This document shows, one piece after another, positions 1-64,000 of a stretch of DNA of 64,000 nt. The notes beneath the pieces are model-generated. The model was not told where the DNA came from. It was given only the letters and a program-made list of their open reading frames with translations, and did no database searches. Numbering within the stretch: the stretch's first letter is position 1; every line of letters starts with the position of its first letter. The translations under genes were made by a program, and so were the position numbers. The stretch is taken from the NCBI GenBank assembly GCA_965208105.1, contig OZ242318.1:448001-512000 (forward strand), written 5' to 3'. The DNA comes from Candidatus Latescibacterota bacterium (lineage in GTDB: Bacteria; Latescibacterota; UBA2968; UBA8231).

Positions 1-539
1 CGCAATTTCTGGAAATACATAAGGGAAAGATTGAGGAAACGACCTGCCTTGCCCCAATGAAGGATCAACTCATTGAGCATGATGCATCCAGCCAGGGTCT
101 TTCCCGTTCCGGGAGGTCCGAACAAAAAAAATCCGACCTGCGGCTCAGCTCCCCTGTCAACGAGGCTGGACACAAGTGGTAGAACCTTGTCCGCCAATGG
201 TACGGAGGTTCCATCCGGAGCGCTGTGGAGAAAGTCATCTTGAAATTTCCAGCGGAAACGCCCGGGGATATGGGATTCTTTGAACAAGCGTTTGGTCCTT
301 AGCAGCCTTCTTCTTGCCGATCGGCAGATGCACTCGCGACTCTTGGATTCCTCGTCCCAGTACCGGTATGGCGGGTAGCCACCACATTGACATCGGTTAG
401 TTATGCAGGAACAAAGTTTCAAATCTCCGGAGTGCCCGATTTCTACTTGGGGATCGAAGTAGATGCCCTTCCCTCCACATCTTCCACAGTGGATGACCGC
501 CCTCTTCAGTTCCTTTGGATTGGGATTGGTCCGATTCAC
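1..539 (-). CDS. DnaC/IstB-like AAA+ ATP-binding protein with Cys-rich N-terminus (runs off the window start)
   Basis: Not in the ORF track. Manual translation from GTG at 539 (overlapping the smpB stop, TAGTG) gives VNRTNP..HCGRCGGKG..CSC..CQCGG..CICR..SHIPGRF..GFFLFGPPGTGKT (Walker A). Confidence 0.8.
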   Translation of the reverse strand, partial: MNRTNPNPKELKRAVIHCGRCGGKGIYFDPQVEIGHSGDLKLCSCITNRCQCGGYPPYRYWDEESKSRECICRSARRRLLRTKRLFKESHIPGRFRWKFQDDFLHSAPDGTSVPLADKVLPLVSSLVDRGAEPQVGFFLFGPPGTGKTLAGCIMLNELILHWGKAGRFLNLSLMYFQKL

Positions 540-1018
540 TATTTTTCTTTGAACTCCCGTTCAAGGTCCCGGCGTAAATCCCGCATTGCGATTTCCTGGC
601 GTTTATCGTATTGCTTTTTCCCCCGAGCCAGAGCCAGCTCTATTTTCGCTTTCCCCTGCTTGAAATACAGCTTCGTCGGAATCAGAGTCAATCCCCGATG
701 TTCCGTACGGCCAATCAACCGTCGGATTTCGGCCCTGTGCAGGAGCAATTTCCTCGGCCGTTCGGGGTGGTGATTGAACCGGCTGGCCGCCTCATATGGG
801 CTGATATGGACATTGTAGAGGATAACCTCCCCCTCTTCCACCACCGCATAGCCGTCCTTGAGATTGGCTTTGCCCGAACGCAGGGACTTGACCTCGGTGC
901 CCTCGAGTACTATGCCCGTCTCGTAAATGTCCAGCAACTCGTAATCGCGACGCGCCTTGCGGTTCTGGGCCACAATCTTGATTCGATCTCGATTGGAACT
1001 GTCAGGTTTGCCCATCAT
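539..1018 (-). CDS. smpB: SsrA-binding protein
   Basis: [31 protein letters not shown] and GKKQYDKR motifs. Confidence 0.98.
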
Positions 1019-1039
1019 CCAGGTTGTTCTTGAAAACCC

Positions 1040-1068
1040 TTGACGCGAGTAGTCAAGTCTCCTACGTT
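1040..1068 (+). promoter_or_regulatory. Putative sigma70 promoter of tRNA-Leu
   Basis: TTGACG-17 nt-TACGTT, about 40 nt upstream of the tRNA. Confidence 0.4.
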
Positions 1069-1108
1069 TCTAGAAGGCCAGTACTGCACGGATAGATCCA
1101 ATTTTACT

Positions 1109-1196
1109 GCCGAAGTGGCGAAATTGGTAGACGCGCTGCGTTCAGGGCGCAGTGGGGTTTGTCCCCGTGGAGGTTCGAGTCCTCTCTTCGGCACCA
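1109..1196 (+). tRNA. tRNA-Leu(CAG)
   Basis: Cloverleaf: anticodon stem ctgcg/cgcag around TTCAGGG, long variable arm, GGTTCGAGTCC, encoded CCA. Confidence 0.97.
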
Positions 1197-1310
1197 TGAT
1201 TCAATTGGATAAAGTTAAAGAAGGTGGACAAGCACCGGAAGTACCGGGCAAATTTCGATACCCCGACCCAATCTTTCCTTTCGCCGGAATAGGAACTAGA
1301 GGAATTTATC

Positions 1311-1691
1311 ATGGCGATTTTTCTCCATACTCGAATTCGCGTCAGCAACATGGACCACTCCATAAACTGGTACGGGAAGCATCTCGGGTTCGCCCTCAAG
1401 AGCAGATCCGACAGGTCCCCTTCCGGTAATCAGATAGCTCACCTCGAACTGCCTGGCAACCAGCACACCCTGGAGCTGACCTGGTCAGCCGAGTACGATC
1501 TGAAGGTTCCTGAGGACCTCATGCATCTGGCCATTGGGGTCCCCGACCTCATTGCCTGCTGCGATAGGCTGGAGAAGGAGGGGATCGAAATCTGGCCAGA
1601 AGGCTGGAGGGAAAAATTCGTCGAGGGCCGAAAGATGGCGTTTATCGACGACCCTGACGGCTACGAGATCGAACTGCTCGAACGCGGATGA
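1311..1691 (+). CDS. VOC family protein (lactoylglutathione lyase-like)
   Basis: FLHTRIRV, LELT, HLAIGV and FIDDPDGYEIEL metal-ligand pattern. Confidence 0.9.
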   Translation: MAIFLHTRIRVSNMDHSINWYGKHLGFALKSRSDRSPSGNQIAHLELPGNQHTLELTWSAEYDLKVPEDLMHLAIGVPDLIACCDRLEKEGIEIWPEGWREKFVEGRKMAFIDDPDGYEIELLERG

Positions 1692-1776
1692 GGGAATTCT
1701 CGAAATCCGGTTTCGTGGCGATCAATCCTGCGCCTCACCCCCACACATCACGAATGAATCAATCTGATTGACCGGG

Positions 1777-3255
1777 CTAGTTTTCCCGGGAAAATGCCGG
1801 CAGGAAATCCACGATAAAGTCCCTGGCAGTACGCCCTCCCACCAGATCGTGGTTGTGCCGCATACACCAGACTCTGAAGGCTGCCAGTAATTCATCCCGA
1901 TCCACGTCGATACCAGCTCTTTGGGCATAGGAAAGCACCATGTGCTCGTATTCGGTCTTGCGAGGCATGTCCATGAACACCTTGAGTGCGAATCGGTCGT
2001 CCAAAGCACGTTGTTCATCCAGCCGTTCAGCCTGCTGGGGGTCGAAAATCTCCGGCTGCAGGCCCTGATCCACCAAATTCGGACTGTCATCTTCCCCCTC
2101 GTCCATCTGCATCCCGCCCCATCGTTGAGTTCGAGTCCCCTCACGGTCCACCAGGTCCTTGAAATTGGAAGTGGCGTAGAAAACCAGATTCTGCGGCAAT
2201 GGATCGAGACCGCCATCGAGAACGCTGGACAGCAAATGCACTGAGGCGTCTCGGCCAACAAGGGAAATATTGTCCAGCACCCCAATGAAGTACTCCCGCC
2301 TTCGCCGCACCAAATCGAACAAATCTATCAAACGCCCATAGGTATGAGGGGATATCTCGATGCCCCTCAGGCCCCTGCCGTAATATTTTGTAATCAAGGC
2401 TCTTATCAGGGTTGTTTTGCCACACCCACGTGGACCCCAGATAAGGACGTTGTTGGCCTTGAACCCATCGAGCAGGTTCAAGGTATTGCGCTCGATGAGT
2501 TCAACTCTGCCGCGGTTGCCTTCAAGCCACTCCAGGGGAAAATGGGAGAAGCCACCTATCGGCTCCAGGACTTCGGCTTGATCAGGGGGCCTGAGGCGAA
2601 ATGCTGGGCATCCACAGAAGCTGCGGTGTCCATGTGAAAATACGAATCCGGCTAAATCCTCCACCCGATCACCCCAGTCTGCCGACCGGGAAATCCTCCG
2701 TATCAAGTCCTCTCTTTCGGCGGAGATATCCCAGGGAGGCCTGAACCCATCCGAGAGTCCCCGCACGCAGTGAGCACCGGATTCTTCCTCATGCTCCATT
2801 CCGCAAAGGCGTTCCATCCAGGTGGACCAATCGGCAACCGCGAGCTTTTGCACGATGCGTAAATCCGCCCGCATCGCCTCCACCAGCCGGGGATGCAACT
2901 CGGAGAAAGGGCGGGCTTCGGCCTGGGTCAAGAACAGGTGATCGTCACCCAGAATGAGGTCCAGGAACACTTCCTGGGGACCACATCCGGCGTTCATTCC
3001 AGACCTTACCGCTTGTCCCAGCCAGAGATTCCGCAACTTCCGGTAGGCAAGGGTGGCCTTCCGGATCGGTACTGGATTGGACTCACCTGATGCGGCCCGT
3101 TCAGAGACCTTCGAGAGGTGTCCCAGAAAGCTCTTCAACAGGGCCTTGCATTCATCCGAAAGAAGGTTACCGAGGCCGGATAACTCATCCAGGGCATTCT
3201 CTACTGCCTCGACCTCCCGGCAAACACTCCGGGCGTACTCTTTACCAACCTCCAT
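1777..3255 (-). CDS. AAA+ ATPase, DUF815-like, with long N-terminal extension
   Basis: ANNVLIWGPRGCGKT, FYATSN, ALDDRFAL and GGRTARDF, typical of DUF815 ATPases. Confidence 0.75.
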   Translation of the reverse strand: MEVGKEYARSVCREVEAVENALDELSGLGNLLSDECKALLKSFLGHLSKVSERAASGESNPVPIRKATLAYRKLRNLWLGQAVRSGMNAGCGPQEVFLDLILGDDHLFLTQAEARPFSELHPRLVEAMRADLRIVQKLAVADWSTWMERLCGMEHEEESGAHCVRGLSDGFRPPWDISAEREDLIRRISRSADWGDRVEDLAGFVFSHGHRSFCGCPAFRLRPPDQAEVLEPIGGFSHFPLEWLEGNRGRVELIERNTLNLLDGFKANNVLIWGPRGCGKTTLIRALITKYYGRGLRGIEISPHTYGRLIDLFDLVRRRREYFIGVLDNISLVGRDASVHLLSSVLDGGLDPLPQNLVFYATSNFKDLVDREGTRTQRWGGMQMDEGEDDSPNLVDQGLQPEIFDPQQAERLDEQRALDDRFALKVFMDMPRKTEYEHMVLSYAQRAGIDVDRDELLAAFRVWCMRHNHDLVGGRTARDFIVDFLPAFSREN

Positions 3256-3308
3256 TTGTAACCTTTGTATTCCGGTGACCTGCCTGCCGCAATTCCATCA
3301 CCATTCCG

Positions 3309-4721
3309 TCATTCCGACCACGACCACTCGGTCCCTTCCGGAGTGTCTTTCACGACCAGGCCAGCAGCCTCCAGTTGATCGCGCAGCAGGTCGGCGCGCT
3401 GCCAATCTTTTTTTGCCCGAGCCTCCTCCCTGCCTCGCAACAGTAGAGCCAGTTCGGACGTCAACTCGGTCTTTCGGGATTCTTCTCCCCTTAGCTCGTA
3501 AAAAATCCCCAGAACCCGGTCTATTTCATTAAAGAACTCCAACACCTGGATGGCACCCTTACCGCTAATGGAGCCCTGGTTCAATGATTTTTCGACCCTG
3601 CCCACAAGTTCGAATACTGCAGCCATTGCCCTGGGGGTGTTCAAGTCGTTGTCCAGGTGAGCTTTAAAGTCACGCCTGGCCTCGGCGACGACCTCCGTGC
3701 AGTCCTCGCCGGACGATTCAGCACCCATGCCTTTCAGCCGCTGATTCAACCTGCGGAGTCGCTGCAGAGCATTTTTGGCGGCATCCAGGGTTTCGAAGGT
3801 GAAATTCAGGGTATTCCGGTAGTGGCTCGTTATCAACAGGTAGCGATAGGCACTGTAATCGCTTGGGGTCCTGGCTATCTCCTTGAGCCGGAAAAAATTG
3901 CTCCGGCTCTTCGACATTTTCTCGCCTTTGACCATCAGCATTTCATTGTGTACCCACATCTTTACAAAAGATTTTCCAGTCATTCCTTCGCTTTGGGCGA
4001 TCTCGTTTTGATGGTGAGGGAAAATCAGGTCCACTCCTCCAGTGTGAATGTCAAAGCTCTCGCCCAGGTACTTCATGGACATGCACGAACACTCGATATG
4101 CCAACCCGGTCGACCCCGGCCAAAAGGTGAATCCCAGTATACTTCCCCATCGGTCTCGACCCAACATTTCCAGAGGACGAAGTCGCGGACATGGTCTTTT
4201 CCGTACTCGTCCGCATCCACCCGGACCCCATCCTGCATACCCGAAATATCGAGCCGGGCAAGCCTGCCGTAGTCCCCAAATTTTGCGATGGAGAAATAGA
4301 CTGACCCATTGCGCTCGTAGGCCAGACCCATATTCAACAGATTGGAAATATGTTGGATCATTTCCTCAACGTGGTCAGTTGCCCTCGGATAGAGGTCGGC
4401 TCTTTCAACATTCAAGGAATCGAGATCATGGAAAAAAGCCTTGGTATATTTTTCCGTCAGATCCCGCAACTTCACACCTTCCTGCCGTGTGCGGCGTATA
4501 ATTTTGTCCTCGATGTCGGTTATATTCATCACGTGATACACTTCGAACCCCAGGTAGCGAAGATAGCGCTTGAGCAGATCGGCCAGCAGGAAGGAGCGGA
4601 AGTTTCCAATGTGGGCATGGTCATAGACGGTTGGTCCGCAGCTGTACAGGCGCACCTTGTCCGGACGGCAGGGCTCAAAGACTTCCTTTTGTCGTGACAG
4701 CGTGTTAAATAATTTTAACAT
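3309..4721 (-). CDS. cysS: Cysteine--tRNA ligase
   Basis: CGPTVYD, HIGN, GRPGWHIECS and KMSKS motifs. Confidence 0.99.
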   Translation of the reverse strand: MLKLFNTLSRQKEVFEPCRPDKVRLYSCGPTVYDHAHIGNFRSFLLADLLKRYLRYLGFEVYHVMNITDIEDKIIRRTRQEGVKLRDLTEKYTKAFFHDLDSLNVERADLYPRATDHVEEMIQHISNLLNMGLAYERNGSVYFSIAKFGDYGRLARLDISGMQDGVRVDADEYGKDHVRDFVLWKCWVETDGEVYWDSPFGRGRPGWHIECSCMSMKYLGESFDIHTGGVDLIFPHHQNEIAQSEGMTGKSFVKMWVHNEMLMVKGEKMSKSRSNFFRLKEIARTPSDYSAYRYLLITSHYRNTLNFTFETLDAAKNALQRLRRLNQRLKGMGAESSGEDCTEVVAEARRDFKAHLDNDLNTPRAMAAVFELVGRVEKSLNQGSISGKGAIQVLEFFNEIDRVLGIFYELRGEESRKTELTSELALLLRGREEARAKKDWQRADLLRDQLEAAGLVVKDTPEGTEWSWSE

Positions 4722-4821
4722 CCCTACTTCCCTTTGTTCCGCAACAAGTTATGAATTTCACCTGATTCTGGCCGTTCAGGATGTCCGGCGCGATCGCCGG
4801 CCGTGCAGATGCTTGTGTGCG

Positions 4822-4866
4822 CACATTCAACGACCACCAACAAATTGCCGGTGGTCGTTGAATGTG
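4822..4866 (-). terminator. 17-bp perfect inverted repeat downstream of tRNA-Arg (terminator or processing hairpin)
   Basis: cacattcaacgaccacc-11 nt-ggtggtcgttgaatgtg; no clear U-tract. Confidence 0.55.
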
Positions 4867-4878
4867 GTTTCCAATATG

Positions 4879-4952
4879 TGCCCCCGCCGCGACTCGAACA
4901 CGGGACCCACAGATTAGGAATCTGTTGCTCTATCCAACTGAGCTACGAGGGC
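4879..4952 (-). tRNA. tRNA-Arg(CCT)
   Basis: Reverse complement gccctcgtagctcagttggatagagcaacagattCCTaatctgt...gttcgagtcgcggcgggggca. Confidence 0.96.
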
Positions 4953-5386
4953 ATGTCGCGTCTTACAATTCAAGGTAAGTGAGCAATCTTCGGATTCGGT
5001 TGGCCCGCAGCATGGTTTCAATATGAAAGGCTGAGTCCGCCCGATATCAGAAATTCATCAACTCCTAGAAAAATGGGAAGTTGCAAGAATTAAAAAAATA
5101 GTATATTTCCATCGTGGAGTCAATGAAACGGGATGATTGAAGCCCTGTATGGAAATTCGCCTGATACAAAAAATGCTTCAAACGGATAGATTTCTGTCCG
5201 GTTCGGAAACTGCTGGTTTTTATATATAAAATTATGGAGTTTTTAACCCGACTGCCTGTTGACTTTAGGCGAAACTACCTATAACTTTACCCCTGCTTTT
5301 TACCTCCCCCGGGCTCGGCTACGTACTTTTCAAGCCAGCCCATCACATATCGTGAATACTGCAAAAGAAATTAGATCAAGGGTTTA

Positions 5387-6043
5387 ATGCCTCAGATTTT
5401 TCCGCCCAGTGCCAACTGGGCTTCCAAAGCCAGCATCCTTGTAACACTCGTAATCGTCGGCACCTTCCTGGGAATCCTCCTCAACATCAATCGCCTGGAT
5501 TATGTGAGTAAAGTAGGGGTACCGGTGGATCAGCCCGTGCCTTTCAGCCACAAGCATCATGTAAATGGTATGGGCATCGACTGTCGATACTGCCATACCT
5601 CCGTCGAGGAGAGCGCTTTTGCAGGCATTCCCCCCACGGAAACCTGCATGACCTGTCACTCCCAGGTTTGGACGGAAGCACCAATCCTTGAACCTGTGCG
5701 CCTCAGTTTTCGCGACAACAAGCCCCTCGAGTGGACCCGGGTCCACGACCTGCCGGACTTCGCCTATTTCAACCACAGCATACATGTCAAACAGGGAATA
5801 GGGTGCCAGACTTGTCATGGCCAAGTCGATCAAATGCCGCTCATGTGGAAAGAGAATACCCTCAACATGGAGTGGTGCCTCGAGTGCCACAGGGAACCCG
5901 AGAAGTTTGTCAGGCCGCGGGAAGAAGTCTTCAATTTGGCCTGGAAGCCGCCTGGTGACCAGGAGGACCTGGGTAGACAGCTGGTCGAGGAGTACCAAAT
6001 CCAGACAACCCAGTTAACCGATTGCTCAATCTGTCATCGATGA
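5387..6043 (+). CDS. actA: Alternative complex III pentaheme cytochrome c subunit
   Basis: N-terminal TM helix and five CxxCH (CRYCH, CMTCH, CQTCH, CLECH, CSICH); first gene of the act cluster. Confidence 0.95.
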   Translation: MPQIFPPSANWASKASILVTLVIVGTFLGILLNINRLDYVSKVGVPVDQPVPFSHKHHVNGMGIDCRYCHTSVEESAFAGIPPTETCMTCHSQVWTEAPILEPVRLSFRDNKPLEWTRVHDLPDFAYFNHSIHVKQGIGCQTCHGQVDQMPLMWKENTLNMEWCLECHREPEKFVRPREEVFNLAWKPPGDQEDLGRQLVEEYQIQTTQLTDCSICHR

Positions 6044-9042
6044 AAAAAGAAAAGATCTCTCGCAAGAGTCTCGAAAATCTGACCGGAGTTCGCGCTAATC
6101 CAGCCCCGTCCGGGGGCAGGGACTATTGGCGCAGTCTAGACCAGTTGGCGGACACAGAGGAGTTCCAGGAACTGATTCGGCGTGAATTTCCGGAACAGGC
6201 ATCAGAGATGACCAACCCTGTGACCCGCAGGAACTTCCTGAAGTTGATGGGCGCTTCCCTGGCCTTTGGAGGCCTGACGAGCTGCACTATCCAGCCAACG
6301 GAAAAAATCGTTCCCTACGTGCGCGCTCCGGAGTACGTCGTTCCAGGCAGACCTTTGTTCTTTGCAACCGCCACATCGGTGGGAGGAGTTGCCACGGGGA
6401 TCTTAGCTGAAAGCCACATGGGGCGTCCCACCAAGATCGAGGGTAACCCCGGTCATCCCGGCAGCCATGGCGCCACGGATGCCATCACCCAGGCCTCGAT
6501 TCTCAACCTCTATGACCCAGACCGGTCAAAGGTGGTTAAAAACGCAGGTCGCATAAACACGTGGGGGAATTTCCTGGCCGATCTCGACCAGGCCCTGGAA
6601 ATGCAACGACTCAAAAAGGGGGCCGGGCTGCGCATTTTAACGGAGACCGTTACCTCCCCTTCCCTGGGACACCAGCTCGGGAAATTGCTCGAGGAATTCC
6701 CCCATGCCCGCTGGCACCAGTATGAAGCGGCCAACCGCGACCAGGTCCGGGCGGGTGCGATAATGGCCTTCGGTGAACCGGTCAATACCTATTTCGACTT
6801 TTCCAAAGCCGAAGTGATTCTTTCCCTCGACGCCGACTTTGCCTATAGCGGTCCGGGAAATGTGCGCTACGCACGGGATTTCGCCAATGGCCGCCGCCTC
6901 GCCTCCGGCCAGGAGAAACCCAACCGGCTTTACATGGTCGAGAGCACCCCTTCCTGTACCGGAAGCTGGGCGGATCACCGCATGGCACTTGGGACCAGGC
7001 AGATTGAATCCTTCGCCATGACCGCGGCCCACCGGCTCGGCGTCGACTCTGTTTCCGCCGGAGCCTCCATTCCGTTCCCCGACGATCAGGGCTGGATCGG
7101 ACCGGTGGTTCAGGACCTTCTGAATCATTCGGGTTCCAGCCTCGTCGTGGCCGGGGATCAGCAGGCTCCAGCGGTCCATGCCCTTGCCCACGCGATGAAC
7201 GGAGTCCTCGGGAATGTGGGCACAACCATTCACTACACCGACCCCGTCGAGGTTGAATCGGTAGACCAGGCGGAGTCGTTGGGTGAGTTGGTCGATGCGA
7301 TGCAGGCAGATCAGGTAGAGCTGCTCCTGATCCTCGGTGCCAATCCGGCCTACTCGGCGCCGGCTGACCTGGACTTTGCAGGGGCCATGCAAAAGGTTCC
7401 GTTCCGGGCGCACCTGGGTCTCTACGATGACGAGACGGCGGCTTTGTGCCACTGGCACATCCCCGAGTCCCACTTTTTGGAGGCCTGGAGCGATGGCCGT
7501 TCCTACGACGGCACCGTTTCCATCGTCCAGCCTCTCATCCTGCCGCTTTACAACAGCAAGTCATCCCACGAACTGATCGGGGCACTCATCGGCCAATCCG
7601 GGCGTCCGGTCGACGGCATTCTGCAAGAATACTGGCAAGGGCAGGACCTGACGACCAATTTCGAGCAATTCTGGAAACAGTCCCTGCACGACGGCCTCAT
7701 GGCAGACACGGGACTTCCCCCGAAATCGGTCAAATCTCCAGAATCCCTGTCCCTTCCCAGGGGAACCGGGACCCCGATGGACGAAGAAGACCTCGAGCTC
7801 CTCGTCCGGCCAGATCCCACGATTTTGGACGGACGATTTGCAAACAACGGCTGGCTCCAGGAAACCCCCAAGCCCATTTCCAAGCTTACCTGGGACAACG
7901 CCGCCCAGGTAAGCCCCGCAACTGCTTTGCGCCTCGGATTGAAAAACGAACAGGTAGTTGAACTGAACCTGGGAGACAGATCCATTGAAGCCCCCGTATG
8001 GATAGTTCCCGGCCAAGCCCACAATGTAGTCACCGTGCACCTGGGATACGGCCGCACACGCTGTGGTCGGGTCGGCAACGACCTCGGCTTCGATGTCAAT
8101 GTCCTGCGCTCGTCTTCCAGCCCCTGGAGCGCCGCAGGGCTGAAGCTTGTCAGGACTTTCTCCACCTATCCCCTGGCCTGCACCCAGGATCATCACAGTA
8201 TGGAAGGTCGTCACCTCGTACGCCACGCCGACTTGGTCGAATTCAAAGAACACCCGGACTTCGCGCACAGGGAAGTTCATGAGTTTCCCGATGAGCTGAC
8301 CCTCTACTCGGGGTTCGAGTACAACGGCAATTCCTGGGGAATGGCCATCGACCTCAACGCCTGCATCGGCTGCAATGCCTGCTCTTTGGCATGTCAGTCA
8401 GAAAACAACATCCCGGTGGTAGGCAAGGACGAGGTCCGCAATGCAAGGGAGATGAGTTGGATACGGGTTGACCGCTACTATTCCGGCGACCTGGACGATC
8501 CCGCCATTCTGCACCAGCCCGTCCCCTGCCAGCAGTGCGAGAATGCGCCCTGCGAACTGGTCTGCCCCGTCACGGCTACTTCCCACAGCCAGGAAGGCCT
8601 CAACGACATGGTCTACAACCGATGCGTCGGCACCCGATACTGCGCCAACAACTGCCCCTACAAGGTCCGTCGCTTCAACTTTCTTCAATACGCCGACCGG
8701 GAAACCGAAAGTCTGAAACTGATGCAGAATCCCGACGTGACCATCAGGTCTCGGGGCATAATGGAGAAGTGCACATATTGTGTCCAGCGCATCAACGCCG
8801 CACGCATTGAGTCCAAGAAGTCCGGAGATCCGATTGTCGATGGCCAGATTCTGACAGCCTGTCAGCAAGCCTGTCCCACCGAGGCCATCGCATTCGGTGA
8901 TATCAACGATCCGGAGAGCAGAGTCGCTCATCTCAAATCCAGTCCGCTCAACTATGGCATCCTGACCGAGCTGAATACCCGCCCTCGCACCTCTTACCTG
9001 GCAAGTGTAAGAAACCCCAACCCGGAGATTATCGAGAGCTAA
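6040..9042 (+). CDS. actB: Alternative complex III subunit B (molybdopterin-oxidoreductase-like fold fused to Fe-S domain)
   Basis: YWRSL..., Tat signal TRRNFLK, C-terminal [27 protein letters not shown] clusters; ATG at 6040 overlaps the actA stop (ATGA). Confidence 0.95.
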
Positions 9043-9043
9043 A

Positions 9044-10435
9044 ATGTCCGAAGCCGCACCCTCGTCTGCAAAGCCATATACCCCTCCGGTTCCCGAACTC
9101 GGTCCTGGCCAGACTTCGTACACGACCATAACGGACAAGATCAGCTCCATAGTTCTGACTCCATCTTCACCGCTGGCCTGGTTCGCAACCTTGGTGGTGG
9201 GGTTTTTGCTCGTTTCCATGCTCCAGATAGCGGTTGCCTATCTTCTATACGAAGGGGTGGGAATTTGGGGGATCAACATTCCCATAGGATGGGGGTTCGC
9301 CATAATCAACTTTGTCTGGTGGATCGGGATCGGCCACGCCGGCACCCTTATATCGGCTGTCCTCCTCCTGTTCAGGCAGAAATGGCGCACTTCAATCAAT
9401 CGCTCTGCAGAGGCCATGACCATTTTCGCCGTGATGTGTGCGGGCATGTTTCCACTCCTCCACACCGGGAGGCCCTGGCTTGCGGCATATTGGCTCTTCC
9501 CCTATCCCAACTCCATGGACATCTGGCCCCAGTTCCGCAGCCCCTTGATCTGGGATGTTTTTGCGGTCTCGACCTATTTAACGATTTCACTGTTATTCTG
9601 GACCATGGGGATGATTCCCGACTTTGCCAGCTTCCGGGACCGGGCAAAACACCGCATCACCCAGGTCATTTTCGGCTTTCTTTCCATGGGATGGCGTGGA
9701 TCTGCCATACATTGGGAGCGCTACGAAATGGCTTCATTGCTGTTGGCAGGCCTGGCCACGCCCCTGGTCCTCTCCGTCCACAGCGTCGTCAGTCTGGACT
9801 TCGCCATATCCATCATCCCCGGGTGGCACACCACCATTTTTCCGCCTTATTTCGTTGCCGGCGCCATCTACGCCGGGTTCGCCATGGTGCTGACCCTTTT
9901 GATCCCGGTGCGAAGGATTTACCAATTGCATGACTTCATTACCGACCGCCACCTTGAAAATATGGCAAAGGTCATGCTGGTTTCCGGCCTGATAGTTGGC
10001 TATGGCTATTTCATGGAACAGTACATGGCCTGGTACAGCGCCGCGACCTATGAAGGGTTCATGATGCAAAACCGCATGTTTGGACCCTACGGATTCTACT
10101 ACTGGTCGCTCATTATTTGCAACATCCTCGTCCCGCAGCTTCTCTGGATAAAGAAGATTCGCCTGAGCACCATGTGGCTCTTCGTCATCTCGATGTTCAT
10201 CAACGTGGGCATGTGGCTCGAGCGATTCATAATCGTGGTAACCAGTCTCCACAGGGACTTCATGCCCTCCTCGTGGGACATGTACCACCCCACCATCTGG
10301 GATTGGGCAACGTTTATCGGGACCATAGGATTCTTCCTGTTTTGCTTCGCCCTCTTCATTCGCGGACTGCCGTTAATCGCCATCCACGAAATCCGCACCC
10401 TTCTGCCCATTGGTAAAAAACAGAGCAGAGAGTAA
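9044..10435 (+). CDS. actC: Alternative complex III subunit C (NrfD/PsrC family)
   Basis: [24 protein letters not shown] and WLERF motifs; multiple TMs. Confidence 0.96.
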
Positions 10436-10444
10436 ATCGCCGCC

Positions 10445-10990
10445 ATGAACAAAGAGACTTCACCTCCATTCTATGGACTCATGGCAGAATTCGAAGGGCC
10501 TGAAGACCTGCTGGCAGCGGCCAAGGGCGCCTACGACGCCGGTTATCGCAAGATAGATGCCTATTCTCCCTTGCCCATTCACGGTCTTGCGGCAGCAATC
10601 GGGTTCAAACGGACCAACCTGCCCTACGTAGTCTTCATCTGCGGCTTGATTGGTGCTATCGCGGGATACTCCTTGCAGTACTGGGTTCACGTAATCGACT
10701 ATCCCATCAACATCGGCGGACGACCACTTCACAGCGGTCTCAGCTTCATCCCGGTAACATTCGAACTGACCATTCTCTTTGCTGGTATTAGCGCTTTTCT
10801 GGGCATGTTGATCGCCAACGGGCTCCCCATGCCCTACCACCCGACCTTCAATGTCGCAAACTTTGCACGGGCGAGTCAGGACCGGTTCTTCCTCTGCATC
10901 GAAGCAGAGGATGATCAATTCGATGCGGAAGGGACCAGGCGCTTTCTCGATAGCCTGAATCCGCGCGAGGTATCTCAAGTTGAACATTGA
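10445..10990 (+). CDS. actD: Alternative complex III subunit D (DUF3341)
   Basis: DAYSPLPIHGL and FIPVTFELTIL motifs. Confidence 0.93.
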   Translation: MNKETSPPFYGLMAEFEGPEDLLAAAKGAYDAGYRKIDAYSPLPIHGLAAAIGFKRTNLPYVVFICGLIGAIAGYSLQYWVHVIDYPINIGGRPLHSGLSFIPVTFELTILFAGISAFLGMLIANGLPMPYHPTFNVANFARASQDRFFLCIEAEDDQFDAEGTRRFLDSLNPREVSQVEH

Positions 10991-11588
10991 CGCCATCCCA
11001 AAGTCTCTTAGTAGAACAATTCAGATTTGCGGAAGCATGTCGCTCCTTCTGCTTCTCGCTACTGGATGTGAGCTGCGCCAGAGGATGTTCGACCAACCCA
11101 AGTACGAACCCCTGGAAAGATCGACCTTCTTTGCCGATGGTCTCTCGGCGCGTCAGCCCGTTCCAGGGACCGTAGCACGCGGTCAACTGCGTCTCGATAC
11201 ACACCTTTACCTTGGAACCATCGAGGGAGAACTTGCCGAGACCCTTCCGACCAGCATCGAACTCGACTACGAATTGTTGAAAAGAGGACGGCAACGCTAC
11301 GACATCTTTTGTGCACCCTGTCATGATCGCACAGGCCGGGGAAACGGCATGATCGTCCAGCGCGGCCTCAAGCAACCTCCTTCCATGCATGAGGACCGCC
11401 TGCGGGAAGCTCCCATCGGACACTTTTTTGACGTAATGACCAATGGGTTCGGCGTAATGTACAGCTACTCCTCCCGCATTCCCGCGGAGGACAGGTGGGC
11501 TATTGGGGCCTATATAAGGGCCCTGCAGTTCAGCCAGAATGCGGAGTTCGACCAATTGCCAGCGGAAGACCAAAGGCAACTTCAATGA
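10980..11588 (+). CDS. actE: Alternative complex III monoheme lipoprotein subunit E (start may be 11037)
   Basis: Lipobox LATGC, MFDQPKY and CAPCH heme motif. Confidence 0.92.
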   Translation: MNIDAIPKSLSRTIQICGSMSLLLLLATGCELRQRMFDQPKYEPLERSTFFADGLSARQPVPGTVARGQLRLDTHLYLGTIEGELAETLPTSIELDYELLKRGRQRYDIFCAPCHDRTGRGNGMIVQRGLKQPPSMHEDRLREAPIGHFFDVMTNGFGVMYSYSSRIPAEDRWAIGAYIRALQFSQNAEFDQLPAEDQRQLQ

Positions 11589-12793
11589 ATCAAGAGATCA
11601 TCCAACAATCCGAAGCCCTGAGGCCTCAGCTGGACAATTTTCAGCGAATTGCCCTGATCGTAGGATTGATCGGAACTACCGCAACTGCCGCCGGCTACTT
11701 CACGGATACGGATCAGTTCTTCCGTTCGTACCTTCTTGGCTTCATATACTGGGTTGGGCTTTCCCTTGGGAGCCTCGCCGTTCTGATGCTGCACCACGTC
11801 GCTGGAGGACGCTGGGGATTTTCCATACGGCGCCTGCTCGAAGCCGGCACTCGCACTCTTCCGCTCATGTTCATCCTTCTTTTGCCCATTCTCTTCTTCG
11901 GATTGCACAGCCTCTACGAATGGACCCATGTCGAGGTTGTGGCCGCCGACGAAATCCTGCAGAAGAAGAAGGGATATCTGAACGAGTCATTCTTCATTGG
12001 AAGGACCTTTGCCTACTTTGCCATGTGGGGCCTTCTGGCCTTTTTTCTCAACCGGTGGTCCTCTCAACAAGACCAGAATTCCGAAACACATTTTACCCGT
12101 AGGATGCAGAGGCTCAGCGCTCCCGGAATCCTGATCTATGCACTGAGCATGACTCTGGCCGCCGTAGACTGGATTATGTCATTGGAACCTCATTGGTTCT
12201 CGACAATCTTCAGTGCCGTTCACATCCTCGGCCAGATTCTGTTGACCTGGGCATTCATGATTCTTGTTGCCGTTCCGCTATCCCACCGGAAACCGCTGGA
12301 CATTCTGCTCACCAATGAGCGGCTGCGGGATCTGGGAACCCTTATGCTGGGCTTTGTAATGCTCTGGACCTACACGTCCTTTTCACAGCTCCTGATTATC
12401 TGGGCAGGAAATTTGCCTGAGGAGATTACCTGGTACATGACCCGGCTCAGCGGCGGCTGGCTGGACCTGGGATACTCGCTTATCGGGCTGCATTTCGTTG
12501 TTCCTTTCCTCCTGTTGATCTCTGCCCGCATCAAATCGCGTATTCCCGTCCTGGTGGGCATTGCAGCAGGCCTGTCCATCATGCGGCTGGTGGCCCTTTT
12601 CTGGGTAACCGCGCCGGCTTTCAGCCCTTCAGGCCTTGCGGTGCACTGGTTGGATATAGCTGCTCCCGTAGGCATAGGCGGAATCTGGCTCGCGGTTTTC
12701 TTCTGGCAATTAAAGGGGCGTTCCCTCATTGCCCTCAACGATCCGCGGTTCAACTATCTGCTAGACAGAGAAAACAGTCATGGCCATGGATAA
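11585..12793 (+). CDS. actF: Alternative complex III subunit F
   Basis: DWIMSLEPHWFSTIF and IIWAGNLPEE motifs; ATG at 11585 overlaps the actE stop. Confidence 0.92.
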   Translation: MNQEIIQQSEALRPQLDNFQRIALIVGLIGTTATAAGYFTDTDQFFRSYLLGFIYWVGLSLGSLAVLMLHHVAGGRWGFSIRRLLEAGTRTLPLMFILLLPILFFGLHSLYEWTHVEVVAADEILQKKKGYLNESFFIGRTFAYFAMWGLLAFFLNRWSSQQDQNSETHFTRRMQRLSAPGILIYALSMTLAAVDWIMSLEPHWFSTIFSAVHILGQILLTWAFMILVAVPLSHRKPLDILLTNERLRDLGTLMLGFVMLWTYTSFSQLLIIWAGNLPEEITWYMTRLSGGWLDLGYSLIGLHFVVPFLLLISARIKSRIPVLVGIAAGLSIMRLVALFWVTAPAFSPSGLAVHWLDIAAPVGIGGIWLAVFFWQLKGRSLIALNDPRFNYLLDRENSHGHG

Positions 12794-13184
12794 TCCTGCT
12801 GGAAACGCACCCGACCCGGGGCACGAAGTTACAGATGTCCCGGCTCGTCCACTTGCCCAGGTGGCAATAGCCATAGCAGTCCTGCTGGTGGGTTCCTTCC
12901 TTGCGATGTTCGTTCTATTTCGCATCTTCAACTACTACCAGCCCTTGTTCGACGATCCCCCTCACTCCCTTGCGGCCGTGCGCCAGGAAACCACCGGTCC
13001 CAGGATCCAGATCGATCCGCCCCGGCAGAAATTCGACCTGCGCGAAACCGAGGAGCAGATTCTGTCGACCTACGGCTGGGTCAACAAGGACGTGGGCTTG
13101 GCGCGGATACCCGTGGACCGCGCCATGGAACTTCTCGCAGAGAAGAAGGCCATGCTCAACATTCGCGCTTCAGAGGACCCCTAA
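12780..13184 (+). CDS. actG: Alternative complex III subunit G-like membrane protein
   Basis: Single TM; YGWVNK..ARIPVDRAM motif; position after actF. Confidence 0.75.
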   Translation: MAMDNPAGNAPDPGHEVTDVPARPLAQVAIAIAVLLVGSFLAMFVLFRIFNYYQPLFDDPPHSLAAVRQETTGPRIQIDPPRQKFDLRETEEQILSTYGWVNKDVGLARIPVDRAMELLAEKKAMLNIRASEDP

Positions 13185-13191
13185 ATTTCCC

Positions 13192-14046
13192 ATGCATAAT
13201 TCGTGTCTCCGGCTCAAATCTTTATTGTGCAGATGGGAGGGGAACCGCGTCCCGGGAATCGCCGCCTTCCTGCTTGGAGCAGTCCTTCTTCTGGCACCCG
13301 ACAGGTCTGCCTCTCAATCAATCAGCCCGGGGAATTTCGAGGAGATTGGAATCGACCAGAGGCTCGGTGAGCAGCTTCCGCTCGACCTCGTCTTCAACGA
13401 CGAAAACGGCAAGCCCGTTCCCCTGCGAAACTACTTCGGTGAAAAACCTGTAATTCTGTCCCTCGTTTATTACGAATGCCCCATGCTGTGTACCCAGGTC
13501 CTGAATGGTCTCTTGCGCAGTCTGAGAGTTCTCTCCCTCGACATCGGAAAAGAATTCGAAGTGGTCACCGTGAGTTTCGACCCGGGAGAAACATTCGAGT
13601 TGGCCGCCGCGAAAAAGAAAGAATACCTGAGGAGTTACGGCCGCGAGGGAGCCGGGCGAGGATGGCACTTCCTGACCGGTAGCGATGACCAGATTGACCG
13701 CCTGACCAGGGCCCTCGGTTTTCGCTATCAGTACGATCCAGAAACTGACGAGTACATTCACTCCAGTGGAATCATGGTTCTTACCCCCCAGGGAAAACTC
13801 GCCCGTTACTTCTACGGCATCGAGTACGCTCCCAAAGATTTGCGGCTGGGGTTGATTGAATCAGCCACCGACAAAATCGGCTCTCCCATCGATCAGGTGC
13901 TCTTGCTTTGTTACAGCTATGACCCGGAGAGTGGTAAGTACGGGCTGGTCATCGTTAATTCAATCCGGATTGCCGGCCTTGCCACTGTTGCGATTCTGGC
14001 GGGTTTTATCGTGACGATGATCCGTCGCGAGCGTAGTAAAAAGTAG
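13192..14046 (+). CDS. SCO1/SenC copper chaperone
   Basis: YYECPMLC (CxxxC), conserved His in YIHSSG, C-terminal TM; start uncertain. Confidence 0.9.
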   Translation: MHNSCLRLKSLLCRWEGNRVPGIAAFLLGAVLLLAPDRSASQSISPGNFEEIGIDQRLGEQLPLDLVFNDENGKPVPLRNYFGEKPVILSLVYYECPMLCTQVLNGLLRSLRVLSLDIGKEFEVVTVSFDPGETFELAAAKKKEYLRSYGREGAGRGWHFLTGSDDQIDRLTRALGFRYQYDPETDEYIHSSGIMVLTPQGKLARYFYGIEYAPKDLRLGLIESATDKIGSPIDQVLLLCYSYDPESGKYGLVIVNSIRIAGLATVAILAGFIVTMIRRERSKK

Positions 14047-14109
14047 ATGAAGTTGTGATTGTCGCTGGTGATAAGCCATCGCTGTTTTTCGATTTGAGGA
14101 TATCGATAG

Positions 14110-15045
14110 ATGTCGACTGATATGCGCTTGTTCCCCGAACTGGCCTCTACCATCGCCTGGCAGGTGGATGCCCTTTACATATTCATCGTCGTGCTTTCCG
14201 TCATCTTCACGGTGGGAATTTTCGTGGCCGTGGTCTATCTCGCCGTCAAATACCGCAGGCGCTCCGAAAATGAGCGCCCCAAGGCCATCCACGGTTCCAT
14301 ACCCCTGGAACTGTCATGGAGCATCATTCCATTTTTTATGGCCATTTTCGTATACATCTGGGGAGCCGACGTATATTTTCGCCTCTACCGCATGCCGGCC
14401 GATGCCATGGATGTCTACGTGGTTGGCAAGCAGTGGATGTGGAAAATCCAACACCCCGAGGGAAAGCGCGAGATCAACGAACTCCACGTTCCCGTCAACC
14501 AGCGCGTGCGCGTGACCTTGGCCTCCGAGGATGTAATTCACAGTTTCTTCATACCTGCCTTCAGAGTAAAAAAGGACGCAGTTCCAGGCCGTTATACTCA
14601 GCTCTGGTTTGAAGCCACGAAAGTGGGAGAGTATCATCTTTTCTGCGCCGAGTATTGCGGCACCGAACACTCGACCATGATCGGTAAGGTCATCGTAATG
14701 GAGGCAGAAGATTATCAGGACTGGCTCAGCGGAGGGGGCAGCGGCGAGACGATGGCACAGACCGGTGAACGGCAGTTCCAGCAACTAGGCTGCCAGACCT
14801 GCCACAAATCTCAGAACATCGGACGCGGTCCCACCCTGACCGGCGTTTTCGGAAAACCGGTGCAACTGGCTTCCGGCGAGACGGTAGTGGCCGACGAGGC
14901 CTACGTTCGGGAGTCCATTCTGAATCCCAGTGCCAAAATCGTCCACGGCTACACGCCGATCATGCCGACCTTTCAGGGCCAGGTCAGTGAAGAAACTCTG
15001 ATGCAGATAATTGCCTATATCAAGACTCTGAGCGCAGACGAATAA
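14110..15045 (+). CDS. coxB: Cytochrome c oxidase subunit II with fused cytochrome c (caa3 type)
   Basis: DVIHSF, CAEYCGTEHSTM CuA motif, C-terminal CQTCH. Confidence 0.97.
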   Translation: MSTDMRLFPELASTIAWQVDALYIFIVVLSVIFTVGIFVAVVYLAVKYRRRSENERPKAIHGSIPLELSWSIIPFFMAIFVYIWGADVYFRLYRMPADAMDVYVVGKQWMWKIQHPEGKREINELHVPVNQRVRVTLASEDVIHSFFIPAFRVKKDAVPGRYTQLWFEATKVGEYHLFCAEYCGTEHSTMIGKVIVMEAEDYQDWLSGGGSGETMAQTGERQFQQLGCQTCHKSQNIGRGPTLTGVFGKPVQLASGETVVADEAYVRESILNPSAKIVHGYTPIMPTFQGQVSEETLMQIIAYIKTLSADE

Positions 15046-15066
15046 GATGGGGAAGGAAAGTGTGAA

Positions 15067-16743
15067 ATGAGCGGCGCTACACTTGTTGGACCCATAGGGA
15101 GCAAAACGGAGAACTACCTCAATGCCAACTATGGCATACGGTCCTGGCTGCTGACCCTGGACCACAAGCGCATCGGCATACTCTACCTGGTGACGATTAC
15201 CCTTTTCTTTTGCATCGGTGGGATTTTCGCGTCGCTTATCAGGCTGGAATTGATAACGCCTCAGGGGGATCTGGTAGATTCAGAAACCTACAACAAACTT
15301 TTCACGATGCACGGCGTTGTCATGATCTTCTTCTTTCTGATCCCGTCGGTTCCCGCCGTGCTGGGAAACCTGGTCCTGCCGATCATGATCGGAGCCCGGG
15401 ATGTCGCTTTTCCCAGGCTGAATCTCCTGAGTTGGTACTGCCTCGTCGCCGGTGGGTCGCTTGCAACACTGGCCATAATCATGGGAGGGATAGATACTGG
15501 ATGGACCTTCTACACCCCCTACAGCAGCACCTACTCCAACTCATACGTGGCCCTTGCTCTGACGGGTGTCTTCATAAACGGATTTTCATCCATCCTGACC
15601 GGCGTCAACTTTGTCACGACCGTGCACAAGATGCGGGCACCGGGCATGACCTGGTTTCGGCTTCCTCTTTTTATCTGGGCCCAGTACGCCACCAGCGTGA
15701 TTATGATTTTGGGCACGCCTGTCGTAGCCATAACCTTGCTTCTGGTAGCCCTGGAGCGAGTCCTGCGCATCGGCATCTTCGATCCGGCTCTCGGTGGCGA
15801 CCCAATTCTTTTCCAGCATCTATTCTGGTTCTACTCGCACCCCGCGGTCTATATCATGATCGTGCCCGGCTTTGGCGTAATCAGCGAGGTCATCGCTTGC
15901 TTCTCCCGCAAGCGAATATTCGGCTACTCCTTTGTGGCCTTCTCCAGCCTGGCGATCGCAGTCCTGGGTTTCCTGGTATGGGGTCATCACATGTTCACCA
16001 CCGGGCAGTCGGTTTATGCCGGAATGGTCTTCTCCTTCATTACCTTCTTCATTGCCGTTCCTACCGCTATCAAGATTTTCAACTGGACCGCCACCCTGTA
16101 CAAAGGTTCCGTATCACTCGATTCCCCAATGCTCTACGCCCTGGGATTCATCGGGCTGTTTACAATCGGCGGCTTGACCGGCCTGGTCCTCTCGACTCTG
16201 GGCGTAGATGTCCACCTCCATGACACCTACTTTGTCGTCGCCCATTTTCACTATGTCATGGTCGGTGGTATGGTCATGGCCTTCTTGAGCGGCCTTCATT
16301 TCTGGTGGCCCAAATTCATGGGACGCCTCTTCCCTGAAGGCTGGGCAAAAACCGGCGCCATTCTGATCTTCGCCGGCTTCAACCTGACCTTCTTCCCCCA
16401 ATTCGTGCTCGGGTACCTGGGCATGCCGAGGCGCTACCATGTCTACCCGGAAGAATTTCAGGTGCTTAACGTCATGTCTACCGCCGGGGCTTCGGTCCTC
16501 GGAGTTGGCTACATGATCCTATTCCTTTCGCTCCTGTGGTCTCTTTTCAAAGGGCCCAAGGCCCCTGCAAACCCCTGGCAGGCCAAGGGCCTCGAGTGGG
16601 ATATCCCAACTCCTCCCCCACTGCACAATTTTGAAGTCATGCCCGTAGTCACGAAAGAGGCCTACCCCTACGACGAACCGGATGAGGAGATCGAGCAAAT
16701 CGGAGAAACCGAACGCGTCAAGCAGGAGGAAGAAGTTGTCTGA
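15067..16743 (+). CDS. coxA: Cytochrome c oxidase subunit I, A2-type
   Basis: WFYSHPAVY (YS motif), WGHHMF, VAHFHY and GMPRRY. Confidence 0.98.
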
Positions 16744-17383
16744 TACCCATTCCACTGCTCTTCACCACCACTTCGACGATCTGGAGCAGCAGTACAGCGC
16801 CTCGAATATGGGGATGTGGGCTTTTATCGCCCAGGAAATCATGTTTTTCGGAGGGCTCTTTGGCGGCTATACCGTTTACCGCAATATGCATACCGCGGCC
16901 TTTATCGAAGGAAGCCACCATCTGCCCATTGCCTGGGGCGCGTTCAACACGGCCGTCCTCATAGGAAGCAGCCTTACCGTTGCCCTTGCGGTCCGCGCCG
17001 CCCAGCAGGGCAGGAAAAATGCCATCTTCAACTGGATTCTGGCAACCATGTTTCTGGGCTCCGTGTTTCTGGGGGTCAAGTATATCGAGTACTCCGACAA
17101 GTGGCACCATCACCTCGTTCCCGGTCTCAACTTTTTCTATGAAGGCCCCCTTGCCGGCCAGATGAAAATTTTCTTCTCCTTCTACTTCGTCATGACCGGC
17201 ATGCACGCTCTCCACATGATTATCGGCATTGTCATCATGATCTTCCTGTTGCCCAAAATCAGGCGCGGAACCTACACGGCGGAGTATTTCAACCCAATCG
17301 AAAATTTCGGACTATACTGGCACTTTGTCGACATAGTCTGGATCTTTCTATTCCCACTGCTTTATCTCATCGGCGGCCGCTGA
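16736..17383 (+). CDS. coxC: Cytochrome c oxidase subunit III
   Basis: [16 protein letters not shown] and [10 protein letters not shown]; probable TTG start at 16736. Confidence 0.95.
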
Positions 17384-17385
17384 AG

Positions 17386-17715
17386 ATGACAGAACACAAT
17401 TCGGACCATCACGTACTACCGGTAAAGCTATACCTGCTCATTTTTTTCTGTTTAATGGTCGGTACTGTCCTGACCGTGGCAGCGGCCTACATCGAACTGG
17501 GTTGGTTCAACACCCCGCTGGCACTTATCATCGCGGTCGCCAAGGCCACTCTGGTGGTCCTCTTCTTCATGCACGTCCGTTACAATACTCCGCTGATGTG
17601 GGTCTTTGCGGCCGGCGGCTTCTTCTTTCTGATTATCCTGCTGGCCCTGACCATGCAGGATTATTACTCCAGGGATTGGGAAGCTCCCCCTCCCGTTGAG
17701 TTTCTCGAACAGTGA
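17386..17715 (+). CDS. coxD: Cytochrome c oxidase subunit IV (prokaryotic)
   Basis: AKATLVVLFFMHV motif; three TMs. Confidence 0.9.
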   Translation: MTEHNSDHHVLPVKLYLLIFFCLMVGTVLTVAAAYIELGWFNTPLALIIAVAKATLVVLFFMHVRYNTPLMWVFAAGGFFFLIILLALTMQDYYSRDWEAPPPVEFLEQ

Positions 17716-17758
17716 AGCGATTCATTTAAAGCCCACTGAATTTTCCTTCGAACACCAA

Positions 17759-17790
17759 ACCCCGCAGCGGAGCCAGTGCCGCTGCGGGGT
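17759..17790. terminator. Intrinsic terminator hairpin (possibly bidirectional) after the act-cox operon
   Basis: accccgcagcgg-8 nt-ccgctgcggggt between convergent genes. Confidence 0.8.
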
Positions 17791-17850
17791 CATTTGTTCA
17801 ATGCCACCAAAATCCGGTGGCGTGCTTGGGAGATGTCGTTCCTGGATGCG

Positions 17851-18213
17851 CTAGATTGACCTCACAATGGCAAGAATGGCATTATGAGGTACGACCATGT
17901 ATTTATCGTTATCAAATTTTATCTCAATTGCGTCCTTGCGCATGAAGATCGCATGGTCTCCCTTCTGGGCTTGCGGGGGAATGTAGCGTCTCTGCTCCCT
18001 CTCGTCTCCACTCCATGGCGCTTCATCCTCCGGTCCCCTGGGCGGAAGGGGTATACCGGGTCCTACCTCTTCCACCATTCCACTTTGAACATTTTCCTTT
18101 TCCAGGGCGGTCGGCGGCAGGTACAGCCCCACTTCGGTGCGATTTTCCACGTCATCCAACCTGATCAGCACGCGATCCCCCACCACGATCAGCTCTCTAT
18201 CTCCTCTAATCAT
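17851..18213 (-). CDS. GroES/Cpn10 family protein (divergent, no groEL nearby)
   Basis: VGDRVLI..GLYLPP..G.VEEVGPG..GD..ILAIV; ATG at 18213. Confidence 0.85.
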   Translation of the reverse strand: MIRGDRELIVVGDRVLIRLDDVENRTEVGLYLPPTALEKENVQSGMVEEVGPGIPLPPRGPEDEAPWSGDEREQRRYIPPQAQKGDHAIFMRKDAIEIKFDNDKYMVVPHNAILAIVRSI

Positions 18214-18952
18214 CTCCAGACCTCTCCGCAGCTGCGACTGCAGCTCCAATGATACCGGCGTCATTGCGCATCCTGGCAGCAACTACCTCCATACTCACAT
18301 CGAGCAAAGGGATAAATTTATGGTGCTTTTTGCTTACTCCCCCTCCGACAATGACGAGGTCGGGACACAGATACAGTTCCAGGTGGGCAAGGTACTCGCT
18401 CACATTGCGGGCCCATTTCTTCCAGCTGATTTTCTTGTGCTCGCGAACGTTGGCCGCTGCCCTCTTCTCCGCGTCCTTGCCCCGAATCTCGACATGGCCG
18501 AATTCCGTATTGGGCACCAACCTTCCATCTACGAAGAGAGCCGTGCCGATGCCCGTGCCCAAGGTGATGACCAGGACGGTTCCGCTCCGGTCCCGGCCGG
18601 CGCCAAAACGCATTTCGGCCAATCCGGCAAGGTCGGCATCGTTCGCCACGGTGAAGGAGCAACCAGTGAAATCTGAAAATGTGGCCTCTGCATGAATCCC
18701 TATCCATTTTTTCGAGAGATGGTAGGCAAATCGCACCTTGCCGTTTTGAATGACCGCAGGCAGGCCGCACCCAACCGGACCTTCCCAATCAAAGTGCGAA
18801 ATAATCCTGGAAATGGTCTTGCACATTGCCTCGGGGGTTGCCGGTTTCGGAGTAAGCAGGCGGAACCGATCGGTTGTCAACTCCCCTCTCTCGGTGTCAA
18901 TCAGGCCCCCTTTCATGCCCGTGCCGCCGATATCGATCCCAAGGTATTCCAC
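18206..18952 (-). CDS. ppgK: ROK family polyphosphate glucokinase
   Basis: GIDIGGTGMK, NDADLAGLAE, TLGTGIG, PNTEFGH and NDAGIIGAA. Confidence 0.9.
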   Translation of the reverse strand: MEYLGIDIGGTGMKGGLIDTERGELTTDRFRLLTPKPATPEAMCKTISRIISHFDWEGPVGCGLPAVIQNGKVRFAYHLSKKWIGIHAEATFSDFTGCSFTVANDADLAGLAEMRFGAGRDRSGTVLVITLGTGIGTALFVDGRLVPNTEFGHVEIRGKDAEKRAAANVREHKKISWKKWARNVSEYLAHLELYLCPDLVIVGGGVSKKHHKFIPLLDVSMEVVAARMRNDAGIIGAAVAAAERSGDD

Positions 18953-18990
18953 TGTTCACCCCGCGCTTGCCCGATTCGAAACCATCTTGA

Positions 18991-20499
18991 CTACTGCAGA
19001 TACAAGGCAAAGAGTCTGCCGTCTTCGACGCGGATCCCCTCCCAGCGAACCAGCAGCCGAACCGGATGTCCAAAGTGCTCCAGCGAGCTCCGTTCTCCCC
19101 AGCGCACCAGTTGCCTCAGACCCGATTCGGCGACAATCCCGCAGTCCTTGCCCGAAAATCCTGGAATGGGTCGGAATTGCAGATCGAGCAGCTCGACGCG
19201 CAACTGGCTGTATTCCCCGAGACGGTCGGCGTTGACGAAAACCTGGCGGCCCTCCCGCTCCAGATCGATGGGACAGGAGATACAGTGCGGCATGTAGGCT
19301 CCCGCCTGCGAGCCGTAGTTGCGCGGGCAGGGAGAAAACCAGCCGAGACGGTCGCGCACCCAGGTGGCCACCCAGACACCTGTTTGGGACCAGGGGTTGT
19401 CCAAGGTCCAATCCGAGGCCTCCTGGCGCCAAATACTGAACCAGATCACCGTGCGGTCGCCGATGTTCGCCCAAGAGTTGTGCATCAGACGCGGGGAGGC
19501 AAACCCTCCTGTGGGCGTCCTGATCTCGTAGGAGTGGACCATTTTGAAATCGGGGACCGGTTCCACGAAATGCAGCCCATTGTGGCTGATGGCAAACCCA
19601 AGGTCAACGACCACGTCCCGGCGGTCATTGGTGGGACCGTGCCACTGGCCGTAGAGGCCGAGCAGCACATTGCCGCGGTTCCATGGCACCATTCCCTCAT
19701 GAATTTGTTCGCCCGAATGGCACTCGAAGGATTCGGGAGGCCGTGGCGGAATGGGGTCACGGCGAAAGCTCATGGCTGCGGCCTGGGTCCAGTTGACCAG
19801 GTCGTAGGATGCGAAGGTGATTACGGTGCGCTTGGAGGCATTGGCGACGGGATGAGGGACTGACCGGGTCCAGGCCGATGGACCATTTTGCCCGTTGACG
19901 AAGTAGCAGCCTCCCCACTTGAAGATGGAGGCGATCTCCATGTTGATATCACCGAACAATTTGCGGTCTTCGCCGCTGGGAGTCCAATGCAGGCCGTCAG
20001 CGCTGAAGGAAGTGTTTTCGCCGTTGGAAGAAATTGATTTGAACGGCCATTCGGCGTCCTCCGGCTCATAGAGCATCCATTCACCGCAGGGGCCTTCAAC
20101 GAGATTGTTATCTTTGCTGCCGTGAACCTCCACAAGCCCCAGATTGGGCTTCTCCCACTGAAAGCCATCCTTTGACACGGCGTAGAGACCGGTGCGCCGC
20201 CGGCGATTGTCGTCGGCGCCAAGATACCACATGCGGTATTCGCCGTCCACGAAGAATACGTTCGGGCTGAGAACCTCGGTCGAATCCGGTGAGCCGGGAG
20301 GGCCATGGGTCACCACAGGCCCTTCGGGATGGCGTTCGTCCACGTCAATGTTGTTGCCGTAGTCCATCTCGGCTTTGTTGGTGCGTCCCGATTGAAGGCT
20401 CAGATTCAAATCGCGAACGAAAGGCATCGTACAGTGGTCGAAGGGGAACAGCACCGCCTCTTCAACGGAATCAACCGGACTGGAATTCTGAACTCGCAC
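18991..20499 (-). CDS. Hypothetical five-bladed beta-propeller (GH32/43/130-like) protein with C-terminal beta-sandwich
   Basis: YRMWY, YAVSKDGFQWEKPNLGLV, SADGLHW and SYDLVNW Asp-box-like repeats; PIPGFS..DC motif; no signal peptide. Confidence 0.6.
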   Translation of the reverse strand: MRVQNSSPVDSVEEAVLFPFDHCTMPFVRDLNLSLQSGRTNKAEMDYGNNIDVDERHPEGPVVTHGPPGSPDSTEVLSPNVFFVDGEYRMWYLGADDNRRRRTGLYAVSKDGFQWEKPNLGLVEVHGSKDNNLVEGPCGEWMLYEPEDAEWPFKSISSNGENTSFSADGLHWTPSGEDRKLFGDINMEIASIFKWGGCYFVNGQNGPSAWTRSVPHPVANASKRTVITFASYDLVNWTQAAAMSFRRDPIPPRPPESFECHSGEQIHEGMVPWNRGNVLLGLYGQWHGPTNDRRDVVVDLGFAISHNGLHFVEPVPDFKMVHSYEIRTPTGGFASPRLMHNSWANIGDRTVIWFSIWRQEASDWTLDNPWSQTGVWVATWVRDRLGWFSPCPRNYGSQAGAYMPHCISCPIDLEREGRQVFVNADRLGEYSQLRVELLDLQFRPIPGFSGKDCGIVAESGLRQLVRWGERSSLEHFGHPVRLLVRWEGIRVEDGRLFALYLQ

Positions 20500-20856
20500 G
20501 GGTAAAACTCCCCTTTTTCCTAGTGTCCCTTCGCAGAGATAAGTTGACGAAATTGGACCGCCGAGGCGCCAGGCTCACATGGCGCCTGAGCGAGTCGTAC
20601 CGGTGGTGTACGGCGAGAGAAGGCAACGCCGCGGGCCCGGATGGATCGGCGGGAAAATGGCGGCATATTTCTGCGATGGGACCCTATATTCACATTCACA
20701 AATGGACCCTGGACAGCTTGACTCAATAAAATTTCTTTTCCTAATTTCAGTCAGTCCAACCCAAGATAGCCCTTCCGATTTTCAAAGACAAGGACTTTCT
20801 GGGGGTAAATCTTCTCCATCGATGTGCAGCGAAATTAGGGCAGTACATCCCTGATT

Positions 20857-23766
20857 TTGGAGAGGAACACACCCGGTTGTATCTCCTCATCCCGATTGGG
20901 AAAAGCGGCGGGAACCACCTTGAAAGAACACCGGGATCGGGCAATGGCCGGACTCCCGGATCCCCGGAGGACCGCGGAGATGGCATGGGCCGCCCCAAGT
21001 AATAGTGCCAGGAATGCCGGTGGTTTTCTTCGAAATATTCCGGGCATCGTTCTGGCGGTCGCGGTTTGGACGGTTCCCGGCCACTCTTCCTCAGGGTCCG
21101 AAGACCGCCTGATCCTGGATGAGACAATCCCCCCGAAGCTGTTGCTCAAACGCGAGGGTCCGCGCTACCGCAACTACGCCCATCAACCATTCACCAACTA
21201 TGCGAACCACACTTTTCCCTACGAGGATGCGCCCCGGACCTACTATGGACCATTGGGGAACAAACTCATCACCGGGTACGATTTTTACACCTGGGTGGAA
21301 CGGCGCATGCCCGGTCTCCGCTGCGACGGACGGACGGGCGAGCAATGCGGCAGTCTCCTGGAGATCGACGGTGGGGGGAGCGGCGCCATGGTCGTCGGCC
21401 GCGACGGCTACGGAAGCTGGGGCTATACCTTCGTCGTCGGGACCACCAGCCGCAACCGGTTTACCCCTCTTACCGTTTCCCGTTCCGGACCTGACGGCAC
21501 GCGGCTGGACATCTCCACTCCCCATCTGAAAACCTCCACCCTTTTCTCCCGGCAATGGCAACACCGGGGCAAGGGGCAATTCATGCTGCTGAATCGCGCC
21601 CAGATCGAACTGGGAGCCATTGCCCTGGGGTTGAATTGGTGCAACTGGCACCACTACGATTCCGTCGAGCTGGCCAACAGCGCCAAAGGCCGTCTGGTCA
21701 CCGACGATCACGGATTTGTCCAGCATCGCTGGTCCTATTCGGAATTGGGCCAGGTCAGTTGGATTTTACTCAGATTCTCCGATGATTCACCCGACGACGG
21801 CATGGGCGGGCCAATCGTCCATGGCGTCCAGATCATTGTCAACGGCCGATACCGGCCCGATTTGCAACCGGCCGTGGTCAGCCACAGGATCGGCGAATCC
21901 ACGTCAGTGGGCAGGATTTCGCAGGCAGACGGCAGCTTTCGACCGGTATCCTATGCTAGGGCCAGAAATGCCTCCCATTTTGCAGATTATTTCTACCGCA
22001 TCGATCACGAGCGCGGAATTGATGTAAGCGCGAACGCGAATACTGAAGGGCTTGTGCAGAAATTCGTCCTGGAATTCCCGGATCAGGTGCTGCGCGCGGG
22101 ACGTGACGAAGGGCTGGTTTATCTTTTTGACCTATCTCACGAGCCGGACGTCCTCTCGGTGGAGGTGGAAACTCTGGTCGCCAATGACTACCGCATCGAA
22201 GAAGCGGTGGTCTACGAAGTGAATCCACGGGCTCGGGACTACGTGGGACGATACAGCGCGGATTCGTTCGAGACCCTGGTGCGCGCCCACGGAAACATCC
22301 GGGACGGTTCCAACCTGAGGAAGATCCGCTTCCAGGTCGGAGGGATGTGGACAGGCCAGTTCGTCTACGGCGCGGACTTCAACCTGGCCTTGAAGGGAGT
22401 CGAAATAAACGCCGAGTACGCCAGGACCAGCATCTACCGCCGCTATCCCGCGGTGATCGATGGCGAGCCCGCATTCAACAGTGGCCCGCGGATCAGGGGT
22501 GGAGATTCAGCCTATTTCATCAACGCCACGCGCTGGTTCGGGCTGGGCCGCCTGGGGGCTGAATATTTCGCCATGAACCCGGACTTCGTCAACGACACCA
22601 TTGACGACAACGACGACGGCGACATCCTGCCGGACATGTTCGAAAGGCCCTGGAACGGTGTCTACGTGCGGCAAGACGAGAACAATGACGGACTGCCGGA
22701 TATCAATCGGGATGGAGACGATCTGCCCGACTACGTGGAGCCCTTCCTTATGTACGACGTGGAACCGAACGAGTTCGAATACGGCCTGGACCGCAACAAC
22801 AACGACGAGCCTGACTTTCGGGAGGACGACCTGGAGCGGGACTACCCTTACGACCCCGACCAGCGCGGCTACCACCTGTTCGGCCAGCTGGATCTGAGTC
22901 GCCACCTGTCCCTGGCAGCCGGCCATTACGCCGGGGCGCAGATCGCCGGCGAAGGCCGCAACGAAACGAGCTACACTCTTCTGACATACAGGCGCGAAGG
23001 GACCAGGGGATTGCGGCGTCTATTCTTTGAGAACGGCCTGCGCCGGGTGCGGGACGACATCAAGGATGACTACATGGTCTTCGCGGAGGACCGGCTGTTC
23101 AAGGGGCTGCGGCCGCGGCATACGGTTTATACTTTCCTGAGCACTCTGCGCGAGGACCCGCTTGCCTACATGGACAGCCATGTAAACGAAACCGTCCTGG
23201 AAGTCTGGCTGCGGCCGTGGTCTACCCTGAATGTCGTGCAGAAGTTGCGGCTTCGGCTGAACTGGCAGCAGGGGAAATCCCCGCACCGGGATCGCCGCGG
23301 CCGCAAGGGAGTGCAGGACTACCGCACCTCCGTGAGCCGGGTGGATCTCACCTGGCACTGGAGAAGACTGAAGCTGCATCCGAAGTTCAAGTTCATGGTT
23401 CTGCGCTCGGCCGACCGCAAGCGCAATCAGACCACGCGCTACGAACTCGACGCCATTCCCATACTGCAAGTAGACTATGAGGTGCTTCGCCGGACAGTCT
23501 TGAGAGTGGGAATCCAGGGATGGGGTCCCCTCCCCTATCGATTCGAGGACAGGACACGGGAGCTCGCAAGCTTCGAGAGGCGCACCACTCTCGCCTCCAT
23601 AACCACGAATTCTCCCTATCGAGGTTACAGGCTCTACACGATCATCGGCTTTCAAAAGGACGCGTTGAATTTCGATGCGGACTTCAGAAAGCCCCAGGAT
23701 GACGACTACTGGTCGTTTTTCGTGCGGGCGCTGGTGGGATTTGAAGGGTATGGAAACCCGATATGA
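20857..23766 (+). CDS. Large hypothetical exported protein, paralog 1 of the ~960-aa family (start may be 20943 or 20980)
   Basis: 969-aa ORF; shares YRNYA, YGPLG, DGYG.WGY, AEYAR, LGAEYFA, DNDDGD and FF.R.LVGF motifs with the ORFs at 39965 and 42958. Confidence 0.85.
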   Translation: MERNTPGCISSSRLGKAAGTTLKEHRDRAMAGLPDPRRTAEMAWAAPSNSARNAGGFLRNIPGIVLAVAVWTVPGHSSSGSEDRLILDETIPPKLLLKREGPRYRNYAHQPFTNYANHTFPYEDAPRTYYGPLGNKLITGYDFYTWVERRMPGLRCDGRTGEQCGSLLEIDGGGSGAMVVGRDGYGSWGYTFVVGTTSRNRFTPLTVSRSGPDGTRLDISTPHLKTSTLFSRQWQHRGKGQFMLLNRAQIELGAIALGLNWCNWHHYDSVELANSAKGRLVTDDHGFVQHRWSYSELGQVSWILLRFSDDSPDDGMGGPIVHGVQIIVNGRYRPDLQPAVVSHRIGESTSVGRISQADGSFRPVSYARARNASHFADYFYRIDHERGIDVSANANTEGLVQKFVLEFPDQVLRAGRDEGLVYLFDLSHEPDVLSVEVETLVANDYRIEEAVVYEVNPRARDYVGRYSADSFETLVRAHGNIRDGSNLRKIRFQVGGMWTGQFVYGADFNLALKGVEINAEYARTSIYRRYPAVIDGEPAFNSGPRIRGGDSAYFINATRWFGLGRLGAEYFAMNPDFVNDTIDDNDDGDILPDMFERPWNGVYVRQDENNDGLPDINRDGDDLPDYVEPFLMYDVEPNEFEYGLDRNNNDEPDFREDDLERDYPYDPDQRGYHLFGQLDLSRHLSLAAGHYAGAQIAGEGRNETSYTLLTYRREGTRGLRRLFFENGLRRVRDDIKDDYMVFAEDRLFKGLRPRHTVYTFLSTLREDPLAYMDSHVNETVLEVWLRPWSTLNVVQKLRLRLNWQQGKSPHRDRRGRKGVQDYRTSVSRVDLTWHWRRLKLHPKFKFMVLRSADRKRNQTTRYELDAIPILQVDYEVLRRTVLRVGIQGWGPLPYRFEDRTRELASFERRTTLASITTNSPYRGYRLYTIIGFQKDALNFDADFRKPQDDDYWSFFVRALVGFEGYGNPI

Positions 23767-23785
23767 GGATCCGGGATTTATTTTC

Positions 23786-23861
23786 TGGTGAGCCCGGTGG
23801 GAATCGAACCCACGACCAACGGATTAAAAGTCCGCTGCTCTACCAGCTGAGCTACGGGCTC
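23786..23861 (-). tRNA. tRNA-Lys(TTT)
   Basis: Reverse complement gagcccgtagctcagctggtagagcagcggactTTTaatccg...ggttcgattcccaccgggctcacca. Confidence 0.97.
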
Positions 23862-24027
23862 CGACTCTAGCAGCCGTTGAAAAGGTCCATCCGGGCCGCC
23901 AGGCTCGTTACCGGCAGGAATAGAAGGTAGCCTCCCGACTGCTTGCGGTCAATCTGGCGCAGGCTCCCAGGTCCTGGCCGCGCTGCCCCTCCGCTCTCAA
24001 TTCTTCGGGCGCGGCGGAGGAACCGGC

Positions 24028-25011
24028 TCACCCTCCCAACGCAACCGTCCTTCCTTCCCGTGCGGAGGCGTATACAGCTTCGAGCAGCTCCACCGTCCTC
24101 CGTCCCTCGTGCCCGTCGACTCTCAGCCGGGTTCCATTCTCCAGCGCGGAGACCATGTCCTCGACGACATTTTGCCTGGTATTTTCTATCCCTTCGAGGC
24201 GGTCGGCCAATCCTTGCCCGAATACCCGGATTCTACCCGTGAGTGCGTCCTCCACTATTACCCCCGCCTCGGTGCCGTGTACCTCGGCGCTGAAGTAGGC
24301 ACTTGCGGGAAAACTGGTTGTGCCCACCATCGTTCCCTTTGCCCCGCTCGCAAAGTTGAGGATCGCCAGACCCATGTCCTCTGTCTCGATATCGTGGTTC
24401 ACGATTGCGGTCTCTGCATAGACCCGCACCGGCTCCCCCATGAACCAGAGCAGCAAATCGACAAGGTGGGAGCCCTGATTGGCCAGGGAACCTCCTCCAT
24501 CCATTGCCCAGGTGCCCCGCCAGCCACCGCCATGCTCGAAGTACTCCTGGGATCGAAACCACTTGAAGCGGATTTCTCCCAATAGCGGTCTCCCCAACCA
24601 ACCCCGGCGCAGGGCTTCGGCGATGCGGTAATTGTTGTCCACGTAGCGACTCTGGTAATCGACACCAAGCAGGATTCCGGCATCCGCCGCGGCGTCGATG
24701 AGCAGGTCACAGGATGCGGTGGATACGTCCATGGGTTTGGTGGTGATCACATGCTTCCTAGCCCGGGCCGCCCTCACCCCGATTTCAGCGTGCAGTCCAC
24801 TGGGGGTCATCACCAGGACGACCTCCACATCCTTCCGCGACAGGGCATCGTCCAGTCGGCAGCTCCAATCACACCCCATCTCCTCACCCACTCCCCTGGC
24901 CAGTTCCTCATTGATGTCCACCACCATCTTCAACTCGGCTCCGGTAGTATCCTTCACCTGGCGAGCGCGATTGCGCCCCATTCCCAAACCCACTACCGCA
25001 AATCCTGCCAT
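24028..25011 (-). CDS. Gfo/Idh/MocA family oxidoreductase
   Basis: VVGLGMG, TPSGLHAE, HVITTKPM and GGGSLANQGSH. Confidence 0.93.
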   Translation of the reverse strand: MAGFAVVGLGMGRNRARQVKDTTGAELKMVVDINEELARGVGEEMGCDWSCRLDDALSRKDVEVVLVMTPSGLHAEIGVRAARARKHVITTKPMDVSTASCDLLIDAAADAGILLGVDYQSRYVDNNYRIAEALRRGWLGRPLLGEIRFKWFRSQEYFEHGGGWRGTWAMDGGGSLANQGSHLVDLLLWFMGEPVRVYAETAIVNHDIETEDMGLAILNFASGAKGTMVGTTSFPASAYFSAEVHGTEAGVIVEDALTGRIRVFGQGLADRLEGIENTRQNVVEDMVSALENGTRLRVDGHEGRRTVELLEAVYASAREGRTVALGG

Positions 25012-25025
25012 GTGCCTGCTCCTGC

Positions 25026-25235
25026 TTATTTTTCTCGGAGGAACTGTTCTATGAACCCCTTGCTGCTCAAGAGACCCTCCCGCTGCAACTCGGGCGTGGC
25101 CCGGGAATGGTGATCCTTCAATTCCACGCTCAGCGCACCATCGTAGCCCACATCCGCCAGGCGACGGATGACCAAATTCCAGTCTACCTCTCCCTCAGCG
25201 GAAATACAGAAGGAGCAGGCTCTCCGGTGTGCATC
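25026..25235 (-). pseudogene. C-terminal remnant of a sugar-phosphate isomerase/epimerase (xylose-isomerase-like TIM barrel)
   Basis: GEVDWNLVIRRLADVGYDGALSVELKD motif, with only ~70 codons available before the upstream SDR stop and no in-frame start. Confidence 0.7.
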
Positions 25236-25257
25236 CCTGTCCGGGACCCTCGGCGGG

Positions 25258-26028
25258 TCAAATCTGCGACTTTGACTGGCCGCCATCCACATTGATGCAG
25301 GCTCCGGTAACCCAGCTGGCTCGATCAGAGGCGAGAAAGACCACGACATCGGCCACCTCTTCGGGTGTGCCGAAACGACCCGAGGGGATATTGCCCTCCA
25401 CGAAGGTCTGGATCCCTGCCGGATCGGCCTGTTGCCGGCGCTCCCAACTGCCACCGGGAAAGAGGATGGATCCGGGAGCCACGGTATTGACCCGGATATT
25501 TTTCGGCGCAGCCTCCTGGGCGAGGTTGGAAGTCATGCTGATCATTGCTGCTTTGGCTGCGTTGTAGGAGAGAGGCCCCCCGGTTTCGCGCCCGTAGATC
25601 GAGGAAATATTGACCACGCTGCCCCTTCCTTTTTCCTCCATTATCCGAAGGGCGGCGCGGGTGACCCGAACGGCAGAGAAGAAGCTGAGATCGAATACAT
25701 GATTCCACTCCTCGTCGCTGATCTGGGAGAAGGGGGTCCAGACGGAGCCCCCAACGTTATTGACCAGTATGTCAATTCCGCCCAGGCGGTCGACCGTGGC
25801 GCTCACCACCTTTTCGGCACCTTCCGCCTGGGTCACATCCGCCGCCACGGCCTCTACATCCCCTCCCAGGGACCCTACTTCCGCCATGGCGGTATTGAGT
25901 CCATCTTCATTGCGTGCGTTCAGGCACAGCCTGGCACCTTCCTCGGCCAATGCAAGGGCAATGCGATTGCCGATGCCGCGACTCGCACCGGTGACCAGGG
26001 CTACCTTACCTGCAAGTCCGAGATCCAT
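25258..26028 (-). CDS. Short-chain dehydrogenase/reductase (FabG-like)
   Basis: TGASRGIG, LVNNVG, YNAAK and VDGG motifs. Confidence 0.95.
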   Translation of the reverse strand: MDLGLAGKVALVTGASRGIGNRIALALAEEGARLCLNARNEDGLNTAMAEVGSLGGDVEAVAADVTQAEGAEKVVSATVDRLGGIDILVNNVGGSVWTPFSQISDEEWNHVFDLSFFSAVRVTRAALRIMEEKGRGSVVNISSIYGRETGGPLSYNAAKAAMISMTSNLAQEAAPKNIRVNTVAPGSILFPGGSWERRQQADPAGIQTFVEGNIPSGRFGTPEEVADVVVFLASDRASWVTGACINVDGGQSKSQI

Positions 26029-26056
26029 TGTCCATCCTTCCTTCGAAGTTTCGGTT

Positions 26057-27028
26057 TTAGGGGGGCTGCCCTGCTGGCAGGGCCCCCGGATTGTAGACGA
26101 AAAGCATAATGAGATACACGGCACACAACCCCAGAAGAACCAGGCCTTTCCACTTGTTGAGATTCCAACCCAGGCGCATCAGGGCGAGCATGGTCAGGAC
26201 AATCACCAGCATCGAGGGAAACATGAAATGAATCACCGGAGCACCTACCGTCAAAGGATTGGCAATAGCCGAAGCCCCGGCAATCCAGCAGATGTTGAGG
26301 ATGTCCGCACCCAGGATATTCCCGGCCGCCAGCGCCCCCTGGCCCTTGCGGGCTGATACGATGCACGTGGCAATCTCGGGAACCGAAGTCCCCAAGGCGA
26401 TCAGGGTCAGGGCGATAACCACATCGGGGACCCCGAAATGCCGGGCGACCACCGGAGCTGAATCGACTATCCATTCACTGCTGACCAGGACCCCCGCCAG
26501 TCCCACAAAGAACAGCAGGATGCGAACGCGGCCTTTGCCACCTGCCTCAGGGAGTACTTCTACCTCGCCTCGCCGCCTTTTCTGGTCCCAGTACAGAAAG
26601 TAGAGGTAGCCGACAAAACCCAAGACCAGGACCAACCCTTCACCCCTGTCCAAGGTACCGTCGAAGCACAAAGTATAGGCCAGGATGTCAATGGCGATGA
26701 GAAAGACCGCCGAAGAGCGCAGCACCCGCTTGTCGATAACTATAGCCGCAGGGGCCAGCAAGGCGGCCAGAGGGAGGGCAATGCCGTCATCGTAGATAAC
26801 CGACCCCACCGCGTTGCCCAGGGCGTACTCGGCACGGCCGGCCAGGGCTGCCTGAACCGAGACCGCCAGTTCGGGGGCGGTCGTGCCGATACTCACTATG
26901 ACGATACCGATCAGAATGGGGGGAGCATGCAGGCGCCTGGCGATTTCAAGCGCCCCCTCCACAAACCAGTCGGCGCATTTGGCCAGGATGGCAAAGGAAA
27001 CCACCATCAAGCCGAATGCCGACCACAA
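26057..27028 (-). CDS. Ca2+/Na+ antiporter (YrbG/CaCA family)
   Basis: Two alpha repeats, GTTAPE..GNAVGS and GTSVPE..GNILG. Confidence 0.93.
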   Translation of the reverse strand: MWSAFGLMVVSFAILAKCADWFVEGALEIARRLHAPPILIGIVIVSIGTTAPELAVSVQAALAGRAEYALGNAVGSVIYDDGIALPLAALLAPAAIVIDKRVLRSSAVFLIAIDILAYTLCFDGTLDRGEGLVLVLGFVGYLYFLYWDQKRRRGEVEVLPEAGGKGRVRILLFFVGLAGVLVSSEWIVDSAPVVARHFGVPDVVIALTLIALGTSVPEIATCIVSARKGQGALAAGNILGADILNICWIAGASAIANPLTVGAPVIHFMFPSMLVIVLTMLALMRLGWNLNKWKGLVLLGLCAVYLIMLFVYNPGALPAGQPP

Positions 27029-27282
27029 GCCAAGTGACGCTGCTTCGCTTTCGATGGCAATGTCTCCTAACCATGGACCGGCGGCTGGATCCGGTTAAGG
27101 ACCGAGCAAGGCCGGTATTTTCCGGATCAAAACGCCCAATGATATCGCATCATCCTCCCCCTGTCAAGAAACAGGCAGGAAGCACGGCAAGGGAAGCATT
27201 TTTCCCGTTCCGATCACTTCCAGCCCCATCTCGACGGCCAGTATCTCCAATTATTCCTATCTTCATGGGGAGTCGCCATATA

Positions 27283-27325
27283 ATAGTAATAATTATTCTT
27301 GAAATAAAATAAATATTATATATCT
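27283..27325 (+). promoter_or_regulatory. AT-rich argG promoter region with possible tandem ARG-box-like operators
   Basis: AATAATTATTC and AATAAATATT cores about 20 nt apart in a very AT-rich stretch; only a partial match to TGAAT-N4-ATTCA. Confidence 0.35.
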
Positions 27326-27357
27326 TTACTCTATCAACCTAGGTAAAGGAGGCGAAG

Positions 27358-28614
27358 ATGAATGTTGATGATCTCAGGGGAGAAACCGTGATGATGGCGG
27401 TTTCCGGTGGCCTTGACAGCTGCACCCTCACACACTGGCTCACGGCCAGGGGCGTTGGAGTCATCGCCTATACTGCCGACCTGGGCCAGCCTGACGAAGA
27501 GCGGATCGAGGACATCCGCGACAGGATGTTGGCATGCGGGGCACAGGAGATGATTCTGGACGACCTCAGGGAGGAAACCTGCCGGGCGGGAATCCAACTT
27601 GTCCAGGCACAGGCGCGATACGAAGGGGGTTACTGGAACACCACGGGCATCGCCCGCCACGTGGTGGTCGCAGCCATGGTTCCCCAGCTGCATCGCCGCA
27701 AAATCCGCATCATGGGGCACGGGGCTACCGGCAGAGGAAACGACCAGGTCAGGTTTCAACTCGCCACGCAGATGCTGGACCCGCAGATCACCGTCTATGC
27801 TCCCTGGCGCGACCCGGCATTCCTCGGCACTTTCGGCGGCCGCAAGGAGATGATCGACTACTGCCAGGACCACGGGTTGCCCATCACGGCAAGCCATGAA
27901 AAGCCCTACTCCACCGATGCCAACATCCTGGGCCTCACCCACGAGGCGGGAGAGCTGGAGGCCCTGTCAGTCCCCGCGCAGCGCATAGAGGCGGGAATGG
28001 GGAAATTTCCCGAAGATGCCCAGGACCAGGCCGAAATATTTGAAATAAGGTTTGAGAAGGGGAACCCCGAGTACGTCAACGGACACCCGGTGAGCGCCCT
28101 CGAAGCGCTTCAGCTGAGCAATCGGATTGCCGGGCGCCACGGCATCGGCATAGGCCTTCACACGGTGGAAAACCGCTATGTCGGAATCAAGTCCCGGGGA
28201 GTCTACGAAGCGCCGGGCCTCGAGCTGCTGGGCCGGTGCTACGAGTACCTGCTGCAACTCATCCTCGACCGCAGGGCACGCCGCCTGTACGGCCAGATTG
28301 CCGCATACATCGCAGAGCAGATTTACCAGGGGTACTGGTTCGATCCGGGAACCCAGGCCTGCCGGAAATTCGTCGAGCACTTCAACCAGTTGGCCAGCGG
28401 CACTATCACCGTTTCTCTATACAAGGGAAATGTCTCATTTTGTGCTGCCGAGAACGCACCTCACTCCCTCTACAGCGAAGACACAGCCTCCATGGAAGAC
28501 GTGGGGGACTTCGATCACCGGGACTCCGAGGGTTTTCTCAACGTCCTGGGGATTAGTGCATGCGCTCTCAACAAGGCCGGTCAGACAGGTCCGCCGCCGG
28601 CACCCCTCAAATAG
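27358..28614 (+). CDS. argG: Argininosuccinate synthase
   Basis: SGGLDS, HGATGRGNDQVRF, YSTDAN and VENRYVGIKSRGVYEAPG. Confidence 0.97.
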   Translation: MNVDDLRGETVMMAVSGGLDSCTLTHWLTARGVGVIAYTADLGQPDEERIEDIRDRMLACGAQEMILDDLREETCRAGIQLVQAQARYEGGYWNTTGIARHVVVAAMVPQLHRRKIRIMGHGATGRGNDQVRFQLATQMLDPQITVYAPWRDPAFLGTFGGRKEMIDYCQDHGLPITASHEKPYSTDANILGLTHEAGELEALSVPAQRIEAGMGKFPEDAQDQAEIFEIRFEKGNPEYVNGHPVSALEALQLSNRIAGRHGIGIGLHTVENRYVGIKSRGVYEAPGLELLGRCYEYLLQLILDRRARRLYGQIAAYIAEQIYQGYWFDPGTQACRKFVEHFNQLASGTITVSLYKGNVSFCAAENAPHSLYSEDTASMEDVGDFDHRDSEGFLNVLGISACALNKAGQTGPPPAPLK

Positions 28615-29506
28615 AAAAGAGAGGTTCCACCCCGGCCAGGATGGAATCCAGTTCGGCCATGTCCTGCCGGTCCAGACTTCCACCCGGCATACGGACCGCG
28701 GGGGTGGCAATTACGCCACGGCGGAACATCACTTCTTTGTAGACTGCCATCGACAGGAGGCGCTCGAAGTTGATCAATGGCAGAATCTGGTTGAACAGGG
28801 TTCTCGCCGCGGTTTCGTCTCCCGCCTCGAGGCTGTCCCAAATGCGTACCAGAACGTCGGTGGTGTGGCAGCAGGGCATGTTGCCGGCAGCGCCTCGCCG
28901 ATACTCATCCAGTAGATAGATCGCTCCCTGACCGCCGAAAATCCCCTTGCAGGCCGACCCCGCAGCCGCCCTGGTGACGCTGATGCGCCTGGGTTCGGGC
29001 AGTGCTTCTTCCTTGATGTATTCCACGTGCGATATTTCCTCGCACATGCGCGCAAGCAGCTCCGAACTCATCGGGGTCCCCATGGGGGCATCGTGGTTCT
29101 GGATGCAGATTGGAATGTCCACCGCAGCCGAGAGGGCCTGGTAGTAGCTGAAACAGCCCTCCGCATCGAAATGCACAATGTGGGGTGGCATGGCCATCAG
29201 GCCATCCGCACCCACCTCCTGGGCGAATCGTCCCAGGGCAACCGCCGGCAGCGTATGGCCTGAGGTGACCGAGGCGATTACCGGCACCTGGCCTCCGGCT
29301 TCGCCCACCACCACCTCGATCCATTTCCTGCGCTCGTCATCGGACAGGGTGGCGAACTCGCTGGCCATGGCCGGACCCACCAGGCCGCGCGCGCCAGCCT
29401 CGATATTGAACCTCACCACCTTTGCCAGACTGCCCGCGTCCATATCGCCGCCCTTGGTGAACGGCGTGAGGATGATCGGAAAAATTCCACTCCAACTCTG
29501 GCTCAT
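28607..29506 (-). CDS. Dihydrodipicolinate synthase/N-acetylneuraminate lyase family protein
   Basis: GIFPIILTPF, SEFATLSDDER and YIKEE (Schiff-base Lys). Confidence 0.9.
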   Translation of the reverse strand: MSQSWSGIFPIILTPFTKGGDMDAGSLAKVVRFNIEAGARGLVGPAMASEFATLSDDERRKWIEVVVGEAGGQVPVIASVTSGHTLPAVALGRFAQEVGADGLMAMPPHIVHFDAEGCFSYYQALSAAVDIPICIQNHDAPMGTPMSSELLARMCEEISHVEYIKEEALPEPRRISVTRAAAGSACKGIFGGQGAIYLLDEYRRGAAGNMPCCHTTDVLVRIWDSLEAGDETAARTLFNQILPLINFERLLSMAVYKEVMFRRGVIATPAVRMPGGSLDRQDMAELDSILAGVEPLFSI

Positions 29507-29589
29507 GGGCTCCCCTCCTTGAAATTAATTCTGGACAAATTCTCCAATCCACTCTGCTTCAATGTGCTTGGAACAAAAACAATTTTAAT

Positions 29590-30252
29590 TCACGGCCCCG
29601 CCTGCAAAGCCCGCGGAACGTCGGCCAAGCGGCTCACCACCCTGCACCCGGTTCTCATCAGGCGACGCCGACTCTGGTGGCCTCCCGGCACCAGAACGCA
29701 GTCCACCCCCATGGCCTTGGCCGCCTCCCAATCGTGCAGGGTATCTCCCACCAAAACGACCAGACTCGCGGCGCAGGACTGCTCCTCCATCCAGTGCATT
29801 CCCAGGTCTATCTTCCCCTCGGCGTAGTGATTGCCCAGCCCCCATACGCGGGCAAAGACCTCTTCGAGCTGGAAGTGGGCAACCATTTCCTCCAGACTCC
29901 GCTGCTCATAGGCCGAGAGGAGGGACTGCTGCAGTCCGGCAGCGCTGATGGTTTCGAGCACCTCCGCGGCAAGGGGCTGCAGGCGGCACTCCCGGCGGCG
30001 CAGCTCGTACTCCGCCGTGAACTCATCGCTGATCTGCTCGAATGTCTCCGCATCCAGGTCGAATCCAAGCCTGCGGACATACTGGCGCAGGGGGAATCCG
30101 AAAATTTCCTGGTAGTGCTCGGAGGAAATCGCGGCCAATCCTCTCCTGGCCATCATGGCGTTGGTGATCTCCAGGCTCAGCCAGCCATCGTCAATCAGGG
30201 TTCCGTTCCAATCCCACACCACGTGCTTATATGGACTGCTTGACCCGACCAT
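29590..30252 (-). CDS. HAD superfamily hydrolase (phosphoglycolate-phosphatase-like)
   Basis: WDWNGTL and VGDTLHD motifs. Confidence 0.9.
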   Translation of the reverse strand: MVGSSSPYKHVVWDWNGTLIDDGWLSLEITNAMMARRGLAAISSEHYQEIFGFPLRQYVRRLGFDLDAETFEQISDEFTAEYELRRRECRLQPLAAEVLETISAAGLQQSLLSAYEQRSLEEMVAHFQLEEVFARVWGLGNHYAEGKIDLGMHWMEEQSCAASLVVLVGDTLHDWEAAKAMGVDCVLVPGGHQSRRRLMRTGCRVVSRLADVPRALQAGP

Positions 30253-30268
30253 ATAACTTATGGTGCTG

Positions 30269-31033
30269 CTATACCTTGCGAGCAACCCAAATCTGCTCTC
30301 CATAGCCGGGGAAAACACTGCGATGGAAGTCGCCGTAGAGCGCTTCCACGGCGAAGCCGCAGCGTTCAAGGAGGTATTCCATCTCGTGGCGGAAGATGTA
30401 TCGCAACTGCAATCTTCCATAGGTCCGGGAAACCACCTCACCGGTGCGGTCCGTTTCCTCGAAAATCAGCTCCTGCTCGAGCAGCTGAACCTCCGGGTCG
30501 TATTGGCGGCTGTACCAGACCGCCACGCTATGGCCGGTTTCCGGGTCGGCGAAATCCGTGTCCTTCTGCAGCGGCGCGGTGAAACCCCTGCCGGCGATAT
30601 CCATGAGGGGATCGAAGATGTCGAGGACCAGGACTCCGCCATCCTCGAGATGCCGGTGCACGCTCTCGAGGACATGGTGCTGATCTGTCGGAGTCAGAAG
30701 GTGCTGAAAGCTGCGGTAGGGAATGGTGACCAACCTGAAGCGCCGGTCCAGGTCAAATTCTTCCATGTCGGCCTGGACCAATCGGGTCATTTCCCGGACA
30801 TGGGGATCCGAGTTGGCGAGTTTTCGCCGGGTGACGCCCAGGATCGCCTCGTCCGCCTCAAGACCGACGACCTCGACCCCGGCAGCGGCGGTCGGCAGGA
30901 GAACACGACCGGTGCCACATCCCAATTCGAGCACCGGGGACCCGGCTTCAAGGGCCGAGGACACATAGAACTCGACATCCCCTTCCACTCCGGTAAAGTA
31001 GTGATCGTAGAACCTGGGGTGGTAGGCTTGCAT
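30269..31033 (-). CDS. Class I SAM-dependent methyltransferase
   Basis: VLELGCGTGR, ADM..F.L and HLEDGG motifs. Confidence 0.92.
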   Translation of the reverse strand: MQAYHPRFYDHYFTGVEGDVEFYVSSALEAGSPVLELGCGTGRVLLPTAAAGVEVVGLEADEAILGVTRRKLANSDPHVREMTRLVQADMEEFDLDRRFRLVTIPYRSFQHLLTPTDQHHVLESVHRHLEDGGVLVLDIFDPLMDIAGRGFTAPLQKDTDFADPETGHSVAVWYSRQYDPEVQLLEQELIFEETDRTGEVVSRTYGRLQLRYIFRHEMEYLLERCGFAVEALYGDFHRSVFPGYGEQIWVARKV

Positions 31034-31041
31034 GCACTCGT

Positions 31042-32022
31042 CTATTGCAGCAGGTCCTCAATGACCGCCTTTTCTTCCCGGAGCTCCCGGGTGGTGACCG
31101 CGATTTTTTCCCGGGCAAAGGTGCTCAATTCTATTCCCTGGACGATGGCGTATCCGCCCTGCCCATCGCTGCGCACCGGAAAGGAGAAAACCAGTCCCGG
31201 GTCGATTCCATAACTGCCGTCGGAAGGCACTGCGGCGGACACCCAGTCTCCTTCAGGTGTGGCATTCTCGAAGCCCCTGATATGGTCCACGGCCGCGTTG
31301 GCGGCCGAAGCAGCCGAAGAAAGCCCGCGGGCGGCAATGACGGCAGCACCGCGCTGCTGGACCGTCTCGATGAACTCATTCTGCAACCACGACACGTGGC
31401 CGATCACCTCCGGCACCGGCCTGCCCTTGATTCGGGCGTTTTCGGCATCGGGATACTGGGTGGCGCTGTGATTGCCCCAGATGGTCACATTGCTTACATC
31501 GGCCATCCGGACGCCCGCCTTCCGAGCCAGTTGGGCTGCGGCCCTGTTGTGGTCCAGCCTCGTCATCGCTTGGAAGCGCTCCCTTGGAATGACGCCCTGG
31601 CGCATGGCTATCAAGCAGTTGGTATTTGCCGGGTTGCCCACAACCAGGACCCGGACATCGCCCGCAGCACGTTGCAACGCCTTGCCCTGGCCGACGAAGA
31701 TGGGACCATTTTCTCGGATCAAGTCACCGCGTTCCATCCCCTTGCCCCGTGGTTTCGAACCGATCAGCAAGGCCCAGTTTACCCCATCGAAGGCCTTTCC
31801 GGGATCGTCCGTGATCACAACATCGTCAAGGAGGGGGAAGGCACAATCATCCAGCTCCATCACCACTCCCTCGAGGGCTTTCAAGGCGGGCGCAATTTCC
31901 AGCAGGTTAAGGGATACCCGCGTATCCGCGCCGAATACTTCTCCCGATGCCAGGCGGGGCAGAATGGCATAACCGATCTGACCGGCCGCTCCAGTTACAG
32001 ATACTCTCACTTTTTGCGCCAT
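31042..32022 (-). CDS. mdh: Malate dehydrogenase (MDH type 2)
   Basis: [35 protein letters not shown] and WGNHS. Confidence 0.98.
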
Positions 32023-32192
32023 GGCCGAATGATTCCTCTCCTCTGAAATTTTTCTTCAACAATGGGGAAATGTGCGCAGTGAATGGGTCCCCTGCAACCT
32101 CGGAAGGAGCGCCCGTGAGGTCAATCCAGTCGGCATCACCTGCCCCGCTGTTGACAGCATGGGTCCCAACCCTATTTTTTCGGTTTTGTGGA

Positions 32193-32278
32193 GGGGGGAT
32201 ACCAAAGTGGTCAACCGGGGTAGACTGTAAATCTACTGGCTCATGCCTTCGCAGGTTCGAATCCTGCTCCCCCCACCA
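32193..32278 (+). tRNA. tRNA-Tyr(GTA)
   Basis: gtagactGTAaatctac anticodon arm, variable arm, GGTTCGAATCC, CCA. Confidence 0.97.
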
Positions 32279-33478
32279 TCAACTGCTCTTCCCGGCGCCG
32301 CCCGGGTTCCACACCTGCTTGATTTCCTCGATCTTTTCCGGGTTCTGTCCTCTCACCCTGCCCAGGGACTCAAAGGCGAAAGCCAGCGCCACACTCACCA
32401 CCAAAGCGACGGCGGAGGCAACGAGGACCAGCACCGTTCTCCTGGGCGCACTGCGGGTTTCCGGCGGGGTGGCCGCGTCCAGCACCTGTATGGTGGGAGT
32501 ATCCAGCGCCTCCCTGTACTTGGCTTCTTCAAACCGGGTGCCCAAATAGCTGATAATCTGTTCCTTGATCTTTATGTCCAGGCTCAGCCTCGCATACTCG
32601 AAACCCAACTCGGGCAAATCCTTCAGTGAAGGTCCCAAAGACCTGAGGGCAGTCTCAGCCGCCTTTCCGGCGCGGTCCTGAAAATCCCCGTGCAGGGCCT
32701 GAAGCTGGCGGCGCAACTCCTCGACCTCGAGCCGAAGAAGCCTGCGGTTTTCGTGCTCGGGACTCAGTTGCCGGCTTGCAACCCCGAGCTTCACCTCCAA
32801 CAGGGCGAGTTCCAGCACAATGCTGCTGGCGACGTCCACCGCTGCCGCGGTCTGGTCTTCCAGGTCAATCAGCCCATAGGTCTCCTGGAATCGCTGCATG
32901 GCCCGGCCGCTTTCCTGGAACTCCAGTTCCAGATCCTGCAGCCGCTCCTGCAGGAACTGGCGCAGGGCGCGGGCCTGCTGGCTCTTGCGCTCGCGATTGA
33001 CCAGATCAAGTTCGCCGGCCAGACCGTTGGCCAGCTCCGCAGCCAGGGAGGGGCTGGAGGCCGTGACGGCAATGACCAGGGTTCCGTCAGTACGGAGATC
33101 TTCTTCCACCTGCTGCTCCAACAGGTCCATGGCCCTGTCGCGGCTCCCCGCCTCGAATTCCTGAACCAGGCCGAAGCGATCAACAACGGCTCCGAGAACC
33201 CGCTTGCTATTGAGTATGGTGACGAGTTGCTCTGAAGAGACCTCACCGACCAGCCCCGCGAGATTTCCGGGGACGGCTACGGACAGCAAGGTGGAGGCGG
33301 CGAAAGGGCTGGAGGATTTTTCTGGCGGCAGCAGGGTTGTGGATGCGGTCCAGGCCTTGGGCAGGACCAGGCTGATGCCGGCAGCGGCAAACGAAACGGC
33401 CAGCACGGCGAGAACGATCATCCGCCTCCACTTCACCAGCACGTAGAGGTAGTCCAGAAGGTTGCCTTCCTCTTTCAT
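32279..33478 (-). CDS. Polysaccharide co-polymerase / chain-length determinant (Wzz/GumC-like)
   Basis: NLLDYL..LVKWRR plus TM, coiled-coil periplasmic region, IQVLDAATPPE.RSAPRR plus TM. Confidence 0.88.
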   Translation of the reverse strand: MKEEGNLLDYLYVLVKWRRMIVLAVLAVSFAAAGISLVLPKAWTASTTLLPPEKSSSPFAASTLLSVAVPGNLAGLVGEVSSEQLVTILNSKRVLGAVVDRFGLVQEFEAGSRDRAMDLLEQQVEEDLRTDGTLVIAVTASSPSLAAELANGLAGELDLVNRERKSQQARALRQFLQERLQDLELEFQESGRAMQRFQETYGLIDLEDQTAAAVDVASSIVLELALLEVKLGVASRQLSPEHENRRLLRLEVEELRRQLQALHGDFQDRAGKAAETALRSLGPSLKDLPELGFEYARLSLDIKIKEQIISYLGTRFEEAKYREALDTPTIQVLDAATPPETRSAPRRTVLVLVASAVALVVSVALAFAFESLGRVRGQNPEKIEEIKQVWNPGGAGKSS

Positions 33479-33486
33479 ATCTTTCA

Positions 33487-35157
33487 TTACCGGGCAATGG
33501 TCACGGCGAGCAGAACGACCGTGGAAACCTGACCGATCACTTCCATGGCCTGGGTAAAGATAGCCCAATAATCGCGCACGGGCTCCTCCTTGATCCAGAT
33601 TCTATCCCCCGGCTCGATCCGCTCGACATCCCTGGCGCGCTTGATCTCTCCGCTGAGCCCCTTGATGACGAGCACGTCTTTCGAAGCCCTCCAGCCGAAG
33701 CCGCCTGCACGTTCGAGGTAGTCCCAGACCGTATACTTTGGATTGTAGAGGACGGCCCCGGGAGAAGCGGCCTGGCCGCTTACCATGATAGTCTGCTGCA
33801 GGGTGGGGACCACGATTAAATCTCCCGGGATCAGGAGGATGTCCTGCAGGTCGTCTCCGCGCTCGAAAAGGGCGACGAAATCCACAACCATCTGTCCAGG
33901 GCGTTCGCGGCTCTTCATGATGTAGTACTGGTTTTCCAGATCGGTGCGGTCGGGCACCGGAATAGAGCTGATGCGCTCGGCCTCGGGATCCACCACCTTT
34001 TCGCCCTCTTGCGGGTAGCGCACCACCACGGCCTCGGACAGCGATGCCTCGTCTGTAAACCCGCCCGCCTGGGAAATGATATTGCGCAGGGTAGTGTGGC
34101 CCTTTTGGATTACGTAAACACCAGGGTGCGTCACTTCCCCTTCGATGGTGACCGTGCTTCGCGGATGAAAGTCGGAAGTCTCGCGGAATACCAGCCAATC
34201 CCCTGAATGCAGGGAAAGGTCTGCCCCGGTCTCGCCCTTAAGCAGGCCCTTCACGTCCACCTGGAGGGCGTATCTTTCCTTGCCATCCTTTCCGTAGCGA
34301 AACAACATCACATTTTTTTCATTGTAATTGGGCGCAGGTCCCAAGGCCAGAATGAGAAGATCGCTGAGGCGATCGCCCTCGACGAACTCGTAGAACCCCG
34401 ATCGCTGCACTGCACCCTCCGCCCTGATCCTTCCCTGCTGTGCCGGAACGAAGATGATGTCCCCGTCCTCGACGAAGGGATTGTAGCGGGAATCTCCCGT
34501 GGTCTGGTACAACTCCAGGTCCACCCTTATCGCTTCCAATCCTTTCAGCTCCAGGAAATTGCCGCCCTCGGCCAGCATCCTCACCCGCGCCATCTCCCGT
34601 GGACCCAGTGTCCCGGTCCTGAACAGACGAATGTTGCGGCTGGAACCCCGGGTGAATTCCTCCTCATCCAGACCTCCCCGCTTCTGCACCACGGTGCTGA
34701 TCCGCTCCACCCCGGTGGCCACCGCTATTCCCGGATCCTCCACTTGGCCCACAACAGGCACCGGGAACTCCCTGGGCTTCTTCAATTCAACCGTCAGTTC
34801 ACCTACTTTAACCGTGCGCCTGAAGGCGGATTCGATGGCTCTGTGGGCCTCGCCCAGACGCAGGCCGCCAACCTTGACCGCCCCGACCTGGGGGATGAAG
34901 AGGCCTCCTTCGGCCAGGACTTCCCCGAAGAACGGCTTGTCCATTCCGGTAACGAAGACCAGAAACTCGTCCCCCGGTCCCACGAGGTAGCGGCCGCTGG
35001 CCAAAACTTCTCTGAACGCCTCCATCCCGATTATTCCGGAAGGGACCTCGATATCCGGCTTCTTTTCGACCTCCCGGGTGGCGGGGGACCTGATCTCCTG
35101 GGCGCCCAACTGCCAGGGAATCAACAGCAAAACGGTGGACCACCTAATTAGTTTCAT
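33487..35157 (-). CDS. Polysaccharide export protein with multiple SLBB domains (Wza/KpsD-like)
   Basis: Signal peptide, YLVGPGD, repeated V.G.V..PG.Y SLBB motifs. Confidence 0.88.
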   Translation of the reverse strand: MKLIRWSTVLLLIPWQLGAQEIRSPATREVEKKPDIEVPSGIIGMEAFREVLASGRYLVGPGDEFLVFVTGMDKPFFGEVLAEGGLFIPQVGAVKVGGLRLGEAHRAIESAFRRTVKVGELTVELKKPREFPVPVVGQVEDPGIAVATGVERISTVVQKRGGLDEEEFTRGSSRNIRLFRTGTLGPREMARVRMLAEGGNFLELKGLEAIRVDLELYQTTGDSRYNPFVEDGDIIFVPAQQGRIRAEGAVQRSGFYEFVEGDRLSDLLILALGPAPNYNEKNVMLFRYGKDGKERYALQVDVKGLLKGETGADLSLHSGDWLVFRETSDFHPRSTVTIEGEVTHPGVYVIQKGHTTLRNIISQAGGFTDEASLSEAVVVRYPQEGEKVVDPEAERISSIPVPDRTDLENQYYIMKSRERPGQMVVDFVALFERGDDLQDILLIPGDLIVVPTLQQTIMVSGQAASPGAVLYNPKYTVWDYLERAGGFGWRASKDVLVIKGLSGEIKRARDVERIEPGDRIWIKEEPVRDYWAIFTQAMEVIGQVSTVVLLAVTIAR

Positions 35158-36082
35158 CGCCATCTTTCTCCCTGGCAATTTCCACCTCCAGGCCCGAACG
35201 ATCCAGCGGCAGGACCAGGCTCCGAGAATTGATGCCCCTTCTGCTCCATGCCTCCTCCATTGCGGCTCCGGCGCCACGGTCTTCCCCGTCGACGAAGGCC
35301 AGGACCGCCGGGCCGGCGCCGCTGAGAGCAGCCCCCAAGGCACCTGCACCCAGGGCCGCGCGACACACGTCTTCCAGCCCGGGAACCAGCCCGGACCTGT
35401 AGGGCTGGTGCAGGCGGTCGACCATGGCTGATCGCAGCAGCTCGAGCCGGTTGCGGGCCAGGGCGGCGGTCAGCAGGGCAACTCGCCCCTGATTCGCAAC
35501 GGCATCCTGGAAGGTCACTTTCCGGGGCAATACTGCCCTGGCCTGCTGCGTCGGCAGAGAAAAATCGGGCAGCGCAACTACCGCCCGCAACCGGGAGGGA
35601 GGATCCAGGCGCAGGTACTCCATCTCTTCTCCGCTTCCCGAAGTTACGGTGAATCCACCCAGCATACAGGGGGCCACGTTGTCCGCATGTCCTTCCTCCT
35701 CACTCCCCAATTTCAGCAGGCTCCCCTCATCCAATTCCCGGCCGCATAACAGCATGCCCGCCACCAATCCGCTCATGGTCGCCGCGGCACTGCTCCCCAG
35801 CCCGCAGGCGAGGGGAATCTCGTTATGAGATTCCAGGAGCAACCCGGAGGGGCGAAATCCCGAGGCCTTGAAAACCCGCTCCATCGCCTGGTAAATCCTG
35901 TTGCTTTCATCCAGGGGGACCCGGCCTGTCCCCTCCCCGGAAAAGCGGATCTCCAACCCTCTTTCCGGGCGTTCGCACACTTCAAGCCGCTGATAAAGCG
36001 ACAGACCCAGCCCCAGGCAATCGAACCCCGGTCCCAGATTGGCGGAAGATGCCGGGGCTCTAATGCGAAATTGTTTCGCCAT
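35144..36082 (-). CDS. thrB: Homoserine kinase
   Basis: PASSANLGPGFD, IPLACGLGSS, HADNV, LHQPYR and SGAGP. Confidence 0.97.
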   Translation of the reverse strand: MAKQFRIRAPASSANLGPGFDCLGLGLSLYQRLEVCERPERGLEIRFSGEGTGRVPLDESNRIYQAMERVFKASGFRPSGLLLESHNEIPLACGLGSSAAATMSGLVAGMLLCGRELDEGSLLKLGSEEEGHADNVAPCMLGGFTVTSGSGEEMEYLRLDPPSRLRAVVALPDFSLPTQQARAVLPRKVTFQDAVANQGRVALLTAALARNRLELLRSAMVDRLHQPYRSGLVPGLEDVCRAALGAGALGAALSGAGPAVLAFVDGEDRGAGAAMEEAWSRRGINSRSLVLPLDRSGLEVEIAREKDGDETN

Positions 36083-37223
36083 GAGCCATGGTCTTTTCAA
36101 GGAGGTCCACCAGTTCCAACCCCAGCGCGTCGGCCAGGGGGAAACCTCTCCTGGTAAGGCGCAGGACGCCGGCGTCCATTTCCAGGTAGCCGGCCTTCAG
36201 CAAATCAGCAAACCTGGTCTGTCCTTCAAGTGCCGCTTCCTGCCCGGCCTGGACCGAAACTCCTGCATCCGTGCGCAAGCCCATCCAGATGCGCTCCCGC
36301 GCGGCCGTTTCCGCACCGATCTCCTCCTGTCCATGCCGCGCCGGCCCCCCGGACTCGACGGCCTCCAGGTAACTGGGGAGGTCGCGGTGGTTCCAGCTTC
36401 TGAAGGAGCCCACGAAGCTGTGAGCTGACATCCCCACGCCGAGGTACTCCCCTCCGGTCCAGTATCCCCAATTGTGCCGTGAGCGCCGGCCAGGACGGGC
36501 GAAGTTCGATATCTCGTAGTGTTCGTAACCGCAGCCGGTCAGCCGTTCCATGGTCCATTCATAGGCCCGAGCGTCATCATCTTCCTCCACTGGCTGGAGG
36601 CGTCCACGGCGCCTGAGCTCGGCAAATGGAGTATCCGGCTCGATCGCAAGGGCATATGTGGATATGTGCTCGGGGCCCAAGCCCACCGCCTTGTCGAGGC
36701 TGTCTCGCCAGAGGCGCAAGGAGCTCCCGGGAGTGCTGAAAATCAGGTCGAGGCTGACATTGTCGAACCCGGCCTCGCGCGCCGCCCAATACGCCCGCTC
36801 GGCGTCGGCTCCACTGTGGGAGCGTCCCAGCCGTTTGAGGGTCTCGTCCGCGAAGGACTGTACGCCCAGGCTCATGCGGTTGACCCCGATCCGCCTGAAT
36901 CCCCTGAACCTGGCGCAATCAGCGGTGTCCGGGTTGGCCTCGATGGTGATCTCCGCGGTGGGTGCGAGATCCAGGACCCGTGCCGCAGTGTTGAGAATTC
37001 TCCCCAGCTGTTCCGGCTCCAGGATGCTGGGGGTGCCTCCACCGAAAAACACGGTCATCAGGGGACCGCGGTCTCCCAGGTTGCCATTGCATTCGATCTC
37101 CTTGCACACCGCATCCACGTAGCGCTGGTAGTATTCCTTCCTTCCCGTCAGCACGGCGAAAGCGCAGTAGGGACAGCGCCGGGAGCAAAACGGGATGTGC
37201 ACGTAGAGACCCCAGGCTCTCAT
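36060..37223 (-). CDS. hemW: Radical SAM heme chaperone
   Basis: LYVHIPFCSRRCPYC, GGGTPS and YEISNFA; located in the lepA operon. Confidence 0.93.
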   Translation of the reverse strand: MRAWGLYVHIPFCSRRCPYCAFAVLTGRKEYYQRYVDAVCKEIECNGNLGDRGPLMTVFFGGGTPSILEPEQLGRILNTAARVLDLAPTAEITIEANPDTADCARFRGFRRIGVNRMSLGVQSFADETLKRLGRSHSGADAERAYWAAREAGFDNVSLDLIFSTPGSSLRLWRDSLDKAVGLGPEHISTYALAIEPDTPFAELRRRGRLQPVEEDDDARAYEWTMERLTGCGYEHYEISNFARPGRRSRHNWGYWTGGEYLGVGMSAHSFVGSFRSWNHRDLPSYLEAVESGGPARHGQEEIGAETAARERIWMGLRTDAGVSVQAGQEAALEGQTRFADLLKAGYLEMDAGVLRLTRRGFPLADALGLELVDLLEKTMAHGETISH

Positions 37224-37909
37224 CGGACGACTCTTCCCAGGCGCTTCCAACGAATCCCCTGGAAGAGGGCTGCCACGGCGCTGCGGCCTCTGCCGTAGTC
37301 CGGCTCGCAGGACCAGAAGATCCGAAGGGGAGAGCCGAGGATCAGGTCCACCGGCAGCATGCCCCAGTGGCGGCTGTCCCGGCTGTTGTCGCGGTTGTCC
37401 CCCAGAACGAAGACGGATTTCACCGGAACCTTCTCAGGCCCGAAATTGTCGCGCGGGTCTGCCGCAGCCGGAATGATGCGGGCGTCCACGTACTTTGAAA
37501 AGGGAGGATCCGGCAGGCGCTCGCCGTCCACATAGACCACCTTGTTGCGTATCTCCACTGTCTGCCCGGCGGTTGCAATACAGCGTTTGGCATAGGTGCG
37601 CCGTGGGTCGAGGGGATAATTGAAAACAAGGATATCCCCTGGTGCGGGATTCTTCAAACCGGGGAAATGAATCCTGGAAAAGGGACTGCTAGAGCCGTAG
37701 CTGAATTTGTCGATCAGCAAATAATCACCCGCAAGCAGGGTGTTTTCCATGGACCTGGAGGGGACGCGAAAGGTCTGAATGAAAAAAGTGTGCAGCAGAA
37801 TGGCCATCCCCGCGACCGCAATCAGGAGAATGCTCCGGCGCCCTCTCGAGGACCGGCCTTTCCTTTTTCCCGCTCTCCCCCGCCTCGAGGTGGAAACCCG
37901 CTTTCCCAT
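37220..37909 (-). CDS. lepB: Signal peptidase I
   Basis: PSRSMENTL, YAKR and GDNRDNSRDSR. Confidence 0.95.
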   Translation of the reverse strand: MGKRVSTSRRGRAGKRKGRSSRGRRSILLIAVAGMAILLHTFFIQTFRVPSRSMENTLLAGDYLLIDKFSYGSSSPFSRIHFPGLKNPAPGDILVFNYPLDPRRTYAKRCIATAGQTVEIRNKVVYVDGERLPDPPFSKYVDARIIPAAADPRDNFGPEKVPVKSVFVLGDNRDNSRDSRHWGMLPVDLILGSPLRIFWSCEPDYGRGRSAVAALFQGIRWKRLGRVVR

Positions 37910-37913
37910 ACTT

Positions 37914-39713
37914 TCAGTCGTCCATCTGCAAGGCTGCGAGGAAGGCTTCCTGGGGGATCTCCACTTTGCCGAACTGCTTCATGCGTTTCTTGCCCTCTTT
38001 CTGGCGCTCGAGCAGCTTGCGCTTGCGGGTCACGTCGCCACCGTAGCACTTGGCGGTGACGTTCTTGCGGAAGGGCCGTACCACCTCGCGCGATATAACC
38101 TTGCTGCCGACTGCCCCCTGGATGACTACCTCGAACATCTGGCGCGGGATGAGACTCTTCAACCTGGCGCACAATCGCCGCCCCCAGACCTGGGCCTTGT
38201 CGCGATGCACGATCGCCGACAGGGCATCGAGGGGCTCACCGTTGAGCAAGATATCCAGCCTGGCCAGGTGGCCGGCGCGCATTTCCTTGTGTTCGTAATC
38301 GAAGGAGGCGTAGCCACGGGTCGCCGACTTCAGGCGGTCGTAGAAATCGACCACGACTTCGGACAGGGGTATCTCGTAGTGAAGAATGGCCCTGTCGGAA
38401 TCGAGGTACTCGGTGTTGAGATAGACGCCGCGGCGGTCTCTGGCGATCTTCATGATCGCTCCTATGTAGTCGCTGGGGGAAAGGATCTGGACCGCCAGTA
38501 TGGGTTCGCGCACCTCAGCGATCTGTCCCAGTGGCGGCATCAGCGACGGGTTCTCGACGTTCGCCACCTCGCCGTCCTTCAGCAGCACCTCGTAGCGGAC
38601 GTTTGGCAAGGTTGTGATGATTTCGACCTGGTATTCCCTGTCCAGCCGCTCCTGGACGATCTCCATGTGCAGCAGCCCCAGAAAGCCGCAGCGGAAGCCG
38701 AAGCCCAGGGCAGGCGAGGTCTCCGGCTCGTAGGAGAACGCCGCATCGTTCAATTTGAGCCGCTCCAGGGCATCGCGCAGGTCTTCGTAATCCTCCGGAT
38801 TGACCGGGTAGATCCCGCTGAAGACCATGGCCTTGAGGGCCTGATACCCCGGCAGGGGTTCCAACTCAACGCCGCCGGCGGGGACCACGGTGTCGCCGAC
38901 CTGGGCCTCTGCCAGCACCCGGACTCCGGCGATCAGGTAGCCTACTTCACCGGTTTTCAACTCGGGAGTCTCGATCCGCTCCAGGCGCAGAATGCCCACC
39001 TCCTCCACCTCGTATTCCCTGCGGGTGGAGTGGAAGCGGATCTTCTGTCCCTTGGCAACCGCCCCATCCACGACCCGGATGAAACAAACAACGCCCCGGT
39101 ACTGGTCGTAGAGGGAGTCGAAAACCAGGGCCCTGAGTGGCTCTACTTCCTCCCCCGAAGGAGGCTCGATGCGGTCGACGATGGATTCGAGCAGCGCCTC
39201 GATGCCCACCCCGACTTTGGCGCTAATGTGCAGGATATCGCCCTCGTTGCCCCCGAGCAGATCCAGCACTTGCCGCTGGGAAGCTTCGACCTGGGCGCTG
39301 GGCATGTCGATCTTGTTGAGGACAGGAATGATGGTAAGATCGTTGCTCATGGCCAGGAGCACATTGCTCACGGTCTGCGCCTCGATCCCCTGGGTGGCAT
39401 CGACGACCAGCAAGGCTCCTTCACAGGCGGCCAGACTGCGCGAAACTTCATAGGAAAAATCCACATGCCCCGGGGTATCGATCAGGTTGAGCTCGTAAAC
39501 CTCGCCGTTTGGCGCCGCGTAGCTCATGCGGACGGCGTGGGCTTTTATGGTTATCCCGCGCTCTCGCTCCAGGTCCATGTTGTCGAGGACCTGCTCCTGC
39601 ATCTGCTTGCTGTTGAGGGTGCTGGTCTTTTCCAGAAGGCGATCGGCCAGGGTCGACTTGCCGTGGTCGATATGGGCGATAATGCAGAAATTGCGGATAT
39701 GCGATACGCTCAT
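37914..39713 (-). CDS. lepA: Elongation factor 4
   Basis: IIAHIDHGKSTLADR, DTPGHVDF, GFRCGFLG and KCYGGD. Confidence 0.99.
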   Translation of the reverse strand: MSVSHIRNFCIIAHIDHGKSTLADRLLEKTSTLNSKQMQEQVLDNMDLERERGITIKAHAVRMSYAAPNGEVYELNLIDTPGHVDFSYEVSRSLAACEGALLVVDATQGIEAQTVSNVLLAMSNDLTIIPVLNKIDMPSAQVEASQRQVLDLLGGNEGDILHISAKVGVGIEALLESIVDRIEPPSGEEVEPLRALVFDSLYDQYRGVVCFIRVVDGAVAKGQKIRFHSTRREYEVEEVGILRLERIETPELKTGEVGYLIAGVRVLAEAQVGDTVVPAGGVELEPLPGYQALKAMVFSGIYPVNPEDYEDLRDALERLKLNDAAFSYEPETSPALGFGFRCGFLGLLHMEIVQERLDREYQVEIITTLPNVRYEVLLKDGEVANVENPSLMPPLGQIAEVREPILAVQILSPSDYIGAIMKIARDRRGVYLNTEYLDSDRAILHYEIPLSEVVVDFYDRLKSATRGYASFDYEHKEMRAGHLARLDILLNGEPLDALSAIVHRDKAQVWGRRLCARLKSLIPRQMFEVVIQGAVGSKVISREVVRPFRKNVTAKCYGGDVTRKRKLLERQKEGKKRMKQFGKVEIPQEAFLAALQMDD

Positions 39714-39964
39714 GAGGTCAGAAGCGGAAGGAGAATGCCGAACGCATTGTTATCATTGAGGTAGGGTCTAAAGTACGGCTGTCCATAATTTGTGTCAAAC
39801 CAGAATCAGGCGCCGTTCCTCCACCCGATCTGATACACCTGGCCGAATTATTTCCGCCAGGCCAAAATTTTTTAAGTTTTGGTTGTACCCGGGAGTTATA
39901 TTTAGCCAGAACCTGACCGAGAATTTCGACTCGTCCTAAACGGAAGGATCTTCAAGGAAACGCG

Positions 39965-42862
39965 ATGGCACCGGTTCTTTGCCTGCTCTGCATCGCACTC
40001 TTGCTCGCCAAGGCCTATCCTCAGGACAATTCAGCACGCCTGGGCAGATCATCCGAGCTGATCTCCTCCCGGCATTTTCTGCGGCACCAGGCCCCACCCT
40101 ACCGCAATTTCGCTCTCGAGCCATTCACTCACTACCCGAATCACTCCTTTCCCTACGCCCATCGGGCGCAAAGCTTTTACGGCCCCCTCGGCGACTATCT
40201 CACCTCCGGCTATTCCCTCTTCTCCTGGAACGAGCGTCGACGGCCGGGCCTTCAATACGGCAGTGCGATTTTCAAGGACATCGACGTGTTCCGTCCCATC
40301 TTCGATCACGTCATCGTGGCCAGCGACGGCTACAGCGATTGGGGCTACAGCTTCATCGTGGGCGACGATCTCATCGCCCACCTGACTCCCCTCACCATGT
40401 CCCACGTGACCTTTCACGGGGTCCGGCTCGACGCCCAGGTCCCCCGGTTGGAGTTCACGCTCATGGGCTCGCGCATCGAGCGCCCCTGGCACTGGGTCGA
40501 AGGCAGCAATATCGGGCCCTGGATGATCGATGGCGTCCACTATGCCGATACCAGCACCATGCTCCTCGGCGGCCGTGCCCAGACACGGATCGGAGCCCTG
40601 CGTCTGGGCATCAGCGGCGCCAACGCCCACATCTTCCAGAGCACGCAACCGGACAACACTCCAAAGGGGGTCATTCGACCCGACCACGTGCGCATCGGGT
40701 GGCTCGGTGTTCGCTTCACCGACGATTCCCCCTCCGATGACCGCGGCGGAGCGGTAGTGCAGGAACTGGACATCATCGTCAACGGACAGGTGCGCCCCGA
40801 TATCCGGCCCCGCATCATCACACACCGCGCCGGGGTGCGGTCGGCGGTTGGAACCTACTCACGGACTACGGGCGAATTCCGCGGAACCGGATACAAGCGC
40901 AGGGGATACCCCTACTACGTGGACTATCTCTATCGCATTCTGCTCGAGGACGGGGCCGATGTCAGCGCCAACACCCAGGTCGATGTACTTCGGGAGACCT
41001 TCACCATTCCTCCCCCGGGAACGGTGCTGCAAGCCGACGGCGACCAGCGGGTCGTCGTTTTGTACGACCTCTTCGAAGAACCTCTCATCGAGTCGGTGGA
41101 GATAGAGGCCCTGCTGGCCAACGACTACCGCGTTGAGGCCTTCATCCTTACCGAGCAAAACCCCAGAGCCCACAATCTTCAATCCCAGTGGAGGACCAGC
41201 TCTTTCATCACCCACCTGCGCGCTCCGGGCAACGTGCAGGACCTGAGCAACCTGGCACGGCGGCGCTTCGTGATCGGGGAAAACACAGCCATCTTCACCT
41301 ACAGCGCCGATGCCAAGCTCGACTTGCCGGGCATCGAAATCGACGCCGAGTACGCCCGGTCCGCCCGCTATTCGCGCTATCCCGCCTACATGGGAGACAC
41401 CCCGATCTTTCGCCGGGCACCGCACTACGGAGAACACGGCTCCGCCTATTTCGTCACGGCGAGTCACTGGTTTTCCCGCGGCCGCCTCGGGGCCGAGTAC
41501 TTCGCCATCAACCCCGATTTCAGGACCCGCCTGTTCAGCCGCCGCGAGACCACCGGCGCCAGCGAGTACATCGGGGTAGGATTCAGCCAGATGTTTGCAA
41601 TGAACCTGGTGCAGGACAACGACGACGGCGACCGCTTCCCCGAAGGCGGCAATCGTCCAATAGGTGCTCCGAGTTACGGCGGCGACATAGACGGGGTCTT
41701 CCCCAACCAGGACGAGAACAAAGACGGCATCCCCGACACCAACCGGAACTTCAATAGTATCCCCGACTGGAACGAACCTTTTCTCATGTTCGAATCCGAC
41801 CCCAACGAGTACGTCTACGGGCTCGATCTCAATCACAACGACGAGCCCGACCGGCGCGAGGACGACTACGAACTCGATTACCCCTACGACTTCGATCAGC
41901 GCGGCTTCCACGCCTTCGCCCAGGTTCACCTCAGTACCAACTGGATTCTGGGGATGGGCCGCTACCGCACCGGGGAGATCGCCGGTGCCGGCCGCAACCA
42001 CGCCGACTACACCCTCCTGAGCTACCGCCGCAAGGGCGCGGACCGGGTGCTCTCCTTGTTTTTCGAAAACAACCTGCGCCGAGTCAGGGACAACATCCAG
42101 GACAACTTCAGCGCGAGCAAAGACAATCCCCGCCTCGGGCTTTACTTCGACTACCGCGGCTACGAGGCCGTCAGGCCCGGCATCCAGGGAGCCCTGCTCT
42201 TCAGGAGCAGGAGCCATCAGCCAGACTTCCTCCTCTACCGGGACAGCTACGTCAACGAGACCTACCTGGAGGGTCACCTCAATCCCTGGTCCAGCCTCAA
42301 CCTGGTCCACAAACTGCGCCTGCGTCTCAACTGGCAGCAGGGGGGAGACCTGCCCGGCGGCACCTCGCAGCGGGCTCGCCGCCTCGACTACTGGACCCTG
42401 GTCAGCCGCGCCGACTACACCTGGCAGTGGGGCCGCCTGCAGATCAAGCCCAGGATCAAGTTCATGTTCCTGCGCCTGGTCGACCAGGACGCCGACCGCC
42501 AGCCCGGAGGGCGCTACGCCGCGCGCGAGCTGATCGCCGAGCACCGCATCATTCCCATCCTCCTGGTCTCCTGTCCCCTCCTGCGCCGCACCACGATGCA
42601 ACTGGGGCTGCAGGGGCTGGGCCCGCTGCCCTACCGCCTCGAAGACCGCGTCCGCGAGCGCAACAGCCTGCGCCGGCGCATCGGCTTTCTCACTCTGACC
42701 AACCGCTCTCTCTACTTCGGCTACGACCTCTACAACATCGTGGGCATGCAGCGCGACAAACTGAGCTACGACGACACTTTCAGGCAGAGCTCCAACCGCG
42801 ACACCTGGTCTTTCTTCATCCGCACATTGGTAGGGTTTACCGAGTACGGGAGGGCAATCTAG
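39965..42862 (+). CDS. Large hypothetical exported protein, paralog 2 (predicted outer-membrane, Ca-binding repeats)
   Basis: Signal peptide MAPVLCLLCIALLLAKA; DNDDGD, DENKDGIPD and DLNHNDEPD repeats; amphipathic beta strands. Confidence 0.88.
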   Translation: MAPVLCLLCIALLLAKAYPQDNSARLGRSSELISSRHFLRHQAPPYRNFALEPFTHYPNHSFPYAHRAQSFYGPLGDYLTSGYSLFSWNERRRPGLQYGSAIFKDIDVFRPIFDHVIVASDGYSDWGYSFIVGDDLIAHLTPLTMSHVTFHGVRLDAQVPRLEFTLMGSRIERPWHWVEGSNIGPWMIDGVHYADTSTMLLGGRAQTRIGALRLGISGANAHIFQSTQPDNTPKGVIRPDHVRIGWLGVRFTDDSPSDDRGGAVVQELDIIVNGQVRPDIRPRIITHRAGVRSAVGTYSRTTGEFRGTGYKRRGYPYYVDYLYRILLEDGADVSANTQVDVLRETFTIPPPGTVLQADGDQRVVVLYDLFEEPLIESVEIEALLANDYRVEAFILTEQNPRAHNLQSQWRTSSFITHLRAPGNVQDLSNLARRRFVIGENTAIFTYSADAKLDLPGIEIDAEYARSARYSRYPAYMGDTPIFRRAPHYGEHGSAYFVTASHWFSRGRLGAEYFAINPDFRTRLFSRRETTGASEYIGVGFSQMFAMNLVQDNDDGDRFPEGGNRPIGAPSYGGDIDGVFPNQDENKDGIPDTNRNFNSIPDWNEPFLMFESDPNEYVYGLDLNHNDEPDRREDDYELDYPYDFDQRGFHAFAQVHLSTNWILGMGRYRTGEIAGAGRNHADYTLLSYRRKGADRVLSLFFENNLRRVRDNIQDNFSASKDNPRLGLYFDYRGYEAVRPGIQGALLFRSRSHQPDFLLYRDSYVNETYLEGHLNPWSSLNLVHKLRLRLNWQQGGDLPGGTSQRARRLDYWTLVSRADYTWQWGRLQIKPRIKFMFLRLVDQDADRQPGGRYAARELIAEHRIIPILLVSCPLLRRTTMQLGLQGLGPLPYRLEDRVRERNSLRRRIGFLTLTNRSLYFGYDLYNIVGMQRDKLSYDDTFRQSSNRDTWSFFIRTLVGFTEYGRAI
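42241..42862 (+). repeat. 622-bp near-identical direct repeat, copy 1 (3' end of paralog 2)
   Basis: Manual alignment with 45249-45870 shows about 8 substitutions and no indels (offset 3008). Confidence 0.95.
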
Positions 42863-42957
42863 TGAAGCCTGGCCTGCGCTGGGGCCAGTTGAGGCAATTG
42901 CTGGATCCATATTAATTGATTTTTCTAACCAATTAATGGAGAGTAAGTTAGAGAGTC

Positions 42958-45870
42958 ATGTCATTGCTATTCACACTTGCACTTCTAGCTCTGTACCTGT
43001 CCGCTGCTGCGGCCGAAGATGACCGACTTGGAGGAGGTCCGGGCGAGTCGGAGGTAATCTCCGCCCGCCCCTTTCTGCGCATGCCGCGGGAAGGTTATCG
43101 CAACTACGCCCTGCAAACCTATACTCCCTACCCGGACCATTCTGTCCCCTACAATCAAAGACCCCGGGCCTTTTTCGGACCCATGGGAGACTATCTCATC
43201 ACCGGCTATGGACTTTACTCCTGGAACGAGCGCCGCCTGCCCGGCCTGGAGTACGGAAGCGCCATCGCGAAAAACCTGGACGTATTCCGCCCGATTTTCG
43301 ACCACGTCATCGTCGGCCGCGACGGCTACGGCAGCTGGGGCTACAGTCTCATCGTCGGAGACGGCCTGATGGCCCGCTTCACTCCCCTTACCATGTCGAA
43401 GACGGACCTCAATGGAACGCGCCTCGACATCCACACTCCTCACCTGGAAATTACCCTGGCCGGCTCGCGCATCGAGCGCCCGGTACACTGGGTGGAGGGC
43501 ATGAATACCGCGCCCTGGATGATCGAGGGGACCCACTACGCCGACGCCACATCGCTGCTGTTGGGCGGACGCGCACAGACCAGGATCGGCGCCCTGCGCC
43601 TGGGATTGAACGGCGCCAACGTGCACATCTACGACAGCACCCGGCCCGGCAACTCCCTCAAGGGAATCATCCGGCCGGACCACCCCCGGATCTTCTGGCT
43701 GGGCCTTGAGATCAGCGACGACTCACCCGCCGACGGCGGCGGCGGCGCAGTGGTGCAGGAACTGCAGCTTGTCGTCAACGGAGAGGCCAGGCCCGACATC
43801 CGGCCCCGCGTGGTCAGCCACGGGGCAGGGGTGCGCTCCGCGGTGGGAACCTACTCCCAGGCCACAGGGGAGTTCCGCGGCACCGGCTACAAGCGCAGAG
43901 GCTATCCCTACTTTGCCGACTATCTCTACCGCTTCGAGCACGAGGACGGAATCGACGTGAGCGCAAACACCAATCTGGCCGCTCTCCTCGAAACCTTCGT
44001 CATGGAGCCTCCAGGGACGGTGCTGCGGGCAGACGGAGACGATCTGGTGGTCGCCATGTTCGACCTCTCGCGGGAACCGGCAATCGAGTCGGTTGTTGTG
44101 GACGCCCTGCTGGGCAACGACTACCGCGTCCGCGTATTCACCCTGATCGATGAAAACCCCAGGGCCAAGGGGCACGCTACCCGGTGGAGGCCCAGTTCCC
44201 CCATCATTCGCCTGCGCGCCCCTGGCAACGTGCAGGATCTGTCCAACCTGGGGCGCCGGCGCTTCAGGATCGGCGAGAACACCGGCCTCTTCACCTACAG
44301 CGCCGATTTGGCGCTCGACCTGCCCGGCCTCGAAATCGACGCCGAGTACGCCCGCTCCGCGCTCCTTTCGCGCTATCCGGGATTTATGGGGGAAACTCCG
44401 ATCTTCCGCCGGGCGCCCCACTTCGGGGAACACGGCTCCGCCTATTTCGTCACGGCCAGCCGCTGGTTTTCCCGCGGTCGACTGGGCGCCGAGTACTTTG
44501 CCATCAATCCCGAATTCCGCACCCGGATGATCAGCCGCCGCTGCTGCCGGCTCGGCGAACTCATCGGCATAGGCTACAGCAGTATGCTGGGCCTGAGCCT
44601 GGTTCAGGACAATGACGACGGCGACCGCTTCCCCGAGGACGTGGGAAGGGTTCTCGGCAGTCCAAGCGACGGAGGAGACGCGGACGGAGTCTTCCTCAGC
44701 CAGGACGGGAACAACGACGGCATCCCCGACACCAACCGGAACTTCAACAGTATCCCCGACTGGAACGAACCTTTTCTCATGTTCGAATCCGACCCCAACG
44801 AGTACGTCTACGGACTCGACCGCAACAACAACGACGAACCCGACCACCGCGAGGACGACGCGACCCCCGACTATCCCTATGACCTCGACCAGCGCGGCTT
44901 CCACCTCTTCGGGCAGGTACACCTGAGCACCCACTGGACCATGGCACTGGGCCGCTACCGCACCAGGCAGATCGAGGGTGCCGGCCGCAACCATGCGGAC
45001 TACGCACTCCTGAGCTACCGCCGCAAGGGCGCGGACCGGGTGCGCTTCCTGTTCTTCGAAAACAACCTGCGGCGCCTGAAGGACGGAATTCAGGACAACT
45101 TCGCCTCCTACGGCGACCGTCCGCGCCTGGACCTCTACTTCACCTTTCGCGGCTACCTGAGCGAAATCTTCCTGAATGTCCCGCCTGGACTGCAGCCGGC
45201 CATCCTCTATCGCACAGGGAGGCGCCACACCGATGTGCTACTCTACCAGGACAGCTACGTCAACGAGACCTACCTGGAGGGTCACCTCAATCCCTGGTCC
45301 AGCCTCAACCTGGTCCACAAACTGCGCCTGCGCCTCAACTGGCAGCAGGGGGGAGACCTGCCCGGAGGCGCCTCGCAGCGGGCTCGCCGCCTCGACTACT
45401 GGACCCTGGTCAGCCGCGCCGACTACACCTGGCAGTGGGGCCGCCTGCAGATCAAGCCCAGGATCAAGTTCATGCTCCTGCGCCTGGTCGACCAGGACGC
45501 CGACCGCCAGCCCGGAGGGCGCTATGCCCCGCGCGAGCTGATCGCCGAGCACCGCATCATTCCCATCCTCCTGGTCTCCTGTCCCCTCCTGCGCCGCACC
45601 ACGATGCAACTGGGGCTGCAGGGGCTGGGCCCGCTGCCCTACCGCCTCGAAGACCGCGTCCGCGAGCGCAACAGCCTGCGCCGGCGCATCGGCTTTCTCA
45701 CTCTGACCAACCGCTCTCTCTACTTCGGCTACGACCTCTACAACATCGTGGGCATGCAGCGCGACAAACTGAGCTACGACGACACTTTCAGGCAGAGCTC
45801 CAACCGCGACACCTGGTCTTTCTTCATCCGCACATTGGTAGGGTTTACCGAGTACGGGCGGGCAATCTAA
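42958..45870 (+). CDS. Large hypothetical exported protein, paralog 3
   Basis: Signal peptide MSLLFTLALLALYLSAAAA; collinear with paralog 2 over the full length. Confidence 0.88.
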   Translation: MSLLFTLALLALYLSAAAAEDDRLGGGPGESEVISARPFLRMPREGYRNYALQTYTPYPDHSVPYNQRPRAFFGPMGDYLITGYGLYSWNERRLPGLEYGSAIAKNLDVFRPIFDHVIVGRDGYGSWGYSLIVGDGLMARFTPLTMSKTDLNGTRLDIHTPHLEITLAGSRIERPVHWVEGMNTAPWMIEGTHYADATSLLLGGRAQTRIGALRLGLNGANVHIYDSTRPGNSLKGIIRPDHPRIFWLGLEISDDSPADGGGGAVVQELQLVVNGEARPDIRPRVVSHGAGVRSAVGTYSQATGEFRGTGYKRRGYPYFADYLYRFEHEDGIDVSANTNLAALLETFVMEPPGTVLRADGDDLVVAMFDLSREPAIESVVVDALLGNDYRVRVFTLIDENPRAKGHATRWRPSSPIIRLRAPGNVQDLSNLGRRRFRIGENTGLFTYSADLALDLPGLEIDAEYARSALLSRYPGFMGETPIFRRAPHFGEHGSAYFVTASRWFSRGRLGAEYFAINPEFRTRMISRRCCRLGELIGIGYSSMLGLSLVQDNDDGDRFPEDVGRVLGSPSDGGDADGVFLSQDGNNDGIPDTNRNFNSIPDWNEPFLMFESDPNEYVYGLDRNNNDEPDHREDDATPDYPYDLDQRGFHLFGQVHLSTHWTMALGRYRTRQIEGAGRNHADYALLSYRRKGADRVRFLFFENNLRRLKDGIQDNFASYGDRPRLDLYFTFRGYLSEIFLNVPPGLQPAILYRTGRRHTDVLLYQDSYVNETYLEGHLNPWSSLNLVHKLRLRLNWQQGGDLPGGASQRARRLDYWTLVSRADYTWQWGRLQIKPRIKFMLLRLVDQDADRQPGGRYAPRELIAEHRIIPILLVSCPLLRRTTMQLGLQGLGPLPYRLEDRVRERNSLRRRIGFLTLTNRSLYFGYDLYNIVGMQRDKLSYDDTFRQSSNRDTWSFFIRTLVGFTEYGRAI
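45249..45870 (+). repeat. 622-bp near-identical direct repeat, copy 2 (3' end of paralog 3)
   Basis: Matches 42241-42862. Confidence 0.95.
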
Positions 45871-45921
45871 GGCCCCCCCGGGGAAACCGGCTGGAACCCC
45901 TTTTCGGGATCTTCTCTTCTT

Positions 45922-48072
45922 CTACATCTGCAGCGGGATGTTGCGAATCATTCCGGTGAGGGAGTCCACCATGAGCCAGATGCCGTTGCACAGCACGTGG
46001 CCGACGATCAGCCCCAGGAAGAATGGCTGTGTGCGGCGGTAGGCCGCGGCGCCGCCGTAGCGCAGCACCACCTTCTTGATCAGACAGGCCGCCAGAATAC
46101 TGAACCACATGTAGTAGATGACCATTCCGACGGGAAATCCGAGAGGATGCAGGGGCCACCACAGAAAGCGCATCCGCGCCCACAGCATGATCAGCATGGC
46201 AGCGGCCCCTCCCAGGTAAAATCCCAGACCGGTCCAGTACACCCCCCGGGGCTCCAGGTTGCGCAGCGCCACGTTGTAGATATCCGCAGGGGCAACCTGG
46301 AAATAGGATCCCCGCAGGTTGATGCCGCCGTATTCGTGGGCCATGTGCAGGATCATCCAGAAAGCGCCCGCGACGCCGATGGCCAGGGCCAGGACCACCG
46401 CGCCAAGCAGGCGGCCCCTGCTGCGCCGGTCCACCTCCCCCACCAGCTTGAGGCCGGTGGCGAGGACGGTCATCAGGTTGATGGTACCGTTGAGGGACCA
46501 GGCATAGCCCATGGAGAGGCAGAATACCCCTGTGGGGCCTATCAACTGCGATCCCAGGATCCCGGTCACCAGCTCGGGCGCCCCCAATGGAGACGACATC
46601 CCCACCAGACCGGCCTCGGCCACGCAGCGGGTTATGCCGATGAAGACACACAGGACGACCGCTACGAAAACCGCCGCCACCCACAGCGGAGTTCCCATCA
46701 GCCAGAGCCACCCTGCCATGACCAGGGGTCCTCCCACCGCACCTGCCACGGCAGTGCGATAGGAGAGGATCTCGTCGCCGTCGTCGACATGGGGAGCCCG
46801 CCCGAGAGCCTTGCGCGCCACGTTCTTCAGGTGCTCGCGTCCCATCCACAGGCCCGCGGCGACCAGTGCCATGAATGCACCAGCTCCCTGGTAGCCCATG
46901 AGCGGCACCGTGCTGAACCCATGGGTCACCGTCTGACCCGAGCCCAGGCCCATGAACACCAGGGCCCATCCCTCCAGCTTGAAGAGCAGGTGGAACAGGC
47001 AAATCCCGGCGGCGATCTTGGTGTTGACGAAGTAGCAGAATCCGATCCAGATGAAGCTGATCTGCACGATGATCAGCTCGACGTCGAGGACCGGGAAGCT
47101 CCAGAACATCCGCGGATGCACAACGGCCGGGTCGTAACTGTGCCATGCCTTGAGACTTCCCACTACCAGGGGAAGGGCACAGCCCGCCCACATGGCGGGG
47201 CTCTTGAAAAAGCGATTCACCAGCATCTCCCCCTTCTCCCCGCTCACCAGGGCCAGGGGCACCTGCGCCACCGGATATGGAAGGCGCTCGCGCTCCGCCC
47301 ACTGGCGCCGCAGGATCACCGCCATGGAAATCAGTGTGGCGTAAAGGGCACCCAGGAAGATCCCCCACCAGAACAGAGGCTCCACCCAGGCCTCGTAGGC
47401 AACCGAATGCCCGGCGCCCACGCCTTCGTAAAAGGCCTGGTTCTGATTGCCGTCGTCTACCATTATGCGGCGCTCGGGCAGGAGGGGAAAGAGTCTTTCC
47501 GCCCACCTGTTCTCGATGGAGGCAAAGTAGAAGAGGGCGGTGATTCCAGGCAGGAGGATCTCGCTCAATCCAAGGGAGCACACCGCCGATACCACCAGCA
47601 GCATGACGTAGACCAGGATCAGCTCCGAGCGATTGAGCGTCAGACTGCGGCCGTGGACTGCCATGGCCCAGTTCAGCACCAGCAGGAGGACCAGAAAGGA
47701 GGAGTATATCAGGAGCGGAGAGTAAAAATCAAGGGAGTCCGGCGGCCACCAGGCGCCAAGGTAAAGTCCGACGGCCAGCAGGGCGGTGAGCAGCGCCCTG
47801 TCCGGGCGTCCCGCGCCCAGCTTGAACAGCAGGTTCAGCACCCCGACCAGCAGGACCAGGAGCAGAAAGGCCCCCGAGGTGGTGGCGTTCTGGGCCATGT
47901 AGGGACCCTTGATGAGGATATTGCCGTAAGGCGCGCCAATGGCCAGGAAAAAGCTGAGTATTCCCCCCAGCAGGAAGGACCGCGCCCTCACCCCCTGGCG
48001 GCGGTCCCCGGAGCGGCTCCGGTCCTCGAGATATCTCTTCAGCCCAGGAGGCAGTTCGCGCCTCAACAGCAC
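45922..48072 (-). CDS. Polytopic membrane protein, DUF6785/DUF6784-like
   Basis: 716 aa with many TMs; QWAERERLPYP, R.VAEAG, WWPLHPLGF and K.VVLRYGG..YRR..PFFLGLI.G motifs (recognised from memory). Confidence 0.75.
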   Translation of the reverse strand: MLLRRELPPGLKRYLEDRSRSGDRRQGVRARSFLLGGILSFFLAIGAPYGNILIKGPYMAQNATTSGAFLLLVLLVGVLNLLFKLGAGRPDRALLTALLAVGLYLGAWWPPDSLDFYSPLLIYSSFLVLLLVLNWAMAVHGRSLTLNRSELILVYVMLLVVSAVCSLGLSEILLPGITALFYFASIENRWAERLFPLLPERRIMVDDGNQNQAFYEGVGAGHSVAYEAWVEPLFWWGIFLGALYATLISMAVILRRQWAERERLPYPVAQVPLALVSGEKGEMLVNRFFKSPAMWAGCALPLVVGSLKAWHSYDPAVVHPRMFWSFPVLDVELIIVQISFIWIGFCYFVNTKIAAGICLFHLLFKLEGWALVFMGLGSGQTVTHGFSTVPLMGYQGAGAFMALVAAGLWMGREHLKNVARKALGRAPHVDDGDEILSYRTAVAGAVGGPLVMAGWLWLMGTPLWVAAVFVAVVLCVFIGITRCVAEAGLVGMSSPLGAPELVTGILGSQLIGPTGVFCLSMGYAWSLNGTINLMTVLATGLKLVGEVDRRSRGRLLGAVVLALAIGVAGAFWMILHMAHEYGGINLRGSYFQVAPADIYNVALRNLEPRGVYWTGLGFYLGGAAAMLIMLWARMRFLWWPLHPLGFPVGMVIYYMWFSILAACLIKKVVLRYGGAAAYRRTQPFFLGLIVGHVLCNGIWLMVDSLTGMIRNIPLQM

Positions 48073-48109
48073 CTGCTTTCCACTGGAATGAAAACCGGAT
48101 TCCGCCCAC

Positions 48110-50758
48110 TCAGTAATTCAGCGGAGAGACCGCCTTGCTGACCATCGCCAGGGCGGCGCACAGCATGCCCACCAGGGCCATTCCCACGCCGAAGCCCACC
48201 GCCAGCACCATGGCATAGCGCCGCCATTCCTGCTTGCCGTAGCGCTTCCAGAAGTAGAACCTCGCCAGCAGCGCCCCGAAGATCTGGGGCAGCAGGCTGT
48301 GCGGGATGCCGATGACACTCTGCACGTAGCCCCAGATCAGAAAGATGGGCAACCCCAGGAAGGAAAGGATGGAATAGGCCACCAGCCCGAAGCCGGCCCC
48401 GAATGCGATAATGGGCCATTTTTTGCCGTCCACGGGATGGCCCCAGTCCTCGTCCACCTCCCCGTCGCCATCGTCGTCGCGGCCGTTGACCACTTCTTCG
48501 TCCACCTCCCCGTCGCCGTCGTCGTCGCGGCGGTTGCCGCTGAAGCGCAGATCCTCCCACAGGGCCTCGAACAGCAGGGGACGGTGGGAGGAGCGCAGGA
48601 GAAAATCCCCGCCGAAGCCCTGGGCCCGGTCCAGCTCGAAGTAGAAGTCCAGGGAGTCCTCCGCAACATTCTGTGCCGCGGCCCTTAAATGGGGGTTGGG
48701 GCTGTCTACCAGGTGGCCGTCCGGAGGCCACAGCAGGCGCGGAGCGGGCAGCTCCGGATCGCCCCCGCCAGATTCGGGCTGAGCTTCGATGATTCCCTCG
48801 AGCCGGGGCGCGGGGGGCGGCGAACCCCGCCCCTGGAAGTCGGTGAAAAAGTAGCCCACCCTCGACCAGGGGCCGTAGCTCCTCTTCTCGGGATCCGGGA
48901 CGTGGGTCTCCTGGGTCCCCCGCGCCCGCCAGAACCACCAGGTGCGGTCGCGCAGGTTGCTGGGACTCCACACCGCCTGGCCGCGCCCCACCTTTGCGCC
49001 TTCCACCTCCTCCCCTGCGCGCCACATCTTGTTGTACATGGTGCTCGACAGGAAGAAGGCCTGATCAAATGCCCTGAGGGGCCACATCTTCTGGGCATAG
49101 GGATAGGACTCGGATGGTATGGGCGCCAGGCGCCAGAGGAAGGTCCAGTACATCAGGCTCACGGCAAAGACGATGGGAATCATGAACAACTCGGCCTTGA
49201 GCAGGCTGGTGAAGCGCATGCCGGTGAGCTCCACCACGCGAAAATCTTCTGCATGTCCCCCGTAGTTGCGCGTCGGAAAGGGCACGAACCAGATGTCCAC
49301 CCCCCTGTAACCGGTCAGAAAGATGACCGCCTCGTTGATGTAGGGGATGGAGGCCTCGCGGCCGATCAGACCGTCCAGGCGGGCGCTGACGAAGGAGATG
49401 ATGGGAGCGTAGACGAAGGCGATGAGGAGGAAGACCACCAGCAGTCCGGTGCTCACTAGGGTGGGGAACAGGGTTTTGGCCAGGACGATGGGATAGAGGG
49501 CGGCGGTGCAGAAAAGGGCGACGCAGACCCAGATATTGAAATCCCCCCTCCCCAGATGCGCAATGCAGTATCCCCTGACCTCGGCGGGGCGCCTGCAGCT
49601 TCCGTGGCGGCAGACGCCGGTGGTAGGGCTTCTTTCCGCCTGGTTCTGCTCCCTGATCTCCTGCTGCCTGCGGCGTCCCGTGGCGAAAAGGTTGTAGAAG
49701 CTGATGGTGGTCACGGCGAGGGTGATGCCGATGGAGAAGGCGCGCCAGAAATCGATTCCGGTGGCGATCTGGGTGCGAATGGTGTCCATGCCCACCTCCC
49801 ACCGCGGCAACCAGCCGTAGGCGTAGAGGATGGGACTTACCGCGGTGTGGACCACGACTCCGGCGAAAGAACCGACCACCGCCCAGAAGGGCATGAGCAG
49901 GCCGGCGAAGATGGGACCCAGGTGAAGGGTGATGCCCAGGGGAGCCGCCTGCAGCAGGTTGCCCAGGTAGGGGGTGAAATCGGCAAAGGGAATGGGAATC
50001 AGTTCCAGGCGCTTGCCGAAGGCGATCTCCGTGATGGTTGGCAGCCCCACGTAGAGCACCCCGAACACCGTGCCGATGGCGGCGCCAATGCTGAACACCG
50101 GCCACTTCCAGGTTTCTCTCTCGCTGCCGCTCTCCTCGGCCAGGGCCATGGCCCCCAGCGCCGACATGGGCGCGGTGGGAAAGGGCAGCTGCTCCCGGTC
50201 GGAGGTCAGCCGGAAGAGCAGATAACCGGAGGTGAACCAGGCGATGCGGCCCACGATGGTGCCCAGCACCAGGAGCAGGATGGGCACCGCCCAGTCGCGG
50301 TGCAGAAAGGTGCGCTCGGCAATGGCCTGGGAATCCGGGTCAGGAACCCACCACGAGGGCAGCAGGCGGGAAATGCCGAACTGCTCTGCCTCGGCCGATC
50401 CCACGAAGTACTGGCGCCAGAGCAAATCGAGAAAGGCGCCCTCCTCCCGCGCGACCAGAGCAGACGCCACGTACACCAGCAGGAAGATCTCCTGCCGCTT
50501 CAAAGAGGTGAATGACCGCTTGGCCACCTCGAGGAACAGAATGACGGTCACCCATTGCGCCGCCGAGCCGATCGAGCCGCCAGTCACCAGTCCCAGATAC
50601 ATCTCGCCCGGGGTCATGATCAGGGAGATGAAGACCACCCCGAGGATGGTGCGCAGGGTGAAACCGCTTTCAAAGCGGTCGGGCGCCTGCAGCAGATCCC
50701 TGTACTCTTCGACTTCCTCCCACTGCCTGTCCTTGCGCCTGAGCATCGCCGGATTCAC
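48110..50758 (-). CDS. OPT-superfamily-like transporter with inserted soluble domains
   Basis: 882 aa; GFTLRTILG, AQWVTVILF.E and REQLPFP motifs, many TMs; GTG start overlaps the upstream stop (GTGA). Confidence 0.75.
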   Translation of the reverse strand: MNPAMLRRKDRQWEEVEEYRDLLQAPDRFESGFTLRTILGVVFISLIMTPGEMYLGLVTGGSIGSAAQWVTVILFLEVAKRSFTSLKRQEIFLLVYVASALVAREEGAFLDLLWRQYFVGSAEAEQFGISRLLPSWWVPDPDSQAIAERTFLHRDWAVPILLLVLGTIVGRIAWFTSGYLLFRLTSDREQLPFPTAPMSALGAMALAEESGSERETWKWPVFSIGAAIGTVFGVLYVGLPTITEIAFGKRLELIPIPFADFTPYLGNLLQAAPLGITLHLGPIFAGLLMPFWAVVGSFAGVVVHTAVSPILYAYGWLPRWEVGMDTIRTQIATGIDFWRAFSIGITLAVTTISFYNLFATGRRRQQEIREQNQAERSPTTGVCRHGSCRRPAEVRGYCIAHLGRGDFNIWVCVALFCTAALYPIVLAKTLFPTLVSTGLLVVFLLIAFVYAPIISFVSARLDGLIGREASIPYINEAVIFLTGYRGVDIWFVPFPTRNYGGHAEDFRVVELTGMRFTSLLKAELFMIPIVFAVSLMYWTFLWRLAPIPSESYPYAQKMWPLRAFDQAFFLSSTMYNKMWRAGEEVEGAKVGRGQAVWSPSNLRDRTWWFWRARGTQETHVPDPEKRSYGPWSRVGYFFTDFQGRGSPPPAPRLEGIIEAQPESGGGDPELPAPRLLWPPDGHLVDSPNPHLRAAAQNVAEDSLDFYFELDRAQGFGGDFLLRSSHRPLLFEALWEDLRFSGNRRDDDGDGEVDEEVVNGRDDDGDGEVDEDWGHPVDGKKWPIIAFGAGFGLVAYSILSFLGLPIFLIWGYVQSVIGIPHSLLPQIFGALLARFYFWKRYGKQEWRRYAMVLAVGFGVGMALVGMLCAALAMVSKAVSPLNY
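48450..48531 (-). repeat. Two 34-bp copies (48-bp period) encoding tandem RDDDGDGEVDE Ca-binding-type loops
   Basis: tcgtccacctccccgtcgcc(a/g)tcgtcgtcgcggc at 48450 and 48498. Confidence 0.9.
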
Positions 50759-53700
50759 CCGCCTTCCATGGCTATGCCCTCACCCAGCATCTGACGGGCC
50801 CTTTCCATGTGCTGCTCCCGTTCCTCATCCTTCAAGGTGTGCCAGATGAGGAACTCCTTGCGCAATCCATGCACGAAGCGCTGGTTCGTCGAGCGCCAGA
50901 AGGTGTCCTGGCCGCTGACGCGCTGAATGAAGAACTCGGCCGCGTAGATATTCTCCACCTCGGTGGGCTCGAAAACGATCTGCAGGTACTGGCTCACGCC
51001 CATGTCGAAGGGGGCCAGCCAGATCAGCATCTGTACCGCGTACTCCTCTCCCCTGGCCCCGCTTTCGCGAACCAGCCGGATTTCCTCGGTGAAGAAGGTT
51101 CCCAGGGACTCCTCGCTGTAGGCCCTGAAGTAGTTGACCAGAAAGCCGCACAGTCCCTCCACTTCCGCCTTGCCCACCATGAAGGGAAAGGGGAACTCCC
51201 AGCGGTCTCCCTCGGGAGCCGGCAACTGCCAGCGCCGCACCACCTCGGGGACCGCCGCCTGCGCCGCCATGCGCGCCGGGTAAAGGGTGGAGAGCAACAC
51301 CACCGCCATCACCAGCAGCGCTGCCACCACCGCAGACAGGGAGGAATAGTTCAGATTGACCCCCTCCAGGAAATTTGCCCAGATCAGCGCCTTTCCCATG
51401 CTCTGGCCGAGGACATATCCGCCGGCGATGCCCAGGACCGCATAGACGCAGGCCTCCGCCACGAAGAGCATGGAGATGTGGGCGGGAGCCAGACCCACCG
51501 ATGAGTAGATGCCGATCTCGCGGGAGCGCTCGTGTACCGCCCCGACCATGGTGTTGAGCACGATGAGGGCGGCGATGATCACGGGAACGATCAACTGCCC
51601 CAGGCCCTCCACCACCGTCATTCCCACGGAAGTGTAGGAATAGACGTTGATCCCATCCTCCTCCTCCAGGCCTGCGAACAGGCTGGTGGCCTGGCGCAGC
51701 AGAAAATCCTCGATCAGATCCCTCGCTTCCACTTCGGGGTGGAAGCGGACGGCCACCGAGCGCAGGTCGCCCCCCATCTGGCGGGCCAACTCGTAGGGCA
51801 CGACAAGAACGGTCTCGGGACGCTGGTGCACGAAGGGCCGGATGCCGCGGGGGTCTTCCCCAACTGCCGCTGCTCCGGTCTGGTCCACCGAGAGGTGGAA
51901 ATCGGCCGGGGTCGCCATCCCACCATCGAGGTCGCGACTGAGCGCCAGGCGGTTTGAGTCCACGAGGCCGCGCAGGAGCAATTGGCGGCCGAAAATACTG
52001 ACCCGCGCCCGGCCTACATCCTCTTCCGCGATCCCCAGCAAGGCGGCCATTTCCACTGGAACCAGGCAGGTGGATTCACCCGCCTCTTCAAACCAGGTGC
52101 CGGCCCGGAGAACCGCGTCCAGGACGCCGATTTGTTCTTCCTGGGGCGCCAGCCCCAGCAGGGCTCCGGCGCGGACCGAGCGCTTTCCGGATGTGACCGT
52201 GATATAGCCCTTTTCCTCCCCGCCCTGGAGTATAAACCAGCTTCGCGGACTGACGATGCCGTGGGACTCGAAATGAGAGCGCACGTATTCGAGGGCGGCC
52301 AGCTCCAGGGGTTCCCATCCCCAGTTCCTGATCAGGGCACCGGAATAAGCCCCTCCCTTGCCCAGCGGAAACCCCATAAAGCGAATCTGATTCTTGAATG
52401 AAGAGAAGGATAGCACGGTGAAGGTAAGCAGAACGAGAGTCGTCAGGGTCAGCCCGGTGCGCAGCTTGCGCCTCCGCATGTTCGAAATGCCCAGCATGAA
52501 AGCGGCATAGGCGGCGCCGACGCGGCTGATGTCGGTCTCGTGTACCTGGGCCGCAATCGCCTGGTAGTCGCGCATGTGGCGGTTGAAGCGGCCGACCACG
52601 AGCAGCAGCACGAAGACCGCCATGGCCATTATGGCAAAGGCCAGGAGGAGCACCAGAGGATGGGCGATCTCGAAGGCCGGGTGCACCTGCGAGATCACCA
52701 CCCAGATAAAGAGGAGCAGGAGAGCGAAGCCGGCCAGTTGCCGACGGATGTCGGCGGCGGCGAGGAACAGGCGTTCGGCGAAGAAGGCGGCTGGAATAAC
52801 CAGGGCCAGAAAAAACACCATGCCCTTGATCACGTCGTTGAGGGTGACCAGCGCATCCGGGTAAACGCGGGACTCGGTTCCCAGGGCGGCGCGAACGCCG
52901 GCCACGTGGCGGTCCCACTGCCTCGCCCGGCCGGCCTCCTCCGCCTCTTCCATCAAGGAGCCCGCCATCGCGTGAAGTTGGGTAAGACGCTGGTTTTCGA
53001 TGGCGTGCCGGCGCATGGTCCGCAGGCGGGCTTCGGTGAGCTGCCACATATCGCGCAGGGCGAGCACGGTGGTGCGGGTCAGCTCTTCCTCGGCGAGGAG
53101 ATAGCCGATTCCGCGCGCTTCCTTCTCGCTTGCGGTTCCCTGGCTGTTGACCAGCAGCATGAGGCCACCGTTCACGATGATCTTGAGACGGTCGCCATAG
53201 GCCCTGCCCGGAGGACCGAATACCACCCCTACGAGGTCCCGGGGGGACGGACTCAAGGCATAGCCGCAACGGCGGGCGTCGCGTCCTCCGGCATCGAGGA
53301 TCTTCAGATTCTGCATGGGCAGGAGAAATCGCGGATCGAGGAGACTGAAGAGGGGCCGTTGAACAGCCTCGAAAAGAACCAGGGTTTTCTTGTTGGTGGT
53401 GAAGCGGATGCTGCTCTGCAAGGAACCGTTGTCGGCAGGCTCCCCGTGGTGGTCCTGCGCCCTTATGCTCAGATCGGGGGCGAGGACGATCGACCCGGTC
53501 TTCGGCTCGAGCCCGTAGGCGCTGACCATGGCCATGCCCTGGGGCAGACCTCTGATTTCGGCATTGCCGTCCGTGCCGCAGATGTGGTAGCGCCACCGGC
53601 GAACCCCTTGGCGAGTCCCTTCCAGCCCCAGGTCCTGGCGGGCCGTTCCCCGGCCCTGGTGGGGGTCCGCAGGCCTTATGGCTGCCAGCGCCCCCGCGAC

Positions 53701-55197
53701 GGCCCGGTCCGGCAACTGGCTCCTGGGGGGAAAGGTGCGCACTTCAAGGCGCAGATCCCGCAGGCGGTCCTTGAGTGCCTGGCCGAACTCGTCCATACCG
53801 GCGAAAAGTTCAGGGTCGTCGAGGGCGCGGTGCAGGATCCTCTGGAGCAGGGCGATCTGTCGCTCCAGGTTGCCGAGGTTCACCTTCCCGGGACGGTCCA
53901 GGGGAGTATCCAGGTTGAACCGTCCGTCGTGCACGGTGACGAAGGCCAGGGAGACGATCCCGGCCGCGTGGGCCATCTCGCTGTTGACCGGGGCGCCCTG
54001 GGGCACGAAAGAGGACCATCCCAACCCCTTGATCGGGCTGATGCCGTTGACGAGGACTTCATTGCCATGCCTGCCCAACAGCGGCGCCATTTGCCTGGCG
54101 TAGGCGGTAAACCTGCGGCCGAAGGGGGCATAGAAGCGCCGCAAATCGGCGTTGTGGGTACTGTTCCACAGGCCCAGAAGATCGCTTTGGCTGGAAAGAT
54201 CCAGGCTTATGAAGAGCTTCACCTGGAGGGGGTCCGCGACCCGTCCGACGTAATCCTCGTGGAGGCGGGCGTGGCGCTCGAGAAAATCCACCATCCCCTG
54301 CATGGCCTGAAAATGAGCCGAAGTGGCAGCCAGAACCACGGTGCGGGCCGGCGGATGCGCCTTCAGGTGGCGGGCAAGCTCCAGAAGGGCGGTTATGCTG
54401 CAGGCGGCCTCGGCACTGGGGGCCAGCGCCGGCACCACCGAAGTGCCGTCGTAATAGGCCTCTACCACGATAATTTCGCGATTCAGCTCCGGGTGCGCCC
54501 CCGCAATCCTGCCGACGATATTCCAGGCAGGCCTCTCCTCCCAGTCCATCCTTCCCCGCAGCAGCCCTTCAACCTCGCCGCCCTGCCGGAGACGCTGGAG
54601 CAGGCTCAGGCCCGCATTCCGCCCGATCCAGAACCGCGGAATATCCAGGGGCGCTTCAACAAATTTGTCGTTTGCCTGTCTCCAGGTGGAGCTCTCGGGC
54701 TCAATGAAGATTACCGCCCTTGCTCCCAGGGCCGCGGCGTGCAGCCATCGGTCCTCGCTGTTGAATTCGAGCAGGGCGATGCGCCCCTCCACCTGCCGGC
54801 CGTTGAACTCGGACCAGTCGCCGTGCCCGCCATAAATCATGGGCGCTCTCACCCCCTCCGCAGGCAGTGTAGAGGTGCGCACCAGGTTGGGCCACAAACT
54901 CCAGATCTCGAAGACCCTGCCTTCCACCGTCAGCAGGAAGCCCCGGTCCATGGGCACCACCACCCCGTACTCCTCCCGGCGCAAATCCTCCACTCCGATG
55001 GCACCCAGTTCGGCCTCTACATAATCCGCCGCCAGAGCACAGCCAGGATAGCCCACCACTCTCGAGCCCGGCGCACTGAAGCGCTCGATGACACCGCGCA
55101 GATGGTCCACGTCGGCACCGGCGCAGGCATGCGCAATCAGAAGCCCGGAAGCTACCCGGAGAAGAAAAAATGCTCGCAAGGGAAATTTTTTCGGCAT
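50755..55197 (-). CDS. Fusion protein: signal peptide, PA/M28-like peptidase fold, TM block, MacB/FtsX-like permease, C-terminal soluble domain
   Basis: SRVVGYPG, NIVGRIAG..IIVVEAYYD and PPARTVVLAA (M28 fold); NMRRRKLRTGLT and HERSREIGIYSSVG..LYPARMAA (FtsX). Confidence 0.8.
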   Translation of the reverse strand: MPKKFPLRAFFLLRVASGLLIAHACAGADVDHLRGVIERFSAPGSRVVGYPGCALAADYVEAELGAIGVEDLRREEYGVVVPMDRGFLLTVEGRVFEIWSLWPNLVRTSTLPAEGVRAPMIYGGHGDWSEFNGRQVEGRIALLEFNSEDRWLHAAALGARAVIFIEPESSTWRQANDKFVEAPLDIPRFWIGRNAGLSLLQRLRQGGEVEGLLRGRMDWEERPAWNIVGRIAGAHPELNREIIVVEAYYDGTSVVPALAPSAEAACSITALLELARHLKAHPPARTVVLAATSAHFQAMQGMVDFLERHARLHEDYVGRVADPLQVKLFISLDLSSQSDLLGLWNSTHNADLRRFYAPFGRRFTAYARQMAPLLGRHGNEVLVNGISPIKGLGWSSFVPQGAPVNSEMAHAAGIVSLAFVTVHDGRFNLDTPLDRPGKVNLGNLERQIALLQRILHRALDDPELFAGMDEFGQALKDRLRDLRLEVRTFPPRSQLPDRAVAGALAAIRPADPHQGRGTARQDLGLEGTRQGVRRWRYHICGTDGNAEIRGLPQGMAMVSAYGLEPKTGSIVLAPDLSIRAQDHHGEPADNGSLQSSIRFTTNKKTLVLFEAVQRPLFSLLDPRFLLPMQNLKILDAGGRDARRCGYALSPSPRDLVGVVFGPPGRAYGDRLKIIVNGGLMLLVNSQGTASEKEARGIGYLLAEEELTRTTVLALRDMWQLTEARLRTMRRHAIENQRLTQLHAMAGSLMEEAEEAGRARQWDRHVAGVRAALGTESRVYPDALVTLNDVIKGMVFFLALVIPAAFFAERLFLAAADIRRQLAGFALLLLFIWVVISQVHPAFEIAHPLVLLLAFAIMAMAVFVLLLVVGRFNRHMRDYQAIAAQVHETDISRVGAAYAAFMLGISNMRRRKLRTGLTLTTLVLLTFTVLSFSSFKNQIRFMGFPLGKGGAYSGALIRNWGWEPLELAALEYVRSHFESHGIVSPRSWFILQGGEEKGYITVTSGKRSVRAGALLGLAPQEEQIGVLDAVLRAGTWFEEAGESTCLVPVEMAALLGIAEEDVGRARVSIFGRQLLLRGLVDSNRLALSRDLDGGMATPADFHLSVDQTGAAAVGEDPRGIRPFVHQRPETVLVVPYELARQMGGDLRSVAVRFHPEVEARDLIEDFLLRQATSLFAGLEEEDGINVYSYTSVGMTVVEGLGQLIVPVIIAALIVLNTMVGAVHERSREIGIYSSVGLAPAHISMLFVAEACVYAVLGIAGGYVLGQSMGKALIWANFLEGVNLNYSSLSAVVAALLVMAVVLLSTLYPARMAAQAAVPEVVRRWQLPAPEGDRWEFPFPFMVGKAEVEGLCGFLVNYFRAYSEESLGTFFTEEIRLVRESGARGEEYAVQMLIWLAPFDMGVSQYLQIVFEPTEVENIYAAEFFIQRVSGQDTFWRSTNQRFVHGLRKEFLIWHTLKDEEREQHMERARQMLGEGIAMEGG

Positions 55198-55316
55198 GGA
55201 GCTTTCCCGGGGGCCATTCAGAATTTCTATCTATTGAAAGCGGGCCCGGCCCCGCTGCCCGGCGGACCCTCCTCAAACGCGAAAAGGCACCCTGGCAACC
55301 TCGAGCAAACGCGGAT

Positions 55317-55345
55317 TTGATCGGCTCCCACCGGTTTAGTATAGT
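55317..55345 (+). promoter_or_regulatory. Putative sigma70 promoter for the fucosidase in the divergent intergenic region
   Basis: TTGATC-17 nt-TATAGT. Confidence 0.45.
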
Positions 55346-55404
55346 AAACTATAATCCGACCGTCCCACCCCCATTCAACCCCGGCAGGAGAGGAGAGTCT
55401 CCAG

Positions 55405-56718
55405 ATGGAACTGAAAAAGAGCGGCGGCGCCACCGACTGGTTCGTCCACGACCGATTCGGTCTCTTCATCCACTGGGGTCTCTACGCCCTTCCCGCGCGC
55501 CACGAGTGGGTCAAGCAACGCGAGGAAATTGCGGACGAAGCCTACGACCGCAAGTACTTCTCGCGCTTCGATCCCGACCTCTACGATCCGGACTCCTGGG
55601 CAGAGGCCGCCGCAGCCGCCGGCATGAAATATTTCGTGGTCACCAGCAAACACCACGAGGGCTTCTGCCTTTGGGATTCGCAGCTTACCGACTACAAGGC
55701 GACCAGGACGCCCGCTGCACGCGACCTCCTGAAACCCATGGTCGAGGCCTTTCGCCGGCGCGGCATGAAGGTCGGGTTCTACCACTCCCTCATCGACTGG
55801 CATCACCCGGACTTCGTCATCGACGACCTGCACTCAATGCGCAACCACCCCGACCGCGAACGGCTCAACGCCGGGCGCCGGCAGAAAAGCTACATCGAGT
55901 ATCTGCACGGCCAGGCGCGGGAGCTGTTGACCCGGTTCGGCCGCGTCGACCTGCTGTTCTACGATTTCAGTTACCGGCCAGGAGAGCGGGGCCGCTCCCC
56001 GGATCTCACCGGCAAGGGACGCGACGACTGGAACAGCCGCGACCTCATTGCGTTGACCCGCAAGCTGCAGCCCGACATCCTCGTCAACGACCGGCTGGAC
56101 CTGCACGAAGTGGAGGGAGGCTGGGACTACATGACCCCCGAGCAGTTTCTGCCCCGGGACCCGGTCACAGTTGGCGGCCGGCCGGTGTTGTGGGAAACAT
56201 GCCAGACCTTCTCCGGCTCTTGGGGCTACCACCGCGACGAGACCTCCTGGAAGAGCGTCGAACAACTGATTCGCATGCTGATCGAGGTGGTGAGCAAGGG
56301 GGGGAACCTCCTCCTGAACGTGGGCCCCACCGCCCGCGGGGAGTTCGACGACCGCGCCCTGGAGCGCCTGCGCGGGATGGGCGAATGGATGAAGCGTCAC
56401 GGGCGCTCGATCTACGGCTGCACCATGGCACCTGGAGAGTTCGCCGCGCCACCGGACTGCCGCCTCACCTACAATGCGCGCACCCGCCGGATCTATCTCC
56501 ACGTCTTTGCCTGGCCGTTCAGGCAACTTCACCTCGACGGCTTTGCAGGAATGGTCGATTACGCCCAGCTACTCAACGATGGTTCGGAGATACTCATCAG
56601 TGAAGATCCAGGCCACTACCGCAGCGGCGACCGCCACCAGCGGCAGACCCTGACCCTTGAACTTCCAGTGGAGAAACCGCGCGTCGCAGTGCCCGTGGTA
56701 GAGCTCTTTCTGAGCTGA
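55405..56718 (+). CDS. Alpha-L-fucosidase (GH29), no signal peptide
   Basis: RFGLFIHWGLY, SKHHEGFCLWD, LLFYDF nucleophile region, WETCQT..SWGY and GGNLLLNVGP. Confidence 0.95.
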   Translation: MELKKSGGATDWFVHDRFGLFIHWGLYALPARHEWVKQREEIADEAYDRKYFSRFDPDLYDPDSWAEAAAAAGMKYFVVTSKHHEGFCLWDSQLTDYKATRTPAARDLLKPMVEAFRRRGMKVGFYHSLIDWHHPDFVIDDLHSMRNHPDRERLNAGRRQKSYIEYLHGQARELLTRFGRVDLLFYDFSYRPGERGRSPDLTGKGRDDWNSRDLIALTRKLQPDILVNDRLDLHEVEGGWDYMTPEQFLPRDPVTVGGRPVLWETCQTFSGSWGYHRDETSWKSVEQLIRMLIEVVSKGGNLLLNVGPTARGEFDDRALERLRGMGEWMKRHGRSIYGCTMAPGEFAAPPDCRLTYNARTRRIYLHVFAWPFRQLHLDGFAGMVDYAQLLNDGSEILISEDPGHYRSGDRHQRQTLTLELPVEKPRVAVPVVELFLS

Positions 56719-56751
56719 GCCGGGGAGACACCCTCCGGCGGCCGGGGCGGC

Positions 56752-57177
56752 TCACTCTCCTGATTTGCGCGCCTCCAACAGGCGGACCGCCACATAGGCC
56801 AGGAGCGCGAAAACGAAGAAGACGAGCAGCATCCATGCAATCCCCTGCAGGGTTTCGATGATGGTGCGGTAGACTTCGAGGACCCAGCGCTCGGTGGTCA
56901 GGGCCAGCGCGAACGCCTCTCCGGTCCCACCCTTCCGCAACCCGGGCTGGGCCAGGGAACGCGGCGTTATGTAGCGCTCCAGCTCCCAGACCCGCACTCC
57001 CTTGGAAATTCCCACCACATAGATGGCGAAGCGCATGTACCTCACCCAGGCGGAGCTGATCTCCTCGGCGATGATGCGCTGCACAATCCCGGCGATCGGC
57101 CCATTGAAGAGGTGGGCGACCAGAGCCGAAACCCCCAGGGCGATCAGGAACGTCACCAGCAGCAGTGTGATGAACAC
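56752..57177 (-). CDS. Small hypothetical membrane protein (about 3 TMs)
   Basis: GTG at 57177 after a strong RBS (AAGGAGG); hydrophobic helices. Confidence 0.75.
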   Translation of the reverse strand: MFITLLLVTFLIALGVSALVAHLFNGPIAGIVQRIIAEEISSAWVRYMRFAIYVVGISKGVRVWELERYITPRSLAQPGLRKGGTGEAFALALTTERWVLEVYRTIIETLQGIAWMLLVFFVFALLAYVAVRLLEARKSGE

Positions 57178-57297
57178 CTTCCTCCTCCTTTCACGAAGGG
57201 ACAACGATGCCGCAACCTGGACCAGGCCGAACACTGGCGGACCCAGGACGGATTTCAACGCGGAAGCGGCCTTCCACCTCTCTTCCCGATGCACCGT

Positions 57298-58341
57298 TCA
57301 ATGGACCGTGCGTTCCCACAGCACCACGCGCTCGGGGTCGACCAGGGGAAGGACGGTATCTCCCGGCCGCCAGGACGGCTCTCTGGCGGCAAGGACATGG
57401 ATCTGGCATCCCGCCCACTCTACGAGAAGAATCCTGTGGTGCCCCGCGTCTTCGATCACCCGCACCAGGCCAGGGTCCTCCCCGCCGGCGAGGGCGATGT
57501 CTTCGGGCCTTATTCCCAGAAGCATCTCGCCCTTCCTCCCCCCAGCGGGCATTACCCGCGTGCCCCCGGCGGCCACCCAGTAGCCCTCGAACTCCCGGAC
57601 TTCGAGAATATTCATGGGTGGACGGCCCAACTGCCTGGCCACCACGGGTGACAGGGGCCGGAGATAGATCTCTTTCGCTCCACCCGTCTGGAGCACCCGG
57701 CCGCCCTCCAGCACGGCAATGCGGTCGCCCATGGACATGGCCTCGGCCTGGTCGTGGGTTACGTAAATCATGGGAATCCCCAGCTCGCGCTGGAGCACGA
57801 CCAACTCCACCCGCAAAGCCTCGCGCAGTTTGGCATCCAGATTGGTGAGAGGCTCGTCCATGAGAAAGAGGCGCGGCCGCCTGACAACGGCGCGGCCAAT
57901 GGCGACGCGCTGCATCTCTCCGCCGGACAGTTGTTCGACCCTGCGCTCCAGGAGATCTCCGATCCGCAGCAGAGACCCCGCCCATTGGATCCGCTCCTCG
58001 ATCTCGGCCGCCTTCAATCGGCGGCCGGGAGCCCTCAAAGGGAACTCCATGTTGCGGCGCACGGTCCAATCCGGGTAGAGGGAAAAATTCTGAAAGACCA
58101 ATGCCACGTCGCGCCCGGGAGGCAGCCGGTGGGTTATGTCCTCTCCGCCCATTTCGATACGGCCGGCTTCGGGCATCTCCAGTCCGGCAATGGTCCGTAG
58201 AAGGGTCGTTTTTCCGGCTCCGGTGGGTCCCAAAACCACCAGGAGCTCGGAAGGGCCCAACTCCAGGCTGACGGAGCGCAGAGCCTCGACGCGGCCGAAG
58301 CGCTTGCAAACACCCAGAAGCCGGAGAAATCCGTTTTTCAC
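57298..58341 (-). CDS. Sugar ABC transporter ATPase (MalK-like, TOBE domain)
   Basis: GPTGAGKT, LSGGEMQR, LMDEP and YVTHDQ; true start is the GTG at 58341 overlapping the upstream stop. Confidence 0.93.
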   Translation of the reverse strand: MKNGFLRLLGVCKRFGRVEALRSVSLELGPSELLVVLGPTGAGKTTLLRTIAGLEMPEAGRIEMGGEDITHRLPPGRDVALVFQNFSLYPDWTVRRNMEFPLRAPGRRLKAAEIEERIQWAGSLLRIGDLLERRVEQLSGGEMQRVAIGRAVVRRPRLFLMDEPLTNLDAKLREALRVELVVLQRELGIPMIYVTHDQAEAMSMGDRIAVLEGGRVLQTGGAKEIYLRPLSPVVARQLGRPPMNILEVREFEGYWVAAGGTRVMPAGGRKGEMLLGIRPEDIALAGGEDPGLVRVIEDAGHHRILLVEWAGCQIHVLAAREPSWRPGDTVLPLVDPERVVLWERTVH

Positions 58342-59402
58342 AGAGCCTCGCCCGTATCCGGGTCGAAGCAGCGAATGTGTCGCAGGTCGAAGCCCAGGGA
58401 AACCTCCTCGCCGCGTCGATACGAGCCACCCCCACCCACCTGCATGGTCAGGCGGCCCGACCCCGTATCCAGGTAGACATTGCGGCAGAATCCCAGGTAC
58501 TCCTCCGTCAGCACCCTGGCTTCGAGGAGCCCCGGAAAAGCCGGGCGCACGAACTCCGGACGCACCCCCAGGACAGCCCTGCCCACGCGAAGGGGACGCG
58601 GCAAGGGAAGATCCCACCCTCCGGCTGACGGGGTGAAGCGGCAATCCTCCCCTTCCCCAGCCACCTCTCCCTCGATCAGGTTCATTGCCGGACTGCCGAC
58701 GAAATGGGCAACGAAGAGGCCGGCAGGCCGATCGTAGACTTCGGCGGGGGTACCGCTTTGTCTGATGCGCCCCTCGTCCATCACCACCACCTGGTCGGCG
58801 AGGGACATGGCTTCCTCCTGGTCGTGAGTGACGTAGATGGTGGTCACTCCCATTTCCAGTTGCCGGGAGCGGATCCACTCGCGCATCTCCAGGCGCAGGT
58901 CGGCGTCGAGCGTGCCCAGGGGCTCGTCCATCAGGTAGAGCCGCGGCCTGCGCACCATCGCCCTCGCCAGGGCTACCCGCTGCTGGTCCCCCCCGCTCAA
59001 CTGGGGCGGATACAGGTCGGCCAGTGCTTCGAGCCCGAGGCGCGCGAGGATCTCGGCGACGCGCTCGCGGCGCTGGCGGGGGACACCCTCCATGCTCTCC
59101 AGGGGGAAGGCGATATTGTCGCGCACCGTCAGGTGGGGATAGAGCGAGTAGAACTGAAAGACGAAACCCACATCCCGCGCCGCCGGGGACATGGCGCTGA
59201 CGTCGGCTCCGGCCACTTTGATCTGTCCCCCGGTGGGGACCTCGAGCCCGGCGATCATGCGCAGAGTGGTGGTCTTGCCGCACCCGGAGGGCCCGAGAAG
59301 TACCACGAACTCCCCTTCCTCGCAGCGCAAGTCGATGCCTTTGACCGCTGCGGTACCCTCCGCATAGATTTTGCTGAGGCGGTTCAGTTCCAGGAAGCTC
59401 AT
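58338..59402 (-). CDS. Sugar ABC transporter ATPase (MalK-like, TOBE domain)
   Basis: GPSGCGKT, LSGGDQQR, LMDEP, YVTHDQ and FVGSPAMN. Confidence 0.95.
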   Translation of the reverse strand: MSFLELNRLSKIYAEGTAAVKGIDLRCEEGEFVVLLGPSGCGKTTTLRMIAGLEVPTGGQIKVAGADVSAMSPAARDVGFVFQFYSLYPHLTVRDNIAFPLESMEGVPRQRRERVAEILARLGLEALADLYPPQLSGGDQQRVALARAMVRRPRLYLMDEPLGTLDADLRLEMREWIRSRQLEMGVTTIYVTHDQEEAMSLADQVVVMDEGRIRQSGTPAEVYDRPAGLFVAHFVGSPAMNLIEGEVAGEGEDCRFTPSAGGWDLPLPRPLRVGRAVLGVRPEFVRPAFPGLLEARVLTEEYLGFCRNVYLDTGSGRLTMQVGGGGSYRRGEEVSLGFDLRHIRCFDPDTGEAL

Positions 59403-59661
59403 GTGTGTTCGTAGATTTCCATCAGGGGACCGGTTGGAGCACCAACCGGATAGATAGTAACTTCCCGATGCGCGCTTGACGCCTGAGCAGGGGGAATTAC
59501 AGGTCAAAACTACGATTCAATCGCCGATCTGCAAAAGATCGAAGACCTGCCATCTGCCTTGACCGGAAAACCGGAAGGTTCTTTAAATGTCTGTACTGGA
59601 ATCCACCTCGTCCGCTACCCCGAAAGTTTTTGGTCCAGACCTCACCGAGTCGGAGGACATG

Positions 59662-60033
59662 ATGCCAATCGTTCAATTGGAACTTGTGATTCGAGGTAAT
59701 TTCGAGCGAATCAGCGGCGACACCCTGCAGGACCTCGCCGACGAACTCGGTGAATATTTCCAGACGGACAGGGCCGCCACCTGGGTCAAGGTCGGCTACC
59801 TTCCATTCGAGCAATATGCGGAAAATCGGACCGCGCTTGGAGGCGAGGTAAGGCCCACCCTGGTCTACGTGCTGAAATACCGGCTTCCCCCACGGGACCA
59901 ACTAGCACAGGAAGCAAAGGACCTGTCGCGGATCGTGGCGAAACGCCTGCAGCGCCCCGAAGAAAACACTCACATAATTTTCGAGCCGGACGGGATAGGG
60001 CGGGTCGCTTTCGGCGGCGAACTGGTCACCTGA
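59662..60033 (+). CDS. Tautomerase/MIF superfamily-like protein
   Basis: GGAGG RBS then MPIVQLE (Pro-1); C-terminal HIIFEP..GRVAFGG. Confidence 0.65.
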   Translation: MPIVQLELVIRGNFERISGDTLQDLADELGEYFQTDRAATWVKVGYLPFEQYAENRTALGGEVRPTLVYVLKYRLPPRDQLAQEAKDLSRIVAKRLQRPEENTHIIFEPDGIGRVAFGGELVT

Positions 60034-60095
60034 TGCTTTTCAGCACTCCGCCGACGCCTTGTCGAGTTTCGATGCAATTGTCCTGAAGGAGGCGG

Positions 60096-60410
60096 TTATA
60101 CTACGGAAAGCGGTTCGATCCGGGCTAGTTCGTCTCGATACTGTTGCTTCAAATCCCAAAGATCCCTGGCATGTTGGGCTTGCAGCCAAAATTCAGGAGA
60201 GTTCTTGAACACGCGGGCTAGTTTCAACGCCATGATGGGCGAAACAGCACGCCGCTCGCGCACCAGTTCGTTAACGGTTTGACGAGAAACGCCCAATGCG
60301 GCAGCCAAAACAGTCGTCGTCAGACCATAATCGGGAAGAAAGTCTTCTCGCAACATCTCCCCAGGATGGGTAGGGGGAATGTTGCGTTTTTGCTTATTTG
60401 CAATAGCCAT
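60096..60410 (-). CDS. higA: HigA family antitoxin (Xre HTH)
   Basis: PTHPGEMLREDFL..LA.ALGVSRQTV..SPEFWLQAQ. Confidence 0.95.
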   Translation of the reverse strand: MAIANKQKRNIPPTHPGEMLREDFLPDYGLTTTVLAAALGVSRQTVNELVRERRAVSPIMALKLARVFKNSPEFWLQAQHARDLWDLKQQYRDELARIEPLSVV

Positions 60411-60420
60411 GGATTATTCC

Positions 60421-60701
60421 TTAATGGTAATCCGTGATTTCAACGTCGTAGGCCTCTCCGTCGACGAAGCGAAAACAGATGCGCCATTGGTCATTGATCG
60501 ATATTGAATGTTGTCCTTTGCGGTCCCCTTTCAAGGGATGCAGGCGGTTGCTCGGCGGTACCCTCAAATCGTTCAATGTACGAGCGAGATCGATGTATTC
60601 CAATCGCCGTATGGCTCTTCGAATCAGATGGCGGATAATCGTTTGAATTGTCCCGTGGTATAGAGCTGTTGAGTTGCTCTATCGGCGAATGTTTTGATCA
60701 C
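60421..60701 (-). pseudogene. higB: HigB/RelE toxin with a 1-bp frameshift near 60629
   Basis: GTG at 60701 gives VIKTFADRATQQLY..RLSAI*; LIRRAIRRLEYID..PPSNRLH.LKGDR.GQHSISINDQWRICF continues in another frame; the span is 281 nt. Confidence 0.85.
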
Positions 60702-60707
60702 AGGTCA

Positions 60708-60736
60708 ATTGTAACGTGCCACGTGATAATTGTCAA
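60708..60736 (-). promoter_or_regulatory. higBA sigma70 promoter with palindromic operator in the spacer; probably leaderless mRNA
   Basis: TTGACA-17 nt-TACAAT; ACGTG-N-CACGT palindrome at 60714-60724; -10 lies 6 nt from the GTG. Confidence 0.85.
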
Positions 60737-60745
60737 TTCCGGTTA

Positions 60746-60774
60746 GGGTTCATCCCCGCGTAGGCGGGGCAGCC
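60746..60774 (-). CRISPR. Single (orphan) type I-E-like CRISPR repeat with adjacent leader end; no array or cas genes in the window
   Basis: 29-nt GGCTGCCCCGCCTACGCGGGGATGAACCC with a CCCCGC/GCGGGG hairpin, preceded by AT-rich ...GGTGTTAGA. Confidence 0.65.
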
Positions 60775-60824
60775 TCTAACACCGGTGAGTGTATATATAT
60801 ACTGAACTATTGCAAACTTCGGCT

Positions 60825-62815
60825 GTGTGTCCAGCGAAGGCTGGCGTGTTCAGCAGGAGACAGTCCTGCCGGGGTAAGAGTCAGCAGCCCCGTAGCTTGG
60901 ATAGCAGGGTGGCGGGAAACCAACATCCTGAAGCCTATCGACAGAGTCTCCCTGGGGAGACTGCGAGTCATTGGGCCGTAACGAAAGTGAACGCAGAGGT
61001 GGCCTCGAAAGTGCAAAGCCCCGAAGGCCGAGCCGACAACCGGACGGCGAAGGCAGCATGGGCAGCCGAAGGCTGAATGAGACGGCTGCTTTACTTCGGC
61101 GGGTTGGTAGCGACGGCACGATGGCAAGGACATGCCGAGCAACTGGAGAAGCCCTCCTCGCCCCGGCGCGAAATCGCCGGAGCAGGGTAGGTCCTATAAC
61201 CGGAGACACCGGGAAGGGGACCGAAGGCGAGAGGGTGGCGGATGGGTGCATAGTAGCGAGGAAGCGGGGTAACGCCCGTGGAGCGAAGGCGCCCTGCTGT
61301 TGAACATTCTCCGACAACAACGGGAGGCACGGGTGGAATGATAAAAACGCCCATCACGGTGCAGGACCTGAGAAGGAGAATATACCTCAAGGCGAAGGCT
61401 GACAAGGCCTGGCGTTTCTGGGGACTGTACGTCCATGTATGCAAGAGGGAAACACTCCACGAGGCCTACAAGGCGGCCAAGCGCAATAACGGAGCCCCGG
61501 GTATTGATGGCATGACGTTTGCGGCCATCGAGCAGTCCGGCGTGGAGACGTTTCTGGAAGGCCTACGTGATGAACTGATCTCCGAGACCTATCGGCCCAT
61601 GAGGAATCGTCGGGTGGAAATTCCCAAGGGAGAGGGTACAACCCGTACTCTGGGGATACCCAGCATACGAGACCGCGTGGTCCAGGGGGCGCTCAAGCTG
61701 ATTCTGGAGCCTGTCTTCGAGGCTGATTTCCAACCGGGGTCGTATGGGTACCGGCCGAAGCGCACGGCCCATCAGGCCATTCAGCGGGTGGCGCAAGCGG
61801 TGGTTCAGAACAAGACCACGGTAATAGACGTGGACCTGGCTTCGTATTTCGACAGGATCCGCCATGACATTTTGTTGAGGAAAGTGGCGGAACGGGTTGA
61901 TGACCAGCAGGTTCTGAGGCTGCTGAAGTCCATTCTCAAGACCGGCGGCCGACGCGGCGTTCCTCAAGGGGGTGTCCTTTCCCCGTTGCTCAGCAACCTC
62001 TATCTCAACGGGGTAGACCAGATGCTGGAGCGGGCGAAGCGCGCCACTCGACGAGGGCGGTATACTTATATCGAGTATGTGCGGTTTGCTGATGATGTTG
62101 TGATCCTGGTCGACGGCTATCGGCGGTGGAAGTGGCTCGCCGCGGCGGTCGACCGACGACTTCGGGAAGAATTGGCCAAGCTCGATGTAGCGCTCAATCA
62201 CGACAAGACGCGTCGAATCGACCTGACCCGAGGCGAACACTTCGGATTCCTGGGGTTTGACTCTCGTCGAACCAGGACTCGGCGGGGGGTATGGGGCGTG
62301 CGCAACGTGCCGACGATGAAGGCACGTACGGCGCTTCTGCGCAAGCTCAAGGAGCTTTTTCGACGTTTTCGCTCCCAACCGATCGATCGGGTCATCGGCC
62401 TGATCAACCCGGTGTTGCGCGGATGGGTCAACTACTTCCGTGTGGGGCAGTCGAATCGATGCTTCAGGTATGTGAAAAACTGGGTTGAGAAGAAGATCAG
62501 ACGCCATCTGATGCGCGCGCGCCAAGGTCAGAGTTTTGGCTGGAAGAGGTGGAGTAGCCGGTGGTTATACAAAGAGCTCGGGCTATTCTCCGAGTATCGG
62601 GTGGCCTACCACCGGCCGAAAGCCCCTCCGGTACAATAGGTCCCATAGCCCTTGAGAGGAAATCAACAGGAAAGCCCGGTGCGGGAAATCCGCATGCCGG
62701 GGTTTGACGTGGCGGGAGTTGGAAACGTGATCAGGGGAGCCGGACTGAGGCCCATCGCGAAAGCGGTGGAATCGTCACCGGACCCTACCGTTGGCGCGCC
62801 AGCTCTCGACCCTAC
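60825..62815 (+). mobile_element. Full-length group II intron
   Basis: 5' GTGTG; domain V GAAAGCCCGGTGCGGGAAATCCGCATGCCGGGGTTTG; 3' ...CGACCCTAC; EBS/IBS complementarity. Confidence 0.93.
61338..62639 (+). CDS. ltrA: Group II intron reverse transcriptase/maturase (no endonuclease domain)
   Basis: GAPGIDG, LGIPSIRDRVVQ, SYGYRP, GVPQGG, YVRFADD and maturase RGWVNYF. Confidence 0.97.
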   Translation: MIKTPITVQDLRRRIYLKAKADKAWRFWGLYVHVCKRETLHEAYKAAKRNNGAPGIDGMTFAAIEQSGVETFLEGLRDELISETYRPMRNRRVEIPKGEGTTRTLGIPSIRDRVVQGALKLILEPVFEADFQPGSYGYRPKRTAHQAIQRVAQAVVQNKTTVIDVDLASYFDRIRHDILLRKVAERVDDQQVLRLLKSILKTGGRRGVPQGGVLSPLLSNLYLNGVDQMLERAKRATRRGRYTYIEYVRFADDVVILVDGYRRWKWLAAAVDRRLREELAKLDVALNHDKTRRIDLTRGEHFGFLGFDSRRTRTRRGVWGVRNVPTMKARTALLRKLKELFRRFRSQPIDRVIGLINPVLRGWVNYFRVGQSNRCFRYVKNWVEKKIRRHLMRARQGQSFGWKRWSSRWLYKELGLFSEYRVAYHRPKAPPVQ

Positions 62816-64000
62816 CAGGCCAGCTCAAGATATGTGACGATGCGCTGCTGATTCCACCCCAAAGTTGTAGCCTGTTCGACGGCCCAATGGATGGTCTTAC
62901 TGAGCGTTTCCCGCGACACGGCTCGACAGGCTTGGCCGATGGTCGTCAGCACACCATGTGGCCAGTCACGCGCACGGCCCTGCCCCATTTGGGCTATGAG
63001 GAGACTGTGCGCCAGCATCGCCAGATACAGGTGCCGGGTCTGGCCCTTGGCGCTGCGTAGCTGACAGTCTCCCATGCCCAGATGTTGCTTGCCGTCCCGG
63101 TGAAAGGTCTCCGTGCCCGTCCAGCGTTTGCGGTAGACGTTCAATATACGGCTGATCTCCCAATACACCCGGTTGGTCACCAGGTACTTGACCGGCTTCC
63201 TGCCGTTCTTGCGATCCCACAGAATCACCAGGCGGACGGGGTGATCGAGGTGGGGAAGACGCACGGTTCGGGTGTAATACCACTGTTTGCGATCGCCGAT
63301 GTCGACCCGTTTGCGCTCCTCGGGGGCGACCCCGGCGGCCCACTCGACCGCCTTCATCTCACCGCCCTTGAAACGCACCTTGCGGTTGCTCTTCAAATCC
63401 CCCACGTAGCCGCGCGTATGGCCTTGGATATGGTTGAGACTCTCGGCACTGGTGAAGTAGCAGTCAAAGGCGAAATCCCCGGGAATCTCTCGCTCCACCA
63501 CCCCGTCCACCAACTCCTTGAACAGGTCCGTGTGATTCTTGAAGGGCTCGGCCGACTCGCCTTCGACGCCCTCTTCCCGCTTGCGAAAACGACGAAACTC
63601 CAAAGGATAATGTTTCCCCGACGAACACACGTAGTTGGCGATCACGTAGTCGTGCGCAATCAGATGGCGCCCCTCGGCATGGTCCCAGAACCAACCCGCG
63701 CCCTCGATCATCTCCCCGCTATGGCCGACCAGGGTGTTGTCGATGGCGATCACCCCCCGCGCTGAATAGCGGGTCGAAGAATGACCCTGCAGCCAGGCCA
63801 AACGATGTTCGTTGAGTTGTTCCACGTCCCACGGCACCTGGGTGATCCAACGGTTCAGGCAGGATTGATCCGTGGTCTGGGCAAACTCGGCGTTGATCGC
63901 CGAAACGTTCTTGCGCTCGGCGACCATCAGCCCGGTCAGATACTCGGCAAAATGCCAGCGCTCCGGGGTGTTGGCGAACATCCAGCCGAATTCGTCCACG
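62812..64000 (-). CDS. IS701-family DDE transposase (5' end outside the window)
   Basis: YLTGL..RKN, IAIDNT, FAFDCYF and YRKRW..ETFHRDGKQHLG..CQLR. Confidence 0.9.
   Translation of the reverse strand, partial: VDEFGWMFANTPERWHFAEYLTGLMVAERKNVSAINAEFAQTTDQSCLNRWITQVPWDVEQLNEHRLAWLQGHSSTRYSARGVIAIDNTLVGHSGEMIEGAGWFWDHAEGRHLIAHDYVIANYVCSSGKHYPLEFRRFRKREEGVEGESAEPFKNHTDLFKELVDGVVEREIPGDFAFDCYFTSAESLNHIQGHTRGYVGDLKSNRKVRFKGGEMKAVEWAAGVAPEERKRVDIGDRKQWYYTRTVRLPHLDHPVRLVILWDRKNGRKPVKYLVTNRVYWEISRILNVYRKRWTGTETFHRDGKQHLGMGDCQLRSAKGQTRHLYLAMLAHSLLIAQMGQGRARDWPHGVLTTIGQACRAVSRETLSKTIHWAVEQATTLGWNQQRIVTYLELAW

Follow-up and report, generated by a model that had tools for sequence, protein, structure and literature searches.

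An endonuclease-less group II intron in the stop codon of an IS701-family transposase gene, probably at a look-alike of the domain V target of its lineage

Group II introns that reside in the inverted repeats of insertion sequences (IS), and group II introns that reside in stop codons, have both been described already. In Sinorhizobium meliloti GR4, RmInt2 has the ISRm17 inverted repeats as its insertion sites (Martinez-Rodriguez et al. 2014, PMC4615759; PMC5894124). In these accounts it is experimentally mobile, fills both inverted repeats, with the same IBS, in several IS copies of a single genome, and tolerates unpaired IBS2 positions. RmInt1 resides in ISRm2011-2 and also inserts ectopically, for example at oxi1 (PMC5894124). 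Stop-codon introns are reported from groEL, e.g., Avi.groEL and EcKTE56.groEL (Gomes et al. 2025, PMC12584367). Twintrons, in which introns home into other introns, are reviewed for Methanosarcina acetivorans and others (PMC4424553). Among the entries listed for the openly licensed PMC and bioRxiv literature, no report of a group II intron inserted in an IS701 element was found.

The window analysed here, a 64,000-nt stretch of a Candidatus Latescibacterota genome (contig OZ242318.1, positions 448,001 to 512,000), holds, as reported for RmInt2 and ISRm17, an endonuclease-less intron at an IS terminus, within the inverted-repeat region. The intron is 1,991 nt long (60825-62815, + strand) and lies antisense to the transposase gene. 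Position 60824 closes the 5' exon (...aacttcggct), the intron starts with GTGTG at 60825 and ends ...CGACCCTAC at 62815, and the 3' exon begins caggccagctc at 62816. These borders were read from the sequence and set by empty sites; the GUGYG-type 5' end and AY-type 3' end (GTGTG...CTAC) are those of mobile bacterial group II introns. The domain I core (60851-60986, + strand) matches Rfam RF02003 (group-II-D1D4-4; 117.6 bits, gathering score 49). Domain V (62672-62705, + strand, approximate ends) and domain VI are also found, though only by a sub-threshold RF00029 alignment over 62670-62815 (27.8 bits, gathering score 40), because domain VI is long. The linker and the unusually long domain VI occupy 62706-62815 (+ strand) and end ...CUCGACCCUAC. 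An uninterrupted ORF at 61338-62639 (+ strand) encodes a 433-aa reverse transcriptase/maturase that matches RVT_1, GIIM and TIGR04416 (372 bits, cut-off 300), carries the FADD motif usual among its relatives, and is 55-90% identical to the proteins of 80 related loci. The preliminary description called the intron endonuclease-less, and indeed the intron-encoded protein contains no endonuclease domain (D/En) and gave no HNH match in the domain search. By these features it appears to be a structurally intact mobile group II intron of the reverse transcriptase/maturase type, and it may still be active today. In two RNA runs, only 6% of sampled words were found.

The host IS measures 1,384 bp, and the intron sits 23 bp in from its transposase-distal end. 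The transposase belongs to the IS701 family (NF033540, 185.7 bits against a cut-off of 150; Pfam DDE_5 match), and a 15-bp inverted-repeat core is present at both IS ends, as expected of such an element. The IS body with the transposase gene (62816-64000, minus strand), delineated by ORF, domain and copy searches, extends past the window to window-equivalent 64176 (genome 512,176). The distal end, IRR (60802-60824, minus strand), delineated by sequence and copy comparison, forms the 5' exon of the intron. The IR core CTGAACTATTGCAAA, with two changes from the consensus CTGGACTTTTGCAAA, survives within these 23 bp, and the IS end is thus kept intact, as first proposed.

The minus-strand stop codon of the transposase gene is split by the intron between TG and A; base 60824 pairs with the A of the original TGA. 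The ORF (62812 to beyond 64000, minus strand) now ends ...YLELAW, with TGG at 62817-62815 followed by TAG at 62814-62812. The last base of the TGG and the whole of the TAG are derived from the intron. Removing the intron in silico gives ...YLELA followed by TGA. The preliminary description, that an antisense intron lies exactly in the stop codon and supplies a new one, that the transposase gains a single Trp (...ELA-stop becoming ...ELAW-stop) with its ORF essentially untouched, and that joining the exons restores ELA and TGA, holds in every particular. Of the three reading phases tested, the realised one alone gives an immediate stop, the other two adding 13 or 50 codons; the single added Trp is therefore a one-in-three outcome and not a designed feature. 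The insertion falls in the stop codon because transposase ORFs of this IS family end next to the inverted repeat: the IR motif lies no more than 70 nt after the stop codon in 66 of 80 metagenomic IS relatives, usually within ~10 nt. The likeness to the groEL introns is that the stop codon is split between its second and third bases and the replacement stop comes from the intron. The groEL introns, as reported, are sense insertions at a conserved site in a housekeeping gene, belong to the IIB1 clade and carry a large 5' insertion in domain I, whereas the window intron is antisense, its stop is the complement of the intron 3' end, and its site is not conserved. Its antisense orientation, its location in a transposase gene and the residence of its relatives elsewhere place it outside the groEL-type stop-codon IIB1 introns.

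Intron-free IS copies show the 3' end that had been predicted for them. One is a truncated copy in this genome (2,623,487), with the 23-nt IS end followed by caggccagctcaag. In a genome of the same genus, G001, all 15 transposase-distal ends show the predicted empty site, exact to the base. Relative to these sites the intron is inserted without target duplication, the expected outcome of reverse splicing. Reads in runs X1 and X6 also join 60824 to 62816, but their short side is only 24 letters, and they therefore reflect other intron-free IS copies; an empty allele of the window locus was rejected as their source.

Occupancy differs between the two genomes. In this genome two of three distal ends (IRR) and none of five proximal ends (IRL) hold the intron. 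In G001, despite an intact intron, 0/15 IRR and 1/13 IRL ends are occupied; its one intron is at the opposite IS end, between that end and the transposase start, and is sense to the transposase gene. As described for RmInt2, the intron can use either IS end, and its targeting is relaxed. Unlike RmInt2 as reported, this lineage uses one IS end per species, and opposite ends in the sister species; IBS1 differs between the ends, the intron is inserted immediately inside the repeat core, the main target is domain V of another intron, and the IS family is IS701. Neither this genome nor G001 has one intron in both inverted repeats of several IS copies. Among 80 metagenomic loci found with the transposase as query, none carries an intron, a scan of low power given the short length of many of these contigs and the mere 55-78% identity of the IS relatives; a metagenome scan for the IS-end/intron junction pattern returned no matches.

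Of the target recognition elements, EBS1 fits domain V better than the IS. EBS1 (AACCGGA, 61038-61044, + strand), located by alignment and pairing statistics, lies in the loop of a 4-bp covarying hairpin, and a candidate EBS2 (GTGCAAAG, 61011-61018, + strand) in the loop of a conserved hairpin. In the alignment the two hairpins are 94.7% paired, with both-side changes in 5 of 11 pairs; these counts were used instead of a single-sequence fold of the region, which was uninformative (z-score 0.09). Over 33 unique combinations, EBS1 and exon form a mean of 6.03 of 7 pairs, compared with 4.11 +/- 0.19 when shuffled, and 0 of 2000 shuffles reach the observed value. The window EBS1 forms 6/7 pairs with the IS end (TTCGGCT/C, the slash marking the insertion point), including one G-U, with a C.A mismatch at -2. 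It pairs perfectly with the domain V target TCCGGTT/C, on the 3' strand of domain V, and is identical to the EBS1 of relatives nested there. The candidate EBS2 pairs with TTGCA at exon positions -15 to -11, 2 nt off the family register of -13 to -9. At both IS ends the EBS1 pairing is imperfect and the EBS2 pairing, with TTGCA or TTTTGCA of the IS repeat, is out of the usual register. The pairing pattern suggests that the sequence to which EBS1 is adjusted is domain V of other group II introns rather than the IS. The G001 EBS1 differs at 4/7 positions and pairs with ATGG of G001's own IS end, a change that looks like partial adaptation to the IS.

Of 57 relatives examined, 31 sit after a domain V hairpin (11 flagged by script and 20 added by reading the script output), and the domain I of an outer intron lies upstream on the same strand at three of four loci checked. 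The window intron belongs to this domain V-nesting lineage, defined here from the relatives, by the similarity of its protein and ribozyme and by its EBS1; the window copy is not itself nested in domain V, its 5' exon being the IS end. The lineage resembles twintrons in residing mostly inside other group II introns, a self-renewing homing site. The twintrons named in PMC4424553 target other parts of the host intron, and none of the papers searched in the openly licensed PMC/bioRxiv literature mentions introns nested at the 3' base of domain V. This genome retains neither an intact domain V target nor another intron reverse transcriptase, so the IS is the intron's only current home here. A genome-wide scan with a loose domain V regular expression was dropped, its hits being noise.

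The IS-end/intron junction of the window recurs in this genome at 3,131,625, where the flanking DNA is unrelated and the IS body has been lost. For the junction to recur, the intron must have entered an IS copy a second time, or an IS+intron composite must have transposed. Both intron-bearing IRR ends carry a CTGAAC variant absent from the other IS ends seen; a single old insertion, after which the intron long resided in the IS and was carried by it, would fit this, a history nearer to the preliminary interpretation. The nearest copy of the window intron is a 5' fragment at 2,092,006 (96.1% over 436 nt) nested in a domain V remnant. Another Latescibacterota genome, G095, has two ORF-less copies (92% nucleotide identity; EBS1 AACCGGA and AACCAGA), both nested in domain V. 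A search of the 3' flank of an ORF-less copy for a domain VI-like fold found no convincing hairpin. The shared flanks anticipated for other intron copies are thus found at 3,131,625, but not at 2,092,006 or in either G095 copy. At 2.137-2.142 Mb a decayed intron+IS arrangement with matching order and orientation may be a third case; it was not counted, the intron piece being only 63 nt. A replication-strand bias was set aside: by cumulative GC skew the replication origin lies near 2.97 Mb and the terminus near 0.39 Mb, and with three copies, two of them within ~0.15 Mb of a switch point, the comparison carries no weight.

The most probable explanation, in our judgement, is that an intact endonuclease-less intron reverse-spliced into a look-alike, secondary target, the canonical site of its lineage being the 3' base of domain V. 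Reverse splicing would have placed it 23 bp inside the transposase-distal IS end, where the sequence mimics the domain V target and the inverted repeat would add the TTGCA pairing with EBS2. Both the site and the inward orientation would follow from ordinary EBS/IBS base pairing with the IS end. A site just inside the repeat would coincide with the stop codon, as the transposase ORF reaches the repeat, and the antisense 3' end of the intron (GTAG) would restore a stop after one extra Trp in the phase used. Such an insertion would be close to neutral for the IS, presumably also for its transposition, and the intron would persist at the site for that reason. The arrangement has spread at least one more time within this genome, either through renewed insertion or through movement of the IS+intron composite. 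Spread among IS copies appears inefficient, and the intron does not seem specialised for the IS. On this explanation the insertion is an ordinary side-target of a known kind and not a special IS partnership. RmInt1, as described, is similar in its IS residence, its ectopic insertion at sites with canonical-like IBS and its ORF-deleted remnants; RmInt1, however, has the IS as its canonical target, invades it efficiently and interrupts it, whereas here the IS looks ectopic and the transposase ORF is spared.

A more eventful history is doubtful, though it deserves to be kept in mind: a domain V-homing intron caught switching host to the terminal repeats of IS701 elements, at opposite ends in sister species, with EBS1 re-tuned in one and, in the other, the IS left functional, so that the 3.4-kb IS+intron unit can transpose as a composite retro/DNA element.

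The preliminary description went further, proposing a nearly harmless hitch-hiking site that lets the intron be carried by, and home among, IS copies; on that view the stop-codon site of the IS would be the evolved homing site of the intron, chosen for its harmlessness, with spread by homing and as a composite transposon. This we regard as unlikely. Two loci do share the junction with different flanks and the same CTGAAC, the transposase ORF and IR core are intact, and the decayed arrangement at 2.137-2.142 Mb may be a third case. But the fit of EBS1 to domain V is perfect, and on the IS it has the mismatch at -2 with IBS2 2 nt out of register; the closest intron relatives reside in domain V. 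No stop-codon site is occupied in G001 (0/15), where the intron took the other IS end, or in the 80 metagenomic IS relatives. The copy at 3,131,625 lacks an IS body. Furthermore, no target-site duplication surrounds the IS+intron composite of the window, against duplications of 6-7 bp in 7 of 12 intron-free G001 copies. The idea of the stop codon as a hitch-hiking niche is supported by the second junction but not by EBS1 or G001, and, other copies being in unrelated targets (domain V), the original interpretation is partly supported and partly refuted.

It is very improbable that the intron owes its maintenance to taming the IS, whether by a read-in intron transcript that continues antisense across the transposase gene or, as in G001, by an intron at the other end that parts the gene from its upstream IS end. 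The geometry does make any intron-carrying transcript antisense to the transposase gene, the G001 intron does lie between the IS end and the transposase start, and RmInt1 reportedly blocks the spread of ISRm2011-2 (PMC5894124). The + strand upstream of the window intron, however, holds only a weak promoter-like site (9/12 matches), many decayed IS copies in this genome never held an intron, and with only 1/13 and 0/15 ends occupied in G001 any control of the IS would be negligible. That the junctions are chimeric repeat joins is scarcely credible: the genome is metagenome-assembled, with an estimated contamination of 8%, and none of the short-read contigs listed bridges 60780-60912, but the same 5' junction was found independently at 3,131,625, the borders match canonical intron ends and empty sites to the base, and run X1 covers the intron ORF (depth 7.4) as it does the flank (7.9).

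The secondary-target explanation reveals no new mechanism. The locus is a base-exact natural example of how endonuclease-less group II introns survive in bacteria: a cost-free landing lets a copy persist, even at a mere look-alike of the real target. The two-species comparison displays target drift, with the same intron in domain V, at the distal IS end and at the proximal IS end, and the difference in EBS1 between the copies of this genome (G000) and G001 is useful for retargeting rules and targetron design. The intron copies diverge by ~6-7%, similar to the divergence among the IS copies, and the association may therefore predate the species split.

A group II intron of 1,991 nt (60825-62815, + strand), which starts with GTGTG and ends ...CGACCCTAC, interrupts the end of an IS701-family transposase gene on the opposite strand. 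Positions 60851-60986 are matched by Rfam RF02003 (group-II-D1D4-4) with 117.6 bits (gathering score 49), while domain V/VI (62670-62815) aligns to RF00029 with 27.8 bits; the unusual length of domain VI keeps this score under the threshold of 40. The intron ORF (433 aa, 61338-62639, + strand) is free of interruptions and scores 372 bits against TIGR04416 (cut-off 300). A domain search found RVT_1 and the maturase domain GIIM in it, and no nuclease domain. Its FADD motif is present in 15 of 19 translated relatives and replaced by YADD in two others.

The transposase ORF (- strand) enters from past the window end, terminates at 62812 and is assigned to the IS701 family (NF033540, 185.7 bits; cut-off 150); it also matches Pfam DDE_5. 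Without the intron the IS is 1,384 bp long, extending from its transposase-distal end at 60802-60824 to genome position 512,176, 176 bp beyond the window. The 15-bp core of the terminal repeat, CTGGACTTTTGCAAA, is present at both ends. Target duplications of 6-7 bp surround 7 of 12 intron-free copies in a genome of the same genus (G001), and none was found around the two intron-bearing copies, in the window and in G001. The duplications in G001 (L024-L027, L108-L115) are at AT-rich sites, e.g., TTCTGA, TTAGAA and TTATAG; for IS701 members, shorter ones are generally given. At one G001 locus (L002/L028, C1:177,651-184,127), a pair of IS copies is arranged head-to-head, and 6 bp separate their transposase-proximal ends. 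One of them holds the intron and a third copy follows about 1.4 kb on; the region has the appearance of a hot spot for nested insertion of IS elements.

The empty site is preserved in a truncated IS copy of the same genome (2,623,487), where the 23-nt IS end is directly followed by caggccagctcaag, and all 15 distal-type IS ends of G001 are likewise uninterrupted. On the transposase strand it reads ...GAG CTG GCC TGA, the intron lying between TG and A. The occupied gene ends ...YLELAW-TAG, read from TGG TAG, in which the intron's last four bases, read as their complement, provide the G that completes TGG and the entire TAG. The preliminary description, that the intron sits antisense exactly in the transposase stop codon and supplies a new stop with one added Trp, is thus confirmed to the base, and the intron-free copies with the end it predicted exist. 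An immediate stop arises in only one of the three phases; the other two lead to 13 or 50 extra codons. Of 80 metagenomic IS relatives (55-78% protein identity), 66 have the repeat motif at most 70 nt from the stop; as judged by eye, it mostly begins 0-10 nt past the stop. The transposase ORF of this IS family therefore abuts the terminal repeat, so that an insertion just inside the repeat falls at the ORF's end. Geometry and a 1-in-3 phase account for the stop-codon placement; adaptation need not be invoked.

Alignment of domain I from the window intron and its relatives shows two conserved hairpins (94.7% paired), with compensatory changes in three of the four pairs of helix 2. The second-hairpin loop is EBS1 because it covaries with the last seven exon bases: 33 unique combinations form a mean of 6.03 of 7 pairs, versus 4.11 +/- 0.19 after shuffling, and none of 2000 shuffles reaches 6.03. 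The 17 combinations in which the exon does not end in GGTT give 5.88 versus 3.15 +/- 0.35, again with 0 of 2000. The window EBS1, AACCGGA (61038-61044), pairs with the IS end TTCGGCT at six of seven positions, one of them as G-U, and leaves a C.A mismatch at -2. The first-hairpin loop, GTGCAAAG (61011-61018), has a possible partner in the IS repeat, TTGCA (-15 to -11). This is 2 nt out of register with the relatives, whose corresponding pairing mostly stops at -9. Support for this EBS2 pairing is modest (mean best run 4.32 versus 3.89 +/- 0.17 shuffled, 13 of 1000 shuffles reaching 4.32).

The exact complement of the window EBS1 is TCCGGTT, which belongs to a different target. A scan with the intron-encoded protein gave 489 relatives, and the best 80 were retained; boundaries could be set for 57, and 23 with weak or missing ends were left out. 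Of these 57, 31 directly follow a 33-34-nt hairpin, GAGCCG...GAAA...CGGTT, which is domain V of another group II intron (11 were flagged by script and 20 added by reading its output). The inner intron separates the two bases of the hairpin's last pair, the 3' exon opening with the final C; the host intron would thus be able to fold only once the inner one has been spliced out. In three of four nested loci checked, Rfam located domain I of the outer intron on the same strand, about 1.8 kb upstream. Nested relatives share the EBS1 of the window intron. In the phylum, the 5' part of the window intron was found in only 4 of 168 genomes searched. One of them, of the same class and another family (G095), carries two copies that lack the ORF and measure about 859 nt, with 92% identity to the window intron; both are nested in domain V (L201 and L204; EBS1 AACCGGA and AACCAGA). 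The closest copy of the window intron, 96.1% identical over 436 nt (other copies, 93.6%), is a 5' fragment in its own genome (at 2,092,006, within 2,091,563-2,092,040) and is also nested in a domain V remnant. Domain V targeting is therefore a trait of the intron's own subfamily as well as of distant relatives, and the 96% similarity shows traffic between domain V sites and the IS site. The lineage is mostly seen at the 3' base of domain V (L030-L107, L201, L204 and the fragment). No description of an intron lineage homing there was found in the open-access main texts searched.

Reverse splicing of a domain V-homing intron into a look-alike IS site is the simplest account. An intron of this kind, having no endonuclease domain, would have entered the IS end and would have persisted there because the insertion is nearly neutral. 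The preliminary description had further proposed that the IS end is a nearly harmless site at which the intron is carried by, and homes among, IS copies, and this is partly supported. Two of the three distal-type ends in the window's genome bear introns (window and 3,131,625) and one is empty; all five proximal-type ends are empty. The 3,131,625 end bears an 877-nt ORF-deleted derivative, whose 5' flank is unrelated DNA meeting the IS terminus exactly and whose 3' flank is not IS. The same type of junction at two different loci implies a second insertion or movement of IS and intron as a unit, so spread through the IS stands to that extent. Both occupied ends share the repeat variant CTGAAC, all other ends seen having CTGGA(C/T), except two proximal ends that begin TTGGAC. 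This shared variant and the old divergence between the copies fit a single ancient insertion carried by the IS. A further region of this genome (L197, 2,137,417-2,141,716) has a 63-nt intron fragment, then pieces of the IS body and a proximal IS end, in the window's order and orientation with an additional stretch of about 2.4 kb in between, and may be a third, decayed composite.

A dedicated homing niche at the IS end is not borne out. The window EBS1 is not tuned to the IS, and in G001 the equivalent sites are empty (0 of 15 distal ends) beside an intact intron. That sister species uses the opposite IS end: 1 of 13 proximal ends holds a 1,990-nt intron, 92% identical to the window intron, 22 bp inside the terminus, pointing inward, sense to the transposase and upstream of the gene start. 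Its EBS1, AGCCCAT, differs from the window's at four of seven positions, where about 0.5 differences are expected at ~7.7% overall divergence (binomial tail ~1e-3), and pairs with ATGG of the proximal end (5 of 7 pairs in total).

The window case joins known themes. RmInt2, without an endonuclease domain, occupies both inverted repeats of ISRm17 (PMC4615759; PMC5894124); ISRm2011-2 hosts RmInt1, with occasional ectopic invasion of sites with similar IBS (PMC5894124); a IIB1 clade occupies the stop codon of groEL, inserted between its second and third base, and provides a replacement stop (PMC12584367); and introns inside other introns form a self-renewing homing site in Methanosarcina (PMC4424553). 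It differs from these in its host (Latescibacterota), IS family and antisense orientation. A search listing of the open-access literature gave no paper on an intron within an IS701 element.

Contigs were also taken from four public runs, whose labels are sponge metagenome, marine metagenome or only a coded organism. Two of these runs, X1 and X6, contain an ORF-deletion joint (61417->62523) and an intron-skipping joint (60824->62816). The short side of the latter has only 24 letters, so it derives from other intron-free IS copies and is uninformative on the window locus. Summed depth in X6 is ~150-330 over the IS body versus ~9-16 over the intron ORF, and in X1, with a weaker contrast, ~20-54 versus 7.4, in line with many more IS than intron copies. 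Ribozyme parts (60796-61415 and 62656-62779) reach 72-306 in X1, 10-40 times the intron ORF, which suggests that ribozyme copies without the ORF, or related ones, are numerous in this community.

A second related intron family (L013-L023, in G001 and two other compared genomes, G008 and G021) has the 3' end ...CTCGACCCTAC in common and follows sites of the form TAACA..(4-6 nt)..TT.ACG, with GC-rich hairpin-like repeats 3' of most copies. Full-length members of ~1.98 kb number three in G008 and one in G001; G021 has at least eight ORF-less copies of roughly 750 nt. Just upstream of the window IS, a putative type II toxin-antitoxin pair (60096-60603, - strand) consists of a HigB-like ORF (60 aa, PF05015), seemingly short as it covers positions 34-91 of the 91-position profile, and an HTH antitoxin ORF (104 aa, HTH_3). 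At a distance of 27 bp upstream from the IS end there is a single CRISPR-like repeat unit, GGTTCATCCCCGCGTAGGCGGGGCAGCC (60747-60774), which occurs nowhere else in the genome. Contigs of X1, X5 and X6 contain this unit repeated with 30-35-nt spacers, so the IS insertion was possibly at the margin of a CRISPR array now lost or collapsed.
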